Shown: one piece after another, positions 1 to 64,000 of the stretch
Layout: the number at the start of each line of letters is the position of its first letter
Position numbering within the stretch: the first letter of the stretch is position 1
Virus record (IMG/VR): IMGVR_UViG_3300049460_000371
Location: 23,354 to 87,353 of that record
Length of the DNA stretch: 64,000 bases
Source of the DNA: a virus
Direction: 5' to 3' (one strand)
The notes under the pieces: generated by a model
Told to the model about the DNA's origin: nothing
Databases searched by the model: none
The model's input: the letters and a program-made list of their open reading frames with translations, nothing else
Program-made: the position numbers and the translations under genes

Positions 1-115
1 TAATGATTCGCCGCAGCGAAAAAGGTTCCTGCACTGACGTCGGTACTGAGCGCTACTGGTCGATGTAAAATGAAGGGGCTTTCGGGCCCCTTTCATCAAC
101 TTTCAGGAGTGACAA

Positions 116-367
116 ATGGCGATCAATATCGATGATGTGATGCAATACCTGGCCCGTGAAGGCTATGAGAATTTCAGCAAATACGACGATACGCAAATTA
201 TCGTCAACAATCGCGGCGAGATCGACTTTCAGGACGGTCTGGCCACCATCTACAGCCGGATCACTCCCCGTGAAACCAAAGGACCAGGTGACCGCAAACC
301 ATGCTCCCACATCAATGAACTGATGCTGGTAGTAAAAGCCAACTGGACTCGCAAAGAGCCCAAGTAA
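116..367 (+). CDS. hypothetical phage protein
   Basis: ORF with AGGAG RBS upstream. Confidence 0.6.
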   Translation: MAINIDDVMQYLAREGYENFSKYDDTQIIVNNRGEIDFQDGLATIYSRITPRETKGPGDRKPCSHINELMLVVKANWTRKEPK

Positions 368-448
368 AAGTAGACGAATGGGCCCATTGTGCGCTTGCAT
401 GGTGGGCCCATATCATTTACCATACTGAATGAAAATAAGGCAAATCTG

Positions 449-793
449 ATGAACCAAGTCAACACCAAACTATTCCCGTTCACCCTGGATTCAAAAACCA
501 TGGGATTGACCTCGCTGTGGATTCGTCACATGCCCAAGGATGCTGCTACCTGGACCTCTGTTGAATGTCAGGTGCTGAGCGATACTTCGGTTGTGTTCAT
601 CGCATACGTGGACTGGAATGGTGATGCGAATAACCAGTACTCCATGAACCTGCGCAAAGAGTTGCTGGAACCACACATTGAGTTCCGCCGTCAAGCAATC
701 GTTCGTGCGGTTTTTGAAGAAGAAGAGCGAATGCGTGAAGAGCAGCGTATCGCTAAACGCAAAGCTGAAATTTACGAAGAACTTTTCAAATAG
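449..793 (+). CDS. hypothetical protein
   Basis: ORF, phage-like codon usage, in tandem with next ORF. Confidence 0.55.
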   Translation: MNQVNTKLFPFTLDSKTMGLTSLWIRHMPKDAATWTSVECQVLSDTSVVFIAYVDWNGDANNQYSMNLRKELLEPHIEFRRQAIVRAVFEEEERMREEQRIAKRKAEIYEELFK

Positions 794-802
794 GAGTTGA
801 AC

Positions 803-1039
803 ATGCCAGCATACTTTCCACTGAATGAATACCAAATGAAGCTTGTCCAGCGACGCCTGCAATACGGCGAACTGGCATCCAGCTTTGAGTCGCCACAAGA
901 TGTGGCTGCTATCCAGTCGTTGATCAACGAGCTGAATTCGCGCCTGGGTGATCGTGCGGTCATTATCGAAGCCAAGGTCGAAACCAAGCAAACCTCAGTG
1001 GGCCCCACCGCCGTGTTGCAACTGCACCAGCTCGACTAG
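803..1039 (+). CDS. hypothetical protein
   Basis: AGGAG RBS then ATG. Confidence 0.55.
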   Translation: MPAYFPLNEYQMKLVQRRLQYGELASSFESPQDVAAIQSLINELNSRLGDRAVIIEAKVETKQTSVGPTAVLQLHQLD

Positions 1040-1040
1040 C

Positions 1041-1235
1041 ATGAACGTCTGGAAGAAATACAACAAGCTTCCTGAGCCCAAGCGGTTCCTAGTGTTCTTC
1101 CTGGGTATTGCGGTGCCATGCTTGCTTGTGATCCCCGGTGTCTCAGAAGTGCTGGGTTACGGCATGACTGTGGGGCAGTTGGTGGGATTGTTGGTGATGA
1201 CTGGAATAGTGCTCACCAAGTTGTATTGGGAATAA
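1041..1235 (+). CDS. small membrane protein (2 TM)
   Basis: two hydrophobic segments; followed by terminator. Confidence 0.55.
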   Translation: MNVWKKYNKLPEPKRFLVFFLGIAVPCLLVIPGVSEVLGYGMTVGQLVGLLVMTGIVLTKLYWE

Positions 1236-1262
1236 AAAAGCCCGGGACGTCCCGGGCTTTTT
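1234..1262. terminator. bidirectional intrinsic terminator (AGCCCGG family)
   Basis: AAAAAAGCCCGGGACGTCCCGGGCTTTTT; identical hairpin at 13966. Confidence 0.85.
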
Positions 1263-1455
1263 GTTAGAACCAGTTTTCCCAGGTAGTGTCAGCTTGAGCC
1301 CATTGAATATCCAAGCCTTCCCAACCTGTGATGATCTTGATTTTCACCAAGCCACTGAAACGTACTGCTCCTTTAATGGTAATCATAATAGTTGCCTCAT
1401 AGGGTTTATCAGGTATTTATCGCATAGTGGTGACAATAAACAGCCAGGAGAAATA

Positions 1456-1641
1456 ATGACCAAGGATGAAGCACTTGAGCAGGTATTGCGTGACATGGAA
1501 GCAATGTCTCCAAAAGAATTGCGTGCTGAGCTGGATCAGCACAAGAATGGTCCTCTGGCAACCGCCTTGCGTGAAGCTGGCGACTTCCTGTACAATTACG
1601 ATCCAGACGTAAAACCTGAAGCCCAAGCCAAGGAAGCATAA
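1456..1641 (+). CDS. hypothetical protein
   Basis: AGGAG RBS, ATG 1456. Confidence 0.55.
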   Translation: MTKDEALEQVLRDMEAMSPKELRAELDQHKNGPLATALREAGDFLYNYDPDVKPEAQAKEA

Positions 1642-2045
1642 TGAGTTACGCAATTTTTACCATCTACTACGGCGTGCCAATCTCGCCTGATAACCGTACC
1701 AAGGTGGCATTTGATCTGTCCCGCGACGATCCAGATTATCAGCATATCACTGACGAGCATGACTCGGATCTGGATGGTCTGCTGGAAGATAAGATTGAGG
1801 GCGTGCATGGATTTGAGTCAAAGTACAGCGGGTCTGCCGAGGTGTCTCCGATCGCCTTTGGCATTAAGCTTGGTAAATTCGATGAATGCGAGCATGATAT
1901 CGCGGTCTCCACGTTGAAGCTCGAAGCATCGGCAGACGATAAGGCCAAGTATCAAGCATTGTATGATGGCTTGGAAGAAGAGCATCGCAAGGTCGTGGAT
2001 GCGTTTGGTCCTCCGCATGTATTCTTCCTGGTGAGCACGTCATGA
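1641..2045 (+). CDS. hypothetical acidic protein
   Basis: overlapping TAATG coupling. Confidence 0.6.
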   Translation: MSYAIFTIYYGVPISPDNRTKVAFDLSRDDPDYQHITDEHDSDLDGLLEDKIEGVHGFESKYSGSAEVSPIAFGIKLGKFDECEHDIAVSTLKLEASADDKAKYQALYDGLEEEHRKVVDAFGPPHVFFLVSTS

Positions 2046-2308
2046 CCATTCCTGTTTCGTACGTCCGTGGTGTATTCAAATCAGTCACTGGTGCTGACGT
2101 AAACGATATTGTGATGTTCCTGTCGAGCGACCCCAAGAACGCATGGCTGCCTCGTAAGGTGAAAGCTGACACCCCATATCGTATCGTGTCTGTCGATGCA
2201 CAGGGTTGGACTCGTTTCATGAAATCCACATCGCACACTAGTATCGCGGGCTGCGAACCCATCCAGAACGGACGATACGTGATTGTTGCCCGCAATGTCC
2301 CGCACTAA
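2042..2308 (+). CDS. hypothetical protein
   Basis: ATGA coupling. Confidence 0.55.
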   Translation: MTIPVSYVRGVFKSVTGADVNDIVMFLSSDPKNAWLPRKVKADTPYRIVSVDAQGWTRFMKSTSHTSIAGCEPIQNGRYVIVARNVPH

Positions 2309-2368
2309 ATAGTTCTTGATGGTACATGATTAATCATGTACCATCTTTACCTCAACAAGGAGAACGTT

Positions 2369-2431
2369 ATGAAACGCATAATCGAAATTCGTGGCGCCGA
2401 AGGTGGCCAAGATTTCACTGACGTTTCTTAA
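2369..2431 (+). pseudogene. stranded original 5' end of release-factor gene (MKRIIEIRGAEGGQDF...)
   Basis: AAGGAG RBS; first 13 aa identical to ORF at 3364; interrupted by HEG. Confidence 0.8.
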
Positions 2432-3284
2432 GCATCTTCAATTCTGGGTTCGTGCGTTCAGTAATACGAACCAAGTTTTCCTGTTTAAAATTGCGCACAA
2501 TTGCTTGTAAGCAATAGCCGTACTGCGTGGCTATCTCTGTCCAAATAACACCGGACAACCTCATTTCGTTCATATTTTCTAATTCAACTTTTGGTATAGT
2601 CAACTTGTTGCTTGGTTCCATACCTTTCTTGAACTGAAAGCCATGGAGCTTATAGTTTTTCTGTCTATGAGCGATAGCCTCGTCAAAACGATCTTTACCA
2701 ACTATTTCTATTAGTGGTTTCTGGAGTGTTGTGCCTATTTTGGCTTTAATATTTTCGGATTTTTCTCCATATATTTCTTGATGTGTTTTATCTTTCAAAC
2801 GGGCAGAAGCATTATCTTTGATTATTTTGGCTCGCTCTTCACCATATTTTTCCACTAGAGTTTTTGACATGGCCGTGCGTACTTGATTCTTGTATTCGTC
2901 AGTGTGCATAGTATAACCAGGTTTTCCTTTATTCCATGGTGTTCTTCCAACAATACCTGAAACACCATCTCCACCATTGGTTTTGTTGTGTAAGCAACCA
3001 GTGCCCAAATCAATTCTACCGAAATATGATATCCAGTATTCTTCAAGCATGAATGCTGTTTCTTCTGGAATATTAGTTTCTATGAAGACGATCTGATCCA
3101 TATTACTTGGTATTCCTATAGAATGATTATTAGAATATGCGCGTTTACCCTTACCCTTCCCAATATAGTAAGGGCTTCCACGATCACCTCTTGGTGAATC
3201 ATGTTCACGTTTATACATGTAGACGTAGTAACTTGGTGTTAAGTCGTAGCTGGAATTGGCGTTTGAATTGCCATAAATAGACAT
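2415..3284 (-). CDS. free-standing GIY-YIG (Seg-like) homing endonuclease
   Basis: YYVYMY...PYYIGKGKGKRAY, LHNKTNGGDG, PWNKG NUMOD-like motif; AT-rich relative to flanks. Confidence 0.85.
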   Translation of the reverse strand: MSIYGNSNANSSYDLTPSYYVYMYKREHDSPRGDRGSPYYIGKGKGKRAYSNNHSIGIPSNMDQIVFIETNIPEETAFMLEEYWISYFGRIDLGTGCLHNKTNGGDGVSGIVGRTPWNKGKPGYTMHTDEYKNQVRTAMSKTLVEKYGEERAKIIKDNASARLKDKTHQEIYGEKSENIKAKIGTTLQKPLIEIVGKDRFDEAIAHRQKNYKLHGFQFKKGMEPSNKLTIPKVELENMNEMRLSGVIWTEIATQYGYCLQAIVRNFKQENLVRITERTNPELKMLKKRQ

Positions 3285-3363
3285 AGCTGATACTCCATGT
3301 TAGTATTAGAGCAGTTAGGAATTCCCGTTCCGTGAACTGCACAATATTTATCAAGGAGCTAAT

Positions 3364-4038
3364 ATGAAAAGAATTATTGAAATAAGAGGAGCTGAGGGCG
3401 GAGCCGATGCTCGACTGTTCGCTGCCGATCTGGCAAAAGCATACATCAAGCACGCATCCCGCGTCGGATGAATCAATCACCTCACCGATAACGGTGACGG
3501 CAATATCACCATCGAAATAACTGGTGATGATCTCTCAAAACTAGACAATGAAGCAGGCGGACATCGCATCCAGCGTGTGCCACCAACTGAACGCAAAGGT
3601 CGCGTCCACACCAGTACGGTAACCGTATCTGTGGTCGAACCCAAGAAAGCTCAGACTATCGAGTTCAATGAAAAAGACTTCTCGATTGAATGGTATTCTG
3701 GTACAGGTGCTGGTGGGCAACATCGCAACAAACATCAGAACTCATGTCGCATCACACACTTGGCTTCAGGTATTGTTGCTACTGCACAAACGAGAAGTCG
3801 CATCAACTCGTTGGATGAGGCAAAGACTGCCATCTTGGCAAAGTTGAATGCTGGTGCTTCAGCGGATGAGCAATCGCGGCAATCAAGTGAACGATTGAGT
3901 CAAACTGGTTCCGGTATGCGTGGCGACAAGACTCGCACTTACCGTTTCCAGGAAGATCAAGTGAAGGATCACATGACGGACAAATCAGCTTCCATCAGTA
4001 AAGTAATGGCTGGTAATTTTCACTTGCTCTGGCGTTAA
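3364..4038 (+). CDS. class I peptide chain release factor, RF1-like (PxT), lacking domain 1, with in-frame TGA at 3469-3471
   Basis: IEIRGAEGG, EAGGHRIQRVPPTERKGRVHTS, GAGGQHRNK, GSGMRGDKTRTY all in one frame; AAGGAG RBS. Confidence 0.88.
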
Positions 4039-4078
4039 TTTTTCATTAAAATGAGTCCCTCACACGAAGGACTCATTT

Positions 4079-4552
4079 ATGGACAAGAAAAAGCAACTCA
4101 AGTATTGGTCGATTGCAATCGGTGCTGTTCTGGCTTTCGGTGTGATCATAAAAACGCTGTCGCAGAAGCCCAAAGTGGTTGAACCTGCGCCGGTTGCCGC
4201 CGTGGTGCCCATAAAGCCCATCGAACCAGCACCAATGTCGAAGCCTGAAGAGGTGCAGGATCCCGACTTCAAGAACAAGCCCCACAGTTGTCCCGCTCCG
4301 GTGCCGGTCGATAAGGCATTAGCGGCGGTCAAACGTGGCAATAATCGTTCTGACAAGGTCTGCTACGACTCGGAAAGCAATCAATACTTTGTTCATTTTC
4401 CCAACAACGATGACGAGTTCTTCAGCGGCTGGTATCATATCCAGTACGACACCCTGAACAAAGCGGCAAACGGTACCTACTGGGTAGATGACCTCGATAG
4501 CGATCATTACACCCGCTTCTCACCAGACGTGACTGGTTTGCCATGTAAGTGA
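4079..4552 (+). CDS. membrane-anchored exported protein, paralog of 4589
   Basis: N-terminal TM, Pro-rich linker, VCYD...AANGTYW...PDVTGLPCK. Confidence 0.65.
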   Translation: MDKKKQLKYWSIAIGAVLAFGVIIKTLSQKPKVVEPAPVAAVVPIKPIEPAPMSKPEEVQDPDFKNKPHSCPAPVPVDKALAAVKRGNNRSDKVCYDSESNQYFVHFPNNDDEFFSGWYHIQYDTLNKAANGTYWVDDLDSDHYTRFSPDVTGLPCK

Positions 4553-4588
4553 TCAAACTGGCATTGGTGATGCTACAATGGCACTTTT

Positions 4589-5008
4589 ATGAGGAGTGCC
4601 ATGAGACCATTTGCCATTTTAGCTGTGCTATTCATCCTCGCCGAAATTGTGATGATCTCTGGTTGTGCTAAGAAAGAATCACCAACGGCGATTAAACCAG
4701 TCGCAATCCAGGAAGCGAAAGAAGAGCCGAAGCCCACGCAAGCTCAGGCCATAGACGCTATCCGTCGCTCCCATCCGCATTCCCTTCAAGTATGTTTCGA
4801 TGAAGTCAACCAAGGCTTCATGATCGAATATTCCATTCTACCAGACGATGCAAAGGAAGATCAGTTCATGCACGGCTGGAAATGGCTCAAGTTTGAACCA
4901 CTCCATCTTGCAGCTAATGGCACCTGGTTTGCCTCTGAACGTGCTGCTGCCGACTATGTGCCAATCTATCCTGATGTGTTCAACCTTCCTTGCAAAAACA
5001 CAAAATGA
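4589..5008 (+). CDS. putative lipoprotein, paralog of 4079
   Basis: signal with ISGC lipobox; VCFD...AANGTWF...PDVFNLPCK. Confidence 0.65.
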   Translation: MRSAMRPFAILAVLFILAEIVMISGCAKKESPTAIKPVAIQEAKEEPKPTQAQAIDAIRRSHPHSLQVCFDEVNQGFMIEYSILPDDAKEDQFMHGWKWLKFEPLHLAANGTWFASERAAADYVPIYPDVFNLPCKNTK

Positions 5009-5646
5009 ACCAATCGACCGCATTCTGGGCTCAATGGATTGAGCTACAACTAAAACACAACCTGGATCGCATGGTCGATCTCAGCATCAAGAATTTTCAC
5101 TTCCCAGGGCTCAATTACGTTTGCTTCGACTTCATGCCGCACCAAACGATTCGCCTCTACATCATCGATCCATCCAGCAAGCCGATCGATACCGAGAACG
5201 TACAGATCCACAATCACCTGTACGATAGTCAGATCCTGGTGCTGCAAGGCCACATCACCAATCGTGTCTACAAGCTGAATAACACTCGTGATGACTATAA
5301 CGCATACGAGCTGACGTCCGCGCTACATCCAGACAATCATGACCGGAAAATCAAGCTCAAACACTTGACCAAACGTGGCTTGGACGAAGTCAAGACTATC
5401 GAATTACATCCTGGCGATATGCACTATCAGCCCCACACTGAAATTCATAATGTCACGAATGATCAGTCGCTCTTTACAGCATTCATGGTATTCGAGTTTC
5501 CGACTGTGAAGAAACATTCAGTAATCTGGACCCGAAAGGAATACCCGGATCTAACCATTCCAACCCCAGACGCATACTTGAAATACGAACCACAGGAACT
5601 CAAAGCTTTGGTGACGCGTATGCTGGAGCAAATGAAAATTAGTTGA
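5005..5646 (+). CDS. cupin-like (His-rich) protein
   Basis: IHNHLYD and PGDMHYQPHTEIHNV motifs. Confidence 0.55.
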   Translation: MNQSTAFWAQWIELQLKHNLDRMVDLSIKNFHFPGLNYVCFDFMPHQTIRLYIIDPSSKPIDTENVQIHNHLYDSQILVLQGHITNRVYKLNNTRDDYNAYELTSALHPDNHDRKIKLKHLTKRGLDEVKTIELHPGDMHYQPHTEIHNVTNDQSLFTAFMVFEFPTVKKHSVIWTRKEYPDLTIPTPDAYLKYEPQELKALVTRMLEQMKIS

Positions 5647-5697
5647 TTAGTTGGTTCATTCGTGTTATCATCTTTACATTAACTAACGGAGCCAACT

Positions 5698-5961
5698 ATG
5701 TGGAATACTTTGACCGCAGTCGCAAACAGTCAGTTCCTGCCAACCGACGAGTTCACGGAATTTGCCGTCAAGAATGAAGAAAAGTACCGCATCGATATGT
5801 CCGATCCAAAACACCCCGAAGTGGGTAATTTCTGGGTTGACGCGCTGCTCAAAGACTTCCGGGCCGCCTTCCCTGAATTGTGCGAACGCACCCGTAAAGA
5901 GAAAATCGAACAGTTCAAAAATGGCGCCCTGCGTCTGAGCGACTTTGGTGCTCGAGGCTAA
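5698..5961 (+). CDS. hypothetical protein
   Basis: GGAG RBS, upstream promoter. Confidence 0.55.
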   Translation: MWNTLTAVANSQFLPTDEFTEFAVKNEEKYRIDMSDPKHPEVGNFWVDALLKDFRAAFPELCERTRKEKIEQFKNGALRLSDFGARG

Positions 5962-6154
5962 TATGGCAACCATAACTCCAGTCGGCTATACCATTTCCTA
6001 TCCTGATGGTTCAGGTATCGGCCAATGGATATCCTGGATGGCTTACTTCGATACGATCGAGGAGGCCAAGAAGAAGGCCACCGACCATATCACCTTCCTG
6101 AAAGAACGAGGCCACGACGTTGTTCTGGTTACACTCACGGCAACCATCTAATAG

Positions 6155-6183
6155 TTGATTTCTGGTTCATTTGAACCTATAAT
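6155..6183 (+). promoter_or_regulatory. sigma70-like promoter with GTTCATTTGAAC spacer palindrome
   Basis: TTGATT-17bp-TATAAT; motif repeated about 11 times in window. Confidence 0.8.
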
Positions 6184-6207
6184 AGGAACATCTGAACTGG
6201 AGGCAAT

Positions 6208-6759
6208 ATGACTGCACCAAAACTGCAAAAACGTGACGAATCCTTTATCGCTGAGGTTCAACGTTCACGTCATGACTTCAAGCTGAAGCTGCTGGACAAC
6301 GACGGGCCCAACAGCCTCATTGCTACCGTGCAATGGAGCAGTGTAGTCGACGGGATGGCGATTCGTCTGGAGTTCAATGCGATGATCTGGGCTGATCGCA
6401 TTGCGGTCAACGTCAAATATCCTCCAGAAACGGCCGGCGTTCGTGCTGTCAACCCAACGTTCGAATATATAGTCGAGTACACGCCAACGATCCTGGGGCT
6501 GGTTGAAACCGCTCTGGCGAAACGCCGTTCCTTCTATGTGACGCTGGTCGCACAAAACAAAGCCAAGGCTGACAAACGCAATGCCAAGAAATTGGCTGAA
6601 CGTGAAGCCAAGGTGCAAGAATTCGTTGCCGAGTTCAACAAAACTGAACAGCAAGTTCGCAGTGCTTTTGCGATGTCGGACAAATACGCCAACCGTCTCA
6701 TGAGCGAACAGAAGAAGTTGGATCTGGCACGTGACTTCCTGACCTTCGGGAGCTACTGA
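6208..6759 (+). CDS. hypothetical protein
   Basis: GGAGG RBS after promoter. Confidence 0.65.
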   Translation: MTAPKLQKRDESFIAEVQRSRHDFKLKLLDNDGPNSLIATVQWSSVVDGMAIRLEFNAMIWADRIAVNVKYPPETAGVRAVNPTFEYIVEYTPTILGLVETALAKRRSFYVTLVAQNKAKADKRNAKKLAEREAKVQEFVAEFNKTEQQVRSAFAMSDKYANRLMSEQKKLDLARDFLTFGSY

Positions 6760-6916
6760 TGAGCAAAGAATCCCGCAAACGCGAGAAGCTTCAGGTTTTC
6801 TTCCAAAAGCCTGACACTCGTACCACTCAGGAAAAAGTTGCCGATGGCAAAGCCAAGCGTGATGCTGCCCAGGCAATTGGCGTCAATCCTGGCAACAAGA
6901 AGCGGAAGAAATAATC

Positions 6917-7177
6917 ATGACCGAAGGCGAAAAACAAGCACTTACCTTCTTGTCAACGCATGGCGGAAGTGTGTTAATCTCGCAAGTACCAGACAAGAAT
7001 GAAAAAGACTTCTGGGGTGCGGTGGTGGCCGGCATCAACGTGTACAAAAAGCTGGACAAGCAAGGCTTGGTTGTGATTACCGAGGAAGAACCAGACGAAG
7101 AAGGCTTTACCTGGACACCCATGATCGAACTGACTGATGCTGGCAAGGCCGCAGTCAAGACCATTAAAAACGCATAA
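6917..7177 (+). CDS. hypothetical protein, possible winged helix
   Basis: YKKLDKQGLV...IELTDAGKAAV pattern. Confidence 0.5.
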   Translation: MTEGEKQALTFLSTHGGSVLISQVPDKNEKDFWGAVVAGINVYKKLDKQGLVVITEEEPDEEGFTWTPMIELTDAGKAAVKTIKNA

Positions 7178-7198
7178 GTGACTAATTGAGAGAAAAAC

Positions 7199-7771
7199 AT
7201 GAATGAACTGAAACAATTTGCAACTGCCCTTGCTCAAGCGACTGGTGGTCAGGCCACTGAAAGTAATGTGGGCGAGATTGTTTACTTCATTGCTGGTGGT
7301 TCGGTCAAGTACAACAACAATACCTACAAGGTGTTGCTCAAGGTGACCGGCCCCGTAACGGAAGACAGCGGCGATGCTTTCGTGTTTGTTGAGCGCGTAA
7401 GCAAACGTGGTGGCGAAGAATTTCAGGTGGTGGATAACCGCCCGATATCGCGCACCAATACGCTTAAGAACAACGTGATCGCTATCCGTCCACTGTGTCA
7501 TTTGATGGACGACCCAATGCCAGGCATCGTCGCCTACACGGCGCAAAGTGCCGATGTTGCATATACGACTGCTGTCCAGCGTAATGCCGAACGAGCTGTC
7601 AAGCACGGCAAAGCGGTAAAGACGATGGAAGAGTATGCCATTAAGCTGGCAGCAGAGACAGGCTTGAGTGAACGTCAGGCTGCTCGTCTTATTGAAAAGG
7701 CTGATGGTTATGTTCGTGGCAAACGACGGTACGATCTTGCTCTGGAGTTCGCGCAAGCGGGTGTTTGCTAA
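7199..7771 (+). CDS. hypothetical protein
   Basis: long ORF in operon. Confidence 0.6.
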   Translation: MNELKQFATALAQATGGQATESNVGEIVYFIAGGSVKYNNNTYKVLLKVTGPVTEDSGDAFVFVERVSKRGGEEFQVVDNRPISRTNTLKNNVIAIRPLCHLMDDPMPGIVAYTAQSADVAYTTAVQRNAERAVKHGKAVKTMEEYAIKLAAETGLSERQAARLIEKADGYVRGKRRYDLALEFAQAGVC

Positions 7772-7876
7772 AATTTGATTTCATCCTGAATGTACTGTAG
7801 AGTGGTGCCTCAGGATAAATATCAGATGATCACATTCTACCCATCTCACGTAAAGGCTTCCCATTAGTTTCATCTA

Positions 7877-8236
7877 ATGGAGAAGTCAATGTCAAGAACA
7901 ACACGAATCAAACAATGGTATCCCACAAGCTACTGGGGCGGGGAAACATACGCGGTGGGTGACTGGTATGTGGAATGGTATGAACGTTGGCGCTGTCTTC
8001 GTACTTGGGTAATTATCCCAAAGGAAGATCGCAAAGCTTACGGCAAAGTCCTTCACGAACGGCACAAAGAGAGCAGTACCGCCAACGAACGTTCACCTAG
8101 CCGCTGGTATCGCAAACGCCGTGAATCTGAATACCGAAACTGGTCGAACCGTGAGATCCACAGCTATCTGAAAGACCCAGAGCATGAAGTGAATCTGCCC
8201 GATTTCCCAATGAGTCATATGTGGGATTGGCGCTAA
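7877..8236 (+). CDS. hypothetical basic Trp/Arg-rich protein
   Basis: ORF followed by terminator 8241-8260. Confidence 0.55.
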   Translation: MEKSMSRTTRIKQWYPTSYWGGETYAVGDWYVEWYERWRCLRTWVIIPKEDRKAYGKVLHERHKESSTANERSPSRWYRKRRESEYRNWSNREIHSYLKDPEHEVNLPDFPMSHMWDWR

Positions 8237-9042
8237 CAAGAACCTCCTTCGGGAGGTTTTTTGTTTTCTCTTGACTTTTTCATTTGTGTCATTTATAGTT
8301 CACACACATACACACACGGAGCAAATGAAAATGATGCGAGAATGGGAAGGTTCGGAAGCTGAAGCGTTGGATGACTCGGGCTTCCGCGTAGCTCTGGTTT
8401 CTGACCAAGAGCGCTACGAGCGTCATCGCCCTGCGCATCAAGCAACCCAGCGCAGCAAAGACCTCGAGTACAAGTACGATAAGGCCAAAAGCGCGCCAGT
8501 GGGCTCCATGATTCAATGTCCAGTATGTGGAACTTCGATCAAGAAGACCACCTACCATAAAGTGTTCTGCTCAAACCAGAAAACGGTGCGCCGTGGTTCG
8601 TGCAAGGATCGTTACAACAACATGATTGCATTTGGATAGGAAACATGATGACAATTTTCAATCGCCTAGCAACCTGGTACTTTGATCGAATGAACAAAAA
8701 GATCAAAGAGAAAAGTGAACGCAAATTCAACCAAGGCTATACCTGGGCGATGGAAAATCTCAACATGCGGACTATCACCACTCAGCACCTGGTTATCATG
8801 TATGGCTCGCACAACACGATCAAGAACATGAATGACTACGGCATGGGCGTCCTGCGTGCTGTATCGGACTATCGCACGCTCGAAAACATGAGTGCGCAAG
8901 CATTCGATCAGATCGAAGCCAACATAAAATAAAGCTCCAGGTAACAACCAAATGGGGAGCATCTGCTCCCCATTTTCATGAGTAAATGCTTGATTCATTT
9001 CTCATATGAATGTACCATACGGCAAACGAATAAGGATTTACC

Positions 9043-10065
9043 ATGCTACTGCTTACCCGCCAACAATTCAATGACGCTGTATTCCAGCGCGACAAACACA
9101 AGTGCGTCGTGTGCGGGGCAACGAACGACTTGGCTGCCCACCACATTCTCGAGCGTCGTCTGTTTGACGATGGCGGGTACTATGTGGAAAACGGTGCTAC
9201 TGTCTGCCCTGAACATCACATGGAAGCAGAGATGACGACGCTGAGCGTGAAGAAAATTCGCGAACTGTGTGGGATCACCAATCCCGTTATGCCAGAGCAT
9301 TTTTACGTAGACGACGAGTACGATAAGTGGGGCAACACCATATTACCAAATGGTTCCCGCACTCGCGGCGAGCTATTTGAAGAAGAGCCTGTGCAGAAAA
9401 TGCTGAAAGCTGCTGGTGTCCTGGATAGTTTCCTGGAGATAGTCAAGTATTGCCGTACGTTCCACGCTACGTGGTCCCCTGGTTGTGAGGGCGATGACAA
9501 GATGCACAAGGCCATGACACAGTTTGTGGGCAAAGAATGTTACGCGTCGCAGAAACGTGATGGCGAAACCACAGCCTTGTATCCTAATAACTTCCATGCT
9601 CGTTCACTGGATGGTCGGCATCATCCAAGCCGCGACTGGGCAAAAGCGCTGTGGGGTCGTATTCGCTTTGACATTCCAGAAGGCTGGCGTATCAATGGCG
9701 AAAACTTGTACGCCCAGCATTCGATCGGCTACGATGACTTGACTTCGTACTTCGAGGTCTTCAGTATCTGGGACGAAAATAATCGCCGTTTGCCACTGGA
9801 TGACCAGTTGGAATGGTGCGAAATCTTGGGGCTGACTCATGTGCCAGTTGTATGGCGTGGCATTTACGACGAAGATGCCCTTAAAGCATTGCCAGTGACC
9901 TTGGGCTGGGATATGACCAAAGTTGAAGGCTATGTGATTTCGTTGGTCGAATCGTATCACTTCAGCCAAGCGCGTAAGAACCTGGCTAAGTACGTTCGCA
10001 AAAATCATGTACAGACAGGTGATCACTGGATGTTCCAGGCCATCACCCCGAACAAACTGAAATGA
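9043..10065 (+). CDS. HNH-nuclease domain fused to ATP-dependent RNA ligase
   Basis: N-term RDKHKCVVCG..AHHI..NGATVCPEHH; ligase motifs KRDGE, NGENLY, FEVFSI, EGYVI, KYVR. Confidence 0.8.
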   Translation: MLLLTRQQFNDAVFQRDKHKCVVCGATNDLAAHHILERRLFDDGGYYVENGATVCPEHHMEAEMTTLSVKKIRELCGITNPVMPEHFYVDDEYDKWGNTILPNGSRTRGELFEEEPVQKMLKAAGVLDSFLEIVKYCRTFHATWSPGCEGDDKMHKAMTQFVGKECYASQKRDGETTALYPNNFHARSLDGRHHPSRDWAKALWGRIRFDIPEGWRINGENLYAQHSIGYDDLTSYFEVFSIWDENNRRLPLDDQLEWCEILGLTHVPVVWRGIYDEDALKALPVTLGWDMTKVEGYVISLVESYHFSQARKNLAKYVRKNHVQTGDHWMFQAITPNKLK

Positions 10066-10296
10066 GGAGGCAACATGGCAACACCACGCATTCTCCCTGA
10101 AGCATACAAGGATTACGAAAACAAGTTCAGCATGGCCTCCATGCGCGGCTCCAACCGCATGGACCTGTGGTGTGTCGTAAAGGGCACGGTTGCGTCGTAC
10201 AAGACAGAACTGAACGGCAAGACGCTCTACGACGGCCCCGACAGCGAAGCAGCGGCAATCGCTTACCGTGACGCCAAACTGACGACCGCATAAGGA

Positions 10297-10752
10297 GTGA
10301 CCATGAATAAGAAACCACTCGGCACAGTTGAAGGCCGTCCCGTATACCCGGGCGACAAACTCTACGTGGACATCCGCAACACCTGCGCTACCGAATGGGG
10401 CGACGGTCAGATCGCTTCTATGGGGGCCAATGAAGGCCAGGGTGCGATGATCATCTTCGAAGATGGTGACTATCGCATGTGCGATCGCCTCGTCTGGGAA
10501 CCAAAGCCGTTGCCAGTTCCAGAACCAACGGCAAAAGCCCCAGAAGCCCCGCCGTTCGTCTTGCAAGCATACCAAAACCCGGCCAACTACTCCAAGGAAG
10601 AGTTGATGAAAATCCTGACGGCATTCTTCGACATCGCCGACGGCATTCAAGAACACGAGTTTGTTGAACACACGGGCGATAGCTGCTTGGCGTCGCAAGT
10701 CAACTACGGCGAAGCTCGCAAGCTGGTTTGCGACAAACGCTGGGGCCGCTAA
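10297..10752 (+). CDS. hypothetical protein
   Basis: AAGGAG RBS. Confidence 0.55.
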   Translation: MTMNKKPLGTVEGRPVYPGDKLYVDIRNTCATEWGDGQIASMGANEGQGAMIIFEDGDYRMCDRLVWEPKPLPVPEPTAKAPEAPPFVLQAYQNPANYSKEELMKILTAFFDIADGIQEHEFVEHTGDSCLASQVNYGEARKLVCDKRWGR

Positions 10753-10780
10753 TCTTTCATTTTGACGAGAAGATTCACTG

Positions 10781-11320
10781 ATGACTACCCTGATTGAAAA
10801 GGTGTTCGGTCCTATTGGGCAAACGCAATATCGAGCCGGTTTTCATTGGGATGGTGATCCAGCGGTAGTCCAGCAGATTTACGATTCGGCCATGGAGATG
10901 GGATTCCGAAAGATGATGTACTACGATTACGGAGATCACGCCGAGTGGCTGATTCAAGCCAAAGATGAAGAAATGGAGGCACTGTTCCGATTGACGTGGC
11001 ACGACGAGATTGATGTGGTACGGTTCGAACATGACAAGAAGATCAAGTTCCCTCCAGACTGGATCACCAAGTTGCTCTACTATACGGTCAAGTATGGCGA
11101 ACGTAATTTTCCACTCATGTTAATATTGCTGATCCTGTTCGCAATCAGCCCGGTGCTTCTATCAAAGTTACTCGATATACCAAGGCTGATGTGGGGAACA
11201 ATGGTTGTGGTCGGGCTGATGACTTCACTGGCCTTCATTCGGGTATACGATGACATGCGGATCCAAAAACATGAACGCAAGCTGTTCCACCGCGGGGGCG
11301 GGTTGCATGAAGAGTTCTAG
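10781..11320 (+). CDS. membrane protein with internal FRLTW family motif
   Basis: DEEMEALFRLTW plus two TM segments. Confidence 0.55.
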   Translation: MTTLIEKVFGPIGQTQYRAGFHWDGDPAVVQQIYDSAMEMGFRKMMYYDYGDHAEWLIQAKDEEMEALFRLTWHDEIDVVRFEHDKKIKFPPDWITKLLYYTVKYGERNFPLMLILLILFAISPVLLSKLLDIPRLMWGTMVVVGLMTSLAFIRVYDDMRIQKHERKLFHRGGGLHEEF

Positions 11321-11934
11321 CGTCGACCGATAACCATGTAGCGAGTGTACATGGGGAAAACTAGTTCACCAGCATACAAGGTCTCTGACAAGTTCAGAGA
11401 CCTTTCTAATTCCGCAGCAGAATCGACACAGTTGACATGGTCCAGTACATGCCGGGCATTATTGCTCTGGGCCACGATAAGCGTGCCAGCGTCGATTAAA
11501 TCAATCCAAGACGAGGTATCACTGATATGCTCCATTGAGGTATTGACTACACAGTCGTATCCCGCATAATCAAATTTGTACATATCTGAATGAATCGCCG
11601 TACCTGTCCCGGCGAGCACCAGATTTGCGATTGTGGTGGATGATTCACTTATGTCGAGACTATCAGCCTTGAATAATGGGCACGTTTCATTGATGGCTCT
11701 TGCCAACAAACCTATCCACCCACCCACCACAATGAAACGAGCCCTATGGGCTGGCAATACTTCAAGTAATTTGTTCAAGAGCCATTTCTTGCTCATAAGC
11801 TGTCCACTACTAAGTGCATCACGCATTTCTTCCTTCGTGACAGCATTGAAGGCCACCGGGTCATATAGGGCATTGGTGAAACCAATGATTGCGCGGTCGA
11901 TGGGTGAAAGGCTATTAATCAAGTTTTCGTTCAT
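11317..11934 (-). CDS. class I SAM-dependent methyltransferase
   Basis: VVGGWIG motif I, SLDIS, VVNTSMEH. Confidence 0.7.
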   Translation of the reverse strand: MNENLINSLSPIDRAIIGFTNALYDPVAFNAVTKEEMRDALSSGQLMSKKWLLNKLLEVLPAHRARFIVVGGWIGLLARAINETCPLFKADSLDISESSTTIANLVLAGTGTAIHSDMYKFDYAGYDCVVNTSMEHISDTSSWIDLIDAGTLIVAQSNNARHVLDHVNCVDSAAELERSLNLSETLYAGELVFPMYTRYMVIGRR

Positions 11935-12263
11935 GTTTATGGTCTCAAATGTGTTAATATTTAGCCCTCACATTGGAGCATATTCATGGCAATTGCTTTA
12001 TATAAAGTTCACGTTGAAGAATTGGTATTCCCATACAGACGCGAACTGATTGATACATTCCCAATGTCACAGCAAAATGATGTAATGCGTTTCGTGGAAG
12101 TTTTCAACAACGCACGAGGCCATATTTGGTCCTTCAAGCTGGAAGCATTGTTTGATAAGACCATGGAAGAGCCACACGCCAAAATAATTGGCAATGTTCA
12201 TTTGACTTGACCATTTAACCAAATGAATGTATCCTGGAGTTAATATGAACTTCGGGATATATC

Positions 12264-12908
12264 ATGCAACGTGGCTTCAACATCAGTACGCGCACGGCGT
12301 GCATCATTGGTGGATTGGTAATTGGTGCAGTCCTGTTTGACTCCTACCAGGAGCGTCAACTGGTTCGTGAACGTCTGGATGTAGTTGAACAGCAGACCAA
12401 ACAAACCGCTGCGGACATTCAGGAAATCAAGGATGTCCTGATCCATTCGGCCGAACGTATCACCTATACCCAAGACGACGAAAAATGCTTGGCCAAAAAC
12501 ATCTATCATGAAGCCGGGGTAGAATCCAAAGTTGGCAAAGTTGCAGTCGGTCAAGTTACCATCAATCGTCTGAAGACCGGTCGTTGGGGTGACAACATTT
12601 GCGACGTCGTGTACGCAAAAGAACAATTCAGCTGGACATTGAGCAAGAAGCTCAAAAACGAAGAACCAAAAGGTCAATTGTGGGAAGATAGTTTGCGTGT
12701 CACCGCACAAGTGCTGGCAGGTCTTCGTGTAAAGTCGTTGACTGACAGTCTGTTCTACCATACTGATTACATCAGCCTGCCAGCCTGGGTTGAGCCATCG
12801 GCATTGATCACCCAGATTGACCAGCACAAGTTCTACACGAAAGCTAAATTCGTGCTGAAGAAAAAGAAACCGAAGGAAAAACGCAAACATCGCCGCGTTA
12901 ATACTTGA
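12264..12908 (+). CDS. SleB-like cell wall hydrolase (Hydrolase_2)
   Basis: CLAKNIYHEAG..GKVAVGQVTINR..ICDVVY..QFSW..FYHTDY..HKFY. Confidence 0.9.
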   Translation: MQRGFNISTRTACIIGGLVIGAVLFDSYQERQLVRERLDVVEQQTKQTAADIQEIKDVLIHSAERITYTQDDEKCLAKNIYHEAGVESKVGKVAVGQVTINRLKTGRWGDNICDVVYAKEQFSWTLSKKLKNEEPKGQLWEDSLRVTAQVLAGLRVKSLTDSLFYHTDYISLPAWVEPSALITQIDQHKFYTKAKFVLKKKKPKEKRKHRRVNT

Positions 12909-12933
12909 TTGTTTATTCATTTGAACCTATAAT
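12905..12933 (+). promoter_or_regulatory. sigma70-like promoter, palindrome family
   Basis: TTGATT-gtttattcatttgaacc-TATAAT. Confidence 0.75.
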
Positions 12934-12959
12934 AGGAACATCTGAACAAGGAGAACATC

Positions 12960-13199
12960 ATGGCAACTGAACGCACCTACTGGTCCGCCCCCGTAAACGA
13001 CTGTGATGTATGCACCGCCCCAATTGGCGATGACCTGTACGATATGAAGACCAAGCAAGGTCCATGGGCTACGATGTGCAATCGCTGCGCTCTGCATGGC
13101 ATGGGCATCGGTCGCCTGGGCCTTGGTCTGGGCCAGCACTATCACAAAGAGGCTGATGGCAAATACTATCTGGTGTCAGGCATGGAAGACACCAACTAA
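12960..13199 (+). CDS. small Zn-finger-like protein
   Basis: CDVC...WATMCNRC. Confidence 0.6.
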   Translation: MATERTYWSAPVNDCDVCTAPIGDDLYDMKTKQGPWATMCNRCALHGMGIGRLGLGLGQHYHKEADGKYYLVSGMEDTN

Positions 13200-13281
13200 A
13201 TGTGAAAAACTGGCAATTGCTTAAATGAGCTTGCCAGTTAATAATTCGATCGCTGTTTTTACAAACCTAACGGGGATCGAA

Positions 13282-13950
13282 ATGACATTTATTAACGAAG
13301 GCATTGCCTTAATCTTGGGCGGCATGTTGTTCTGGCCGCTCGTTGCAGTTCTGTTCTTTGGCTTCTGGGCACTCTCGGAAAACAACTGGAACATCACCGG
13401 TGTTTTGGCACTGGCCGCGTTGGTCTTCCTGACCAATGAACAATACCACTACCTGGGCTTCTTCAGCACCTGGTACAACGTTGTCGGTTTCATTGTCGGC
13501 TACGCAATCCTTGGTGGCCTGTACTCGTTCTTGCGCTGGTACCTGTACTTGCGTGCAATCCAGAACAAGTTCATCGAACTGCGTGATGCATTCATCCTGC
13601 AATACAACCTGGCAACCGACTTCTTCCGTCAAGACTATGCAGCTGGTACCAAGGAAGCTGCTCGTCAACAAGAGTTCATCGGCAAATTCTACTACGGTGG
13701 CGATGCACGTGGCTTCAACAGTGTGCCAAAAGAAGTCAACACCATGGGTGACCTGATCAAGTACGTGACTCCAGTCGCAAGCAAGAACAAAGTGATCATC
13801 ATCCAGCGTATCACTTACTGGCCGACTTCGCTGCTGTGGTTCGCGATCAGCGACGTGGTCCGTGAAGCTGCTGAAACCGTGTACCGCGTAATCGGCGGCA
13901 ACTACCAGAAGCTGGCGAACAGCATGTTCAACGCCAAAGAAATCCTGTAA
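13282..13950 (+). CDS. membrane protein
   Basis: 3-4 hydrophobic segments. Confidence 0.65.
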   Translation: MTFINEGIALILGGMLFWPLVAVLFFGFWALSENNWNITGVLALAALVFLTNEQYHYLGFFSTWYNVVGFIVGYAILGGLYSFLRWYLYLRAIQNKFIELRDAFILQYNLATDFFRQDYAAGTKEAARQQEFIGKFYYGGDARGFNSVPKEVNTMGDLIKYVTPVASKNKVIIIQRITYWPTSLLWFAISDVVREAAETVYRVIGGNYQKLANSMFNAKEIL

Positions 13951-13965
13951 CGGTTTCGAAGCGGC

Positions 13966-13993
13966 AAAAAGCCCGGGACGTCCCGGGCTTTTT
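13966..13993. terminator. bidirectional intrinsic terminator
   Basis: AAAAAGCCCGGGACGTCCCGGGCTTTTT. Confidence 0.85.
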
Positions 13994-14060
13994 CATTTGG
14001 AATTCGCTTGAGTGGATCAACTTTTTCAGTTACCATTTAGACAAATGAAAGGGATACATC

Positions 14061-14789
14061 ATGTCTACCAAAATCATCGTACCTGAAGTAGAAATCCTGA
14101 CCCCAGAGCAGCTCGCACAACGCGAAGCCAATATGGCGACCTTCAAGAAGGCTACCGCCGCTCTGCGCTATCGTCTGCTGGGCTTGGCCAAGCATGACAA
14201 AGAATGGTACCGTGCGCTGAAGGCCCTGGAGTTCAATCTGGCCTATCATCCAGGTTGGCGCAAAGACAAGGTGACCCCGGCTGCAATGCACCAGATCACC
14301 ATCGCCAACCAGTGTCTGACCTTCATCTCGGATCTGATCGATCCTATCCGTACTGTCATCGCGGCACTGTCGCATGACACCCCAGAAGACACGCACGTCA
14401 GTCACGCCGAGATCCGTGACAACTTCGGCAGCGAGTCCGAAGAAGACGTAGAGCTGCTGACCAAGAAGTACCGTGGCGTCAGCAAAGATACCGACGAATA
14501 TCACTTCGGCTGGTCCGATAATTTCGTGACCTCGGTAGTCAAACCTATCGACCGCGACGATAACATCAGCAGCATGGGCGGCGTATTCGGCCTCGAGAAG
14601 CAAATTCACTACTGCGGTGAAACGGTCAAATACTTCGTGGGTTCGGCACCTGATGGCGTTGCCCGTGGCCTCAAACATTCGCGCCGCAAGTTCCCGCAAC
14701 AAGAAACCATCTACGAGAACATGAAGCTGAGCCTGGTACGCGGCATGCGTCCATATCAACGCAACAATGCACTGGGGATCGCACTATGA
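14061..14789 (+). CDS. HD-domain (p)ppGpp hydrolase-like (SpoT/Mesh1 family)
   Basis: YHPGWRKD..P...H, ALSHDTPEDT, VELLTK, VKPIDRDDN. Confidence 0.7.
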   Translation: MSTKIIVPEVEILTPEQLAQREANMATFKKATAALRYRLLGLAKHDKEWYRALKALEFNLAYHPGWRKDKVTPAAMHQITIANQCLTFISDLIDPIRTVIAALSHDTPEDTHVSHAEIRDNFGSESEEDVELLTKKYRGVSKDTDEYHFGWSDNFVTSVVKPIDRDDNISSMGGVFGLEKQIHYCGETVKYFVGSAPDGVARGLKHSRRKFPQQETIYENMKLSLVRGMRPYQRNNALGIAL

Positions 14790-15145
14790 GTCTCGGTGGC
14801 GGTGGTTTCTCTAATGGCATGGCGGTCGTCTCGTATTTGTTCTTCGGGACAATTGCCGCCATGGCCCTTGCCGGTTTGTATTTTCTGATGACACTGGCGG
14901 TACCCACGTCGCCAGTGCCGACAGCGAAAGTCGAACCTTCGCGCTTGGCGTGCCAGCATAATCTGTTGTTCAGCCAAGCACGAGATGGTGCTCTGAAACA
15001 AATCATTGATGAAAACGGTCATGGCATTCCATGTAAGACAGGACCATAGCTGACATCCAGGTTATTGAGTATTTGGTGCCAATTAGTAATATGATGGGGA
15101 GCAACTGCTCTCCATTTTTACGACAATCAACCAATAAAAGAATAC

Positions 15146-15529
15146 ATGAACGTCACTCTCACTCACGGCAAACAACTCGCACAAGCACGTAAAGTCTACA
15201 CTCTCACGCTGGAATTCATGCACGGAGATGCCGACGGCGACACCTTCAAGGTCCACACCTATTCTGAAGCAAAAGTCGACAATCTTAAGCGTGACCTGAT
15301 TGGCGTCAATGTCATGCGTTACAACGATAATTTCGACTCGGATGATTTCGCCAAAGCATTCGAATCCCATGGCGTTGAAAATGCAGAAAAAGTTGGTGAA
15401 CTCGTTTACGAAAACATGACCGAATACGACATCCATTGGGAAGGTGAAAAGGCACGTCTGCGTGGGGTGAAGTTGATCTATACCGACGAACACGGCGTTG
15501 ATTTCGATGTGTCGTATACCGTAGGTTAA
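15146..15529 (+). CDS. hypothetical protein
   Basis: ORF with phage codon usage. Confidence 0.55.
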   Translation: MNVTLTHGKQLAQARKVYTLTLEFMHGDADGDTFKVHTYSEAKVDNLKRDLIGVNVMRYNDNFDSDDFAKAFESHGVENAEKVGELVYENMTEYDIHWEGEKARLRGVKLIYTDEHGVDFDVSYTVG

Positions 15530-15627
15530 ACGGTAACACTTCGGTAATATGGTCCCACCTGGGACCATTGCTTCATTGTAACTAGTTTTAATAAATAACC
15601 GCATGGAACATTGGGAGTTCACCGAAC

Positions 15628-16434
15628 ATGCGTTTAAATGACTTTTTCAAAACTGAGCGTGCGATACAGCACCTAGCCGAAGATGTGGGAATGACTGGTA
15701 AGCTACCAGATACACCAGACATGAAATATATGGCTCGACTCAAAGACTTGTTCAAAGTTGATGGCGAGACCCCGCAACTCACCGTAAGCAAAGTAATCCA
15801 TATGATCATGGATCGCCCTGCTTCACGAACAACCCGCATTTACATGAACGATGTATTGCAAGGTGCCACAAAAGCTGGTATCCGTATTGAACCAGCTCTG
15901 CGACAGCACGCAGAAGAATATCTGGATGAAGGCGTGATTCCAACCATCAAGCCACTCACAGAAGACATTGATGTAGACGGCATCAGTATTCTAAATGGCG
16001 TCACATATGATCAATTGACCGGAGCTGGTGCCGTACCATATAACCGTGAGATTGAGACATTTGGCGTTGGCGTATTGATGAAACCAAGTGTGTACCTGAG
16101 TCTCGTTTTACCATTACGTGGCAATGAACCAACTTCTCAAGTTAGTGCGGCAGTGGGACAAGAACGTCCAATTGCTTCGCCATGGTTGGCATTGAAATTT
16201 GGTGATAACAATGGTGCATTGGCTGTTGAGGAATCTAAAATCCTGAGTCATCAAGGTCGTCATCGTGCAAAGCAGATTATGGAAAAATATGGCGATGTGG
16301 AAATGCTGGTCCACTTAATCTATATTGGTGCTCGTCCTCGTCAAGTACCTGATGCGATATTGGAAGAAATAAACCAAGGCGTGATCAACGAGTCAGGTAA
16401 TTTCATTCACGGCCCATTCTGGGTTAAAGTATAA
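15628..16434 (+). CDS. hypothetical protein, possible ParB/Srx-like C-terminal domain
   Basis: ILSHQGRHRA resembles the ParB-N GxHR motif; TAAATA upstream. Confidence 0.5.
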   Translation: MRLNDFFKTERAIQHLAEDVGMTGKLPDTPDMKYMARLKDLFKVDGETPQLTVSKVIHMIMDRPASRTTRIYMNDVLQGATKAGIRIEPALRQHAEEYLDEGVIPTIKPLTEDIDVDGISILNGVTYDQLTGAGAVPYNREIETFGVGVLMKPSVYLSLVLPLRGNEPTSQVSAAVGQERPIASPWLALKFGDNNGALAVEESKILSHQGRHRAKQIMEKYGDVEMLVHLIYIGARPRQVPDAILEEINQGVINESGNFIHGPFWVKV

Positions 16435-16471
16435 AGTTGACTTCTTATTCATTTAAGCCTATAATAGGAAC

Positions 16472-16861
16472 ATGATGAAAAAGGAGGGCAACATGGTTAA
16501 ACAGCAAAATCCAGTTCGCGTTCTTAGCAAACCAATCTACGGTCGTGGTATCGCATATTACGTATACGAATATGCGTACCGATTTACTGGTGGCGCCAAT
16601 GCAAAATTGGAGCTCTTCCATGCCCCACGTGGCCCAGAGGCAGATAATACGCTCGTCACAACTACGGAATTCATCCGTGAATTCAAGGTAGGCGATCGTA
16701 TTGCATGTTCAGCTACCAGCAACGACAAACACTGCACCATCATCCGCATCACTCCCAAAACTATCTGGACCGATTCCATGGAACACGACTGGACTGGTTC
16801 TCCCCTGAACAAGCTTCACATTAGCGAATTCTGTGAGATGAACTTGCCCAAGAAAGCTTGA
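16472..16861 (+). CDS. hypothetical protein
   Basis: downstream of promoter 16437-16465. Confidence 0.55.
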   Translation: MMKKEGNMVKQQNPVRVLSKPIYGRGIAYYVYEYAYRFTGGANAKLELFHAPRGPEADNTLVTTTEFIREFKVGDRIACSATSNDKHCTIIRITPKTIWTDSMEHDWTGSPLNKLHISEFCEMNLPKKA

Positions 16862-17416
16862 TCCCAAGGCAATATGGTTATACCATTGACGTTTCGTGGG
16901 GATCATATGCGCCTTGAAGCTGACTATGCGGTGCCGCTCTATCTTGCGTTAGACCGCAAAATTATAGGGAATACCCTCGCCTCGTTCGAGCCCTTCGGGG
17001 CAAATGATAACACAGCACACTATCTGAAAACTTGGCTGCTGTATTGCTGCCGAGTTGTTCAAGATCCGTTCGACCAAGATATCAAAGACATAAACGATCG
17101 CATCGCTGCGCACTTGGGTAATCCAAAATTGCCCATCATTCCTCTGTTCAGTTATCATGACTCGACGGTGGCCCGCCCAATGGCCACCAAGATGCTCGAA
17201 CGCATATGTTTCTCTCCCATAACATCTGAATACCAGAAGCCGGAAATTGGTGCCTATGTGATCTTCAATGGTACACTAGCTGTCATCAAGAATGAATGGC
17301 TAGCAGTAGCACGACAATCCATGATAAACGAATTAGTTAAAGGTTTGTCATCAGATTAGTTGATTTTTAGTTCATTTGAACATATACTGTCCTTATTGTG
17401 AACTGAAAGGAACAGC

Positions 17417-17809
17417 ATGCTGAACACTCCAGTCCAAGCAGTAATGACCAAAGCCCGTAAATCGCGCGGCATGGAATATCCGCCAAGCCAAACTGGCTAC
17501 CACATCCGTGTGGAAGGCAAGGGCAAGAATGCCAAGCTGGATGTTCTGAAAATGAATGACACGACTAAGCAGGTTGAATACTGCCAGTCGTTCAAGGTCG
17601 GCGACACGGCGGAACATGGTTCCTACAACCTCAAATACATGGGTACGATCACCGCCATCACTGAGAAAACGGTAACGGTGACCGACTTCGTGAACAAATT
17701 CGACGGACGTGTTCATCGCATGGATATGCACACGTTCTGCTGGCGAAATCATGACCTGAACGTCGCCGAAAACATCAAGCAAAATCAAGAAACTTCCTGG
17801 AACCTCTAA
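17417..17809 (+). CDS. hypothetical protein
   Basis: downstream of promoter 17360-17388. Confidence 0.6.
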   Translation: MLNTPVQAVMTKARKSRGMEYPPSQTGYHIRVEGKGKNAKLDVLKMNDTTKQVEYCQSFKVGDTAEHGSYNLKYMGTITAITEKTVTVTDFVNKFDGRVHRMDMHTFCWRNHDLNVAENIKQNQETSWNL

Positions 17810-18249
17810 GGAGCAATCATGGTAGGACTCGCACAAGCTGCTTACGTGTTGATCACCAATCAACATAACAAACCACAAGCCCAAGACCATAGCGGCAACG
17901 ACATCTGCGAAGGTTGTGGTTGTCTGGGCCATACCAATACTGGCGATGGCACCTACTGCCCAGACTACCAGGATGACGTGATGGCAGATTGCCGTTGCAT
18001 GTACGGAGACTAATATGGAACGTGCAATGACTCCTCGCGAACTCCGTGCAGCAGTGATCGATACCCTGGCCTTCTTGGGCGTGATTGCCCTGGCCATTGG
18101 AGCGCCGTTTATCTTCCAGGCATTCGGGCTGCACCTCAGCTAACAAACGACGACCCATGACGTCTCCTGACGTCCAGTGATGTGCCATGTTATCTTTGTG
18201 ATACTGGCACGTCATTGTATTATGGCAACAACTTTTTACCATCGTTGCC

Positions 18250-18738
18250 ATGACTATCCCATCTATCTCAACCGCATCAAGCATTCAATGGGGAGCATTC
18301 TCCAAAGCTATTCACGACTATACTGAATTGCTCAAAGGGATTAAGCCCGGCCAATTGACACATTTTATAATGCCACGTCAAACTGGCAAGTCTACGCTCA
18401 TGCAAGCATATTCGCGTGGGTTTTTAGACAAAGTGGATATCCCCGCACGTCGTGGGCGTAAAGGCAAACCTCATTGGCGCTATTTCAGAGCCTTACGTCA
18501 TGACCGGGCATGGTCCACACAATGGGCCAATATCGTCAAGGTCTATGAAAATCATATATCTGAGAACGATTCAGATTATAAGTTCTGGTATTTTATCGAT
18601 GAACGGAAATTGGCTGAATGGCTGCGACCACAGTTGATTAACTGCACGATAAGATTCGATCCCCAATATAACAAACGCATCGCCGTTGATTTCGACGACG
18701 AAGCTGCAAGAACCACCTTTTACCTGCAATGGGCATAA
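18250..18738 (+). CDS. hypothetical protein, C-terminal FxL family
   Basis: ends VDFDDEAARTTFYLQWA. Confidence 0.55.
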   Translation: MTIPSISTASSIQWGAFSKAIHDYTELLKGIKPGQLTHFIMPRQTGKSTLMQAYSRGFLDKVDIPARRGRKGKPHWRYFRALRHDRAWSTQWANIVKVYENHISENDSDYKFWYFIDERKLAEWLRPQLINCTIRFDPQYNKRIAVDFDDEAARTTFYLQWA

Positions 18739-18744
18739 AATAAA

Positions 18745-19350
18745 ATGAACAAACCCAATCTCGTACTGATGCGCCATGGTCAATCACTTACCAATTCTGG
18801 TACGGTCGTCCATAACGAACGCCAAAACATTCTTACCCCAAAGGGCATCTCGGATAATATTCGCCTAGCTAATACTTTCCGTCATGTTTTTCCTGACCTG
18901 CAATTCGATCATTCGTTTGTGTCGCCCTTACCGCGTGCGATGCAAACTCACTTCAACTTCCTGAGCACGATTGAGAACCGTGCAATCGATACCGAAATCG
19001 AAGAACGCTTCATCGAACGCCATTTGGGGTTTGAAGGCTTTCTGACCATTCAGACCATGATTGCTCGCTATGGTCAGGACGTTGTCAATTCGTGGGAGTT
19101 GAATCCCGACGTGGCCCCTGGTACAAATGGCGAAGGCGGCGAGTCATTACGTGACGTATACGACCGCGTGGTGTTTGGCTACCAGGAGTTGATTGTTCCA
19201 CGCCTTCGTGATGGTCAAACTATTCTGCTCACAGCTCACTACTACGTGTTGAAAGTCCTGCAATCACATCTGCTGTACGGTGACGTATCAAAGGCCCCGC
19301 TGTTCGATCCGCGCAACTCTCTGCCAGTGCCATATAGGGTTGAGATCTGA
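18745..19350 (+). CDS. histidine phosphatase / phosphoglycerate mutase family
   Basis: LVLMRHGQS, SPLPRAMQT, ERHLG, GESLRDVYDRV, LLTAH. Confidence 0.85.
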   Translation: MNKPNLVLMRHGQSLTNSGTVVHNERQNILTPKGISDNIRLANTFRHVFPDLQFDHSFVSPLPRAMQTHFNFLSTIENRAIDTEIEERFIERHLGFEGFLTIQTMIARYGQDVVNSWELNPDVAPGTNGEGGESLRDVYDRVVFGYQELIVPRLRDGQTILLTAHYYVLKVLQSHLLYGDVSKAPLFDPRNSLPVPYRVEI

Positions 19351-19733
19351 AATGAATATACTCGCTCATTTCATGGCTTGGTGCAATCCAGTCGCCAAGC
19401 CCCCAAAATATTGGGTCAAGTTGGCACGTGGCACCATTAAAGCTCACGAGGAACGACCGTTTCCTGAGCAACCCAAGAACTTCAGTTTGGTCACAGATGC
19501 CCCCGAGATGCGATATCATGATGGTGTAACACCAGGCGGCATTGTGATACCACTGGATGAAGAAACTTGGAAGAAAATCATGGCCGATTATGGTTATGAC
19601 CTGAAGTAAAAAAGATTTGAAGGTGATTGATATTCTATTTTGACGTTCAACTTGTAATCATGCATCATACTGATATGGCGAAACAAAACGCCAAGCAAGT
19701 AGAAAACAAAAACAACAAACTGGAAAATCAATC

Positions 19734-19961
19734 ATGTCTAAAACTTTTGAACTCTCTGAACGTCAAGTAGAAGTAGTCCGTGCAATCCGCAAACTGCAAC
19801 GCTCCCTGCGTCGCGCCCCAACCCAACGTGCGGTTGCTCAAGAAATTGGTACCATCGGCCGTCGTGGCGTTTGTCACGTTATCGCCAACCTGGCACGTCA
19901 AGGCGCAGTTGATGTCTATGGCAAAACCACCGCCATCAAGTTTTACGACTTGAAAGCCTAA
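19734..19961 (+). CDS. LexA-N-terminal-like winged HTH DNA-binding protein
   Basis: LSERQVEVVRAI...APTQRAVAQEIG...GVCHVIANLARQGAV. Confidence 0.65.
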   Translation: MSKTFELSERQVEVVRAIRKLQRSLRRAPTQRAVAQEIGTIGRRGVCHVIANLARQGAVDVYGKTTAIKFYDLKA

Positions 19962-20351
19962 GCGCCCTAGTAGCCAAATGAGCCCGCTTCGTGCGGGCTT
20001 TTTTACGTCTGTTGATCTCTCGTGTGTTCATCAGTATAATGGCGTATCTTAAGGGGACCATATGATCAAACTGACCGCATACGAACGTATCAAGCTGTAT
20101 AGCAAGATCGCCATCGCCATGATCTACAACCTGAAACCAGGTCCCTTGATTGTTCTTAAGGGGAAGGGCCTGACCTATACGGTTCACAAGAACCTGTGGG
20201 TCACCATCAGCGATGGTCATTCCAAAGACATGCTGCCACTGAACTTCTGCTCGCAAGAATTCGTCGACAACATCTCGAAAGAACTCGAGAAGCGCTTCAT
20301 TTTCAGGCTTCTGAAAATGACTCCCCGTGAACAAGAATATTTGGGCCAGCA

Positions 20352-20702
20352 ATGAAACAACGCAATATCGTAAAGTGGTACAAGGCATTCGTTGCACCGA
20401 ATGATAAGATGGCCCAGGATGTCATTGACGCATTACCCTATACCTTCGTGGTAATCAACCCCCAACTGTCATACAGCGGCCGCCGTGGTCGTGACGAGCG
20501 GGTGCGTGACGTCATTGCTTGGTTGCGAGCCAACGTCAACCGTGACCGGTATGTGCTGTGCAGCCATGTAAACCGCAATGATGTCATGACAGCACAATAC
20601 GACAACGCGATGTGGCAGTTCGGCAAGATCTACGGCGTTGCATTCCAGCATGAAGAAGATGCAGTGCTGTTCAAACTGGCAAATATCCAGCATATTACTT
20701 GA
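20352..20702 (+). CDS. hypothetical protein, FKL family
   Basis: VAFQHEEDAVLFKL. Confidence 0.6.
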   Translation: MKQRNIVKWYKAFVAPNDKMAQDVIDALPYTFVVINPQLSYSGRRGRDERVRDVIAWLRANVNRDRYVLCSHVNRNDVMTAQYDNAMWQFGKIYGVAFQHEEDAVLFKLANIQHIT

Positions 20703-20944
20703 TCTCTTGTTCATTTGAACCTATACTAGGAACATCTGAACCAGGAGGAAATTATGCAAATCGATCTGCATCTTCAATTTCAAGAAGTTACCAACCAGGA
20801 CGAACTGATCGCCAACGCACCAGTCGTACCAATGGTTGGTTCGTATATCTGTTCGCAGCACCATGGGCTGCGACTTATTACCAAGATAGTGTATGAGTTC
20901 ACTCCACAAGAACTGAAGGTGTTCCTCCGTACAGTGGTTGCATA

Positions 20945-21343
20945 ATGTCACTAAAAGATTTGGTCCGGATTTACTGGGAACGAGAGCACGAAGCCTCGGC
21001 TTCCACTGAAGCTTGGTTAACTCACTTCACAAAGACGAGTTCACGCCAATGGCCAGGGCTTCTGGCACATTGCCCGTTCAGTGTGGTGCGGATCAAGCCT
21101 ATCCCGTTCGACATTGATCATATCGGTCAAGTTGAATGTGCTATGTGGCTCGCACAGCAAAGCACGAATGGGCTCGACGTAAGCCTCATCATCGAGTCAT
21201 ATACACCAGATCGTTCCATCTATGTGTCACATATGAAATACGTGCTGTGGAACGATCCGCAGATCGCGGGCATTATTTGTCAGGATGATGCCGTGGCTGC
21301 AATGTTCAAGCTGACATTCCCAGAGCTGCTGTTTACCAGGTAA
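20945..21343 (+). CDS. hypothetical protein, FKL family
   Basis: QDDAVAAMFKLTF. Confidence 0.6.
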   Translation: MSLKDLVRIYWEREHEASASTEAWLTHFTKTSSRQWPGLLAHCPFSVVRIKPIPFDIDHIGQVECAMWLAQQSTNGLDVSLIIESYTPDRSIYVSHMKYVLWNDPQIAGIICQDDAVAAMFKLTFPELLFTR

Positions 21344-21392
21344 TCAACTATTTCACTTGCCAGTTGTTATACTGTGGTCCAAACACCACAAT

Positions 21393-21788
21393 ATGGCAAC
21401 TGTGAATAACGAATCTCCCCACACTTGGTATAATCGATATGGCCGCTATCTGGGCCCATACTCGATCTTCAGAGCCTCGTCACCATTCCCAATCGTTGAC
21501 CTGCCACCCAAGAAGTTTATCTCATTCTTGAATTGGTATAATTGGAAAGAACTCCAGGGACACTCAACACTGGATATGAATCGAGTCAATGAGTGTGGTT
21601 ATTTGGAATGGCTGTTCGACAATCATACACCAGACGAATACTGCTTCGTCTATAAAACCACGATGGAAAACGAAGGCCATGTTACCGACCCTGAGTTGTC
21701 ATGGTCCCCGTACCTATCAGCTATTCTTTTTTGTTCAGAAGAAAAGGCAGTCATGTTTCGATTGACCTGCGCGGAACATTTGATATGA
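21393..21788 (+). CDS. hypothetical protein, FKL family
   Basis: LFCSEEKAVMFRLT. Confidence 0.6.
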   Translation: MATVNNESPHTWYNRYGRYLGPYSIFRASSPFPIVDLPPKKFISFLNWYNWKELQGHSTLDMNRVNECGYLEWLFDNHTPDEYCFVYKTTMENEGHVTDPELSWSPYLSAILFCSEEKAVMFRLTCAEHLI

Positions 21789-22246
21789 TCCCAGGTTACG
21801 AAAATTACTATGACTGGTTGATCAAGGCACGTGAATCAAATTTAACCGTGGCGCCATGGTTGGCAGGATTCACGCAATGGGTCAATCACCGTGATTACTC
21901 ATACCTGGTTGCTTCTCATCCAGGTTACTTGATCAAGTTAACGGCTGATCACTTTTACTGCATTGCTGCCGAGTGTTGGATCACCAATTGGGCGAAAGAA
22001 CACATCAAGGATCATCACGATGGCACCGAGGCATTTGCCGTCATCCCTGTATCAAATTTTGGGTTAGTCCGACTCAAACATGAATATGGTTTGATCACAA
22101 CCAATCGAGATCGAGCAGCCGCGCACTATCCAGAAGTCCGCCGTGTGCTGTTTGATCGGGCAGAAGATGCTGCTCTGTTCAAACTCACATTCCTGGATAA
22201 AATCACACCAGTTATCCACAAAGTAAACTACGAGGAAAAATTATGA
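21785..22246 (+). CDS. hypothetical protein, FKL family
   Basis: LFDRAEDAALFKLTF. Confidence 0.6.
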   Translation: MIPGYENYYDWLIKARESNLTVAPWLAGFTQWVNHRDYSYLVASHPGYLIKLTADHFYCIAAECWITNWAKEHIKDHHDGTEAFAVIPVSNFGLVRLKHEYGLITTNRDRAAAHYPEVRRVLFDRAEDAALFKLTFLDKITPVIHKVNYEEKL

Positions 22247-22629
22247 AGTATGTGGCAATATTCAGACAATACGGTGAAGGTTGCGACTACACAATCGCGT
22301 GCGGCCAAAAATCGTTCACATTCGACGCACTTGCGGACGACGTCGCACATGAATTCATCTTGAACAAAATTCGTGAAGAGCACGCAAGTGACGACTACAA
22401 GCTGGAACTTGTCCAACTTTTCAGAGTGGGCGAAGAAATCAAAGTTGATCTCAAGGCACTCTACAGTGAAATCAACTCTGACCGACAAGCAGAAGAAGCG
22501 GGTCGCAAGTTGCGCAAAGCTGAACAAGAGTTGGCCCAGGCACAGAAAGCAGTGGCGGAAGCTGAAGAGAATCGCAAAGCCTTCCTGAAACATTTCTATG
22601 AAACTGGCGACGGTGGCGGCACTACGTAA
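22243..22629 (+). CDS. hypothetical protein
   Basis: GEGCDYTIACG motif, coiled-coil C-terminus. Confidence 0.6.
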   Translation: MKYVAIFRQYGEGCDYTIACGQKSFTFDALADDVAHEFILNKIREEHASDDYKLELVQLFRVGEEIKVDLKALYSEINSDRQAEEAGRKLRKAEQELAQAQKAVAEAEENRKAFLKHFYETGDGGGTT

Positions 22630-22756
22630 GAATCGTTTGTAATTTGCGCTAACGCATAACAGTCAGCAAAGTATGTTGCTATTATCCTAATACAGCTTGG
22701 TTCCATCGCTGAGCTGTAGAAAGGGAAAGGTGACCTATGTAGGCTTTTTGGCTGAT

Positions 22757-22784
22757 AAAAAAGCCCGGAGGTTCCGGGCTTTTT
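22757..22784. terminator. bidirectional terminator between convergent genes
   Basis: AAAAAAGCCCGGAGGTTCCGGGCTTTTT. Confidence 0.85.
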
Positions 22785-22785
22785 G

Positions 22786-23019
22786 TTAACTCCAATACTG
22801 CCTGACGTTTGACCCCGCACCACCAGCATCAGAAATGATACCAGCAGCCGAAACGGTTCCGCGATCAGTTGGAACACCCTGAAACACCAGGTTGTTAACT
22901 GGTTCCAAATCCAACAACGGGAAACCGGTTACTTGGCCACGTTGAATGGAGGTATTTGCATAAACCGCAGGTAACACCAAACGAATAGTAGCACCTTGTA
23001 TTGATCCAATACTTGCCAT
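22786..23019 (-). CDS. small putative virion protein
   Basis: GAGGTG RBS, last gene of minus-strand cassette. Confidence 0.55.
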   Translation of the reverse strand: MASIGSIQGATIRLVLPAVYANTSIQRGQVTGFPLLDLEPVNNLVFQGVPTDRGTVSAAGIISDAGGAGSNVRQYWS

Positions 23020-23027
23020 ATATCACC

Positions 23028-23960
23028 TCATACTGGAATCAAACAACGATCATATTGTGTCTGCCCAACATTAAGTACATGATGTGACACCGCGGTACCT
23101 GTAGTAGACTGATGATAATTTGAATCAACCAATACCGATGCCTTATCCATGTCATTCCACACAGTATTGCCGTACACCATTTTGATACCCAAAATACGAC
23201 CACGCAATTTGGCTATCGACGAGCCCAAAGCGGATGACAACATTTCCACCGCGGTCATAGTCAATGCCCCATTTTGAACAGAACCAGCAGCCAACGTACT
23301 TATTGGGTAACCACTTCCTGGCATTCCCAATGCGGTAACTACATTGTTATATGGAGTCGTAGAACTACCAGTCGTGAGGCCATTTGCTACACCACGTAAT
23401 GATCCAAAAAAACCAAACCCACCAGAATTGGGATAGATTATTTGATGTGTACCAATAAAGATATTGGTCGATATCGTATCGTCTTCGCCAAAGTCTTTAG
23501 CAATTTCAAATGATCCAAACAAGAAACCATATACTAACAAGTTTGAACGTAATCTAGTTGCAAGCCAGCGTTGATTGACAAACATTACAATGGCGGCACC
23601 ATCGGCTATTGTAATTGCTTGATTGCCGAATACCGAGCCAGAACCAGAACCAGTACTGTAGTAGGTGCCGTCGTTGGTACCAACGTGAGTAGTTGCATTC
23701 CACGATTCCCAAATCTTGAATAACATTGCGGTAGTGCTAAATGCGATTTGAACATACTTGTATGTTGATGCACTACCTTGTTGAAGAGTACGATATACTC
23801 GCCCGACCGTCAAACCGCCAGGGGCGGCGGCATCATACTGTGTCCAGCCCTTCGATACGATGTACGCATCGATTGCTGTCATGATTGATGCAGGTGTATC
23901 TGTCGCCGCCATTACAAACATGGACGAGTTTGGTCCTAAAATTGTTTCTACCATTGCCAT
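23028..23960 (-). CDS. putative tail fibre/virion protein, paralog of 24619
   Basis: 310 aa G/S/T-rich; shares ETILGPNSS, KIWESWN..THVGTNDGTYY, WNDMD, LIPV. Confidence 0.65.
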   Translation of the reverse strand: MAMVETILGPNSSMFVMAATDTPASIMTAIDAYIVSKGWTQYDAAAPGGLTVGRVYRTLQQGSASTYKYVQIAFSTTAMLFKIWESWNATTHVGTNDGTYYSTGSGSGSVFGNQAITIADGAAIVMFVNQRWLATRLRSNLLVYGFLFGSFEIAKDFGEDDTISTNIFIGTHQIIYPNSGGFGFFGSLRGVANGLTTGSSTTPYNNVVTALGMPGSGYPISTLAAGSVQNGALTMTAVEMLSSALGSSIAKLRGRILGIKMVYGNTVWNDMDKASVLVDSNYHQSTTGTAVSHHVLNVGQTQYDRCLIPV

Positions 23961-23972
23961 AATATTCCCTCG

Positions 23973-24554
23973 TTATTGGTATTCAAATCTGACCATCAAA
24001 TCTGAGCCGTTACCACTCAAGATGTCGATAGTCAAATACTCATTCGACGCCATACTAACTGAGAGCGGAATGATAGTTGATGTGTTTGATGTTGCAGCAA
24101 TAGTCGGCTTTGCTCCGGCACCAAAAATACTTACACCACTTTTCTTCACGTCGATTACTAATTGCGAAGACGGAGCGGTGGTGATAGCCATAAACACTGA
24201 CTGAAGTGTTACTGACTTACCAGGGTACCATCTGATGGTACCGATCGACGATGATATCAGCCCAGGGAAGAACGAAGTAGTGAGCTGCGGGCTGTTTACT
24301 TTGGTAACCCACTCAAGTTTTGTTGCATCTGAACTAACCTGCAATATACTCCCTGGCGTTGAGCCACCAGTAGTTGGCCACTGTTTACCATGGAATGCAA
24401 TTTTGTCAGTCGCTAATTGCAATGGTGATGCGGTGGCATCACCGCCCTCAACTGTTCTAAGCGTTGAGTCCAACCCAAAACCTCGTCCCTGGCTGTTAAT
24501 TTTCAACAGCTCCTTGAACGAATCTTTAGGGCTTCGATTCTGTAATGTTGTCAT
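23973..24554 (-). CDS. putative tail fibre adaptor protein
   Basis: N-terminal ~80 aa homologous to 39357..39980. Confidence 0.6.
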   Translation of the reverse strand: MTTLQNRSPKDSFKELLKINSQGRGFGLDSTLRTVEGGDATASPLQLATDKIAFHGKQWPTTGGSTPGSILQVSSDATKLEWVTKVNSPQLTTSFFPGLISSSIGTIRWYPGKSVTLQSVFMAITTAPSSQLVIDVKKSGVSIFGAGAKPTIAATSNTSTIIPLSVSMASNEYLTIDILSGNGSDLMVRFEYQ

Positions 24555-24618
24555 AATTAATCCTCAAACGTATATTTATCAGTAAAATCATTGGAACAAA
24601 CAAGTCTGTAAATGAACA

Positions 24619-25551
24619 TCAGACTGGTATCAAAAAACGAGCATATGTTTGACCAGATGGATTAATGATGTGATGGCTTACTGATGTACCACTCGGGCTT
24701 TCGTGATAATTGGCATCAACTAATACCTGCGCGGTGTCCATATCGTTCCATGATGCTGAGGTAAGAGCTATTTTGGCGCCAAACACTCGACCACGTAGTA
24801 ATTTAACACCAGACGATGAAATGTTAACTGCCAGTTCGACCGCAGTTATGGTTGCCGCAATACTGGTGCCATACGCTGAGATTATTGAGCCAAGGGATAA
24901 ACTTTGAAGTGGTAAACCAGTTGGAAGCACAATACTGTTATATGTACTTGCTACTACTCCTGTCGTATTGGAATTACTAACACCGCGTAACGATCCGTAG
25001 AATCCGGCCGACGTATTAATTGGATATGCCGACGGTGTGCTAGTCATAAAGATATTGGATAGGGTAGAATCCGCCTCGCCGTAGTCCTTCGATATTTCAA
25101 ACGCCCCGTTAATGACACTGTAAACGAGAGTGTTAGACACCGCTCTAAATGCTAACCATTTTGGATTCACAAACATCACCACACCATAGCCTGCTGTGCC
25201 AGTAACGGTCGGTGCCGTTCCACCAAGGGAAACCGAACCACCAGGGTTATAATACGTACCATCATTGGTGCCCACATGAGTGGACGAATTCCATGATTCC
25301 CAAATCTTCAATTGAATGGTGGCTGCCGATACTGCTATGCCCACATATTTGTACGTTACCGCACTACCATCTTGCAGGGCGCGATAAACACGACCTACCG
25401 TTTGACCTTGTGGAGCGGCAGCATCATAAAGTGTCCAGCCCTTTGATGTAATGTACGTGTCCAGAGCAGTCATAACTGTTGCTGGAGTCTCACCTGTCCC
25501 ATAGGTAAACAGAGATGAGTTAGGCCCCAAGATTGTTTCTGATATTGCCAT
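24619..25551 (-). CDS. putative tail fibre/virion protein, paralog of 23028
   Basis: 310 aa, same conserved blocks; TAAATA upstream. Confidence 0.65.
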   Translation of the reverse strand: MAISETILGPNSSLFTYGTGETPATVMTALDTYITSKGWTLYDAAAPQGQTVGRVYRALQDGSAVTYKYVGIAVSAATIQLKIWESWNSSTHVGTNDGTYYNPGGSVSLGGTAPTVTGTAGYGVVMFVNPKWLAFRAVSNTLVYSVINGAFEISKDYGEADSTLSNIFMTSTPSAYPINTSAGFYGSLRGVSNSNTTGVVASTYNSIVLPTGLPLQSLSLGSIISAYGTSIAATITAVELAVNISSSGVKLLRGRVFGAKIALTSASWNDMDTAQVLVDANYHESPSGTSVSHHIINPSGQTYARFLIPV

Positions 25552-25659
25552 ATAAGCTCCTGTTATGTATTAAGGTGCCTTATTTAGTACCCACGAGCAA
25601 CAGTTGACTTTATTCATTTGGTGCAATATCATACTTGAAATTAGCCAAGTGAGGACACA

Positions 25660-26181
25660 ATGAAAGACTTCCGGGATCAACTGAATGCTGCGCGTGAAGC
25701 TCTGAATATCGCCGAGGTGCCACGAGATCCATACAAGGTGGATCGGGTGGTGAGTCTAGCCCATCGCGTTCGCATGGTGACCAATCCCCTACCAGTACCA
25801 ACCGTATGTCCGCACTGCCAGGGGACGGTTGGCCTCTACAACAACCGCAAGGTCTACAACGGCCGCGAGTTCGGTAAATGGCCCTACGTTTACCTTTGCG
25901 AGAACGTCGCCTGCGGGGCTCACGTGGGTTTGCACCCAGAGACTGACATCCCGCTTGGAACGCTTGCCACTGACGCTATACGACAGGCCCGGCAGATTGC
26001 CAAGAGTTCCTTCAACGACCTCCATGAAGACGGCGGCCCCATGGCTTCCCGCACTGCGGCATATGAATGGTTGGCAGCGAAAATGGGGATCGAGGTTGGA
26101 ACATGCCATATAGGCTGGTTCAATGAACAGCAGTGTGATCGTGTGGTTGAACTATGTGATGAATATTTCATGAACCTGTAA
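25660..26181 (+). CDS. DUF3268-type zinc-finger protein
   Basis: CPHC...YLCENVACGAHVGLHP..PLGTLA..AYEWLA..CHIGWF. Confidence 0.8.
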   Translation: MKDFRDQLNAAREALNIAEVPRDPYKVDRVVSLAHRVRMVTNPLPVPTVCPHCQGTVGLYNNRKVYNGREFGKWPYVYLCENVACGAHVGLHPETDIPLGTLATDAIRQARQIAKSSFNDLHEDGGPMASRTAAYEWLAAKMGIEVGTCHIGWFNEQQCDRVVELCDEYFMNL

Positions 26182-26853
26182 TATTCTGGCAACAATCGTT
26201 GCTCTTATACAAAAATGACGTATTCCGGTTTCGGCTGGTTTACGTCATTTTTATGACGAGAATCAAAATACCTACCTGGAGTTTACGACATCAGGTGTGT
26301 CATTTCTGACATACTTCGTCAAGAATCATAGAAACATGATCTTCTTCTTTCTTCATGGAAAGTTATAGATCATTAGGTTATTATCGTGAGTAGTGGTTTA
26401 GTAGTTGGTAGTATACCTGAGTGGAAGTTGATGTAGTGTGGAATGCTGTGGGTGTTTAGTTGTTGAGGTGGAATGATGTGTATGTTGCGTGGTACAAATC
26501 TTTTATAATGTGTGTATTGCTTATTGAGTTATGTTAGTCACCCAACCTTCGTGATGAAGCAAGTGTTGTACTTTAGCGCGGATGTGTTTTCATAGTTAAA
26601 TGGCTGCGTGTTGTTGGTTCTGTGGGTGAATTTTAAAAAAGTTTGTGATCTAAGTGGTGTGTTGCTGTATGTCAAGTGATTTCTTGGATTATCTATGGTA
26701 ATAAGAGGATTTTGCTTGTATGAATGTTAACTCACTTAATTGGTTGCAAATAATTTGCTTAAGAATCAGTGACTTACGTGGGGGATGAGTCTAGCGAGGG
26801 TTGTGAACTTGTAGTACATTACAGCTCTGCGATCAATAGAGTGAGAAACCGTT
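26182..26853. other. long non-coding GT-skewed region, candidate replication origin
   Basis: about 670 bp without ORFs, hairpin 26212-26251, strong G/T bias. Confidence 0.4.
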
Positions 26854-27408
26854 ATGTTTTTTAGTCATTGTTTACAGCTTTTGGGTTCCGGGGGTAGTAG
26901 TGTTCGACCGGATCAGATAACGGACGTAACCAGTGTGATGTTTCGTTTAAATTCTGGAGTTCGGATAAAGAAGCTGGATAGTATCAAGACTTCGTTGTTG
27001 ATGATTGAGGCTGTTCATTTATCTTGGTCGAACTGTGACTATGGTGAATGTGATGCTGAGTCCATGTTGATGTTCGACAATTTTGTTTCATATACGTACA
27101 GGAAGTTTTCACCGCCTATAGCTATGGCGTTGATCAAGTATGCGATTCGTGACCGTAGTTTGTCTATGCGGAATGCCAGTCGTAGTAGTAATTGGGACTT
27201 GATCCAGAATTCATTTAGTGGCCCGTTGTTGAGTCGTAATCCCAGTGTTGCCGATCTTCGTACCAGCAAGCAGTTTGAGCGGTGTTATCGTCGTTTGCGT
27301 GCCTGCATTGCGATCAGTAATTGTCTGCATGAGTATATTCGTACTGAACTTGACCGTTATCGTGAGAAGTCGATCTTAGCGTTGCCTCGCCACCTGATTG
27401 AAGAATAG
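26854..27408 (+). CDS. hypothetical protein
   Basis: ORF only. Confidence 0.45.
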   Translation: MFFSHCLQLLGSGGSSVRPDQITDVTSVMFRLNSGVRIKKLDSIKTSLLMIEAVHLSWSNCDYGECDAESMLMFDNFVSYTYRKFSPPIAMALIKYAIRDRSLSMRNASRSSNWDLIQNSFSGPLLSRNPSVADLRTSKQFERCYRRLRACIAISNCLHEYIRTELDRYREKSILALPRHLIEE

Positions 27409-27438
27409 GTTGATTCATTTGCATCCTTGTAGTACCAT

Positions 27439-27855
27439 ATGGTTTTACATGAATATGGTGCTACTATGTTGGGTTACACATGTTTGATATTGAATTATGA
27501 GGATCGCCAGCGCTTGATGGCGCGCTTTCCTCCAGAGTATCAGCATCATGTCGCCCATCACATCACCATCGCGTATGGCGTCGACGGCAGCACTATGCCT
27601 GACATGTGGGAAGGTTTCATTGTTGGTGATGCGTATGACAAGGGTGTTCAAGCACTTGTTGTTGAGATTAACGGCAATACTGTTCGCCCAGATGGTGCGC
27701 ATTATCATATCACCTGGAGTTTGGATGAAGGTCGTTTCCCTGACCAGTCAATTGCGTTGTTGAACCGTGGTTGGTTCCCATTGGCTGATGGTGAACGCAT
27801 TCCTGTTTCATTCACACCGGCATTTGTGCTCAGCAAGTCGAGTCGTACCAAATGA
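27439..27855 (+). CDS. 2H-phosphoesterase-like protein
   Basis: two HxT motifs: HHITIAY and YHITWS. Confidence 0.6.
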   Translation: MVLHEYGATMLGYTCLILNYEDRQRLMARFPPEYQHHVAHHITIAYGVDGSTMPDMWEGFIVGDAYDKGVQALVVEINGNTVRPDGAHYHITWSLDEGRFPDQSIALLNRGWFPLADGERIPVSFTPAFVLSKSSRTK

Positions 27856-28412
27856 CCTGGCTGTCTCCTATTCCTTTTCTGTTAGTTCCCACTCACTACA
27901 GTGAATCGTTCCATGTTATTCCCTCGGGAGCGACTGGTTTACCCATGCGCCCGCATCCTGGTTCGTTTGGGATGGTTCGTCGAAACCATGTTCATGAGGG
28001 CGTGGATCTTTACTGTCCAGAGGGCACTCCTGTCATGGCAGTTGAGGGCGGAGTGGTGGTTGCCATTTTGCCGTTCACTGGTCAGAATGCGTTTGCGGTC
28101 AACCCCAAGACGGGCGAATCTGAGCCATTGAAATGGTGGCTGGATACTGACGTCGTGTTGGTTGAGGGTGCGAGTGGGGTCGTGGCATACGGCGAGATCA
28201 CACCAGGCTGTCATGTGGGCGACATCCTTCATGCGGGTGATGTCTTGGGTGCGGTCCAGCGCGTATTGGCCAAGGACAAGGGGCGGCCGATGTCCATGTT
28301 GCATATTGAGCTTCATGTTTCTGGGACGCGGGTGCCCACTTGTTGGTATCAGGAGAATGGGAAGCCAGAATCGTTATTGGATCCCACTCCATTTTTGCTG
28401 GCTATCAAATAA
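27852..28412 (+). CDS. M23 family peptidase
   Basis: HEGVDLY..GTPVMAVEGG, LHIE. Confidence 0.8.
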   Translation: MTWLSPIPFLLVPTHYSESFHVIPSGATGLPMRPHPGSFGMVRRNHVHEGVDLYCPEGTPVMAVEGGVVVAILPFTGQNAFAVNPKTGESEPLKWWLDTDVVLVEGASGVVAYGEITPGCHVGDILHAGDVLGAVQRVLAKDKGRPMSMLHIELHVSGTRVPTCWYQENGKPESLLDPTPFLLAIK

Positions 28413-28435
28413 ATGGGGGCCTCGGGCGCCATTTA

Positions 28436-28873
28436 CTAGATATCAGTTTTCTTACTTGGCTGTTCAGTCAACTCTTTCGCGCACACCATATTGAAGATAT
28501 CACCCAGGAGTGTTTTTGGGTATACTACTTCTTTCTTACCAGGTTCAGTTGCGCCTTTTGCCAATACGTCTTTGGTATCAGCATCGATGAAGTCGGTAGT
28601 GGGGCCAGGTTGCGAGATCACTATCACATCGTACTTGGATCGATAGATACCAAATTGAACGGCTTGGACGAAGCCATAATGGCGTTTGGTCTTTTCGTTG
28701 TAGAGGTTGCTGAACTTCACATAGTTGACGCCCGTGCAGGTCATGTTATCGGCCATGACTGCCACTTCCGCGATCGTGCTATCTGAGTTTGGTTTACTGC
28801 TGATTTTGTTCCATGTTGTCTCCGCGTGCGCGGTGCTGGCCAGGATTGCCAGTGCGAATAAAAACTTCTTCAT
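28436..28873 (-). CDS. exported protein
   Basis: signal peptide MKKFLFALAILASTAHA, GGAG RBS. Confidence 0.6.
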   Translation of the reverse strand: MKKFLFALAILASTAHAETTWNKISSKPNSDSTIAEVAVMADNMTCTGVNYVKFSNLYNEKTKRHYGFVQAVQFGIYRSKYDVIVISQPGPTTDFIDADTKDVLAKGATEPGKKEVVYPKTLLGDIFNMVCAKELTEQPSKKTDI

Positions 28874-29394
28874 TGAAACTCCATATTGATTTACTAATAT
28901 GGTAAATGGTATCTGGTGTTCGTCATAATTATTCCTGCTTATCAACTTTCACTTGAAGAATCAAGTCCTTGGTATTACCATATGGCTTCCGTGACTGTGA
29001 GACTACTATGAAAAATCCGCGTTGGGTCAACAACTACCGTTTGCAATATTGGCTCTATGCTGTGTTGAACCATGAGTTTGGCACTGAGGTTAAGATGGAG
29101 CGTGATTCCCTGCACTCCAGGTATTCGGTCAATCGTCATGGTTTCAATGTGAGGACTAACCGTACTCCGCTCGCTACTGCGCGCCGTCTGTTCATTGCTC
29201 GTTTGGAGCGTGCTGGTTACAAGATCAGTTCTGAGTCCACTCGTAGTATGTTGGTCATGCAGAAAAGTGTTACTCGTTTGACCAAGCACGAGGATCAGTA
29301 TATTGCCATCCGTGACATTCAGGATGGTAAGTTTTATGTGAATGGTAGTTCTTCACTCAGGTAGTTTTCAACTCTCGCCAATAATAAAAATAAC

Positions 29395-29799
29395 ATGACC
29401 CCTACACAAAAAATCAAAAAGCATCTTCTGACTCGTCTGGAAAACTGGCGTCCTATTCGTTTGCCTGCCCTTAACACAGGTGAAGAGGTTGACAACGCCT
29501 ACGAGATGTATCTGGATCTCGAGAGCGACACCTTGCAGGATCTGCGCTATGAAGTCCGCGAAGGCCAGGTCAATACCGATATTCAACCTTTCATTTGCAA
29601 TACTCGTTTGCTGCGCGATTACGACGCCTCTTCAGTTGCAATGCAGATGGACGATGGTTCGTGGGTTGGCTGGACGTATTGGTCAGGCGGTGGTCGTCAT
29701 GGTGAGTCGCATGCAATCCAGTGGATGGAAGATGCCATTGAACTGACCTGTACAGAAAAGCAGGTTATGGTTACTGAGCGCACGTTCACCAAAGTATAA
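29395..29799 (+). CDS. conserved phage hypothetical protein
   Basis: DGSWVGWTYWSGGGRHGE motif. Confidence 0.65.
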   Translation: MTPTQKIKKHLLTRLENWRPIRLPALNTGEEVDNAYEMYLDLESDTLQDLRYEVREGQVNTDIQPFICNTRLLRDYDASSVAMQMDDGSWVGWTYWSGGGRHGESHAIQWMEDAIELTCTEKQVMVTERTFTKV

Positions 29800-29800
29800 C

Positions 29801-30568
29801 GTGCATCCGCTTCAACGTTATATTCAGATATCGTGCAGGTATTATACCTACTATGCGAGTGGTCTGTCATCGATCAGTTGTATGTTCGAGTATATGTATA
29901 CCGACCGAATCTATCATGACATAATCAATCTGAATAGTCATGGGCGTTCGGTCATGCAAAAGCGTCGATCCATCTTCAATCAATACATATCAGATCCATC
30001 ATATCAACTATGGCCTGACGAGTTAACTGTTGAGATGGTAAATAGCCTGATTACTCCTGAGCTATATGCACAAGCTGAACGTCGTGCTCGTCGCAATGTG
30101 ATGTTTTCTACCCGCGATCATGCTGGTAACTTCTTGAAGAATCCACCGAACAGTATCATGTTTGAAGATCCGGTGGTGTTCCGTAGTATCTTGCAGCCAC
30201 ATATTGATCAGTTGGGTCCGTGCATTGTTTCACAGTTTAATAATATTGCCAATATTCCAGAGTTCAAACTTGATTACGAGTCATTTGCCGCAGAGTTAAG
30301 CGCACATCATGCGGCACATCATAAGCATTATATATTTGTTAATGGCCTCGATAGTATTAATCAACTTGATGCCTCCTTACCATCAGGAAATCTGATTGCC
30401 AATGGCTTGACTGATCCCCAGATAATAGCAAGTTGTCGTGATGCCTGTCGTGCATTATTCGAGCACATTCAACTTCGAGAGTTGCCACTATCAAGTTTGC
30501 GAGACCGTTTAACTACAGATATGGATTATTTGAATCATTTGCTTGAGCGTAATGAACAAATTTGCTAA
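29801..30568 (+). CDS. hypothetical protein
   Basis: long ORF. Confidence 0.5.
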   Translation: MHPLQRYIQISCRYYTYYASGLSSISCMFEYMYTDRIYHDIINLNSHGRSVMQKRRSIFNQYISDPSYQLWPDELTVEMVNSLITPELYAQAERRARRNVMFSTRDHAGNFLKNPPNSIMFEDPVVFRSILQPHIDQLGPCIVSQFNNIANIPEFKLDYESFAAELSAHHAAHHKHYIFVNGLDSINQLDASLPSGNLIANGLTDPQIIASCRDACRALFEHIQLRELPLSSLRDRLTTDMDYLNHLLERNEQIC

Positions 30569-30601
30569 AATATAGCCACAATTTGTCCCAAGGAGAATCG
30601 G

Positions 30602-32662
30602 ATGACGGCCAAGATCAAGAAGGAAATGGCAGCGCTGGCCAAAGAGGTAGCGCGCCATCAAAAGCTGTATTACGAGGAGAATGACCCCGTAATTACGGAC
30701 GGCGAGTACGACGTCATGTATCGCCAACTGGTGGATCTGGAAGAGCAGTATCCCCAGTACAAAGTAAAGAACTCGCCAACCGACAACATCGGCGGCAAAC
30801 CGTCCGGCACCTTCACGGAGATCAAGCACCTGATCCCCATGCTGAGCCTGGGCAATAGTCTGAACGCGGCCGACACCCAGGTGTTCCTGGATAAAGTATG
30901 CGCCGAACTGAAGATCAAACCGGCCGCCCTCGAGCTGTACGAAGAACTCAAGTACGACGGCCTGTCGTGCTCTGCCACTTACCTGTATGGTAAGCTGGAA
31001 CAAGGCGCCACTCGCGGTGACGGTCTGACCGGCGAAGACATCACGGCCAACCTGAAAACTGTCCAAAACGTCCCACACGTCATCAACGAGCTCTTGGAAG
31101 TACCGCGCTTCGAGATTCGCGGCGAGGTACTGATGACGCGTGCGAGCTTCAAAGCCCTGAACGAACGTCAGGCCAAGCTCGGTGGCAAGATCTTCAGCAA
31201 TCCCCGCAATGCGGCCGCAGGTGCGCTGCGCAATAGCGACCCGGAGATCACTCGCGAGCGTGGACTGCACTTCTACGCCTACAGCCTGGGCGCATGCAGC
31301 GACGAAATCTATCCAAAAGTTGACGGCGGCATTTCGCCTGATCCATTCGGCGTGACCACGCAAGAGCAACTGCTGGCCAAGTTCGTCAGCCTGGGCTTTG
31401 TGACGGCTAGCGACCTGAAAGTCGTAACTGCTGACAAGGTGCTGGAAAGCTTCAAGGAAATTCAAGCCAAGCGTCCCGACCTGCCATACGAAATCGACGG
31501 CGTGGTATACAAGGTCAACAAGCTGGCCTATCAAGTTCAGCTGGGCTGGAAGTCGCGCACGCCTGAATGGGCAACCGCGTACAAGTTCCCGCCTGACACT
31601 GCTGAAACGGTGCTGCTGGCCATCGACATCCAGGTAGGTCGTACTGGTGCGCAGGCGCCGGTTGCTCGTGTAAAACCGGTCAAGTGCGGCGGGGTGATCG
31701 TAACCAACATCACCCTGCACAACATCGAAGAGATCACGCGCAAAGATATCCGCATTGGCGACACGCTGCTGATTATGCGTAACGGCGATGTGATTCCTGG
31801 TGTCAGCCATGTTATCAAGGACAAGCGCCCGGCAAACGCTGTCCCGTATGAAATGCCAGGCGTTTGCCCATCCTGCGGCGGCGCTACCCACAAGGAAGAC
31901 GACGGTGCGATCACGTATTGCCTCGCCGGCCTTGGCTGTCCTGCTCAAGTGTTGGGTGCAATTTCCCACTACGTTTCGCGCAAGGCCATGGACATTGACG
32001 GCATTGGCGACTCGACCATTCAGACGCTGCTGGATGCCAACCTGATCAAGATGCCAAGCGATCTGTACTCGCTGAAAAAAGAAGACGTGCTGGGCCTGGA
32101 AGGCTTTGGTGAGTCGTCGGCGGAGTTGCTGGTGAACGGCGTGCATGCGATCAAGAAACCAGAATTGCGTCGCTTCATTTACGCGCTGGGCATTCCCAAT
32201 ACGGGCGAGGGCACCAGCAAGCGCTTGGCTGAGCACTTCGGTTCGTTTGACAAGTTGCTGGCCGCAGCACACAATGAACTGATGGCGATCCCGGACATCG
32301 GCAAAACGACCGCCAGCAGCATAAGTGACTACCTGTTCGACCCAGTAACGGGCGTGGAAGCGCGCAAGCTGGCTAAGATCCTGGAGCCTCAAGATCTGGT
32401 CAAGGTCGACACCAGCGTGATGAAGCTGAAAGGTCAAACGTTCCTGGTCACTGGTACGCTGTCAGTGAAGCGCGACGTGATCCATAAGCTCATCGAAGAA
32501 AACGGCGGTGTGGTCGCTGGCTCGGTGAACAAGGATCTCAACTACTTGCTGGCTGGTGAAGAAGCGGGTAGCAAGCTGGAGAAAGCTGAGAAATTGAACG
32601 GCAGCAAAAAGGCAAATATCAGTATCATTACGGAAGAAATTTTCCGCTCAATGATCGCATAA
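30602..32662 (+). CDS. ligA: NAD-dependent DNA ligase
   Basis: ELKYDG, TRGDG, NPRNAAAG, EIDGVVYK, QVGRTG, Zn finger CPSC, HhH, BRCT. Confidence 0.97.
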   Translation: MTAKIKKEMAALAKEVARHQKLYYEENDPVITDGEYDVMYRQLVDLEEQYPQYKVKNSPTDNIGGKPSGTFTEIKHLIPMLSLGNSLNAADTQVFLDKVCAELKIKPAALELYEELKYDGLSCSATYLYGKLEQGATRGDGLTGEDITANLKTVQNVPHVINELLEVPRFEIRGEVLMTRASFKALNERQAKLGGKIFSNPRNAAAGALRNSDPEITRERGLHFYAYSLGACSDEIYPKVDGGISPDPFGVTTQEQLLAKFVSLGFVTASDLKVVTADKVLESFKEIQAKRPDLPYEIDGVVYKVNKLAYQVQLGWKSRTPEWATAYKFPPDTAETVLLAIDIQVGRTGAQAPVARVKPVKCGGVIVTNITLHNIEEITRKDIRIGDTLLIMRNGDVIPGVSHVIKDKRPANAVPYEMPGVCPSCGGATHKEDDGAITYCLAGLGCPAQVLGAISHYVSRKAMDIDGIGDSTIQTLLDANLIKMPSDLYSLKKEDVLGLEGFGESSAELLVNGVHAIKKPELRRFIYALGIPNTGEGTSKRLAEHFGSFDKLLAAAHNELMAIPDIGKTTASSISDYLFDPVTGVEARKLAKILEPQDLVKVDTSVMKLKGQTFLVTGTLSVKRDVIHKLIEENGGVVAGSVNKDLNYLLAGEEAGSKLEKAEKLNGSKKANISIITEEIFRSMIA

Positions 32663-32700
32663 CAATGGGGCCTAGTGCCCCATTTATCTGAAAGAGTTAC

Positions 32701-33168
32701 ATGACTGCACTGGTTGAACAACTGAATAACCATCACACCACCCAACAGTTTCTCAACGACATGACAGCGAAGCTGTATCATGCCAAGTTGATGGAGATTG
32801 TTGCCCACACCAAAGTGGAAAGTATCGGCATCACCCTGGCTACCATTAACGGCGAACATCGTGTCCTGTACTCGTTGACGCCGCACAAGTTTGCTCCTGG
32901 CGAGGCAATGACTGCCGAGAACATGCGTAGCTTCCATCAACGTGAAGATGGCACGTTCGATTTGGCAGAGCACGGCAATGAAGGCATGTTGACCTTCCTG
33001 GAAAACGAAATCGAATGGGAGCTGTGGAACGATATCATGGCAGATCTGGGTGGCCAACTGTACTACGTTACCAGCATCTATGAATTCTACCATGATGACC
33101 CGAGTAATCATCTCGTGTTCACTCGCGATGCGTTCTGGGTTACCAACAACCCAAGCGACTTCACCTAA
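32701..33168 (+). CDS. hypothetical protein
   Basis: ORF. Confidence 0.55.
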   Translation: MTALVEQLNNHHTTQQFLNDMTAKLYHAKLMEIVAHTKVESIGITLATINGEHRVLYSLTPHKFAPGEAMTAENMRSFHQREDGTFDLAEHGNEGMLTFLENEIEWELWNDIMADLGGQLYYVTSIYEFYHDDPSNHLVFTRDAFWVTNNPSDFT

Positions 33169-33283
33169 GCTGACACAAGCTTGATTCAAGCCTGGTATCG
33201 CACCAGGCTTTTTCTTTGACTGGTTGTCGCACTGGTGACGATTTCGTCAATTTGCCATGCTAAAATACAAATAAGGAGATCAC

Positions 33284-33673
33284 ATGAAAGTACGCAAGGA
33301 ATGGCTCAGTGCCAATTTTGGACTTGATAACCTCCCAGACAGCAGTCTTTGGTCTTGGGCCCCATTCAAAGGATCGGACGTCGTCGAAATCCCGGATGAG
33401 TGGGTAATGCTAATGAACCAGAAGCATCAAATTTCAAATCGCGGTCGTTATCTGTTCTTAACACGAGTTGGTTGGATAGCCAATCGTGATGAAATCAAGC
33501 AACTGTGCGCGAATGGGAAAAGCATTCCATGGGATCAAGTTGAAGCTCGTGTTGAACAAAGCTTGACCAAGATGGAAAATGGAATTATTGGCGAATTCAA
33601 ACGAGTCGCTGTTCAGTTCAATGTAATGGAAAAATACTTGGCCGCCAACATACCACTCAGGCCAGCACCTTGA
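33284..33673 (+). CDS. hypothetical protein
   Basis: AAGGAG RBS. Confidence 0.55.
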   Translation: MKVRKEWLSANFGLDNLPDSSLWSWAPFKGSDVVEIPDEWVMLMNQKHQISNRGRYLFLTRVGWIANRDEIKQLCANGKSIPWDQVEARVEQSLTKMENGIIGEFKRVAVQFNVMEKYLAANIPLRPAP

Positions 33674-34726
33674 CAAAATATTCACATGAATGTACCATTG
33701 CTGTCTAAAAGTTACCAAGGACAATGATGAAATTTTCCGCCCTAAACCCAGGCGCCAAGTTTGAAATGTGGAGCGGTGACGCTCTCCCGTATGCTGACAT
33801 CAAGTTGTGTAGCTGCGAAAAGATTGAAAGCCGACTGGCTCGTGAAATTCTGAACCCCAGCGAAGCTGTACTGGTCTACGGGGCACCGTTTGTCCTGGAT
33901 GAAAATGAAGTTGTGGTCGTCGATGCTGGTCCCATCAACATGAATGCGTTTGTGGGCTAATCCGTACATCCTTGAAAGGATCAGTATGTTGCGTCTTATT
34001 GCCGATATGTTCAAACAACGACGGGAACTGATTCCTGTTTGCCCACATGAAGCCAAGATGGCTGTATTTTCAAACATGGTTGAACGACATGTTGGAAATC
34101 GCAAGTCGATTCCTGACTATATGGCACCAGACCCAACCTATCAAGTACCCAAATACGTGGTTCTCATGTGTGAGGATCTCGTCGAATTGATTGATCGCCC
34201 CAACGTGAAGTTGATTGATGTATTGCGCATCGAGAAGACCGCAGTCGGCCACAGCGACTATCTGCACAAGTTGGCATTACGTTGTTACCACTGCACTATC
34301 GAAAATGAAACCACTTACTGATCAAGAAATCGTCACCGCACTTGAAGCAGAAATGCGCAATGACCTAGCAGCATACACCACCCCAGGCGAAATAGTTTAT
34401 TCAGTCACCCAAAAAGAAATTCTGGCCTTTGCTAGAACCCTGGGTGTACCCATCCCGGAAGGCGGTCCCGGTAAGCTGGACACCACCCACGACATCCAGA
34501 TGCGAGAGCTTCGGGCCGAGCTTGTTTGGCTCCAAGCCGACCTCAGCGAAGTGAATAAGATTCTGGCCGGGAGGACTGAGAAAGATGATCCTATAGGTCA
34601 TATGCAGTTTAGTCAACGTCGTGCATCGCTCCAACAACAAATTATCGCCATGAATGCAAAAATTGCTGCATTGGCGCTTGAAGCCATTCAGCAATGAACC
34701 TATAATGGTGCATCAAGGAGGATGAC

Positions 34727-35131
34727 ATGACTATTTTGACCAATGAAGAACACATGCAAGTAGACCGTCTATACTGGGACGGTCTTGCAATGGCGCAGCT
34801 CTATCGTGTAAGTGTTTGCCTTGCTGACAAGATCCGCAGCAATGAAGCTTGGATCGCACGCACGCAAATCCGCATGACTGGCGCGGTTGCCGACCTGAAT
34901 GCAACCGATCCAAAAGATGCCCGTAAGTACAAGGACGCCCAGACCGAAGTCGACAACTGCACAAAGTTGCTGACCCGCCTCACGGCTGAAAACGAAGAGC
35001 TGACCCTGAAGAAAACTAGTGCTGATGCTCAGCATGGTGTCATCTATGCCCGCGTTTTGGCCTATCCGTTTGGTGGCAAGATCCACCGGGCATGCGAGGC
35101 TCGTTATCCACGTACCCGGCCATGCTGCTAA
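34727..35131 (+). CDS. hypothetical coiled-coil protein
   Basis: GGAGG RBS, TATAAT upstream. Confidence 0.55.
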   Translation: MTILTNEEHMQVDRLYWDGLAMAQLYRVSVCLADKIRSNEAWIARTQIRMTGAVADLNATDPKDARKYKDAQTEVDNCTKLLTRLTAENEELTLKKTSADAQHGVIYARVLAYPFGGKIHRACEARYPRTRPCC

Positions 35132-35194
35132 GAACATTTGACGCCTGGTGATCCAGGTGTTAGTGTTTGTTAAACGAACTGAGAGAATAAGAAC

Positions 35195-36496
35195 ATGAAA
35201 CAGAATATTGTCATTGTGGGTGGCGGTGCTGGTGGCTTGGAACTGGCTTGCAAACTGGGCCGAAAACTTGGTCCCGATAGCGTCACACTGGTTGATAGCC
35301 GGTTGACCCATATCTGGAAGCCATCCTTGCACGAAGTTGCAGCAGGCACCCTGGACGTTCATGCCGAAGGGCTATCGTATCAGATGCTCGCGCATGACAA
35401 TGGTTTCACGTTCGTGTATGGTGCAATGTCGGCTCTGAACAAGGGCAACAAAACCATCCAAGTCGACGCAGTGTTGACCGACAAGGAGATCGTGTTGATC
35501 CCTGAACGCGTCATCGCATTCTCGGATCTGGTCATTGCTGTCGGCAGTGTATCCAACTACTTCAATGTTCCAGGTGCGTCGACCAATACTATCGCATTGA
35601 ATGCTCCGGAAGACGCAGAAGCATTCAGGAACAAGATGATGCGTCATCTCCATTACGCAAACGGCCCTATGCGCCGTGATACCGCGGAAGATGCTGGTGT
35701 TGATATCGTGATCATTGGCGGCGGCGCTACGGGTGTTGAGCTGGCCGCTGAGCTGTCCGAAGCTCGCAATGAATTCGCGGCATACGGCGTTCACAACCTG
35801 GATGCCAAGAAATCCCTCCGCCTCACCATCCTGGAAGGTTCGCCGCGTGTGCTGGCTCCTTTGCCTGAACGCGTCAGCGAAGCAGCTGACAAGCTGTTGA
35901 AACTTCGCGATGTTACGGTGAAAACTGGCTGTCGTGTGGTTGACATTACTTCCACGCTGGTAACTGATTCCACGGGCCAGACGTACAAGGCTGACATCAC
36001 GGTTTGGGCCGCTGGTATCAAGGCTCCTGACTTCCTGGCTACGTTGGGCTTGCCTACTGCTCGCAGTGGTGCTCTGATCGTTGACGGCAAGCTGCGCGTT
36101 GACGAGGCATATCACATCTATGCTTTGGGTGACTGTGCGTCGTTTACTGACAAGGATGGCAAGATGGCCCCGCCGCGTGCGCAAACGGCTCACCAGCAAG
36201 CCGACTATCTGTATGATCGTTTCATGGCCTTTGCGAATGGTCGCCCAGCATCCGTGAAGGATTACCAGTACAAGGACTACGGTTCGTTGGTCTCGATCGG
36301 CCATAGCACTTCAGTGGGTAACCTGATGGGATCACTGGCCGGTCGTTGGTTCATCGAAGGTTGGTTTGCTCGCATCATGTATGTGAGCTTGCACCTGTTG
36401 CATCACCGTGCAATCTTGGGCACGATCCGCACTGGCATATTAGCACTTGCCCGCTTCCTGATCAAACGCACCGCACCTCTTGTGAAATTGCACTAA
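35195..36496 (+). CDS. ndh: type II NADH:quinone oxidoreductase
   Basis: IVIVGGGAGGLEL, HIWKPSLHEVAAG, IIGGGATGVELAAEL, WAAG, YALGDC, PPRAQTAHQQA. Confidence 0.93.
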   Translation: MKQNIVIVGGGAGGLELACKLGRKLGPDSVTLVDSRLTHIWKPSLHEVAAGTLDVHAEGLSYQMLAHDNGFTFVYGAMSALNKGNKTIQVDAVLTDKEIVLIPERVIAFSDLVIAVGSVSNYFNVPGASTNTIALNAPEDAEAFRNKMMRHLHYANGPMRRDTAEDAGVDIVIIGGGATGVELAAELSEARNEFAAYGVHNLDAKKSLRLTILEGSPRVLAPLPERVSEAADKLLKLRDVTVKTGCRVVDITSTLVTDSTGQTYKADITVWAAGIKAPDFLATLGLPTARSGALIVDGKLRVDEAYHIYALGDCASFTDKDGKMAPPRAQTAHQQADYLYDRFMAFANGRPASVKDYQYKDYGSLVSIGHSTSVGNLMGSLAGRWFIEGWFARIMYVSLHLLHHRAILGTIRTGILALARFLIKRTAPLVKLH

Positions 36497-36794
36497 TGGT
36501 TACGCACACCTATAAGTTTAATCCTCAACCCAAGCAAACGGCGCGGTCGCGTCGTCGTGGTGGGCCACAGAGTAATTTCATGCCACGGGTAACGCCGTAT
36601 CATCAATGGGCAAAACGTCCACTTAATGAAATAGTACTGGGTCGCTTGTTCGGTATGCTTCACAGCAAGTTGGGGCATGGTTTGCCCATTGCGCGCCTTC
36701 GTTGGAAGCAAGCTGGTATCCGTATGGATGCACGGTTTCCCACACGGGCCTCGTGTGAGTATTACAATACCTGGTCAGCAGGGAAGATTTTCTG

Positions 36795-37016
36795 ATGAGT
36801 AGTCGTTATCATATCGTTTATCCTTGCGGGGATCGCACGAAACTGTCAGTGGTCGAGATTGTTGATGCACTCTCGTATGAGCTGTCGGAGTACGCGGTGG
36901 CGTCGCGTAATGACTGGGAAACGTACAAAGAAGCAGCCACGTATGCCAAGCAGTTGGCTAAAGATAATGATCTGACCTTCGTTCCAGATAAAGAAGAACC
37001 TGATTACTTGGACTAA
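36795..37016 (+). CDS. hypothetical protein
   Basis: ORF before terminator. Confidence 0.55.
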   Translation: MSSRYHIVYPCGDRTKLSVVEIVDALSYELSEYAVASRNDWETYKEAATYAKQLAKDNDLTFVPDKEEPDYLD

Positions 37017-37030
37017 TCATTCATCCAAAC

Positions 37031-37057
37031 AAAAAGGGGAGCAACCGCTCCCCTTTT
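37031..37057. terminator. bidirectional terminator
   Basis: AAAAAGGGGAGCAACCGCTCCCCTTTT between convergent genes. Confidence 0.85.
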
Positions 37058-37072
37058 CTATTACCAATTCAA

Positions 37073-39346
37073 TTACTTGGCAATGACAACCCACTTGGTA
37101 TTCGGCAGGTCCGAATTGATAAGTGGGACACGACGGAATACCGTTTCTTCTGTGGCTGCACGCAAGATATAACCAGCCGTTGAAGAAGCAACCGCTCCAT
37201 TGTAGTAGCCCTGGTTATTGTCACCACTCGATGTGATACTTGAAATGGCCATGGTGCTATATTTGACATCATCACCAACATTTGCCAATTCCCAGTTGAT
37301 AAAGTCTTGAGTACGATAGACCGTGCCGCCATTAGTTGGGATCAACACCCAGCCATTGATGATTGCAACACCTGGACCGGCAACTGGCGATGGCAATGCA
37401 CTTGCTTGCCATGTAACGCCGTCATACGAATAGTTGACCAAGGTATTGTTGGCCCAGGTCATTACCACCACATTACCATCACTTGCAACGCTTGATACTG
37501 TGGCACTTGTTGGCATGGTCATTTGGCCATTAACCAGAGCAGTAACGGCACTGCCGGTTGTGGTCATATAACGTGGAACCGCTGCATTGGTGAGCACCAA
37601 AAACTTATCCTTGAATGCACCAACCAAGGCACCAGCTGATGTTGCATATGTTGACCATGTTTTGCCGTAGTCAAACGATACTGGACCGGATGCGCCAGCA
37701 GTGGTCGCAATGATGACGTTTGGTGATGTCTTGGATGCAACCATAGACTGAACCAATGCAGTAGCCGCCAGAGCCACATAGGTGATCGATGGTGCTGCAC
37801 TATATGTCCAGTTGATACCATCTGGTGAAGTTGCGGTTCTGAATCCATTCTGTGTGTTTGCAAGGCCTGTCATAGTCACGTTACCGATATTGCCGTACGC
37901 CACATAGTTGCCATCACTTGTGATCAACATACCTTTCCAGCACACCAGATCAGTGCCCGATGGGATGGAAATGTTTTGCCAAGTTGCACCACTATCAAAA
38001 CTGATGATACCAGTCCAAGCCGACAACAATGATGTTGATGCACCCATAGTTACATTGTCCATCAGAACCACAACACTACCATCGTAATTTACAATAGGAT
38101 AGCTATATGTGTTGGTGCTGGTCATGTTGGTCAATTCAGTAGATACAGTCCAAGTCGTACCGCTATCAGTGCTACCGCAAATAAAGGTTGTGCCAACTGG
38201 AGCGGTCACCATATGCAGAGTGCCACCTACTGAGAATACATCAGTGACCCCACCATATTGTTGATTTGCTGCTGGATTGGTTGCATTACCAAATGGAGCC
38301 AAGGCTGATCGAACAACCCAAGTTGTGCCATTTGTTGATGTCATAACCGCTGGCGTGCCCGTGCAGTAAATTACCATCGAACCATTTGACGCAATTGCGA
38401 TTCGACTTGCACTTGCGCTAGTTGGTGTTGCAACCGTGCGTGAAGTCCAGACTGCACCATCTGGTGATGTGTAAATGTTACCTGCTGTGGTTGGTGCAGC
38501 AACGAACAAACTCACGACTGGGTTATAAGCAAGCGTGCCAACACCCACAGTACATGCGGTATTGATGGTCCAAGATGTACCAAGATTGGTTGTGCGGATA
38601 ATATTGTTGGTTGCACCTGAACCATACGACATGAAAGTACCATTCGCATAGGTGAATGGATTGGTGTAGTTGAAAGCAGCCGACAATGTTGGGGCATTTG
38701 CCCATGAGCCGCCATTGTCACTTGAAAACACAACACCACCGGTGGTTGCTGGTGTGCCGGTATTAGCCAGAATATTACCACCACCTTCAGTGAAGAAGTA
38801 TGCGGCGGCCGCTGATGGCATAGTGATTGGAGTCTGGGTAGTCAGAGTAGGATCGTTCAGGTCAATACGCAGGTGATTACCTGGTGCTGACAAGTAGAGA
38901 TTCATACCATTTTGAGATACTCGACCGTTGATGTTTTGGACCATTGCTGTTGGTGCGATGCCATTGAAATCAGCGGCGACGAATGTTTTCACATAGGCGA
39001 TGCCATCAGACAACGTCAACGAGTTAGACTTCCACAGCGAACCGTTTTTGAACAACAGATAAACGTTAGAACCGATTGTCCAGTTTGCGATAATCACATT
39101 GGTTTGATTCGCAGTAGTCACGATTGCGCTGCGACGGAGAACCGATGGGAATGGAACCTCATGCACATAGTCGCCCTGGAAGCCGCCAGGAATTTGGTCA
39201 CCCAGAACAGGGTAGTCAGTTGAGTCAAACTTCGCGCCAGATGCGATGTATTTTGGATTCTCGAACGAGTTAATGACTCGAACGATGGAGCCAATTGGTG
39301 CCTTATTGTTAAGGACTTCTGAGAATGTAATTGGATCAAATGCCAT
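37073..39346 (-). CDS. putative tail fibre / receptor-binding protein with BNR/Asp-box repeats
   Basis: repeated SxDxGxTW / SPDGxxW motifs, T/S/G/A-rich, 757 aa. Confidence 0.75.
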   Translation of the reverse strand: MAFDPITFSEVLNNKAPIGSIVRVINSFENPKYIASGAKFDSTDYPVLGDQIPGGFQGDYVHEVPFPSVLRRSAIVTTANQTNVIIANWTIGSNVYLLFKNGSLWKSNSLTLSDGIAYVKTFVAADFNGIAPTAMVQNINGRVSQNGMNLYLSAPGNHLRIDLNDPTLTTQTPITMPSAAAAYFFTEGGGNILANTGTPATTGGVVFSSDNGGSWANAPTLSAAFNYTNPFTYANGTFMSYGSGATNNIIRTTNLGTSWTINTACTVGVGTLAYNPVVSLFVAAPTTAGNIYTSPDGAVWTSRTVATPTSASASRIAIASNGSMVIYCTGTPAVMTSTNGTTWVVRSALAPFGNATNPAANQQYGGVTDVFSVGGTLHMVTAPVGTTFICGSTDSGTTWTVSTELTNMTSTNTYSYPIVNYDGSVVVLMDNVTMGASTSLLSAWTGIISFDSGATWQNISIPSGTDLVCWKGMLITSDGNYVAYGNIGNVTMTGLANTQNGFRTATSPDGINWTYSAAPSITYVALAATALVQSMVASKTSPNVIIATTAGASGPVSFDYGKTWSTYATSAGALVGAFKDKFLVLTNAAVPRYMTTTGSAVTALVNGQMTMPTSATVSSVASDGNVVVMTWANNTLVNYSYDGVTWQASALPSPVAGPGVAIINGWVLIPTNGGTVYRTQDFINWELANVGDDVKYSTMAISSITSSGDNNQGYYNGAVASSTAGYILRAATEETVFRRVPLINSDLPNTKWVVIAK

Positions 39347-39356
39347 AATGGTCTCC

Positions 39357-39980
39357 TTAGATATATGTTGAAGTCATGGTGCTAACTTGCCCATCGACAT
39401 AGGTGTAGGTTTCAAGACGTGTAACACCCTGATAGGCAATCGAGATGGTGTGAATGGTGCCATCTGAATTATAATCATAGTTTGTCACTCGTTGATCGGC
39501 GCCAATATTTTCAGTCATGATGCTGATCTTATTTTCGTCGTTGTATTGAAAACTAGTTGAGTCAGGAATGGCATCTGAACTACCGCCACTACTTGGAATT
39601 GTTGCCCATTTAACACCAGTTGGTTTGGTGCTATCGGCCATAAGCACTTGCCCATTAGTCCCGATATCAAGGTCAACGTTTGATGAACCGTCAGATACCC
39701 GAATCGTACCCTTGGCTGTTGGAGTTGAAGGTTCGCCGCTCGCATCAACCCATACCATCGATGTGCCATCTTGACCTACTGCCAGAAATTTACCTGGAGT
39801 GGCGCCGGTTGATGGGAATGTGAGATTATGGATCGCAAATGCTTGCATGGAAAGCTTTAATGGTGATACCTGCCCGAAACCATCTTCAATCGGTTGCAGG
39901 GTAGAAATCAAACCACCAGCCTCTACACGTAATAGTCCACCAAATGTATCTTGGGGAGTTCGTCCTCTAAGAGTTGACAT
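39357..39980 (-). CDS. putative tail fibre adaptor protein
   Basis: GTNGQVLMADS..GVKW fibre motif; N-term shared with 23973. Confidence 0.65.
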   Translation of the reverse strand: MSTLRGRTPQDTFGGLLRVEAGGLISTLQPIEDGFGQVSPLKLSMQAFAIHNLTFPSTGATPGKFLAVGQDGTSMVWVDASGEPSTPTAKGTIRVSDGSSNVDLDIGTNGQVLMADSTKPTGVKWATIPSSGGSSDAIPDSTSFQYNDENKISIMTENIGADQRVTNYDYNSDGTIHTISIAYQGVTRLETYTYVDGQVSTMTSTYI

Positions 39981-40510
39981 AGTTCTCTTCCATAAAAGGC
40001 GGCAACGTCTATGTTGCCGTTCATCTATTTAATCATATTTTCATTTGGTTATGTCGTGTTATTTTAATCTTTCAACTATTGGTGCCATACTGTCATGAAG
40101 GAGAGATTATGGATAATGTATTTGTATTGATCGAATGGAACATTTCGGATGCTGTTGTGCTTGATGGTGGAACTAGCGAAGAGCAGCACCCTCATGTTCG
40201 TGGTATTGCACCAACACTTGATGAGGCAATCAAGTTGGCAGTAGTCCAAAAACTGATGGTGGATGACTGGAATAGTGATGACTGGCAAATTGAAGAAGTT
40301 GCGTTCAATACACCAATTCGCCCAACTCGGGCCGTCGAAACCCATTATGCGATCCCAGGAGCGATTGCGATGTATAGCGAGGCGGGTAAATTTATTAGAA
40401 GCCCTGAGAAACCTGATGGCCCAACGTTTTTGGTAGACATCAAAAAACTATAAGCTTGACTCATTTGGCGTTTCATAATACCATATGGCATTATTCATTC
40501 GGAGCATATC

Positions 40511-41284
40511 ATGGAAATCAGTTTGTATCCTTCGTCGCCCTGGGAAATCATCAAAAATATCCATGAAGGTGGTCTGCTGAAATGGTACCATCCCAAAGTC
40601 TATTACGAGCGTGAGACTATTGTTGCTCGCAAGGATGATTTGCTGGAACATCGCCGTCAGCTGAGCAACTATATGTTCAGTCTGGCGAATATATGGTTCG
40701 CTGAACGTCCGATCAACAGCAGTCGTCGTTTCCTGCAAGAGCTGGACCCAAAAGTTATCGATGACCCCAACCATACTGATTACGTGTTGTTTCAGGTAAA
40801 CGCATGTGCGTTGTTTGGTCTGCCGGGTGTTGAGCCCATTAAAGAGCTGAAGAGCATCAGGAAGATGCTGGCAAGTATCAAGACCACTCTGGATTGGTAC
40901 ATTGATCAAAATCCCGATAATACTGAAGAGGCCCGCTGCCAGATCTTTACGCGCAGCAAGCCCCTCAGTGTCATCGAGGCAATTGAGTTTCTGTGGGATA
41001 AGGAAACGCAAACCGATGCCGTGAACGCCAAGATGTTGCAAGCCAATGCTGATCTTCGGAACATGATCGCCCGTGATGAAAACATGCAAATCTGGATGCG
41101 TTTCATGCGTCGCGGCCTCAACCAGATTGGCATCTATTCGTGGTTTACCCTGGCAGAGAAAGATTTTTACGACGACTTCGACGCACCAAGCAGTAAACGG
41201 TTCCATCGTCTGCGCCAAGCAGACAAATTGCCAGCCAAGTCTGGATCGACCCGCAAAGAAAAGCTTCGTGCGCTCGATATCTAA
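40511..41284 (+). CDS. hypothetical protein
   Basis: GGAG RBS, long ORF. Confidence 0.6.
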   Translation: MEISLYPSSPWEIIKNIHEGGLLKWYHPKVYYERETIVARKDDLLEHRRQLSNYMFSLANIWFAERPINSSRRFLQELDPKVIDDPNHTDYVLFQVNACALFGLPGVEPIKELKSIRKMLASIKTTLDWYIDQNPDNTEEARCQIFTRSKPLSVIEAIEFLWDKETQTDAVNAKMLQANADLRNMIARDENMQIWMRFMRRGLNQIGIYSWFTLAEKDFYDDFDAPSSKRFHRLRQADKLPAKSGSTRKEKLRALDI

Positions 41285-41302
41285 AAAAGTTCCTAAATAA
41301 TA

Positions 41303-41331
41303 TTGACAGCAGGCACTAGGCACTATAGACT
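41303..41331 (+). promoter_or_regulatory. sigma70 promoter for tRNA-Thr unit
   Basis: TTGACA-17bp-TAGACT. Confidence 0.75.
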
Positions 41332-41344
41332 AGGCTCTGTTGTA

Positions 41345-41397
41345 GATGCACGGGGGAGCTGGAAAAGAAGTTCGTTAGCCAGTCGCGTGTGTCGCCA
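41345..41397 (+). ncRNA. CCA-ending mini tRNA-like hairpin
   Basis: GATGCACG/CGTGTGTC stem plus G-CCA, internal GTTCG. Confidence 0.35.
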
Positions 41398-41401
41398 GTT
41401 T

Positions 41402-41477
41402 GCCCTCTTAGCTCAGTTGGAAGAGCGCTTGATTTGTAATCATGATGTCGCCAGTTCGATCCCGGCAGAGGGCACCA
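41402..41477 (+). tRNA. tRNA-Thr(TGT)
   Basis: cloverleaf, loop TTTGTAA, GTTCGAT, CCA. Confidence 0.92.
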
Positions 41478-42265
41478 AAGAATTTCATTAAAGCCTATGG
41501 CCTCACTTGTTGGGGCCATCTTTTTGACTATATGGTTTGACCTTTTGTTCATTTGAATATACAATATGAACTTTAGAGGGAGCAAGCCATGACGACTACC
41601 ACCACGATTCGCATTTCTCCACTGATGCTGGAGTTTCTCAATGCAGACGCCAAAACCAAGGTGATCATCGAGCCATACCCAGAAAAAACGCTGCATGGTC
41701 TCAAGTGGTACACGGTCGAGACTTACGAGCTGACCATGACCAACTATTACACCCAACAGTCGCGCACCCACATGTCGACTGGCAATTTCGACTTAGAATA
41801 CGAGTGGTTGACTAAGCCCCAAATGAGCAAACCTCTGGTGGACGGTGAGATGGTTTCCCTCGAGGCATTCACGGCCCTCGTTGCTGCTCTGAAATTCTGA
41901 AAGGACGCACAATGACCATCCTCGAACTTCTGCTCATGCTTGAGCACTTCCCGCGTGACACACCAATCCTGAACTGTCCGGTTCATGGTCATCGTTATCT
42001 GGGCACTGAAACTGGTCTAGCATTCGTGCAAGGCACCACCGTCTTCGACCAGAAAGACCCGTCTACCGTGGCAGCATTCCTGGACGTGTTGATAATCTGG
42101 CGAGGTCGTGGCCTTCCAAGTTCCAAGGGTGACTCCATTAAAGTCGCGGACACCACGGACGTTTACCTGGTGGACCATACATGGAAAGCTGGTACCAAGA
42201 TGAAAGGTCTGTTATTCACCACCGAGGGCATACGTTTCGTTCCAGAAGATTACTAGGGAGCACAA

Positions 42266-42676
42266 ATGAGTTGGCAATATAATGATGGCGGTCGTGCCCA
42301 ATCAGGTTTTAAAGGTGTGGCTGGTGATTGTGTGACTCGTGCGATCGCAATTGCCACAGAGAAATCATACCGTGAGGCATATGACGATCTGAACAAACTC
42401 GCGAAAGAGATGAAATGTCGACGCTCAACTGCGCGCACAGGTATCTATCGCGATGTCTATGAGGCATACCTGAAGTCGCTGGGTTGGCGTTGGGTGCCGT
42501 GTATGGGCATAGGCACTGGTTGCAAGGTTCACCTCAAGGCCGACGAGTTACCCAAGGGGCGTATTATCGCACGCCTGAGCAAGCACGTCGCTACCGTTAT
42601 TGATGGCACGGTTCATGACATATATGACTGCTCGCGAGATGGTACCAGAGCAGTCTATGGTTACTTCATCAAATAA
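42266..42676 (+). CDS. conserved phage protein (GDCVTRAIAIA motif)
   Basis: Cys motif plus KHVATVIDG..HD; peptidase-like catalytic arrangement possible. Confidence 0.65.
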   Translation: MSWQYNDGGRAQSGFKGVAGDCVTRAIAIATEKSYREAYDDLNKLAKEMKCRRSTARTGIYRDVYEAYLKSLGWRWVPCMGIGTGCKVHLKADELPKGRIIARLSKHVATVIDGTVHDIYDCSRDGTRAVYGYFIK

Positions 42677-43729
42677 TCACTTACATGGCGCCTTGACGTT
42701 CCTAGAGCGTTGAGGCGTTTTTGCGTGTGGTTGCTGTGTGGTCTCAACTACTTTCTTCTCGACGCTTGGCTGACTGGTGGTGACTGCCTGAGTGCTACCT
42801 AGGTGATAGCTAGCAAGTGCCACCAAGATGAATTTGATAATTGCCTTTAAGTCGTTACCGTTGATGTGAAGGTTGATTTTTAGATTCGTTTTCATTTCCT
42901 GTTCTCCTGTTGTTATACCTTTCTTTTACAAAACGGTAGGTGAAAGTCAAGCGTATCTGTGAAAATATTTTCATTCTTTTCAGGTTACCGTGTTACCATC
43001 CTGGTATTGATTTTTACTTCCTAGTTCATGACGATCCATAATTCATTCCTGCACCTCGAGCATAAAGACCTGATTGTAATTCAACGTCTGTGTCAAGCCG
43101 CCAAGTTTGGTCTAACCAACGATACTGAACTTAATGATAGCCCTAACCTGGATGCAATATATCGTCAAGTGCTCGCTGCCTTGATTGCATATGATTATCA
43201 GCATAACGGCACCTCTAAGGTCAACGCCTGGGTTGAGTGGCTGAAGGTTGACACTACTCGGGATGAATGGAAGTTTGTGGTCGCTAAGTTCAAAGCTGAC
43301 GAACTGTTCATTCATTACAGCGAATATACCCAGCATCTGGTCATTCGTCAGGCAATGTTGCCATTCGACTTAACTGACGAACAAGCACAATCAATTGTGG
43401 ATGAAATCCGCCATGAAGCAGACTGATAAAGCCATGAAGGCGTTGAGTAAGACGACGCCTGAGGTAATGCCCAAGGCTGGTAAGCGCATTGAAGTTGATG
43501 GGAAGTTTTATCGTATGCGTCGCGGTGTTTTGGTTGAAATTCCGGAAGAATGGGTGGGTAATGTCACACATCCGCAAAACCTACGCAAACGCGACAGCCG
43601 TAATCCTTCAGGTAAGAAGGTCAAGGCATACAGCGATGACTTCAATGAACGTCGTGGTACAGAAACACAACAGCGGCAGAAACCAATTACAGACGAAGAT
43701 CTGGACTAATAATAAAAATAAGAGGATTT

Positions 43730-44515
43730 ATGGATCAATTGAAAACATTCGGCTATGAAGGTCTGGAGTTGACTACTACCGAGGCAGTCGCTCTCATCCA
43801 AAATAGCAAGCGTATCACCATCCTGACCGGTGCTGGTATCTCAGCAGAGTCGGGCATTATGACCTTCCGCGATCACACCACTGATGCGCTGTGGGATCGT
43901 TTTGACCCTGCCAAGCTGTCGAGTATGAACGGCTTTAAGGAAGACCCGAAACTTGTCTGGGATTGGTATGGTGACCGTATGGGCGACATCTGTGCCGCTC
44001 AGCCCAACAAGGCTCACTTGGCCTTGGCTAAACTGGCACAACACAAACCGGTTCATCTCTATACCCAAAATATTGATGACCTGCATGAACGAGCTGGAAG
44101 TGCAGTCACGCACTTCCACGGCGATATGATCGGAGCTCGTTGCTTCCAGGATCAAGGGCCATGCGACTGGACTGGTCTCGGTAATGAAACCGTTTCGCAT
44201 ACCACCCAGGTACCAGGTTGCCCGAAATGCGCTTCGATTGCTCGCCCGAATGTTGTATGGTTTGGTGAGATGCTGGATGCCAAGATCATCACTGATTCGC
44301 AGAATGACATTCGTGCTTCTGACTTGATCTTCATGATTGGTACATCTGGAGTTGTTCAGCCTGTTGCTAGTTTGGTCTACAACAACGCGATGCCAGGAGC
44401 AACCGTGGTATCAGTGAATAAGCGTGCTGATGATCACATCTACTATGCCGACAAGACCTTGACTGGTCTGGCTGGTGATCTTTTGTCGAAGATCATCGAC
44501 ACTGCTTTCCCATGA
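43730..44515 (+). CDS. cobB: Sir2/CobB NAD-dependent deacylase
   Basis: LTGAGISAESGI.TFR, TQNIDDLHERAG, HG, CPKC..RPNVVWFGE, IGTSGVVQP. Confidence 0.92.
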   Translation: MDQLKTFGYEGLELTTTEAVALIQNSKRITILTGAGISAESGIMTFRDHTTDALWDRFDPAKLSSMNGFKEDPKLVWDWYGDRMGDICAAQPNKAHLALAKLAQHKPVHLYTQNIDDLHERAGSAVTHFHGDMIGARCFQDQGPCDWTGLGNETVSHTTQVPGCPKCASIARPNVVWFGEMLDAKIITDSQNDIRASDLIFMIGTSGVVQPVASLVYNNAMPGATVVSVNKRADDHIYYADKTLTGLAGDLLSKIIDTAFP

Positions 44516-44784
44516 TGCGCACATTCGTGATGAAAGGGATAGTTGCTCGTGAAATTTACGAGTGGTTGTCTACCAACTATCCTATCACGAATGATGCCGA
44601 TGATCCAGCATTTCTGAATGACCATGATTGGAGCATAGCAGGTCACTCATTAGATGCTACAATCGAATGGTATTTCAGCAAGCATTTGGATGATATAAAG
44701 AGTATCCCAGTGGTGCTTACCAGTGATGAGCAAGTGGTCATGTTCAAGTTGAACTTTGGGGATAAGATAATATTGGAGTATTGA
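44512..44784 (+). CDS. hypothetical protein, FKL family
   Basis: SDEQVVMFKLNFGD. Confidence 0.55.
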   Translation: MMRTFVMKGIVAREIYEWLSTNYPITNDADDPAFLNDHDWSIAGHSLDATIEWYFSKHLDDIKSIPVVLTSDEQVVMFKLNFGDKIILEY

Positions 44785-45020
44785 TGGCTGATTTTATAAT
44801 GCAAGACCGTGATAATTCATGGGATGACTTCACTACTTGGTTGGTGTCAATGGATGTTCATGAATATAATCGTGTTGGCTTCAAGTATTATGCTGAACGC
44901 ATTTACGACCAGACCCATGCTGCATTTGGACGAGTATTCATGATCACCATCAAGGATGAAAGTGCGGCGGCATTTTTCCGTCTACGATGGAATGACTATT
45001 TGCTGGACAAGATGCCATAA
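44784..45020 (+). CDS. hypothetical protein, FKL family
   Basis: KDESAAAFFRLRW. Confidence 0.55.
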   Translation: MADFIMQDRDNSWDDFTTWLVSMDVHEYNRVGFKYYAERIYDQTHAAFGRVFMITIKDESAAAFFRLRWNDYLLDKMP

Positions 45021-45046
45021 AAAAGCCCGGACATCCGGGCTTTTTT
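45019..45046. terminator. bidirectional terminator
   Basis: AAAAAAGCCCGGACATCCGGGCTTTTTT. Confidence 0.85.
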
Positions 45047-45513
45047 CATTCCACCAAGGCTTCAAGCTTGGCTAGTGCTTCTGGGTCATTCAATACGGCC
45101 TGAAGACCAAAGTGCAGAGGTTCCGGAAATTCATCCAATGCGAACCAACCTGATGTTTCATTTTCCCAGTTCAGAGTTGGTTCAAATTCATCGTCGATGA
45201 TCGAGACGAAATTGTGGTAAGTGAATCCTGGTGCTGTGAAGATGTAGATGAGCAGCAGGATCACATCACCTTCGTAACCAGCTTCTTCCCATTTCTCGCG
45301 CATTACCGCTTGTTCTGGTGTTTCACCAATATCGATTGCACCACCCCAAACAGCCCACGTATGCGGTTCCTTGCAGTCTTTGGAACGGAAAGCTAGCAGG
45401 AAGCGTTTGGTCTTCCGTGCGAAGAAAATAGAGCCTGCACCTGCTGCGCCCCAGAAGCCCGAAATAGCTTGAGCGGCTTTATGGGCTTTATTGTTTTCAT
45501 CTTCTGTAATCAT
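45046..45513 (-). CDS. Nudix hydrolase
   Basis: GGAIDIGETPEQAVMREKWEEAG Nudix box. Confidence 0.9.
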   Translation of the reverse strand: MITEDENNKAHKAAQAISGFWGAAGAGSIFFARKTKRFLLAFRSKDCKEPHTWAVWGGAIDIGETPEQAVMREKWEEAGYEGDVILLLIYIFTAPGFTYHNFVSIIDDEFEPTLNWENETSGWFALDEFPEPLHFGLQAVLNDPEALAKLEALVE

Positions 45514-45755
45514 CAGTATACTCCTTGTTCATTGCATTATAGCACGAAACTACCATAGTAAAATTTATCTAGATAGATTCGTAGCCATAAAGGAACTTTG
45601 GCATTCGTGTGTGATTCATCAGTCTCCGCCAAATGAGCAAGAAAAACAACAATATTGCTTGATGAGTGGCAATAATGGCTATACAATCGCGCTGCATTGT
45701 AGGTTGTCTTCAATGGTGGAGACAGGACCGCAATGTATACCTCTTAGGAGAAACC

Positions 45756-46427
45756 ATGTCATCCATTTGGCAAAAGCTCGGCATTGTAGAAGCCGAGAAG
45801 CCAGCAGCTCCAACGGAAGCGGCACCTGCTGCACCCGCAACCCCGGCTCCAGTAATGCAGACCGCGGTTCCGAGTGCAGTGCTGTCCAGCTACCCTTCGG
45901 CAGCGCCGGTTGCAACTGAAGTACCAAGTGTATTGGACACCAACAGCGTGGAAGGTCAGATCGTACAAGCGATCGAAAGCAATCCCGTTTACCTGGCGTA
46001 CCGCACCTTCAACGACGCGATCGTATCCGTCCAACAGCACATCCCGGATGAACGCACCCGCTACAACGTGGCGGCGGCCACCACTAAGCTGACCTTCGCC
46101 GAAGTGCAACCTTCGCTGGAATCCTGGAAAATCGTCGTCGAAGCTGAAGACGTGAATTTCCAGACCAACTTCATCCAGCCGTCCCAAGCCAACATCGATA
46201 TGGTCCAAGCCCAGATCGAAGCGACCGACGCAGAAATCCTGGAAGTGACCAAAAAGCTCGGCGCCCTGAGTGAGCAAAAAAACCAGCTCATGCAGGACAA
46301 AGTTCAACGCGAAGCTGAACTGAGCAAGGCCAAGATCGACTTCGAGTCCGTGCTGAAAACCATCGCCAATCGTTACATGGGGCTGACCAGCAAGCTGACT
46401 CAATTCCTGGGAGTCGCAAATGTCTAA
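45756..46427 (+). CDS. coiled-coil protein, first gene of ABC/OmpA module
   Basis: AGGAG RBS; Pro/Ala linker and C-terminal coiled coil. Confidence 0.65.
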   Translation: MSSIWQKLGIVEAEKPAAPTEAAPAAPATPAPVMQTAVPSAVLSSYPSAAPVATEVPSVLDTNSVEGQIVQAIESNPVYLAYRTFNDAIVSVQQHIPDERTRYNVAAATTKLTFAEVQPSLESWKIVVEAEDVNFQTNFIQPSQANIDMVQAQIEATDAEILEVTKKLGALSEQKNQLMQDKVQREAELSKAKIDFESVLKTIANRYMGLTSKLTQFLGVANV

Positions 46428-47472
46428 CGTACCGGCAACTACCACTGTGAAAAAAACCAAATCCTTCTGGGACACCAAAGAAGGCACGACCGGCATGGTC
46501 TTCGGTATGGCTGCACTCGGCTTTGTGGGCTGGGGCGCATACAAGCTGATGCCGTACATCGCCAACCTGCTGGAAAACACGTTCTACGCGACGCTGTTCG
46601 GTCTGCTGACGGTCGGCCTCGTCTACGTGACCATCATCGACGGCACTCTGCGCAATCGCATGTGGCTGGTCTACAAGCTGATGATGCGTGCGCTGACGTA
46701 CAGCATCATCTCCTACGACCCGATCGGCGTCTTGCGTGAAATTGGCAAGCAAGCCTGGGAACGTATCCAGGAAATTGACAAGTCACGTAAAGTGGTTGCT
46801 GGTCAAGTTCAGCAAGTCCAGAATGCTCTGGAAAGTGCTCTGGAAGATCAGCAAAAACTGATGAACGAGGTCAACTACTGGCAATCCCCGGAACGTGACC
46901 TGGCGACTGAACAACTGAAGCGCGATGCCAAGCAAAAGGCCAACATCGCCGCCAGCAAGTTCGGCCGTCTCGGCGACTCGATCAAGCGTTTGACCAAGGC
47001 CCGCGACAATACGCAGATGTTCTACGACAAGCTCACCGAAGCACATTCGACGGTGACCTACATCCGCGAAAACATCGACTTCGAGATAAACGTCGTCGAA
47101 CGCGAATACAAGGCCACCAACGCTGCACACGGCGCCTGGGTTGCTGTACGCCAAGCCCTGAAGGGTACTGGCGATATGGACGACCTGCAAAACGAAACGC
47201 TGGCATTCCTGGCAGAAGACTACGGCCAGAAGCTGGGTGAAATCGGTTCGTTCATGAGCGACGCTCAACCGTTCATCGACAACGTGGATCTGCAAAAAGC
47301 AATGCACGCTGAAGACGGCATGCGCCAAATCGAAGCCTTGAACGCACGCACATTCGGCGTTGTTGAATCGCGCGTCCTGGAAAACAATCCGAGCCCGGTC
47401 ATCCAGCAGAGCATCATCTCGCCGGTTGGCCGCATCGATTACGCCGCAGTGCGTAAAATCAACAAGGAGTAA
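46420..47472 (+). CDS. membrane-anchored PspA-like coiled-coil protein
   Basis: 2 TM, DPIGVL then long heptad helices. Confidence 0.6.
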   Translation: MSNVPATTTVKKTKSFWDTKEGTTGMVFGMAALGFVGWGAYKLMPYIANLLENTFYATLFGLLTVGLVYVTIIDGTLRNRMWLVYKLMMRALTYSIISYDPIGVLREIGKQAWERIQEIDKSRKVVAGQVQQVQNALESALEDQQKLMNEVNYWQSPERDLATEQLKRDAKQKANIAASKFGRLGDSIKRLTKARDNTQMFYDKLTEAHSTVTYIRENIDFEINVVEREYKATNAAHGAWVAVRQALKGTGDMDDLQNETLAFLAEDYGQKLGEIGSFMSDAQPFIDNVDLQKAMHAEDGMRQIEALNARTFGVVESRVLENNPSPVIQQSIISPVGRIDYAAVRKINKE

Positions 47473-47477
47473 AAAAC

Positions 47478-49121
47478 ATGGCACTTACCGCTGGTTTCAA
47501 AAAATTCGTTGCCCTGATCGCTGTGACTGCGGTCGTGGGCGGCGGCATCTTCGCCTACCAGAAAGGCTATATTGGCAACAAGAACTCGGCTTCGGCCGCA
47601 TCGTTCTCGTCGTCCGGTAGCTCCGGTTCTTCCGTATCGTCCGGCCGTGATGGCGCCTCGGTCAATGCAAGCGGCGACAATCTGGCAGTTAGCATTGTGA
47701 GCTTCCACGGCTACGCACCTGCACTGGTGGCAAACGGCAACAGCCTGACCACGCAGAGCGGTTCGATCTACAGCAAGCTGGGCTTGAACCTGAGCCTGAA
47801 AATCCAGGACGACATCCCAACCCTGGCAACTATCTTCGAGGCCGGCACCGCGCAATGTGCGTGGCGCACTTCGGACTCCTGGGCCCAGGAACAGCCTAAC
47901 CTGCGTAACGCCAAGCACGATGCTCGCGTCGTAATGGCCGTTGACAATACCCAGGGCGCGGATGCGATCATCACCAAGGATCCAAGCATCCGCACCGTGG
48001 AAGACCTCGCGGGTAAAACTATCGCGCTGTTGCAGTTCACCCCGTCGCACGGTATGACCATCGATGCAATTGAAAACAGCTCGTTGAGCGGCAAGAAGAA
48101 AGCATCGATCAAGTACAGCTACATCAACGCTGACGAAGGTACCAGCGGCGTGCGCGCCGCGTATGAATCCGGCAAGGTCGATGCGGCCGTGCTGTGGGAC
48201 CCAGATCTGTCGCTGGCACTGAAGAACGGCGGTCACGTTGTCTACAGCACCAAGTCGGCAACCAACCTGATCTACGACGTTATGGTGTGCGACAAGCGTG
48301 TCCTCGATAACGAGAAAGGCCGTGCAGCCGTGAAGAAATTCGTGGATGGCTGGATGCAAGGTGTGACTGCTGCCAAGGCAAACCCAGACAGCGCTGTACA
48401 GGCACTGGTGAAATCCGAGAAAATGTTCGAGCTGCTGAATCAACAGCAAGGTCCGGCATTCATCAAAGGTCTGTTCGGCAACCTGGTATGGACCGGTCTG
48501 GATGACAATGCGCGTATCTTTGGCATAGTGGGTGGCACCAACCACTACGAGCGCGTCTACAAGCAATTCGACGTGATCTACCGTGCCGCCGGTGCGTTGG
48601 CTAACCCTAACTCGCCAGTGATCGATCCATCGCAAAGCGTTGACTATTCGTTCATCAAAGAACTGCTGGCTAACGACAAGTCCGCACAACAGTCGGCCGC
48701 ACAAGACAAGGTGGTGTTCACCGACGCTGGCCGTAATGCGGCAACTACCGCAGCGGTGACCAAACCAGTGATGATCAACTTCAACACTGGTTCCGCTGAA
48801 CTGTCCCAGAAGTCCAAGCAAGCGATCGATACGCAGATGGTTCCGTTCATCGAGAACAACGGATCGGCATATGTTGAGCTGTCGGGTAACACTGACAGTA
48901 CGGGTTCCGCGGACGTCAACAAGCCGCTGAGCCAGAAACGTGCAAAAGTGGTTGCTGACTATCTGGTAAGCCAGTGGGAAGTCAACCCGAAACGCCTGAA
49001 AATTGTTGGCAATGGTTCGGATCACCCGATCTGCTCCAATGCGGGTGCTGAAGGCGTAAGTGAGGATGAATGCAAGGCTATGAACCGCGCTACTCGCGTG
49101 GGTATCCTGGCTGCTCACTAA
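47478..49121 (+). CDS. ABC substrate-binding protein (NitT/TauT-like) fused to OmpA C-terminal domain
   Basis: GADAII..DLAGKTIA, VDAAVLWDP; INFNTGSAEL, GNTDSTG..LSQKRA..NR. Confidence 0.85.
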   Translation: MALTAGFKKFVALIAVTAVVGGGIFAYQKGYIGNKNSASAASFSSSGSSGSSVSSGRDGASVNASGDNLAVSIVSFHGYAPALVANGNSLTTQSGSIYSKLGLNLSLKIQDDIPTLATIFEAGTAQCAWRTSDSWAQEQPNLRNAKHDARVVMAVDNTQGADAIITKDPSIRTVEDLAGKTIALLQFTPSHGMTIDAIENSSLSGKKKASIKYSYINADEGTSGVRAAYESGKVDAAVLWDPDLSLALKNGGHVVYSTKSATNLIYDVMVCDKRVLDNEKGRAAVKKFVDGWMQGVTAAKANPDSAVQALVKSEKMFELLNQQQGPAFIKGLFGNLVWTGLDDNARIFGIVGGTNHYERVYKQFDVIYRAAGALANPNSPVIDPSQSVDYSFIKELLANDKSAQQSAAQDKVVFTDAGRNAATTAAVTKPVMINFNTGSAELSQKSKQAIDTQMVPFIENNGSAYVELSGNTDSTGSADVNKPLSQKRAKVVADYLVSQWEVNPKRLKIVGNGSDHPICSNAGAEGVSEDECKAMNRATRVGILAAH

Positions 49122-49162
49122 GTTGTCGGGGAGGCTGGTCCTCCCCATTTTCGAGAGACACT

Positions 49163-49957
49163 ATGGACTTCTTCAATCCCCATCACCCACTCACCAGCAG
49201 TCAGAAAAACACGTTGATGGTGAGTGCCTTCATTGTCCTGCTGTTGATCTGGTCCACGCTGACTGGCTTCGATCTCATCAGTTCCAACAAGCTTCCAAGC
49301 CCAGTCGCGGTATTCCACGCTTTCACTTACCTGGCTTGGGACAACGGCAACAGCATGTTGCTGTCAAGTACGCTGGCAAGTATCTCCCGAATTCTCATGG
49401 CCGCGTTCTTCGTGGTTGTGATCGGTATTCCAGTTGGCATCCTGATGGGTTCGAGCCCAAAAGCAAATGCTTTTCTGTCACCCCTCATTGATCCATTCAG
49501 GTCAGCGCCAGTGGTAGCACTGCTACCACTGTTCGTGATGTGGTTGGGTATCGGCGAGCAAATGAAGGTCGCATTCCTGGTCACCAGCGCCATAGTGTAC
49601 ATCATCCCACTCGTGCGCGACGCAATCGTAAGTGTTCCTTACTTCTACTGGGAAGGCACACGTGACCTTGGTGCCACTCACACGGAATGCGTATTCAAAT
49701 GCTTAGTACCAATCGCGGCTCCGCGTATCTTCGATGCCGTGATCGTCAGCACATCGATCCTCTGGACCTATATCACGGTTGCTGAATACGTGAATGCTGA
49801 CTCTGGCCTTGGTCAGTTGATCCAGAATGCGCGTAGGTTCAGTGCAATGGATCAAGTATTTGTCGGCGTGATTACGATCATCGCCCTGGCATTGATCACG
49901 TATTCACTGCTCACTCACATCAAACGTCGCGTGTATCACTGGGAAGGTAAGCAATGA
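49163..49957 (+). CDS. ABC transporter permease (SsuC/TauC-like)
   Basis: LPSP..V, PFRSAPVVALLPL..WLGIGE, VAEYVNADSGLG. Confidence 0.88.
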   Translation: MDFFNPHHPLTSSQKNTLMVSAFIVLLLIWSTLTGFDLISSNKLPSPVAVFHAFTYLAWDNGNSMLLSSTLASISRILMAAFFVVVIGIPVGILMGSSPKANAFLSPLIDPFRSAPVVALLPLFVMWLGIGEQMKVAFLVTSAIVYIIPLVRDAIVSVPYFYWEGTRDLGATHTECVFKCLVPIAAPRIFDAVIVSTSILWTYITVAEYVNADSGLGQLIQNARRFSAMDQVFVGVITIIALALITYSLLTHIKRRVYHWEGKQ

Positions 49958-50736
49958 CCCAAACAACCATGATCCTGGAGAACGTAGTCCAGGAATATCC
50001 AACCTCGGATGGCAAAAGCGTCAATCGCATTCTGGATCCATTGTCCTTGAGTTTCCAAGGCCCATCCATCAACATGTTGATGGGTAAAAGTGGCTGCGGC
50101 AAGTCAACCGTGCTGCGCATGTTGGGTGGAGTGCGTCCACAAAATATCAAGTCGCCAACTCACGGGCGGGTGCTGTTTGATGGTAAGGAAGTGACGGATC
50201 AGGAAGATGATGTCGTTACTGTCTTCCAGCGCCCAGCTTGCCGTCCTGACCTGACCGTGCGCGAGAACATCGCCTTTCCATTCCAGCTGAAGTTGTGGAA
50301 GTCGCAGGTGACTCCCGACGAGATCAAACGTCGCGTCGATGAAGCTGTTGCGGCAGTTGGCCTGACGGACAAAGAGACCCTGTATCCATCGCAATTGTCG
50401 GGTGGTCAGCAACAACGTGTTATGCTTGCGCGTGGGCTGGTAACGAAGCCGCGTGTCCTCTTGCTGGATGAACCATTCAGCGCGCTTGACCCGGTGTTGC
50501 GTCGCGAAATGCAGCAATTGCTGGTTGATATCTGGAACAAGTTTCCATGCCTGATCTTCATGGTCACGCACGATATCGCGGAAGCTGTTGCACTGGGCGA
50601 TCGCATCATCGTGTTGGGTGGTACACCAGCTCGTGTGCTGTACGACAAAACCACCACTCATCAAGATCAGCGTCTGCTGTACCGTGATGACCCAGTAGCC
50701 ACTAACCTGATCTCCCAGGCACTGAATACGAAATGA
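49954..50736 (+). CDS. ABC transporter ATP-binding protein
   Basis: GKSGCGKST, LSGGQQQR, LLLDEPFSALD, VTHD. Confidence 0.93.
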   Translation: MTQTTMILENVVQEYPTSDGKSVNRILDPLSLSFQGPSINMLMGKSGCGKSTVLRMLGGVRPQNIKSPTHGRVLFDGKEVTDQEDDVVTVFQRPACRPDLTVRENIAFPFQLKLWKSQVTPDEIKRRVDEAVAAVGLTDKETLYPSQLSGGQQQRVMLARGLVTKPRVLLLDEPFSALDPVLRREMQQLLVDIWNKFPCLIFMVTHDIAEAVALGDRIIVLGGTPARVLYDKTTTHQDQRLLYRDDPVATNLISQALNTK

Positions 50737-51611
50737 AAATTATTTCTGAATTGTTGCCAATACTGGTCGATGTTGATCATCACAATCTGCTGGTGGAACA
50801 AAAAGTCAATCAGCTGTTGGCGGTTGCTGTTGCGGGTGACCCTAAGCCATTGCTCAAGTTCTTTGGTGCCTACACGTCATGGAATGGCTACTTTGCCGCA
50901 GGTGTGACTGGTCTTACCGCCAAGATCACCAATGCGCGATCCATGTTTATGGACCCTAGCGCCAAGTATGCGTCTGTGGCTGACCGTAGCAGTCATATCG
51001 CGTCGTTCGTGTTTGATGCTGCCCGGGAAGAATATCATGACTGCAATCGTGGTGGGCGCGCCTCTCATCGCGCCCTCGCACAGGCATTCATGATTGCACT
51101 AACGGATGCACTGTTGCCCAACCAGGAAGCTGGCTCGTACAACATTTTGTTGAATGAACCAAACTGGCTGATCAACATGAACCGTGAGACGCCCACGCAT
51201 TACCTGGGCGACTTCAAGGACTCACACAACAGATTCAACGTGTATGCTGGTATTGGCTATCATATTGGTTCTGAATGGTTAGCTGATCGTGAGTTTACGA
51301 TCATTGACCAGTTGCTCGCCAAGCATGTGCCAGAATTGCGTGATAAACTGCGCCATGCTCGTATTGAGTTTATGGGTCGTGTCCATCCCGGTTATGCTTG
51401 GATTACTGCCCATAGCGGTGAAGGTGACGCCGTTGAACAAGAGCACTACGCTATGGCGGTTCGTGCGGCGGAGCTTGCTTTGGAATTCACCCCTGAGCAT
51501 GACAAAGAAGATGCCATGACATTCTTGAAGCTTGGCATTAAGCAGTTTGCTGATGTGCATGCTGACTTCTTCAAGAAGAACTTCCTTGGTACATTTATGA
51601 GGCCAATATGA
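50733..51611 (+). CDS. heme-oxygenase-like diiron (TenA/PqqC/CADD-type) protein
   Basis: AAREEY..SHRALA, GSEWLA..E, WITAH..VEQEH metal-ligand pattern. Confidence 0.55.
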   Translation: MKIISELLPILVDVDHHNLLVEQKVNQLLAVAVAGDPKPLLKFFGAYTSWNGYFAAGVTGLTAKITNARSMFMDPSAKYASVADRSSHIASFVFDAAREEYHDCNRGGRASHRALAQAFMIALTDALLPNQEAGSYNILLNEPNWLINMNRETPTHYLGDFKDSHNRFNVYAGIGYHIGSEWLADREFTIIDQLLAKHVPELRDKLRHARIEFMGRVHPGYAWITAHSGEGDAVEQEHYAMAVRAAELALEFTPEHDKEDAMTFLKLGIKQFADVHADFFKKNFLGTFMRPI

Positions 51612-51794
51612 ACAACAAAGTGATACATTTCCCAAGAGCATTTTTGGCCCAATATGTGGGGAAATGGCTTAAATCACTTTGGCGTACCCTAACCAGATAA
51701 AAGGTTGGTTGCGCCATTACAACAAATGAATTTTGTTGCATAAATGAAAATCACTTGTTATAATTGTGCATCTTAACTGAACGGAGACTTACAA

Positions 51795-52070
51795 ATGGCA
51801 CTGACAGCCGGATTCAAAAAGTTCATTGGTCTCGTGGCCGTGATCGCAATCGTGGGTGGTGGCATCTACACATATAAACAAATGCCGAAAGCAACCCCCG
51901 CCGCTGAACAAACCGCTCCGCAGGAAGTGGCGACCACTCCACCGCCGGTTGATACCTCGGGACAAGACGTCGCCCGAGATGAACCCGCCCCCGCACCGAC
52001 CCCAACTCCCAAAAAGCCAACCACTTCCGCCGATCGCGGCCTGGACGCCGTCCTGAAAGCTGGCAAGTAA
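51795..52070 (+). CDS. small membrane-anchored Pro-rich protein sharing N-terminus with 47478
   Basis: MALTAGFKKF...VGGGI. Confidence 0.65.
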   Translation: MALTAGFKKFIGLVAVIAIVGGGIYTYKQMPKATPAAEQTAPQEVATTPPPVDTSGQDVARDEPAPAPTPTPKKPTTSADRGLDAVLKAGK

Positions 52071-52122
52071 ATCATCGGCGCCGGCCCAGGCCGGTGTTGA
52101 CTTAACCATTAAGGGAACTAAC

Positions 52123-53025
52123 GTGAAGAAAATCATTCTGATGGCAATGCTGGCCCCGTCGATTGGCGGTGCCGCCCAAGCTGGCGATATCGGTATCGCA
52201 TCCGGTGCGCCGACTGGCACCAACTACCCGATGGGTGAAGACATCGTGCGCGTCTGCTCGACGCCAAAGACCCAGATCCACAACGTGGAATCCGAGGGCT
52301 TCCTGGACAACATCTTCAAGATCTACAACGACAAGAACACCCAGTACGGCATGGTGACCGCTGACGCGGCCGTCTACCAGCAGGGCATCGACCCGAAGAT
52401 GATGGATCGCATCGTGATGATCTTCCCGTTCTTCTCGGCCGACATGCACCTGATCGTGCGTGAAGATTCGCCATACAACACCCTGGCCGATCTGCAAGGG
52501 CGTCGCGTCGTCGAAGGCCCAGAAGGCTCCGGTACCTGGGTCTCCGTGCAAGTGATCAAGAGCCTGACCGGCATGACCTGGAACGGGCAGGTGGCGTCGC
52601 AGAAGGAAGGCCTGAATGCGGTGCTGACCGGCAAAGCCGATGCTGAATGGGTCGTCGCTGGCTACCCGGTCGACATGCTGGCCAAGCTGCCGAAAGGCGT
52701 TCGCCTGATCTCGGTCACGCATCCTAAGCTGGACAGCTTCAAGATGTACACCCGCACCATGATCTCGAGTGGTTCGTATCCGTTCCAGAAAAAGTCGGTG
52801 ACCACCTACAAAGTGGATTCGTTCCTGGCGACTTACGCTTATAAAAACCAGTACCAGCAAGAGATCGGCGACCTCGTGACCTGCATCACGAAGAACATCG
52901 ACGTCCTGCGCAAGACCGGCCACGCCAAGTGGAAAGACGTTGACCCGCTCGACATCAACCGCATCCAGTGGCAAGCTCACCCTGCGGCTGTTGCTGCAAT
53001 CAAGCGTGCAAGCGGCGGCAAGTAA
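52123..53025 (+). CDS. TAXI family TRAP transporter solute receptor
   Basis: IASGAPTGTNYPMG, ESEG..DN, HLIVREDS..DLQGRRV..GPEGSGT. Confidence 0.85.
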   Translation: MKKIILMAMLAPSIGGAAQAGDIGIASGAPTGTNYPMGEDIVRVCSTPKTQIHNVESEGFLDNIFKIYNDKNTQYGMVTADAAVYQQGIDPKMMDRIVMIFPFFSADMHLIVREDSPYNTLADLQGRRVVEGPEGSGTWVSVQVIKSLTGMTWNGQVASQKEGLNAVLTGKADAEWVVAGYPVDMLAKLPKGVRLISVTHPKLDSFKMYTRTMISSGSYPFQKKSVTTYKVDSFLATYAYKNQYQQEIGDLVTCITKNIDVLRKTGHAKWKDVDPLDINRIQWQAHPAAVAAIKRASGGK

Positions 53026-53087
53026 AACGTGACGTAATCATCCAAACCAGACCCTCGTGGTCTGGTTTTTTACTTTAGGGGATATAC

Positions 53088-53453
53088 ATGAGTACCACTA
53101 TGATCTCGACCGGCCACATCGCTGTGCTGGTTACTCCTGCTAGCCGTAAACTGATGGAAGAACTGTCCGAAAAGCGGTATGACGACAAGTCCATCCTGGA
53201 AATCAATGATGAAGGGACGCTGCTGATCTCCGACATCAACCTTCGCCTGAAGTATTCCGAACGTGAATTCAACGGTGACCTGCTAGTTGTTGGCGGCTTA
53301 CCAGAAGCTGATCGGCAAGAGTTCATCGCCCTCGCGAAGGCCGAAGGGATCGACATAGACCCAGACAGTATCAAGCCATACACCTGCATCTGGTACAATG
53401 GTTCAGATTCGCCAGTGTCCATGATGAAGAAAGCTGCCTTCCTCGCAAAATAA
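53088..53453 (+). CDS. hypothetical protein
   Basis: WYNGSDSP motif. Confidence 0.55.
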   Translation: MSTTMISTGHIAVLVTPASRKLMEELSEKRYDDKSILEINDEGTLLISDINLRLKYSEREFNGDLLVVGGLPEADRQEFIALAKAEGIDIDPDSIKPYTCIWYNGSDSPVSMMKKAAFLAK

Positions 53454-53464
53454 CGGCACCCAAT

Positions 53465-53821
53465 ATGAAGTACCTCGCGATAATGCTGCTATGGGCGTCT
53501 GTGGCAAGCGCCCAAGACAAGCCCTGGCAGGTCGTTGAACCTGAAATGTCCAAGGCTCCGCCATCAGAGCTTGACAAAGCCTTGGCAAAATTTCCCCCAG
53601 TAAAGCCCATGGGCGAACAACCAGCCAGGAAGCCCAAAACCAAACCGCGCAAGATCAAACCTGAATGGGGCATGACGCGCTATCAGGTTTGGCACGATAC
53701 TGTTTGGGGTCGTCCAATCAAGACTCAACGCATAGTTGATGAGAACGGCACCTGGGATATGTGGACGTACAAGGATGGCGTGGTATGGTTCCTTGACGAT
53801 GCGTTGACCCAAACCGAATAA
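53465..53821 (+). CDS. exported protein
   Basis: signal peptide; GMTRYQV..WGRP motif. Confidence 0.55.
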   Translation: MKYLAIMLLWASVASAQDKPWQVVEPEMSKAPPSELDKALAKFPPVKPMGEQPARKPKTKPRKIKPEWGMTRYQVWHDTVWGRPIKTQRIVDENGTWDMWTYKDGVVWFLDDALTQTE

Positions 53822-54109
53822 TTCGCCGAAAAGATGAATATGAATACTGTTGCTCAAATTGAAAGTGCAATACGCGACGAATTGAAGACACTGCTGGCGC
53901 GTTATGATGCAACACTGTCTGTCACGGATGGTCGCATTATAGTAAACGTGGACGAGGTAAAGAGCGGGTTCGTCAACCATCCTGCACACGAGTTCTCTCT
54001 GGGGATGCTTGTATTGCCAGCCAGGGACGACGACAAATATCGTTAACCAGACCTTCTTATATTAGGCAAGTGATGTGGCAAAAAGATTTCAAAAGATTCA
54101 AAATAGTTA

Positions 54110-54138
54110 TTGACTTGCCACATTCAGGCCTGTAATAT
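54110..54138 (+). promoter_or_regulatory. sigma70 promoter of tRNA operon
   Basis: TTGACT-17bp-TAATAT with AT-rich UP region. Confidence 0.7.
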
Positions 54139-54306
54139 ACGATACATGCAGTAACGCAACGCAACAAGTAGGACAGTTTGTTCCACGAAATTGCGTCATT
54201 TTACTAAATAGATTAAACGACGCAACCTTGCGTCATAATTGTCTTGCAATAATGGGTGAATGATTTTATCCTTGTTGCAGACGCTAAATTTTAAGGAAAC
54301 CTAATC

Positions 54307-54408
54307 ATGTTCGCTACTTCTTATTCATATTGCTACTACGGATCGAGTTCAAGCTCGGTATCGTACGGCTATGAATCCGAAGAGGGTAGCATGGGAGGGA
54401 AAGTGTAA
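54307..54408 (+). CDS. attenuator leader peptide MFATSYSYCYYGSSSSSVSYGYESEEGSMGGKV
   Basis: AAGGA RBS; 25/33 codons are Ser/Tyr/Gly/Glu/Cys, matching the downstream tRNAs. Confidence 0.85.
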   Translation: MFATSYSYCYYGSSSSSVSYGYESEEGSMGGKV

Positions 54409-54441
54409 AGCGTCACAACGAACGTTTTATACCAACCCTCC
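54394..54441 (+). promoter_or_regulatory. antiterminator hairpin
   Basis: GGAGGG(54394-99)/CCCTCC(54436-41) and GTGTAAAGCGT(54403-13)/ACGTTTTATAC(54422-32). Confidence 0.8.
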
Positions 54442-54467
54442 GCAACGAAAGTTCCGGAGGGTTTTTT
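54434..54467 (+). terminator. attenuator intrinsic terminator
   Basis: AACCCTCCG-CAACGAAAGTTC-CGGAGGGTT-TTTT. Confidence 0.9.
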
Positions 54468-54479
54468 CATGCTTGGTTA

Positions 54480-54490
54480 GTTCTTTAACA
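54480..54490 (+). promoter_or_regulatory. Nus boxA antitermination element
   Basis: GTTCTTTAACA matches rrn boxA GYTCTTTAANA. Confidence 0.75.
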
Positions 54491-54503
54491 ATTTAATTCA
54501 CTA

Positions 54504-54580
54504 TATCCAGTTCGTCTAGCGACTAGGACACTTGGGCTTTCAACCCTTGGACGCGAGTTTGAGTCTCGTACTGGATACCA
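54504..54580 (+). tRNA. tRNA-Glu(TTC), divergent
   Basis: TATCCAG/CTGGATA, loop CTTTCAA, CCA; weak anticodon stem. Confidence 0.7.
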
Positions 54581-54615
54581 AAACATTACATCTTCACTTG
54601 AGGGTTTAACGTTTT

Positions 54616-54708
54616 GGAGAGTAGGGCAGATGGTGACGCAAGCGGTCTTGAAAACCGTCCCACTGGGGCCAACCCCCGGTGACTGTTCGATTCAGTTATT
54701 CTCCTCCA
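54616..54708 (+). tRNA. tRNA-Ser(TGA)
   Basis: loop CTTGAAA, long variable arm, CCA. Confidence 0.85.
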
Positions 54709-54713
54709 GATTT

Positions 54714-54807
54714 GGTGAGTTGGCCGAGTTGGTCGAAGGCACTTTCCTGCTAAGAAAGCAAGTGATCAAAAATCGCTTCGTGGGTTCGAATCCCACACTC
54801 GCCGCCA
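54714..54807 (+). tRNA. tRNA-Ser(GCT)
   Basis: loop CTGCTAA, long variable arm, CCA. Confidence 0.92.
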
Positions 54808-54823
54808 AGTTTTAGTAGTACAT

Positions 54824-54910
54824 GCGTTTATAGACTCCTAAGGAGAGAGCACCGGCTGTAACCCGGTTGGCTATAAGCCCCGCAAAGTTCGATACTTTGT
54901 AGACGCACCA
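54824..54910 (+). tRNA. tRNA-Tyr(GTA)
   Basis: ACCGG-CTGTAAC-CCGGT, variable arm, ACCA. Confidence 0.85.
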
Positions 54911-54917
54911 AGTTTTT

Positions 54918-55001
54918 GTTTCTATCGTCTAGTGGTTTAGGACGGCGTTGTGGGGCCGGACTCCATAGGCTACACAGGTTCGATTCCTGTTGGAAACACC
55001 A
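54918..55001 (+). tRNA. atypical tRNA-like RNA, anticodon unassignable
   Basis: acceptor, D and T arms and CCA intact; no 7-nt anticodon loop. Confidence 0.55.
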
Positions 55002-55027
55002 AGTTTTTTGTAGTAAGGTAGTACCAT

Positions 55028-55104
55028 GTTTCGTTCGTCTAGCTGGCCTAGGACATCAGCCTTTCACGCTGAGTACACGGGTTCGAATCCCGTACGAAAC
55101 GCCA
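55028..55104 (+). tRNA. tRNA-Glu(TTC)
   Basis: TCAGC-CTTTCAC-GCTGA, CCA. Confidence 0.92.
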
Positions 55105-55146
55105 GTGACACAAATGCACGCTAAATATCAACTTTGAGGGTTGATT

Positions 55147-55827
55147 ATGCAGCGGGCAAATAGAAGAAAGTATCATTACATATATCGAACCACGTGTGTG
55201 GTTACGGGGAAATACTACCTGGGTATGCACAGCACGGATGACCTGCAAGATGGTTATATGGGGTCAGGTAAGCGACTTGGTTATTCCATGCGAAAGTATG
55301 GAATCGAAAATCATGTATGTGAGATATTAGAGCATTACTTCACCAGAGAATGGTTGAGGGAGCGCGAAGCGGAGTTAGTATGTGCGGAAACGCTAACTGA
55401 TCCGATGTGTATGAATCTTAAACTTGGTGGTTTGGGTGGGTTTGATCATATCATTAATGATAATATTAAACATAAGGCAAGCTCGGCATTAGGTGGTAAG
55501 ATTGGTAGTGCGAGTAACTGGGCAAATATCAAAAACGATCCTGAAAAATTGAATTTGATTAAAATGGCTGCTGCTATTAGATTTAAACAAATGCACAAAG
55601 ATGGTAAAGCAGGACAGAATACATTTTTAGGCAAAACGCATACTGAAGAAAGTAAACGTAAAATGCGTGAGGCAAAGAATGAATATGGACTAGGTACCAA
55701 CAATAGTCAATATGGTACTTGCTGGGTTACCAATTTTGATATTAACTGTTCGAAAAAGATACAAAAAGAAGAACTAGAGATATATATCCGTAATGGATGG
55801 ATTGTTGGTAGAAAGATTAAATTTTAG
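55147..55827 (+). CDS. GIY-YIG (Seg-like) homing endonuclease within tRNA array
   Basis: YIYRTT..TGKYYLGMHST..DGYMGSG; NUMOD3 FLGKTHTEESKRKM. Confidence 0.88.
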   Translation: MQRANRRKYHYIYRTTCVVTGKYYLGMHSTDDLQDGYMGSGKRLGYSMRKYGIENHVCEILEHYFTREWLREREAELVCAETLTDPMCMNLKLGGLGGFDHIINDNIKHKASSALGGKIGSASNWANIKNDPEKLNLIKMAAAIRFKQMHKDGKAGQNTFLGKTHTEESKRKMREAKNEYGLGTNNSQYGTCWVTNFDINCSKKIQKEELEIYIRNGWIVGRKIKF

Positions 55828-55877
55828 GATGTAGGACTTTTTGTTGGTTGGCTGTGTGACAAAAAGCGTAAGATCAT

Positions 55878-55969
55878 GTATGAGTGGTGCGAGTGGTTGA
55901 AGCCGTCTGACTGTAAATCAGAACTCACCGAAAGGGGGCGCGTAGGTTCGAATCCTACCTTATACACCA
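55878..55969 (+). tRNA. tRNA-Tyr(GTA)
   Basis: TCTGA-CTGTAAA-TCAGA, ACCA. Confidence 0.9.
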
Positions 55970-55986
55970 AGTTTCAAGAAGTACAT

Positions 55987-56071
55987 GCGTGGGTGGCCGA
56001 GTGGTTGAAGGCGACGGACTGTAAATCCGTTCTCAAAAAGCGCGATGGTTCGAATCCATCCCTACGCACCA
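55987..56071 (+). tRNA. tRNA-Tyr(GTA)
   Basis: ACGGA-CTGTAAA-TCCGT, ACCA. Confidence 0.92.
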
Positions 56072-56180
56072 GTTTTGCTTGGCTAGTAGAGGAAAGTGTG
56101 TTTAATCGGGGCCGCGAGCCTTTACTCCTCCCGAAGAACGGACATGGTTCCGTCTTTACACAGTGCAGTTTTGTTTCAAT

Positions 56181-56255
56181 ATTCCGTTCGACTTCGGGTG
56201 AGGTCAGCAGCCTTTCACGCTGCGTAGGTGGGTTCGAGCCCCATACGGAATACCA
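56181..56255 (+). tRNA. tRNA-Glu(TTC)
   Basis: GCAGC-CTTTCAC-GCTGC, CCA. Confidence 0.88.
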
Positions 56256-56262
56256 AGTTTTA

Positions 56263-56346
56263 GGACAGATGGGTGAGTGGCTGAAGCCGACGGACTGTAA
56301 ATCCGTTCTTAATTGCGCGCTGGTTCGAATCCAGCTCTGTCCACCA
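56263..56346 (+). tRNA. tRNA-Tyr(GTA)
   Basis: ACGGA-CTGTAAA-TCCGT, ACCA. Confidence 0.92.
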
Positions 56347-56550
56347 AGACGTCGTAGCACGTCAGTGTATCGTCCAGTTGAGCGCTCGACTGTATGTGTG
56401 TTCTGGCCCCAGTGGGAGCATTGGGGGTCGACTAGGGTCGGCCAATATCGCGGGTAGCCAATCCAGCGTACGAATGGGAAAAGGGTTCCAGACCATGCTG
56501 GCCTTTTCGACGGTGTAAAAACCCATGGAGAGGGATAGAAATGTCCCTCA
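56347..56550 (+). ncRNA. candidate structured ncRNA between tRNAs
   Basis: series of GC-rich hairpins, no credible ORF. Confidence 0.45.
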
Positions 56551-56552
56551 CT

Positions 56553-56628
56553 GCGGATGTAGCTCAGTTGGTAGAGCATCTGGTTGCCAATCAGAAGGTC
56601 ACGGGTTCGAACCCCGTTATCCGCTCCA
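56553..56628 (+). tRNA. tRNA-Gly(GCC)
   Basis: loop TTGCCAA, TCCA. Confidence 0.93.
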
Positions 56629-56664
56629 AGATTTCAGGCGTTGAGCTGACGCCTTAGTAGTAAA

Positions 56665-56723
56665 GCCGGGCAGAGTCCAATAGGGGACAGAGCTCCGTGG
56701 TTCAACTCCACCGCCCGGCTCCT
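56665..56723 (+). ncRNA. tRNA-like RNA lacking anticodon arm
   Basis: GCCGGGC/GCCCGGC acceptor, GTCC/GGAC D-arm, GTGG-TTCAACT-CCAC T-arm. Confidence 0.55.
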
Positions 56724-56735
56724 AGTATGTTTTGA

Positions 56736-56820
56736 GCGGGATTAGCTCAGTGGTAGAGCACTTGACTTCCAATCAAGAGGCGAATAGTTCACACCGGTTC
56801 GAACCCGGTATCCCGCTCAA
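56736..56820 (+). tRNA. tRNA-Gly(TCC) with extended variable region
   Basis: CTTGA-CTTCCAA-TCAAG; ends TCAA. Confidence 0.85.
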
Positions 56821-56830
56821 AACATATTTC

Positions 56831-56914
56831 GGATGCGTAAAGCTGGTGGTTCCACGCAGATGGTCTGTAAAACCGTTCCTTCGGGGAGTAGTTCGATTCT
56901 ACACGCATCCACCA
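56831..56914 (+). tRNA. tRNA-Tyr(GTA)
   Basis: ATGGT-CTGTAAA-ACCGT, ACCA. Confidence 0.85.
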
Positions 56915-57011
56915 TTACTAGGAGTTGAAAATGAATACCATTCTGATGATTCGAGGGCGAGGTTGAAACTAATCAAGTTTTCAATCTAACCATCAATCAT
57001 CAGAGGACAAA

Positions 57012-57770
57012 ATGGAATTCATCTATAACTTTAACGCGCTGCCGTTTTTGAACGAACAAGAGCTGATACTTAAAGAGTATCTAACAAAAACTATAGCGCT
57101 TCAGGTCAAAGCGATCCTGAAGAAACAAAACAGAGCTTGGGACTTGGTGCAAATTGAAGCGCCATGTTTGATCCCAAGGGAGCATGTAAATGCCAACTAC
57201 ACAGATGCAGATCTGTGGGTGCAACAAAGTCAGAACCACGCTGAATTGGTTCTGAAGCCTGAAACAACTGCTTCGTCGTATTTGTACTTGGAGCATCTGT
57301 TACGGCACAACGAGGTAATGCCTCCGGTAGCTGTTTGGCAAGTGTCCAAGAGCTTCCGTCGTGAGCAGGATCAAACGACAAAGAACTGTCGTTTTAAAGA
57401 GTTCTATCAGCAAGAGTTTCAGTGCCTGTACTCAGCTGATACTAAGAATGATTATCAGGCGAGTGTAATCGAAGATCTGGCAGCAATGCTCATGCGTATT
57501 GTGTGTTTGCCCACCAGGATAGTGTTAAGTGATCGACTGCCTGACTACTCGTTGAAGACGATCGATATTGAGGTCTGGAACAACGAGAAGTGGATGGAAA
57601 TCTGTAGTGTGTCAACACGCAAGGATTTCACGTTCAAGCCGTCATTCAAGAACAAGCAAGTTGAATGTTTGGTGTTGGAGATTGCGATCGGCGTCGAACG
57701 TTTGATCTACAACATTAGCAAGCGTGAAAGCGTATTTGAAAATCTTCGGGTTGAGAATACGTTGAAGTAG
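57012..57770 (+). CDS. glycyl-tRNA synthetase-like class II aaRS catalytic domain (alpha2 type, truncated)
   Basis: LKPETT, QVSKSFRRE, RFKEFYQQEFQ, PDYS..TIDIE, EICSVSTRKDF, EIAIGVERL. Confidence 0.8.
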   Translation: MEFIYNFNALPFLNEQELILKEYLTKTIALQVKAILKKQNRAWDLVQIEAPCLIPREHVNANYTDADLWVQQSQNHAELVLKPETTASSYLYLEHLLRHNEVMPPVAVWQVSKSFRREQDQTTKNCRFKEFYQQEFQCLYSADTKNDYQASVIEDLAAMLMRIVCLPTRIVLSDRLPDYSLKTIDIEVWNNEKWMEICSVSTRKDFTFKPSFKNKQVECLVLEIAIGVERLIYNISKRESVFENLRVENTLK

Positions 57771-57799
57771 AAGTAACGGGGGCCTTGTGCCCCTTGAAT

Positions 57800-57891
57800 G
57801 GAAAATTGGCTGAGCGGTCTAAGGCAGCGTCTTGGAAAGGCGTCGATTCAGGTAACTGGGTCCATGGGTTCGAATCCCATATTTTCCTCCA
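57800..57891 (+). tRNA. tRNA-Ser(GGA)
   Basis: loop TTGGAAA, long variable arm, CCA. Confidence 0.9.
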
Positions 57892-57892
57892 T

Positions 57893-57979
57893 GGTGATGT
57901 GCCCGAGTGGTCGAAGGGGACGGATTGCAAACCCGTATGCGAAAGCGCGCCGTGAGTTCGAATCTCACTGTCACCTCCA
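57893..57979 (+). tRNA. tRNA-Cys(GCA) with long variable arm
   Basis: loop TTGCAAA, U73, CCA. Confidence 0.8.
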
Positions 57980-57995
57980 AGTTTGAGATATTTGC

Positions 57996-58080
57996 AGAAG
58001 ATTGGTCGAGTGGCCGATGACAGCTGATTGCTAATCAGTAGACTAGAAATGGTCCGAGGGTTCGAATCCCTCATCTTCTG
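57996..58080 (+). tRNA. tRNA-Ser(GCT)
   Basis: GCTGA-TTGCTAA-TCAGT, variable arm; no encoded CCA. Confidence 0.85.
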
Positions 58081-58099
58081 CAAATATTTTAAAGGTTAC

Positions 58100-58189
58100 G
58101 GCGGGTAGAGTATACGGTGTACAAGCAGCCTCGAAAACTGTTCCACTTGGTGATCCCAGGTGATGGTTCAATTCCATTACCCGCCTCCA
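58100..58189 (+). tRNA. tRNA-Ser(CGA)
   Basis: loop CTCGAAA, long variable arm, CCA. Confidence 0.8.
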
Positions 58190-58277
58190 GTATTAAACAT
58201 GGCACATCGTTATTGTGTTGCTTAATTGGTTAAGTGAATGTACTATATGAGGCAATGTTACCTCATAGGAGTATTAA

Positions 58278-58529
58278 ATGAAAACCGTAATTTGCAGCAT
58301 CTCGATGAAGATGCCCCACAAGGTTCCTGTGGAAAAATGCCAAGGCTCGTTGTCTGACGCACGTCATCTGTATGGTGAATACGCCTACTGGCATGGTAAC
58401 AACTCGAGCGGCTGGCATGCACTGCCAGTACCAGATGTTGAATACGTGACTTGCTTGGAACACAGTTTGAGCAAGTTTGTAGTTGAGGAAGACGAGGCGA
58501 AGCGCTTCGGTTTGACCTATAAAGTTTAA
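58278..58529 (+). CDS. hypothetical protein inside tRNA array
   Basis: AGGAG RBS. Confidence 0.55.
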   Translation: MKTVICSISMKMPHKVPVEKCQGSLSDARHLYGEYAYWHGNNSSGWHALPVPDVEYVTCLEHSLSKFVVEEDEAKRFGLTYKV

Positions 58530-58530
58530 T

Positions 58531-58607
58531 GCAGGTATAGCTCAGTCTGGTAGAGCGCAACGTTGCCAACGTTGAGGCCACGAGTTCGAACCTCGTTACC
58601 TGCTCCA
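58531..58607 (+). tRNA. tRNA-Gly(GCC)
   Basis: CAACG-TTGCCAA-CGTTG, TCCA. Confidence 0.93.
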
Positions 58608-58616
58608 AGTTTCAAA

Positions 58617-58693
58617 GTCTATGTCGTCTAGCGGCCTAGGACCCCTGATTCTCAGTCAGGACAACGTGGGTTCAAATCCCATCATAGACTCCA
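58617..58693 (+). tRNA. tRNA-Glu(CTC)
   Basis: CCTGA-TTCTCAG-TCAGG, CCA. Confidence 0.9.
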
Positions 58694-58700
58694 GTTTCAT

Positions 58701-58774
58701 GTAGGTTTAGCCAAGCGGCCCGGCATCGGATTGCAAACCCGACTAGACGAGTTCAACTCTCGTAACCTACTCCA
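58701..58774 (+). tRNA. tRNA-Cys(GCA)
   Basis: loop TTGCAAA, TCCA. Confidence 0.88.
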
Positions 58775-59190
58775 AAATTCAGTTGATTGTTCACTCATAT
58801 GAACGTATCCTATGATTTTTCATGGAAGTACATATGAGTGAACGCCCACCAGAAACTGCGCAGGAAACCGCAACACGCCAAGCAGCTGAAGCCACTTTGG
58901 CTAAATTGCCTCTTAGGCTGAAAGGGCTGTTGGAGCGCTTCCGCGAGCAAGGCAAAGTTCCCATCTCCATCCTCTACCCTGAAACCAAAGCTCAAGCTCT
59001 CAAAGAGCTTGAAGAGCTGCGGAGTCACGGCATCCTTAGCCTCATCGACGAAGTCTACGAATTCACCGAAGACGGCCAGCATGTCGCTGTGGCTAACCTG
59101 AACGAAATCCTTTGCATCTATAATGCAAGCAACGACTAGTTGATCTCTTGTTCATTTGAGTCTATAATGACTTATCTAAACAAGGAGCTC

Positions 59191-59475
59191 ATGATGGCCA
59201 AGCAAAAAGTAAAACTGACCGTAACGCATGATCGTATGGCGGTTGTTGCCAAGTTTGAAAATGGCGACGAATACAAGGCCTCGGTCACGCGCACTGGCGA
59301 CCGTTTCTCGCTGGCTCAGCTTCCAGAAACCCCGACAGTCACCAAGGCCGAAGTTGAAAAGCTGAAGAAGCTCTTTGCTTTCAAGGAAGGCGAAAAGAAT
59401 CAACAACGCTTCGATCGCATCGCCGCCGCTTGTGAAGCAGCCAACAGCATCAGCGAGCTGGCTGCAAACGCATGA
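59191..59475 (+). CDS. hypothetical protein
   Basis: AAGGAG RBS after promoter 59140-59168. Confidence 0.6.
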   Translation: MMAKQKVKLTVTHDRMAVVAKFENGDEYKASVTRTGDRFSLAQLPETPTVTKAEVEKLKKLFAFKEGEKNQQRFDRIAAACEAANSISELAANA

Positions 59476-59888
59476 TCACCTTCAAGTATCCCCATAGTAT
59501 TGCTATCAACCTGAATGCAGCTATGGGGATACTTGCGAGTGGCAATCATCAAGAAATAATGGATGATGGTTATGCAACCACCATCGTGGATCCTGGCAAG
59601 GACGACTATTTCCTGATGGGCTTCCAAAACGTGGATGATCACCGGGACGGCAACGGTATGTCGACTGTGGTCATTATTTCAGGGGCTGGCACGTTCTATC
59701 TGGACGGCGCGCCCCTGAGTGTTCAAGCCCACGATGTCATCCACTTTTCTGACCATATTGAACATGGGTTCTCGTCAGACGAACGGTGTCTCGCTGTTGT
59801 GATAACCTGGGACAAACACAAGCCCACCCACAGCGAAATTATCTCCCGCATTGAGCAACGGCTGCTCGACCTCAATCAAATTCTATAG
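59472..59888 (+). CDS. cupin domain protein
   Basis: DDHRD..IISGAGTF..HDVIHF..IEHGF. Confidence 0.65.
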   Translation: MITFKYPHSIAINLNAAMGILASGNHQEIMDDGYATTIVDPGKDDYFLMGFQNVDDHRDGNGMSTVVIISGAGTFYLDGAPLSVQAHDVIHFSDHIEHGFSSDERCLAVVITWDKHKPTHSEIISRIEQRLLDLNQIL

Positions 59889-59947
59889 TTGATTCTTTGT
59901 TCATTTGAACCTATAATAGGAACATGATGAACAGAGAAGGAAACGAA

Positions 59948-60235
59948 ATGGCCAAGACTGCAAAATTCAGCACCCGCAAAGCAGCTGATGCGATCTTCAA
60001 GATCATGAAGCAGATGGGCATCAAAACCCGGAAGCCAAGCAATGGCTCGTGGATCAACTACGAAAAAGACGAAGCGACCATCTGCCTGGGTTGTAATACG
60101 TTCTTTATTTCGGTTACTGAAGCTGGTGTGTCGTTTTACAGCCGTGCCGCTGTGTTTGGTGGTTGGAGTAAACGCACCAAGAGTTTTCGCTCGTTCAAAC
60201 AGCAAATGGGCCATGTTATGTTCTACATGAGCTAA
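59948..60235 (+). CDS. hypothetical protein
   Basis: after promoter 59889-59917. Confidence 0.55.
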   Translation: MAKTAKFSTRKAADAIFKIMKQMGIKTRKPSNGSWINYEKDEATICLGCNTFFISVTEAGVSFYSRAAVFGGWSKRTKSFRSFKQQMGHVMFYMS

Positions 60236-60293
60236 TCATCTGTAGACTTTTTGTTCATTTAACCCTATAATGTGATTTTTAAAGGAGGCTCAA

Positions 60294-60764
60294 ATGGCAG
60301 TCGTGAAATCCCGTAAGTTCGATGCAGCTCTGGCCGCAGCACTGGTGACCGATATTCAATTCGCGCTGGCTGGCGTCGCGCTGAAGTACAAAGTCGACCT
60401 GCTCGTTGGCGAAACGCCCAAGATCGGCGACCGCGAAGTCGTATTCGGCCTGACTGCCGAGATGCCGCGGTCCAGCATGATGTCGTATGCCGACGACGCC
60501 AAAGCATCCAAGGACGAACCGACCGACCGCATCGCCGCATTCATGGCGGCACTGCCGGATGCTCATGCCGAGCACTTCCCGCACCTGAGCTTGAAAATGC
60601 ACTACCGCAACGGTGAACACACCTACAAGATCGTGGGCTACAACAAACGCGCCCACAAGCATCCGCTGCTGATGCAAAATGTCGCCACCGACGAATACTT
60701 CCGCATGCCGATCGACCAGGTCTCGGAATTCAAGCGTGTGCGGGCTAAGGCTAAAAAAGCCTAA
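60294..60764 (+). CDS. hypothetical protein
   Basis: GGAGG RBS; terminator 60770-60793. Confidence 0.6.
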   Translation: MAVVKSRKFDAALAAALVTDIQFALAGVALKYKVDLLVGETPKIGDREVVFGLTAEMPRSSMMSYADDAKASKDEPTDRIAAFMAALPDAHAEHFPHLSLKMHYRNGEHTYKIVGYNKRAHKHPLLMQNVATDEYFRMPIDQVSEFKRVRAKAKKA

Positions 60765-61519
60765 TAAGGAGCCCGGCTAGTCCGGGCTTTTTTACGACTG
60801 TATGAACTGCAAAGTGCCATATTGTGCTTGATTATTCATTCAAATGAACTTACAATAAGATATCGATAACGTGGAGCAACAGATGAAGAAAAAGAAACTT
60901 GCAATCGTGGCTGAAGGTTTTCAAATGACCAATGCGGGCCCTCGTGGCCTCAGCAATGTAAAAACTCCTGCTGAGGTGGAAGCTGAACGTGTTAAACGCG
61001 AGGCTGACATCCTGGGCATGCTGAACCTGCAACTGGGTCAGGTTGAAAATACCCTGAAAAAGCCGTTCGATGCGGCCCCAAAGTTCGTCGTTGAAGTGGC
61101 GGACATCAACGGCGCGCTCAACTCCAACGTGATCGACGAAAACACACCAGAGCTGCTGGACGCCCCACAGAAGGAGGAATAATGATTTCCCACGTCGAGC
61201 ATGAAATTATCTCCCCGGTCGTCGAGGCAGCTTGCCAAGAACTGCTGGCATCCAGGCAACAAGCCTTTGTCGCGGTTCCTGACATGTCGGGGCGTATGGA
61301 TCCTGCCATGATGCGGGCAGCTATTGCGAGTATGCAACCACTCATTGTCGGCACTGGCTCTGCCATGCCTATGTTGAGCAATCAGCACACTGGCCACGGC
61401 GTCAAGCAGTGGACGACCAAACAGAACACCAGTAAAACCACGTACTCGCTCAAAGGCCGGAAAGCCAAACAGCGTCGTAATCGTAAGTAACACTGTACAC
61501 GAGCGTTCGTGTATAATGA

Positions 61520-61745
61520 TTATGTTGTCACGTGTCACAACAAGATGGAGCAACTGGGTCTTGGGCAACCTAGACATCTCGGCCATGGTTGACACTGATC
61601 AGGTGTAGCACCGATCAGACAACACCTCTATGCTGTGTTCACACGCCTACACGGGCGGGTCAAAGGGACGCCGTACCCCATGTGCGTAACTCTTCCCATG
61701 TGAACACAGCGCCCCAACAAGAAGCCACCGCAGGGTGGCTTTTTC
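61520..61745 (+). ncRNA. candidate standalone structured ncRNA
   Basis: TATAAT upstream, 12-bp stem GCTGTGTTCACA/TGTGAACACAGC, own terminator. Confidence 0.45.
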
Positions 61746-61809
61746 ATTTAGTGCTTGCAACCATGTTCAAATGAACCTATAATAGGGACATCTACACAAG
61801 GAGTTGAAC

Positions 61810-62499
61810 ATGCCAGCAGCTAAAGTCACAGACGCGCAAGTTAAAGCACATATCAACGCTTTCCTGTACTCTACCGAGATTTTCAAAGACGTAACTGGTC
61901 ATGCGGCTAAACTCGCCTGGGGTAACTTACGCGTCGTCAACCTGCTGGTATCCCGCGAGAAAGCAGCGGCTATCTACAGCGATCTGAAAAGCAAACTGAA
62001 CTTCAAGCCAATGGCCGGCGAAGCTGGTTACTTCCAGAACAAAGACCTGAACATCGAATTGATGATCTACCTCGCCAACAAAAAAGGCGACAAAGTGGGC
62101 CCAGCTCGTGCAGCTGACTACAAGGACGCCAGTCAGGAATATTTCCTGGTACAGGTGTTCCCTCAAAATATCGATGCGATCAACCAGCCAGTTGATCCTG
62201 CCGTCTTGGTGCTGCGTGGGCTGACTGACCTGGGTGGCGTAGTCAAACCGTTCGAAGACAAAAATTACACTGGCGCCGTGGTCGATTTTCCGAAAAGCTT
62301 GGCCGGCACCAACAGCGTTTACGGCGGCGTAGCTGACACACACATGGCCGCGCAACGTGCGGTAGTAGCACAAGTCGAATCATTGGCCGGCGTCGCACCA
62401 GGTACTTATAAATCGATCTACAAAGATTCGTTCAGCCTGGTAGGCTTCTACAACGCCAATCCAGGCACCCCAAAATGGTTCATTGTGCGTGGCAAGTAA
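61810..62499 (+). CDS. hypothetical protein
   Basis: AGGAG RBS after promoter 61755-61783. Confidence 0.65.
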   Translation: MPAAKVTDAQVKAHINAFLYSTEIFKDVTGHAAKLAWGNLRVVNLLVSREKAAAIYSDLKSKLNFKPMAGEAGYFQNKDLNIELMIYLANKKGDKVGPARAADYKDASQEYFLVQVFPQNIDAINQPVDPAVLVLRGLTDLGGVVKPFEDKNYTGAVVDFPKSLAGTNSVYGGVADTHMAAQRAVVAQVESLAGVAPGTYKSIYKDSFSLVGFYNANPGTPKWFIVRGK

Positions 62500-62830
62500 G
62501 CCAGTGTATAATGATATTTTGAACTGGGGCACCATATGAGCGATCTTTACGAACCACAACCACTGCGCTGCCGAACTGTACATTGGAACGACGATAAGCC
62601 AAAGGTGAAGATCGCCCTTAACCTCGCTCCAGAACACATGACCCATGACGTTCTCGTCGAAGTGGCGCGGGAATTGGATCGTCGGTTCATGCAGCTTCAC
62701 GATAAAGTCGTGTTCGAGCGCGATCATAATCTGGTGAACTACGGGCTGTTGAATCCTAAAACGCATTACAGCTGGGGTGAGCCGTATCAAACCATCTACG
62801 GCGACAATCATAATGTACTGGGAGGTCAAC

Positions 62831-63247
62831 ATGGCAAATAATCATCCAAACCACATCGCAGCTAACGAACGCCAACGTGCAATCAGGGCCGCTGAACGTG
62901 AAGCTATCCGAGTGTCGCGTCGAAACAAAAAACTGTTCTGGGTGTTCGTTATCATTGGGCTGGTGGGTTGGTTTATCCATACCTTCCAGTCAAGTGTCGC
63001 AGAACATGACGCCCAGCAAGCAGTGGCGATGGCAAAGTGGAACAAATGGGTCAAGTATCGTGATGCCAACTGCAAACAAGTCGAACAAATGAAGGGGCTG
63101 GTGGTCGGCCAAGGCAAGTTTGCCACGGTGGACAACGCCACGGTATGGGAATGCAATTCAGGCATGCGTTACCTGGTGGCCGATAGCACTGAATCGAATG
63201 TTATGGACAATCGTGGTCAGGTGCAATTCATCCCAGACGTCAAATAA
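62831..63247 (+). CDS. membrane protein
   Basis: GGAGG RBS, single TM. Confidence 0.55.
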   Translation: MANNHPNHIAANERQRAIRAAEREAIRVSRRNKKLFWVFVIIGLVGWFIHTFQSSVAEHDAQQAVAMAKWNKWVKYRDANCKQVEQMKGLVVGQGKFATVDNATVWECNSGMRYLVADSTESNVMDNRGQVQFIPDVK

Positions 63248-63261
63248 GCCAAGGACTTATC

Positions 63262-63504
63262 ATGCGCTATAGTGATCTGAATAAAAATCGTGTGCCAATT
63301 GGCAAAGCTGACGAGCTGGATCAGATGACCATTCGCTTCGAGGGGCATCTCTACTATCCCCTTTTCAAGACTGGCACACTGATTGGTGCAACCGGCACAG
63401 TTGAGGCGTATCGTATCCAAAGCGACAATCGCCGCGAGGATGGTAAACACGAGACAATCTGGGTGGACGCAGACCTGAATGTCTACCAAGATACTGTCAG
63501 CTAA
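63262..63504 (+). CDS. hypothetical protein
   Basis: AAGGA RBS. Confidence 0.5.
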   Translation: MRYSDLNKNRVPIGKADELDQMTIRFEGHLYYPLFKTGTLIGATGTVEAYRIQSDNRREDGKHETIWVDADLNVYQDTVS

Positions 63505-64000
63505 ATGGCGCCAATTGGTGTTACACTGTGGCAAATTGTCACGGAGTTACCATGGATTGGCGTACCACATTAGATCAACATTTCTCAAATCCCTGCTATG
63601 ACCCTAAGCCAACTGTTGAAGAACAGTTGACCGCTCATTTGAGCATGTTACAGCACGGCATTCAGCATGACGAAGCCATCAATGCCCAATACGAAATCAG
63701 AGATGGTATCGTGGGCTTTATTGGTGGTATGGCCAGCGGCGATCCACCTCGTTTATTCATTCCATTAATTGACATTGAGACCATATTGGGGGTAAAATCT
63801 CCGCCATGGATTTCGGCCGAAGAATTCCTGAATCAATATTTCCATAACTTTTAATCATGTTTAAATTGCTGTTTTCAACCGCCATTGCTACGGCGGTTTT
63901 CTGCTATATGGGTGGAGTTGAATATGTTGAAAATGGCATCGACCATGGTTTCCGCATACCATCTATTCCCAAACTAGCAGATCTACCAAAGCTTCCAGAT

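Follow-up and report, generated by a model that had tools for sequence, protein, structure and literature searches.

The window analysed here, i.e., the whole stretch of 64,000 nt, lies within a single 87,353-bp contig record of a large soil phage and carries a gene for an RF1-type release factor without domain 1, in which an in-frame TGA follows codon 35 (Table 1). The reading frame runs unshifted from its ATG to its TAA and contains no other in-frame TGA; the earliest in-frame start downstream of the TGA in the window is a GTG at position 3577, within the decoding region. The elements described in the earlier note (a single-frame gene with an in-frame UGA, a UGA-A context, PxT and GGQ) are all present in the sequence, and P73, P74 and T75 as well as G117, G118 and Q119 are invariant among 62 sequences. 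A Logan contig of the probable source DNA run matches positions 3300-4100 exactly over 801 bases, which is not independent support; the one DNA run listed for the stretch is probably the source sample, and no RNA runs are listed. A promoter scan of positions 2200-4200 yielded 5 matches against 4.5 expected.

Table 1. Features of the release-factor locus (positions in the window)
Feature	Position	Strand	Remarks
First copy of the 5' end, a relic (MKRIIEIRGAEGGQD) with a separate SD	2369..2413	+	Ends after codon 15
Antisense 289-aa ORF in the insertion	2415..3284	-	Possible homing endonuclease
Shine-Dalgarno-like AAGGAG	3353..3358	+	5 nt before ATG 3364-3366
Whole RF1-type gene without domain 1	3364..4038	+	224 codons if TGA36 is decoded, plus TAA
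N-terminal 35 codons before TGA	3364..3468	+	Model strand 2-11, helix 13-34
In-frame TGA, codon 36, RF1 Trp position	3469..3471	+	Context GGA-TGA-A
C-terminal 188 codons	3472..4035	+	PPT 3580-3588, GGQ 3712-3720
Local hairpin TCACCG-ATAA-CGGTGA	3482..3497	+	10 nt 3' of TGA
The gene's own terminator TAA	4036..4038	+	From the sequence

The 5' end of the gene is present twice, as a 950-bp insertion (positions 2414-3363) parts the relic copy from the working gene. Both copies encode the same first 13 residues with different codons, and the DNA of the first copy looks nearer to that of relative L001 than the second copy does, as judged by eye from a printed alignment with identities uncounted. For the antisense ORF within the insertion, we found no Pfam family at E <= 0.01, only PHROGs of unknown function and no PDB entry at E <= 1. 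The arrangement would fit a mobile endonuclease gene carrying a recoded replacement of its target, and the presence of a relic next to a working copy shows that the segment preceding the UGA was worth restoring. Further along the window, an Rnl-type RNA ligase (PF09414) is encoded at positions 9043-10065, 5 kb downstream of the release-factor gene. No rtcB neighbour was found among the flanking ORFs scanned with Pfam, which covered part of the small ORFs.

Among Pfam profiles, the read-through product matched PCRF (PF03462; C-terminal half; 2.6e-23, 83.3 bits) and RF-1 (PF00472; 4e-18, 65.9 bits), while the nearest NCBIfam profile was RF1 (189 bits, covering positions 107-332 of the 347 in the profile), with a score of 115 bits for RF2. 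In phmmer searches against the PDB, RF1 chains were matched at approx. 1e-37 and RF2 chains at approx. 1e-20 (E. coli RF1, 5o2r_v, at E 5.5e-38); on the RF1 chains, which are 360 aa long, the match sets in at residue 112, and the ORF begins at its own residue 1 behind an SD, so that domain 1 (about 105 residues) is missing. An AlphaFold2 model (62 homologs; pLDDT 86.1, pTM 0.71) showed its best Foldseek match to ribosome-bound RF1 (9mtr_1w, TMq 0.85), with values of about 0.80 for RF2 and 0.64 for PrfH (9mor_A), and placed both strand 2-11 and helix 13-34 ahead of the stop. As the profile, PDB and model matches are all nearest to RF1, the gene encodes an RF1-type factor with domains 2-4 and without domain 1, as the earlier note had proposed. 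In the phmmer alignment, '...ikhasrvgW' lies opposite '...sryaearrW' of E. coli RF1 and PPT lies opposite PAT; since the TGA is thereby aligned with the Trp of a solved RF1, its assignment to a Trp-equivalent position also holds. Ito et al. are said to have established, in 2000, that the PxT tripeptide represents UAA/UAG specificity. The predicted product is thus an RF1-type class-I release factor with domains 2-4, PxT and GGQ, for which UAA/UAG specificity is predicted. The equivalog cut-offs of NF001859 and TIGR00019 were missed (189.2 bits vs 400 and 185.2 vs 423.25), as was that of prfH (TIGR03072; 49.9 bits vs 166.65, with only residues 96-195, i.e., the GGQ domain, matched). By these scores, and by its missing domain 1, the gene is placed outside the PrfA equivalogs, and it is likewise placed outside PrfH.

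Three scans of IMG/VR viral contigs yielded 170 loci, many of them from records of 340-524 kb; of the 171 sequences that these form with the window, 161 were scored by script and collapsed to 110 distinct genes. The site of codon 36 was TGA in all 110 distinct genes scored, none having TGG, and the 10 unscored loci (L003, L287, L288 to L295) likewise have a stop at this site. By comparison, the remaining Trp codons in 74 distinct genes were TGG without exception (155/155), including those at two further conserved Trp positions (73/73 and 74/74). The 35 codons preceding the stop showed a pN/pS of 0.287 (71 distinct sequences; pS 0.756, i.e., synonymous sites are near saturation) and the 20 codons 3' of the stop a pN/pS of 0.60. 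Of 81 genes, 73 have an ATG at codon -35, and 68 have an SD-like tetramer upstream of the corresponding start. Past the stop, in-frame ATG, GTG and TTG are all missing from the next 35 codons in 47 of 81 genes, and ATG is missing in 79 of 81. The stop is thus conserved and selected, and both halves of the gene are under constraint. As no scored homolog has TGG, a full-length, decoding-competent factor would require that the UGA be decoded.

The surroundings of the stop are conserved as well, the preceding codon being GGN in 108 of the 110 distinct genes and the base 3' of the TGA being A in 78, G in 22, C in 10 and T in none. Termination is strongest when U follows the stop, and a C-terminal Gly weakens release at UGA; the observed context would fit weak termination. 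As for the gene's own terminator, 68 of the 74 distinct genes end in TAA, 4 in TGA and 2 in TAG. Five complete relatives each have exactly one such gene with one TGA, and distant RF1-like genes in AT-rich phages of 630-735 kb carry one or two TGA codons a few codons from this site. Among cultured or GenBank phages, blastn detected no close relatives and all tblastn matches were under 41% identity.

Screening prokaryotes with one genome for each species revealed the same short gene in 10 assemblies, including those of Jiella, Thalassospira, Pararhizobium and Rhodovibrio isolates, and these closest bacterial homologs have TGA at the same codon in 10 of 10 cases. The Jiella copy lies amid housekeeping genes (LytB/IspH, a phosphotransferase, RNase H and a redoxin). 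All five bacterial carriers assessed (5/5) also encode one full-length prfA-like protein (364-374 aa) and one full-length prfB-like protein (356-359 aa). Other short release-factor genes from this screen contain CTT-TGA-C (L219, L228, L223 and L226) or CTT-TGA-G (L280), while the short release-factor gene L210 has TGG, followed by CTT-TAG-C; past each of these three types of site the frame is lost. These CTT-TGA/TAG sites in bacterial short factors look like +1 shift sites of the prfB style.

Overall, we propose that programmed UGA read-through, specific to this gene, gates a short RF1-type factor whose supply would vary inversely with UGA termination by RF2, a reading to which we assign a probability of roughly 0.6. 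Ribosomes would initiate at ATG 3364 and make 35 residues, i.e., the first strand and helix, which open the decoding domain. At UGA36, host RF2 would mostly terminate and leave a useless 35-residue peptide, while a minority of ribosomes would decode the UGA in frame, likeliest by a near-cognate Trp-tRNA, and would go on to the TAA at 4036 to yield the 224-residue factor. As the yield would depend on how RF2 and the decoding tRNA compete, the supply of a UAA/UAG-type factor should increase under weak UGA termination and decrease under strong termination. Since a factor with PxT is not expected to read UGA itself, any such loop would at best represent cross-regulation by RF2 rather than autoregulation. 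Both the dependence on RF2 and a role on the ribosome (UAA/UAG termination, back-up or rescue) are inferences; what benefit the phage might draw from a cross-regulatory loop is conjecture.

The identity of the decoding tRNA bears directly on this reading, as it is conceivable that a phage opal suppressor tRNA(UCA) reads the UGA, in which case the factor would appear only after that tRNA had built up, and the stop would time events within infection instead of sensing host RF2. ARAGORN was used to list the tRNAs of four complete relatives that have terminal repeats. G004 has two tRNA(UCA) genes beside its tmRNA gene and also a tRNA-Trp(CCA); G001 has one tRNA(UCA) and no tRNA-Trp(CCA); G003 has no tRNA(UCA) and two tRNA(CUA); and G005 has no tRNA(UCA), one tRNA(CUA) and a tRNA-Trp(CCA). 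A tmRNA gene is present in all four. The tRNA(UCA) genes, which ARAGORN labels 'SeC', are 77 nt long, an ordinary tRNA size, and show their best likeness (0.77) to tRNA-Arg(UCU) and other non-Trp tRNAs; as by sequence likeness they thus appear not to be Trp-derived, the residue inserted is uncertain where such tRNAs act. With tRNA(UCA) in two of four complete relatives, a dedicated suppressor is available in some phages, not all, and in those phages dedicated suppression may take the place of leaky near-cognate reading. G001 and G004 otherwise treat TGA as a stop, which makes a gene-specific target plausible, and the genome from which the window's contig derives is probably far larger (relatives, 342-524 kb), so that a suppressor tRNA could be hidden in the part beyond this fragment. 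Nevertheless, G003 and G005 keep the TGA without a tRNA(UCA), as does the 87-kb contig, none of whose 21 tRNAs has a UCA anticodon or is a tRNA-Trp (ARAGORN may miss unusual tRNAs and the contig is itself a genome fragment), and bacterial chromosomal homologs keep the TGA too. We consider a suppressor-tRNA switch rather unlikely. The only route common to every carrier is a near-cognate Trp-tRNA, which would restore the ancestral residue, and Trp is probably the residue inserted at UGA36.

A simpler view is that the UGA merely fixes a low yield, since an excess of a factor lacking domain 1 may do harm, and conveys no regulatory information. The early position of the stop, the shortness of the upstream peptide and the failure to find a conserved stimulatory RNA structure (see below) are all compatible with such a throttle. 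However, a weak ribosome-binding site or promoter would suffice for this purpose and would drift, whereas the TGA is fixed in every distinct gene scored and the SD-like site is retained in most. In addition, related short factors have the prfB-like CTT-TGA-C or CTT-TAG-C sites in the same region, and a CTT-TGA-C-type site is a regulatory device in prfB. We therefore give a plain throttle little credence.

It is very improbable that the locus represents a split gene, in which the 35-residue peptide might assemble noncovalently with a C-terminal protein that has a start of its own. While the model does put the stop between a helix and a strand, starts are missing from the 35 codons past the stop in most genes as described above, the first one in the window lies as far downstream as GTG 3577, and a product initiated downstream would lack strand 2-11 and helix 13-34, because both precede the stop.

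We also considered whether the phage reads TGA as Trp throughout its genome or in part of it (code 4), as full-length database proteins have W at the site and RF1 genes are reported, in 10.1101/2021.08.26.457843, for TGA-recoded Jade phages. However, the full-length homologs with W at the site are found only on contigs of up to 5.8 kb, while entries from contigs of 7.6 to 430 kb have listed lengths of 172-184 aa; we infer that code 4 was chosen by gene callers on short contigs. Under code 11, ORF coverage is 90-93%, with TGA ending 32-52% of long ORFs and median extensions of 12-19 codons. In the window's contig (G000), greedy ORFs cover 90%, 56 of the 135 ORFs with 80 aa or more terminate in TGA and the median in-frame extension past TGA is 12.5 codons, similar to those past TAA and TAG; in complete relatives, TGA terminates 138 of 267 (G004) and 118 of 370 (G001) long ORFs, again with short extensions. 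We also screened G000, G001, G003 and G005 under strict criteria for genes gated by a stop, defined by a short upstream part behind an SD, a single stop and a long downstream part lacking a start close by; the release-factor gene was the sole credible case, i.e., there was no second credible TGA-interrupted gene. As TGA is an ordinary terminator in this contig and in two complete relatives, the genome does not use code 4, which we regard as hardly credible here, and the recoding is gene-specific, in agreement with the earlier claim that the code is not globally reassigned.

The hairpin TCACCG-ATAA-CGGTGA that had been pointed out 10 nt past the UGA does exist in the window, where the 45 nt past the TGA fold at -10.6 kcal/mol (z -1.98 versus synonymous resampling). 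Across the family, however, the same 45 nt showed a mean z of only -1.04, with 15% of genes below -2 and a position at the 33rd percentile among windows of the same gene, and RNAalifold detected no consensus structure in 65 distinct 108-nt segments. A stem drawn from the consensus (columns 40-48/55-64) had 76.7% of cells paired versus 23-46% when slid, and this stem lies over conserved Arg and Gly-Glu codons. The hairpin is thus real in the window, while a role in the mechanism is not supported by family conservation. Of the interpretation given in the earlier note, therefore, the gene type, the Trp position, the standard code and the need for read-through were upheld, and the hairpin was not borne out as a family-wide element. 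Insertion of selenocysteine directed by this hairpin, suggested by its spacing and by the 'SeC' label of the relatives' tRNA(UCA), has next to no probability, as RF1 has Trp at the site, conservation of the hairpin is lacking, positions 3300-4100 match no Rfam family (SECIS included) at E <= 10 and the tRNA(UCA) genes are 77 nt long. Just as negligible is a pseudogene, recent nonsense mutation or sequencing error, which would agree with gene callers splitting or truncating the gene (as in the 172-184-aa homologs) but is opposed by the invariant TGA, purifying selection on both sides, the identical Logan contig and TGG at all other Trp positions. Conservation, selection, absence of a restart and a matching assembly together exclude error, decay and a split gene for practical purposes.

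The proposed read-through resembles, and departs from, several known systems. Craigen and Caskey reportedly described, in 1986, an autoregulatory +1 frameshift in prfB (which encodes RF2) at an early UGA within CUU UGA C, with an upstream SD-like element. The phage gene shares with prfB that it is a class-I release-factor gene with an early conserved UGA, the full-length product of which requires failed termination, and the logic proposed for it is the same, i.e., release-factor activity would set release-factor supply. However, the phage gene continues in phase 0, which indicates read-through and not the +1 shift of prfB; the stop contexts differ (CUU-UGA-C in prfB versus GGA-UGA-A in the phage), with no SD-like element before the UGA in the window; and, while the prfB product reads its own UGA, the phage product is of the RF1 type (PxT) and is predicted not to do so. 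In the RNA phage Q-beta, the A1 protein results from a leaky UGA read through as Trp. The in-frame continuation by a near-cognate Trp-tRNA and the minor longer product would be common to both systems, but the Q-beta UGA ends a complete protein and both of its products are functional, whereas the short product of the phage gene is a 35-residue fragment and Trp would, unlike in Q-beta, restore a conserved residue inside a domain. That a leaky UGA is decoded as Trp in bacteria is stated in PMC7918605.

PrfH (RF-H) is described, in the accessible portion of PMC6514570, as a domain-1-less release-factor paralog coupled to RtcB, and that portion describes no in-frame stop in prfH. PrfH and the phage factor both have no N-terminal domain and keep a decoding-like domain and the GGQ; on the other hand, the phage factor scores below the PrfH cut-off, its model matches PrfH less well than RF1 (TMq 0.64 vs 0.85), it retains PxT and there is no rtcB among the ORFs scanned. 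Jade phages, in turn, carry code-change modules comprising a suppressor tRNA, TrpRS and RF1, according to 10.1101/2021.08.26.457843, and they share with the phages studied here an RF1-type gene tied to UGA decoding, some of the relatives here having a tRNA(UCA). According to the same source, the Jade modules are standard-coded without internal stops, and many genes elsewhere in those genomes contain TGA. In the phage described here, by contrast, the genome is standard-coded and the release-factor gene alone has a TGA. The main-text passages covered, among them some from papers on huge phages and on stop recoding, contained no account of an RF1-type gene, be it from a phage or a short bacterial one, that has a UGA in frame; phage release-factor genes are also tabulated in the supplements of Borges et al. 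and Al-Shayeb et al., which might be relevant here. In the main text of the release-factor survey of Burroughs and Aravind, the words 'phage', 'in-frame', 'frameshift' and 'readthrough' do not occur.

When the phage genes and the bacterial short factors are considered jointly, it is tempting to speculate that stop-codon gating is a family rule for domain-1-less factors, that the RF1-type factor is a back-up or rescue switch and that the circuit was captured from hosts, a combined reading that we offer as tentative and believe to have clearly less than an even chance of being correct. Under this combined reading, the early region of the genes would host interchangeable devices (UGA read-through, a +1 shift at CUU-UGA-C or a +1 shift at CUU-UAG-C), and the RF1-type factor would directly report that RF2 termination is failing, as it would be made solely when the primary system is in trouble. 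Large phages would have taken the circuit from Alphaproteobacteria-like hosts, keeping termination going during infection. Such a back-up factor would follow a logic similar to that of ArfA, the synthesis of which sets in when tmRNA cannot keep up.

Overall, these data indicate a real, conserved and gene-specific recoding signal in a phage release-factor gene, the regulatory meaning of which is putative. The gene is mis-annotated because gene callers break it or apply the wrong code. The textbook example of a translation factor governing its own production by means of an internal stop codon is RF2. If the proposed read-through gating is true, it would represent a second, mechanistically distinct case, based on read-through, in which an RF1-type factor is cross-controlled by the UGA-reading factor, with gating conserved in over a hundred phage genes as well as on bacterial chromosomes. 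The gene may thus constitute a natural compact reporter of UGA termination efficiency, and it raises the testable question of why large phages bring their own termination factor.

The short RF1-type gene with a TGA at codon 36 (hereafter the gated gene) was also found in bacterial assemblies (L207, L208, L209 and L211-L217), with the TGA at the identical codon. These hosts are Alphaproteobacteria and a few other bacteria, which have a normal prfA and prfB in addition; in Jiella, the gene is flanked by rnhA-like and redoxin genes, with no obvious prophage around it. In Pararhizobium (G008:C3:958508-961005), three fragments consisting only of a GGQ domain (103-110 aa) adjoin the gated gene.

More distant RF1-like genes (33-36% identity; L201-L205, from records LR745206, LR756504 and LR756501) were found in uncultured AT-rich phages of 630-735 kb, and these contain one or two in-frame TGA codons a few codons away from the TGA site of the window gene. 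The flanks of LR756504 and LR756501 provisionally look broadly code 11, with an ORF coverage under this code of 81-86% in the 50-kb flanks of these two records only. In other short release-factor genes (L210, L219, L223, L226, L228 and L280), CTT-TGA-C, CTT-TGA-G or CTT-TAG-C occurs in the same early part of the gene and the frame is then lost; judged from sequence, such sites resemble the +1 shift sites of prfB, one type being amber.

Four complete phage relatives (G001, G003, G004 and G005; 342-524 kb, standard code) each have 41-60 genes reported by ARAGORN, one of which is a tmRNA. Suppressor tRNAs were predicted by ARAGORN in all four, i.e., UCA in G004 and G001 and CUA in G003 and G005 (see table). 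In the window, an array of 19 tRNA genes (54505-58774) is limited to Glu, Ser, Tyr, Gly and Cys; a large share of these genes are multi-copy and 83-94 nt long, and one was left without assignment by ARAGORN.

Features of the window and suppressor tRNA regions of complete relatives
Feature	Genome	Position	Remarks
Relic 5' copy of release-factor gene	Window	2369-2413	Own SD; interrupted by 950-bp insertion
Antisense 289-aa ORF	Window	2415-3284	Inside 950-bp insertion
Rnl-type RNA ligase	Window	9043-10065	HNH-like N-terminal part; PHROG 24030, 9.5e-120
NAD-dependent DNA ligase	Window	30602-32662	
Suppressor tRNA region	G004	198905-200005	UCA; at most about 1 kb from tmRNA gene
Suppressor tRNA region	G001	182959-190591	tRNA(UCA) about 7 kb from tmRNA gene
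Suppressor tRNA region	G003	124199-126759	tRNA(CUA) genes >30 kb from tmRNA gene
Suppressor tRNA region	G005	361980-363482	CUA; at most about 1 kb from tmRNA gene

The 5' end of the window gene is present twice, the relic lying upstream of the gene in the region 2369-3363. The relic and the working copy (starting at 3364) have 13 residues in common, encoded by differing codons, and the insertion together with the recoded target looks like the insertion of a candidate mobile endonuclease. The gene for an Rnl-type RNA ligase follows the release-factor gene at a distance of 5 kb.

Family-wide, TAA closes the gated gene in 68 of 74 distinct genes, whereas 32-52% of long ORFs in the window's contig and in G001 and G004 terminate with TGA. 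TGA seems to be avoided as the gene's own terminator.

Follow-up and report, generated by a model that had tools for sequence, protein, structure and literature searches.

A putative multivalent leader-peptide attenuator in front of a tRNA array in a large phage genome

The analysed stretch of phage DNA (hereafter the window, 64,000 nt) carries on its plus strand a short open reading frame (ORF) of 33 codons followed by TAA (54307-54408), preceded by a Shine-Dalgarno sequence AAGGA (54293-54297, +) that was found in the sequence 9 nt 5' of the ATG. This leader ORF (+) encodes the peptide MFATSYSYCYYGSSSSSVSYGYESEEGSMGGKV, which contains 10 Ser, 6 Tyr, 5 Gly, 3 Glu and 1 Cys residues. Codons 5-28, the putative regulatory codons, belong to the Ser/Tyr/Gly/Glu/Cys set in 23 out of 24 cases, V18 being the exception. 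The ORF, its ribosome binding site, the residue counts and the 23/24 proportion had all been described in an earlier, sequence-only reading and were re-derived here from the sequence. After the initial Met, 25 of the 32 codons specify one of the five amino acids, compared to 22.5% in the long ORFs of the record (binomial probability 4e-11), and among the 586 ATG ORFs of 20-60 codons in the 87-kb record the leader ranks first with a fraction of 0.78, the next one reaching 0.50. The codon classes present in the leader include all six for Ser, both for Tyr, both for Glu and all four for Gly; given the peptide, the occurrence of every one of the 10 classes is not significant alone (P = 0.25). A sequence homologue of the leader was looked for and none was found. 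In a search for sequencing runs that contain the stretch, a single DNA run and no RNA run was listed. From the upstream gene to the leader, the plus strand has one listed promoter-like site, a sigma-70-like TTGACT-17-TAATAT (54110-54138, +) with 9/12 matches; since the number of promoter-like sites in the region is not above shuffles, it is treated as a candidate only. A weaker promoter-like sequence, TTGCAA-17-TATCCT (54245-54273), was seen by eye.

The leader is followed by an array at 54505-58774 (+), presumed to be under its control, with 19 tRNA genes predicted by ARAGORN and one uncalled Tyr-like gene. ARAGORN assigned an identity to 18 of them, namely Ser (5), Tyr (4), Glu (4), Gly (3) and Cys (2), and all 18 belong to the five families of the leader, while the tRNA gene at 54918-55001 has no assignable identity. 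The anticodons of the array can read every one of the 25 Ser/Tyr/Gly/Glu/Cys codons of the leader. The earlier count of 19 assignable tRNAs in these families, five of them Tyr, held with respect to the families, all of which match, and not with respect to the numbers. It was probably reached by including the tRNA-like gene at 56831-56910, which is uncalled by ARAGORN, scores a sub-threshold 29.4 bits with the Rfam tRNA-Sec model and has an anticodon loop CUGUAAA, i.e. Tyr GTA as judged by eye. Two protein-coding genes are embedded in the array. One (55141-55827, +) is a homing-endonuclease-like ORF with a NUMOD3 motif and a match to the group I intron endonuclease subfamily below the cut-off of the latter. 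The other (57012-57770, +) encodes 252 amino acids and covers only the core of class II aminoacyl-tRNA synthetases (PF00587), and an anticodon-binding domain is absent. Its best relatives in the PDB are GlyRS structures (E 1e-12, residues 80-235). It may be regarded as a GlyRS-like mini synthetase, its class II catalytic core coming nearest to that of dimeric GlyRS. The label of GlyRS given by the sequence-only reading was overstated: at 52.7 bits on NF003211 the protein falls far below the curated cut-off of 312, and an assignment as GlyRS proper was rejected on this ground and for want of the anticodon-binding domain.

By repeat search and folding, a long hairpin was found inside the ORF (54306-54393, +; arms 54306-54329/54370-54393), which also pairs the start-codon region and is possibly a pause or single-round-translation element. 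Next to it lies a putative antiterminator (54394-54441, +; arms 54394-54413/54422-54441), in which GGAGGG of ORF codons 30-31 pairs with CCCTCC (54436-54441) and which encloses an 11-bp apical hairpin (54403-54432) holding the stop codon. A strong intrinsic terminator follows (54436-54467, +), consisting of a stem-loop at 54436-54461 (-15.4 kcal/mol) and TTTTTT, with arms at 54434-54446/54451-63 according to the repeat search; the first tRNA begins 37 nt 3' of it. Antiterminator and terminator overlap at 54434-54441 and have CCCTCC in common, and are therefore mutually exclusive. The overlapping hairpins sharing CCCTCC just before the first tRNA, already noticed in the first reading, were thus both recovered, and the attenuator geometry proposed there was supported as well, the end of the ORF and its stop codon lying inside an antiterminator that competes with the terminator.

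On the same 74 nt the antiterminator has an energy of -24.2 and the terminator of -29.7 kcal/mol. As long as the 3' arm of the terminator is missing from the transcript, the minimum free energy structure is the antiterminator. The antiterminator duplex of the window tested by itself gave p = 0.053. In a kinetic model, based on folding of the truncated transcript with a ribosome footprint at each leader codon, the 5' arm of the terminator was sequestered when the A site was at codons 1-25 (P 0.66-0.77) or at codon 26 (0.57), and was free when the A site was at codons 27-32 or at the stop codon (sequestered P 0.09-0.22), with codon 33 alone rebounding to 0.52. Equilibrium folding with the full terminator favoured the terminator at 30 of 34 ribosome positions (P 0.82-0.98), its probability falling only at codons 3, 4 and 25 (0.51, 0.26 and 0.12, respectively), so the switch of the window is seen only in the kinetic truncated-transcript model and not at equilibrium with the full terminator. 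This preference of the full-length fold would also be expected if the leader were an independent unit, either coding for a small peptide or giving rise to an sRNA that ends at the terminator. The tRNAs would in this case be expressed constitutively, through a leaky terminator or from a phage-specific promoter that escaped recognition. In line with an sRNA, the RNA is very structured (z = -6.8 for the fold of 54290-54475). Phage-specific promoters would be invisible to the sigma-70 scan, which gave no promoter-like site in the interval from the terminator to the first tRNA. The match in composition would then have to be explained differently, for example by a Ser/Tyr/Gly/Cys-rich peptide that has a function of its own; short Ser/Gly/Cys/Tyr-rich peptides exist as precursors of modified peptides. 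However, no peptide-modifying enzyme family was present among the 10 neighbouring ORFs scanned.

Without a ribosome, the footprint model gave a sequestered P of 0.67 for the window, and the ORF-internal hairpin did not displace the antiterminator. As this hairpin is no competitor of the antiterminator, the model predicts read-through and not termination in the case of no ribosome loading. Together with the existence of pyrBI-type coupling, this prediction speaks for control of the array by leader translation through another route or with the opposite sign, either by Rho/RNase protection or by a pyrBI-like coupling in which a closely following ribosome would suppress the terminator and efficient decoding would result in more tRNA synthesis. 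Against it, the stop codon is located 27 nt before the terminator stem in the window and 22-35 nt before the terminator in the composition-matched leaders of other loci (see below), so that a terminating ribosome would cover the antiterminator strand and not the terminator. Moreover, a positive feedback on tRNA supply would make little regulatory sense, and we regard such a route as highly improbable.

For comparison, metagenomic huge-phage loci were fetched via the synthetase gene of the array, with leaders disregarded, and were scanned blindly for an ORF and a terminator upstream of a tRNA. The scan yielded leaders whose composition tracks their own arrays: a leader with SRSRSSRS sits before a Ser/Arg array, ILILGTEGTTEILEGI before a Gly/Thr/Glu/Ile/Leu array and AVATTGGVVCAGEAG... 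before a Val/Gly/Ala/Asp/Cys/Glu array. For all 32 unique candidates the leader-array match was 0.361 compared to 0.229±0.019 after permutation (0/20000), and with one leader per array class (11 classes) it was 0.514 compared to 0.285±0.035 (0/20000); the own array ranked first for 9 of these 11 leaders and second for the other 2. The co-variation of leader composition with the tRNA set in related phages, which the sequence-only reading had proposed to look for, is thus strongly positive. When single codons are compared, the anticodons of the own array can read 293 of the 331 matched ones, against 273±4.9 expected (0/5000). The clearest case is locus L086 (11/13, 4.8 expected), where AGA, TTA and ATA codons precede tRNAs with anticodons TCT, TAA and CAT. 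Codon choice follows the anticodons where the codon test is informative, and this codon-level match argues that isoacceptor tRNAs are sensed and not amino acids. Taken together, antiterminator strand and terminator arm are more complementary than in shuffles (Fisher p 2e-6); taken singly, only five of the 18 leaders reach p <= 0.05. One leader family has kept the antiterminator strand GTGGCTGAGTTATG both where it encodes ...WLSY... and where its TGA terminates the ORF, which indicates a constraint on the RNA and not on the peptide. Three-state behaviour was obtained with the footprint model in several relatives, namely L011, L009 and L002-6910, where the sequestered P is 0.10-0.24 with no ribosome and rises to 0.7-0.85 upon stalling. 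Among ten further regions upstream of tRNAs in the relatives that were inspected by eye (nine at the start of an array, one in an internal gap, L079 11932), eight are without a leader. As no orthologue of the window's leader was found, the comparative support lies in the shared architecture and not in conservation of its sequence. The leader of the window has no detectable sequence likeness to the AT-rich family and yet the same architecture, which comes here with Shine-Dalgarno and sigma-70-type signals; this shows that the putative device is not confined to one lineage.

Three observations are left unexplained by an independent peptide gene or sRNA: leaders with unrelated sequences reflect the arrays that they precede down to the choice of codons, many of them have a segment at the 3' end of the ORF that can pair with the terminator arm, and the terminator adjoins the first tRNA closely. 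In most composition-matched loci it ends 2-17 nt 5' of that gene, so that no room for a promoter is left. Such a unit is therefore considered very unlikely. Still less probable, to a degree that makes it hardly credible, is an untranslated leader RNA that senses tRNA directly, as a T-box or another riboswitch, with uncharged tRNAs binding to codon-like triplets or other elements and stabilising the antiterminator. T-box leaders, which precede translation genes, do let tRNA status decide between antiterminator and terminator, and the leader of the window is highly structured. A single RNA would, however, need to read up to ten tRNA species, and the Rfam cmscan of 53800-59000 (E <= 1) returned only tRNA-type and chance-level matches and no T-box. 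In addition, the leaders retain the frame, the start codon and the Shine-Dalgarno sequence (or an A-rich start region), with the matching triplets lying in this frame.

Based on the sequence comparison and the folding models, the element is most likely a multivalent, ribosome-mediated (leader-peptide) transcription attenuator located before a phage tRNA array, a reading to which we give a probability of about 85%. The large phage would then probably make these ~20 tRNAs only when ribosomes read their codons slowly. What is shown is the ORF with its composition, the pair of overlapping hairpins, the way these behave when folded with a footprint, and the co-variation seen in other phages. That the ORF is translated, that ribosomes stall on it, which way the switch works in vivo and what triggers it are inferred, and the steps below are drawn from the geometry of the locus. 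As a trigger, the sequence-only reading suggested host anticodon nucleases or starvation, either of which may apply. A transcript would be started at the sigma-70-like promoter and its 33-codon leader translated, and while RNA polymerase proceeds, GGAGGG at the 3' end of the ORF, the stop-codon hairpin and CCCUCC would fold into the antiterminator. A free-running ribosome arriving at the last codons or the stop would melt the antiterminator with its footprint and release CCCUCC, the terminator would form, and transcription would stop 37 nt short of the first tRNA. If aminoacyl-tRNA for Ser, Tyr, Gly, Glu or Cys is scarce, the ribosome would stall within codons 5-26, the antiterminator would persist and the polymerase would enter the array with its tRNAs, homing endonuclease and mini synthetase. 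Because this output would replenish exactly the tRNAs tested by the leader, the element would act as a negative-feedback controller of tRNA supply.

The closest known systems are the multivalent leader-peptide attenuators of amino-acid operons in enterobacteria, i.e. ilvGMEDA (Ile/Leu/Val), thr (Thr/Ile), his, trp, leu and pheA. These share with the window a short ORF rich in regulatory codons for several amino acids and an antiterminator overlapping an intrinsic terminator, where a ribosome at the ORF end favours termination and a stalled one read-through (here in silico). They control biosynthetic enzymes, whereas the genes downstream in the window are tRNAs, a mini synthetase and a homing endonuclease; as the regulated genes are tRNAs, the output would feed back on the sensed aminoacyl-tRNA pool. 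The window's element also differs in being phage-borne and in addressing five amino acids and ten codon classes at once, and unlike in trp its ORF-internal hairpin does not act as a 1:2 anti-antiterminator. The pheST operon of E. coli (pheM leader) likewise has a leader-peptide attenuator ahead of a translation-apparatus gene, in this case an aminoacyl-tRNA synthetase, but it is host chromosomal, responds to a single amino acid and contains the synthetase only and no tRNA genes, in contrast to the phage tRNAs of the window. T-box riboswitches, located ahead of synthetase and amino-acid genes, also make the choice of antiterminator or terminator depend on the state of a particular tRNA; they bind tRNA directly and without translation, one tRNA per element, and have a conserved sequence, whereas the window has no Rfam T-box match. 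To our knowledge, leader-peptide attenuation is established for amino-acid biosynthesis and one synthetase operon and not for tRNA genes, and we know of no such attenuator described for the tRNA region of phage T4. This region resembles the array of the window in that a homing endonuclease, SegB, is encoded within the phage tRNA cluster (PMC8421152, citing the SegB paper). Anabaena sp. PCC 7120 has a long tRNA array described as supernumerary, horizontally spread, silent by default and induced on impaired translation (PMC8421152), and the control of this array is attributed to the transcriptional repressor TrcR (PMC10272220). It is comparable to the array of the window in the conditional control that the latter would have on the attenuator reading, but is located on a bacterial megaplasmid and controlled by a repressor, while the array of the window belongs to a phage; the terms leader, attenuat* and terminator have 0 occurrences in the main text of both papers. 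A published account of leader-peptide attenuation of a phage tRNA array was not found in the literature search.

If the attenuator reading is true, what is sensed, namely how fast particular codons are decoded, would be linked in a direct feedback loop to what is made, namely the tRNAs reading these codons, and phage tRNA arrays would be conditionally expressed modules answering the state of the host tRNA pool and not constitutive luggage. This bears on why phages carry tRNAs at all, on how they cope with tRNA-cleaving defence systems and on why the tRNA genes of huge phages are sorted into blocks. We give a little better than an even chance to the broader notion that huge phages possess a closed-loop, codon-resolved control of tRNA supply in which each block is switched on only if a leader composed of exactly the codons that it decodes is read slowly. 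The phage would thereby detect and repair the loss of host tRNAs isoacceptor by isoacceptor, possible causes of the loss being anticodon-nuclease defences, host shut-off and codon-usage mismatch. The leaders could furthermore serve as a key for telling the decoding identity of non-canonical tRNAs, here those at 54918-55001 and 56831-56910, and which substrates the co-regulated mini synthetase accepts. Because its signals are of the E. coli type (Shine-Dalgarno sequence, sigma-70-like promoter and canonical intrinsic terminator), the version in the window should suit a standard reporter system.

With respect to the extent of the transcription unit, a plus-strand terminator 3' of 58774 was sought and none was detected, so the unit may extend further. 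Within the array a weak promoter-like site is present at 56155-56183, which could drive the distal tRNAs independently.

The 33-codon ORF at 54307-54408 (plus strand) lies ahead of an array of tRNA genes at 54505-58774, is preceded by an AAGGA motif 9 nt upstream and encodes the peptide described in the sequence-only reading. Its excess of Ser, Tyr, Gly, Glu and Cys codons was confirmed, as 25 of the 32 codons following the ATG belong to these families against 22.5% in the long ORFs of the record (binomial 4e-11). When the 586 ATG ORFs of 20-60 codons in the six frames of the whole record were ranked by five-family fraction, this leader came first with 0.78, followed by a runner-up of 0.50 (mean 0.24, sd 0.09). 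All ten codon classes of these families are indeed present in the leader, but this is not significant (P = 0.25). The anticodons of the array can read all 25 matched codons, which adds nothing beyond the amino-acid match because the array covers all synonymous codons of the five families.

The region 54290-54475 folds with a predicted energy of -69.1 kcal/mol, far beyond that of shuffled sequences (z = -6.8). By inverted-repeat search, a long hairpin inside the ORF (arms 54306-54329/54370-54393), the antiterminator (arms 54394-54413/54422-54441) and the terminator (arms 54434-54446/54451-54463) were identified. The overlap of the last two, also proposed earlier, was recovered, with 54434-54441 in common. 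The antiterminator is made up of GGAGGG:CCCUCC stacked on an 11-bp hairpin holding the stop codon. Over the same 74 nt it reaches -24.2 kcal/mol, compared to -29.7 for the middle hairpin together with the terminator, and it is the minimum-energy fold before the 3' arm of the terminator is transcribed. Equilibrium folding with the complete terminator present showed no switch, since wherever the ribosome was placed, with few exceptions, the terminator was preferred. A switch, if there is one, has to be kinetic, like that of classical attenuators.

For this reason the nascent transcript was modelled as ending at the 5' arm of the terminator, with a 29-nt ribosome footprint kept unpaired for each A-site codon. 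In this footprint model the terminator 5' arm is sequestered with a probability of 0.66-0.77 when the A site is at codons 1-25 and of 0.57 at codon 26, and is freed (probability of sequestration 0.09-0.22) at codons 27-32 and at the stop codon; only codon 33 rebounds, to 0.52. These probabilities suggest that a ribosome stalling within the Ser/Tyr/Gly/Glu/Cys stretch would leave the antiterminator intact, while a ribosome completing translation would remove it. The same model predicts a three-state switch in several relatives, with termination when no ribosome is loaded, and a two-state switch for the window.

No sequence homologue of the leader was found. An exact 20-mer had no match in IMG/VR, tblastn of the leader peptide against phages gave no match, and blastn in distant mode with 54290-54620 returned a tRNA-Glu as its sole match. 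The flanking proteins (53465-53821 and 58822-59139) are without relatives in IMG/VR. Loci were therefore fetched through the gene of the mini synthetase, a 252-aa class II aminoacyl-tRNA synthetase core encoded within the array at 57012-57770 (plus strand). This criterion is blind to leaders and gave a comparison set of 158 loci, in all of which tRNAs were called; in many of them the tRNA blocks are sorted by amino acid. The set was scanned, ignoring composition, for ATG ORFs 10-70 codons long with a hairpin and a T-run after them, at most 170 nt upstream of a tRNA. This yielded 42 candidates (33 unique peptides), some of which were clearly noise or frames overlapping one another.

Co-variation of leader composition with the array, which the sequence-only reading had named as a check, was strongly matched in these huge-phage loci. 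Leader MTITISRSRSSRSLPLVV precedes an array of Ser, Arg, Ser, Ser, Arg and Ser tRNAs, MNNKVNILILGTEGTTEILEGIHWLPALCS one of Gly, Thr, Glu, Met, Ile and Leu, MNFNLTNATAVATTGGVVCAGEAGTVAAGAAVEDTMSSENDFD one of Val, Gly, Ala, Asp, Cys and Glu, MKTVNTNIAIVEIAVIGGAEEGVMGVYCLNSKTS one of Glu, Ala, Ile, Val and Gly, and MNTLIYIGYIAEGGYEAGSFVNGLVLPMRKV one of Glu, Tyr, Gly, Ile and Ala. An uncultured 635-kb phage carries two leaders in succession, one for each sub-array. When arrays were shuffled among the 32 unique candidates whose array could be assigned, the observed match was 0.361 against 0.229±0.019 (0/20000 shuffles), and a stricter scan with 26 unique candidates gave 0.428 against 0.257±0.021. 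With a single leader for each of the 11 array classes, a selection meant to limit the effect of shared ancestry, the match was 0.514 against 0.285±0.035 (0/20000); the leader's own array was the best match for nine of the 11 and the second best for the other two. A Ser/Tyr/Gly/Cys-rich product might also be read as a peptide precursor. This explanation was rejected, as none of the 10 neighbouring ORFs that were scanned matched a peptide-modifying enzyme family and the co-variation with arrays would be left unexplained.

At the codon level, array anticodons read 293 of the 331 codons that match by amino acid across the 26 candidates, with 273±4.9 expected from synonymous codons resampled by the usage of each locus (0/5000). 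This signal originates from arrays holding only part of the isoacceptors, and favours tRNA species over amino acids as what would be sensed. In locus L086, 11 of 13 codons are readable versus 4.8 expected (AGA, TTA and ATA codons; tRNA anticodons TCT, TAA and CAT), while for the Ser/Arg leader of locus L011 this is 8/8 versus 4.1. The L086 leader (minus strand, 5189-5278 in reverse-complement coordinates) is rich in these AGA, TTA and ATA codons and is followed by tRNA-Arg(TCT), tRNA-Leu(TAA) and three tRNAs with the anticodon CAT, which are probably Ile2. A strong, near-consensus promoter-like site, TTGACA-17-TAATAT, is located between terminator and array, so the L086 array may be under dual control.

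The composition-matched leaders share their architecture. Their stop codon is separated from the terminator by 22-35 nt, and in most of them 2-17 nt remain between the end of the terminator and the first tRNA, so that such arrays are reachable by read-through only. Towards its 3' end the ORF contains a strand complementary to the terminator 5' arm (overall Fisher p 2e-6 against dinucleotide shuffles), with significance for individual leaders in only 5 of 18 and p = 0.053 for the window by itself. Terminator sequences vary among leaders, and the complementary strand varies along with them. In the family of Ile/Ala/Gly leaders the strand GTGGCTGAGTTATG is kept at the nucleotide level; it is read as ...WLSY... 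in some members, and in others the ORF ends at its TGA. Since it is conserved whether translated or ending the ORF, the constraint points to the RNA level. The alignment of this family (A2) shows no variation in the columns of antiterminator and terminator, so covariation there informs neither way. The pattern GGCTGAGTTATG-gap-CCCAGTC was found four times in IMG/VR, three times with a tRNA within 3 kb downstream. Its 27 matches in prokaryote genomes, none with a tRNA at most 3 kb downstream, were dismissed as chance.

Ten further tRNA upstream regions, nine of them at array starts and one at an internal gap (L079 11932), were checked by eye, and in eight no leader was found. Locus L079 has a GTG-start leader, MNTLSLSLSLSYSSLYLFSDGEGCVLT, with a terminator before Tyr, four Ser, Leu and Phe tRNAs, which was overlooked by the ATG-only scan; L025 has a composition-matched ORF with no clear terminator. 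Among the relatives the leader device is thus frequent, without being present in all.

The AT-rich leaders of relatives L002, L009, L046 and L104 have no Shine-Dalgarno sequence, and have in common a promoter motif of the type TTTG ... TAnnTTTG as well as a start of the form MN/MK..N.I. These signals resemble those used for expression in Bacteroidota, and such hosts are suggested. An nhmmer profile built on this AT-rich family did not match the window, and the leader of one relative gave no tblastn match in phages. The window version, with no detectable sequence similarity to this family, carries Shine-Dalgarno and sigma-70-type signals and thus lends itself to direct testing in a standard host.

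Taken as a whole, composition, competing folds, the footprint model and co-variation support the attenuator reading of leader, hairpins and array, in which the window element would work in principle as a multivalent leader-peptide attenuator. The multivalent principle is shared with the ilvGMEDA and thr attenuators; unlike these, the window element is phage-borne, would test five amino acids and would have tRNA genes under its control. An Rfam search of 53800-59000 at E <= 1 gave no T-box match, which speaks against a T-box. Full-text literature searches, in which subscription journals are largely outside coverage, yielded no account of leader-peptide attenuation ahead of tRNA genes. For the inducible tRNA array of Anabaena, the words leader, attenuat* and terminator are absent from the main text of the reports (PMC8421152, PMC10272220).

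In the window array 19 genes were called, and all 18 that ARAGORN could assign belong to Ser, Tyr, Gly, Glu or Cys, one fewer than the 19 assignable tRNAs counted earlier. In the remaining gene (54918-55001) the acceptor stem, the D-arm and the T-arm are normal but the anticodon region is unassignable (a 2-base anticodon per ARAGORN). It may be a pseudogene, may carry an insertion or may decode in a non-canonical way. ARAGORN missed a Tyr-like gene at 56831-56910 (29.4 bits on Rfam tRNA-Sec). Its acceptor stem is good, its anticodon loop is CUGUAAA (Tyr GTA), the variable arm is long and the D-arm odd; similar genes come first after the terminator in L002 (~6020-6090) and L104 (~840-910). Between two tRNA-Gly genes, at ~56655-56716, lies an element resembling a minihelix. 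Its 7-bp stem (GCCGGGC/GCCCGGC) is acceptor-like and its hairpin (CGTGG TTCAACT CCACC) T-arm-like, while an anticodon arm is missing. Two tRNAs are unusually long, Gly(TCC) with 83 nt (56736-56818) and Cys(GCA) with 87 nt (57893-57979). The Gly(TCC) gene is ~91% identical to tRNA-Gly of jumbo phages of Serratia, Erwinia and Yersinia (~355 kb); Serratia phage BF has a 91%-identical tRNA-Gly, yet its tRNAs are scattered among small CDSs.

No nested leaders were seen in the gaps before 56553 and 58531, nor any leader upstream of the lone tRNA-Thr (41402) and tRNA-Asp, the only two tRNA genes of the record outside the array. The 37 nt separating terminator and first tRNA contain no promoter-like site. 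A weak one within the array (56155-56183) might serve the distal tRNAs separately, and no terminator was detected downstream of 58774, so the regulated unit may reach beyond this position.

The mini synthetase had been called a GlyRS. This is not justified, GlyRS-like being the appropriate term, as only the PF00587 class II catalytic core is present. Dimeric GlyRS gave the best matches, at 52.7 bits far below the threshold of 312, and a GlyRS in the PDB matched residues 80-235 (E 1e-12). Its nearest relatives are found in jumbo/huge phages, i.e. Xanthomonas phage XbC2 (65% identity), the uncultured 635-kb phage (59%) and Sinorhizobium phage Phosso (49%), and metagenomic homologues numbered 603 at E <= 1e-10. 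In XbC2 and Phosso, the closest cultured-phage relatives, no sorted array or leader adjoins the synthetase; in some relatives it lies directly behind an Ile/Ala/Val/Gly leader. In a dozen loci (L022-L024, L028, L030-L033, L133, L136, L138 and L142) the mini synthetase is located just 3' of a lone CTA-anticodon tRNA, ~100-2000 nt upstream of the synthetase match and labelled 'Pyl' (amber-suppressor type) by ARAGORN, an arrangement that hints at a dedicated synthetase/suppressor pair.

The window is the final 64 kb of an 87,353-base virus record, taken as a fragment of a large phage. The sequencing runs listed as containing the stretch comprise one of DNA, a rhizosphere metagenome that is probably the source of the record, and none of RNA. 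Just upstream of the array, 52123-53025 encodes a periplasmic solute-binding protein (300 aa, NMT1/TAXI type) whose N-terminus resembles a signal peptide. Between a promoter-like site and the leader, the hexamer ACGCAA/TTGCGT occurs five times in 80 bp (54154-54233), of only 50 copies across the 64-kb window. In this cluster TTGCGTCAT occurs twice and GACGCAA-cc-TTGCGTC (54219-54234) forms a perfect palindrome. A DNA-binding regulator might use the cluster as its operator, or the cluster might give rise to a chain of alternative 5'-UTR hairpins. A second, looser cluster of the hexamer is situated at 1486-1653.
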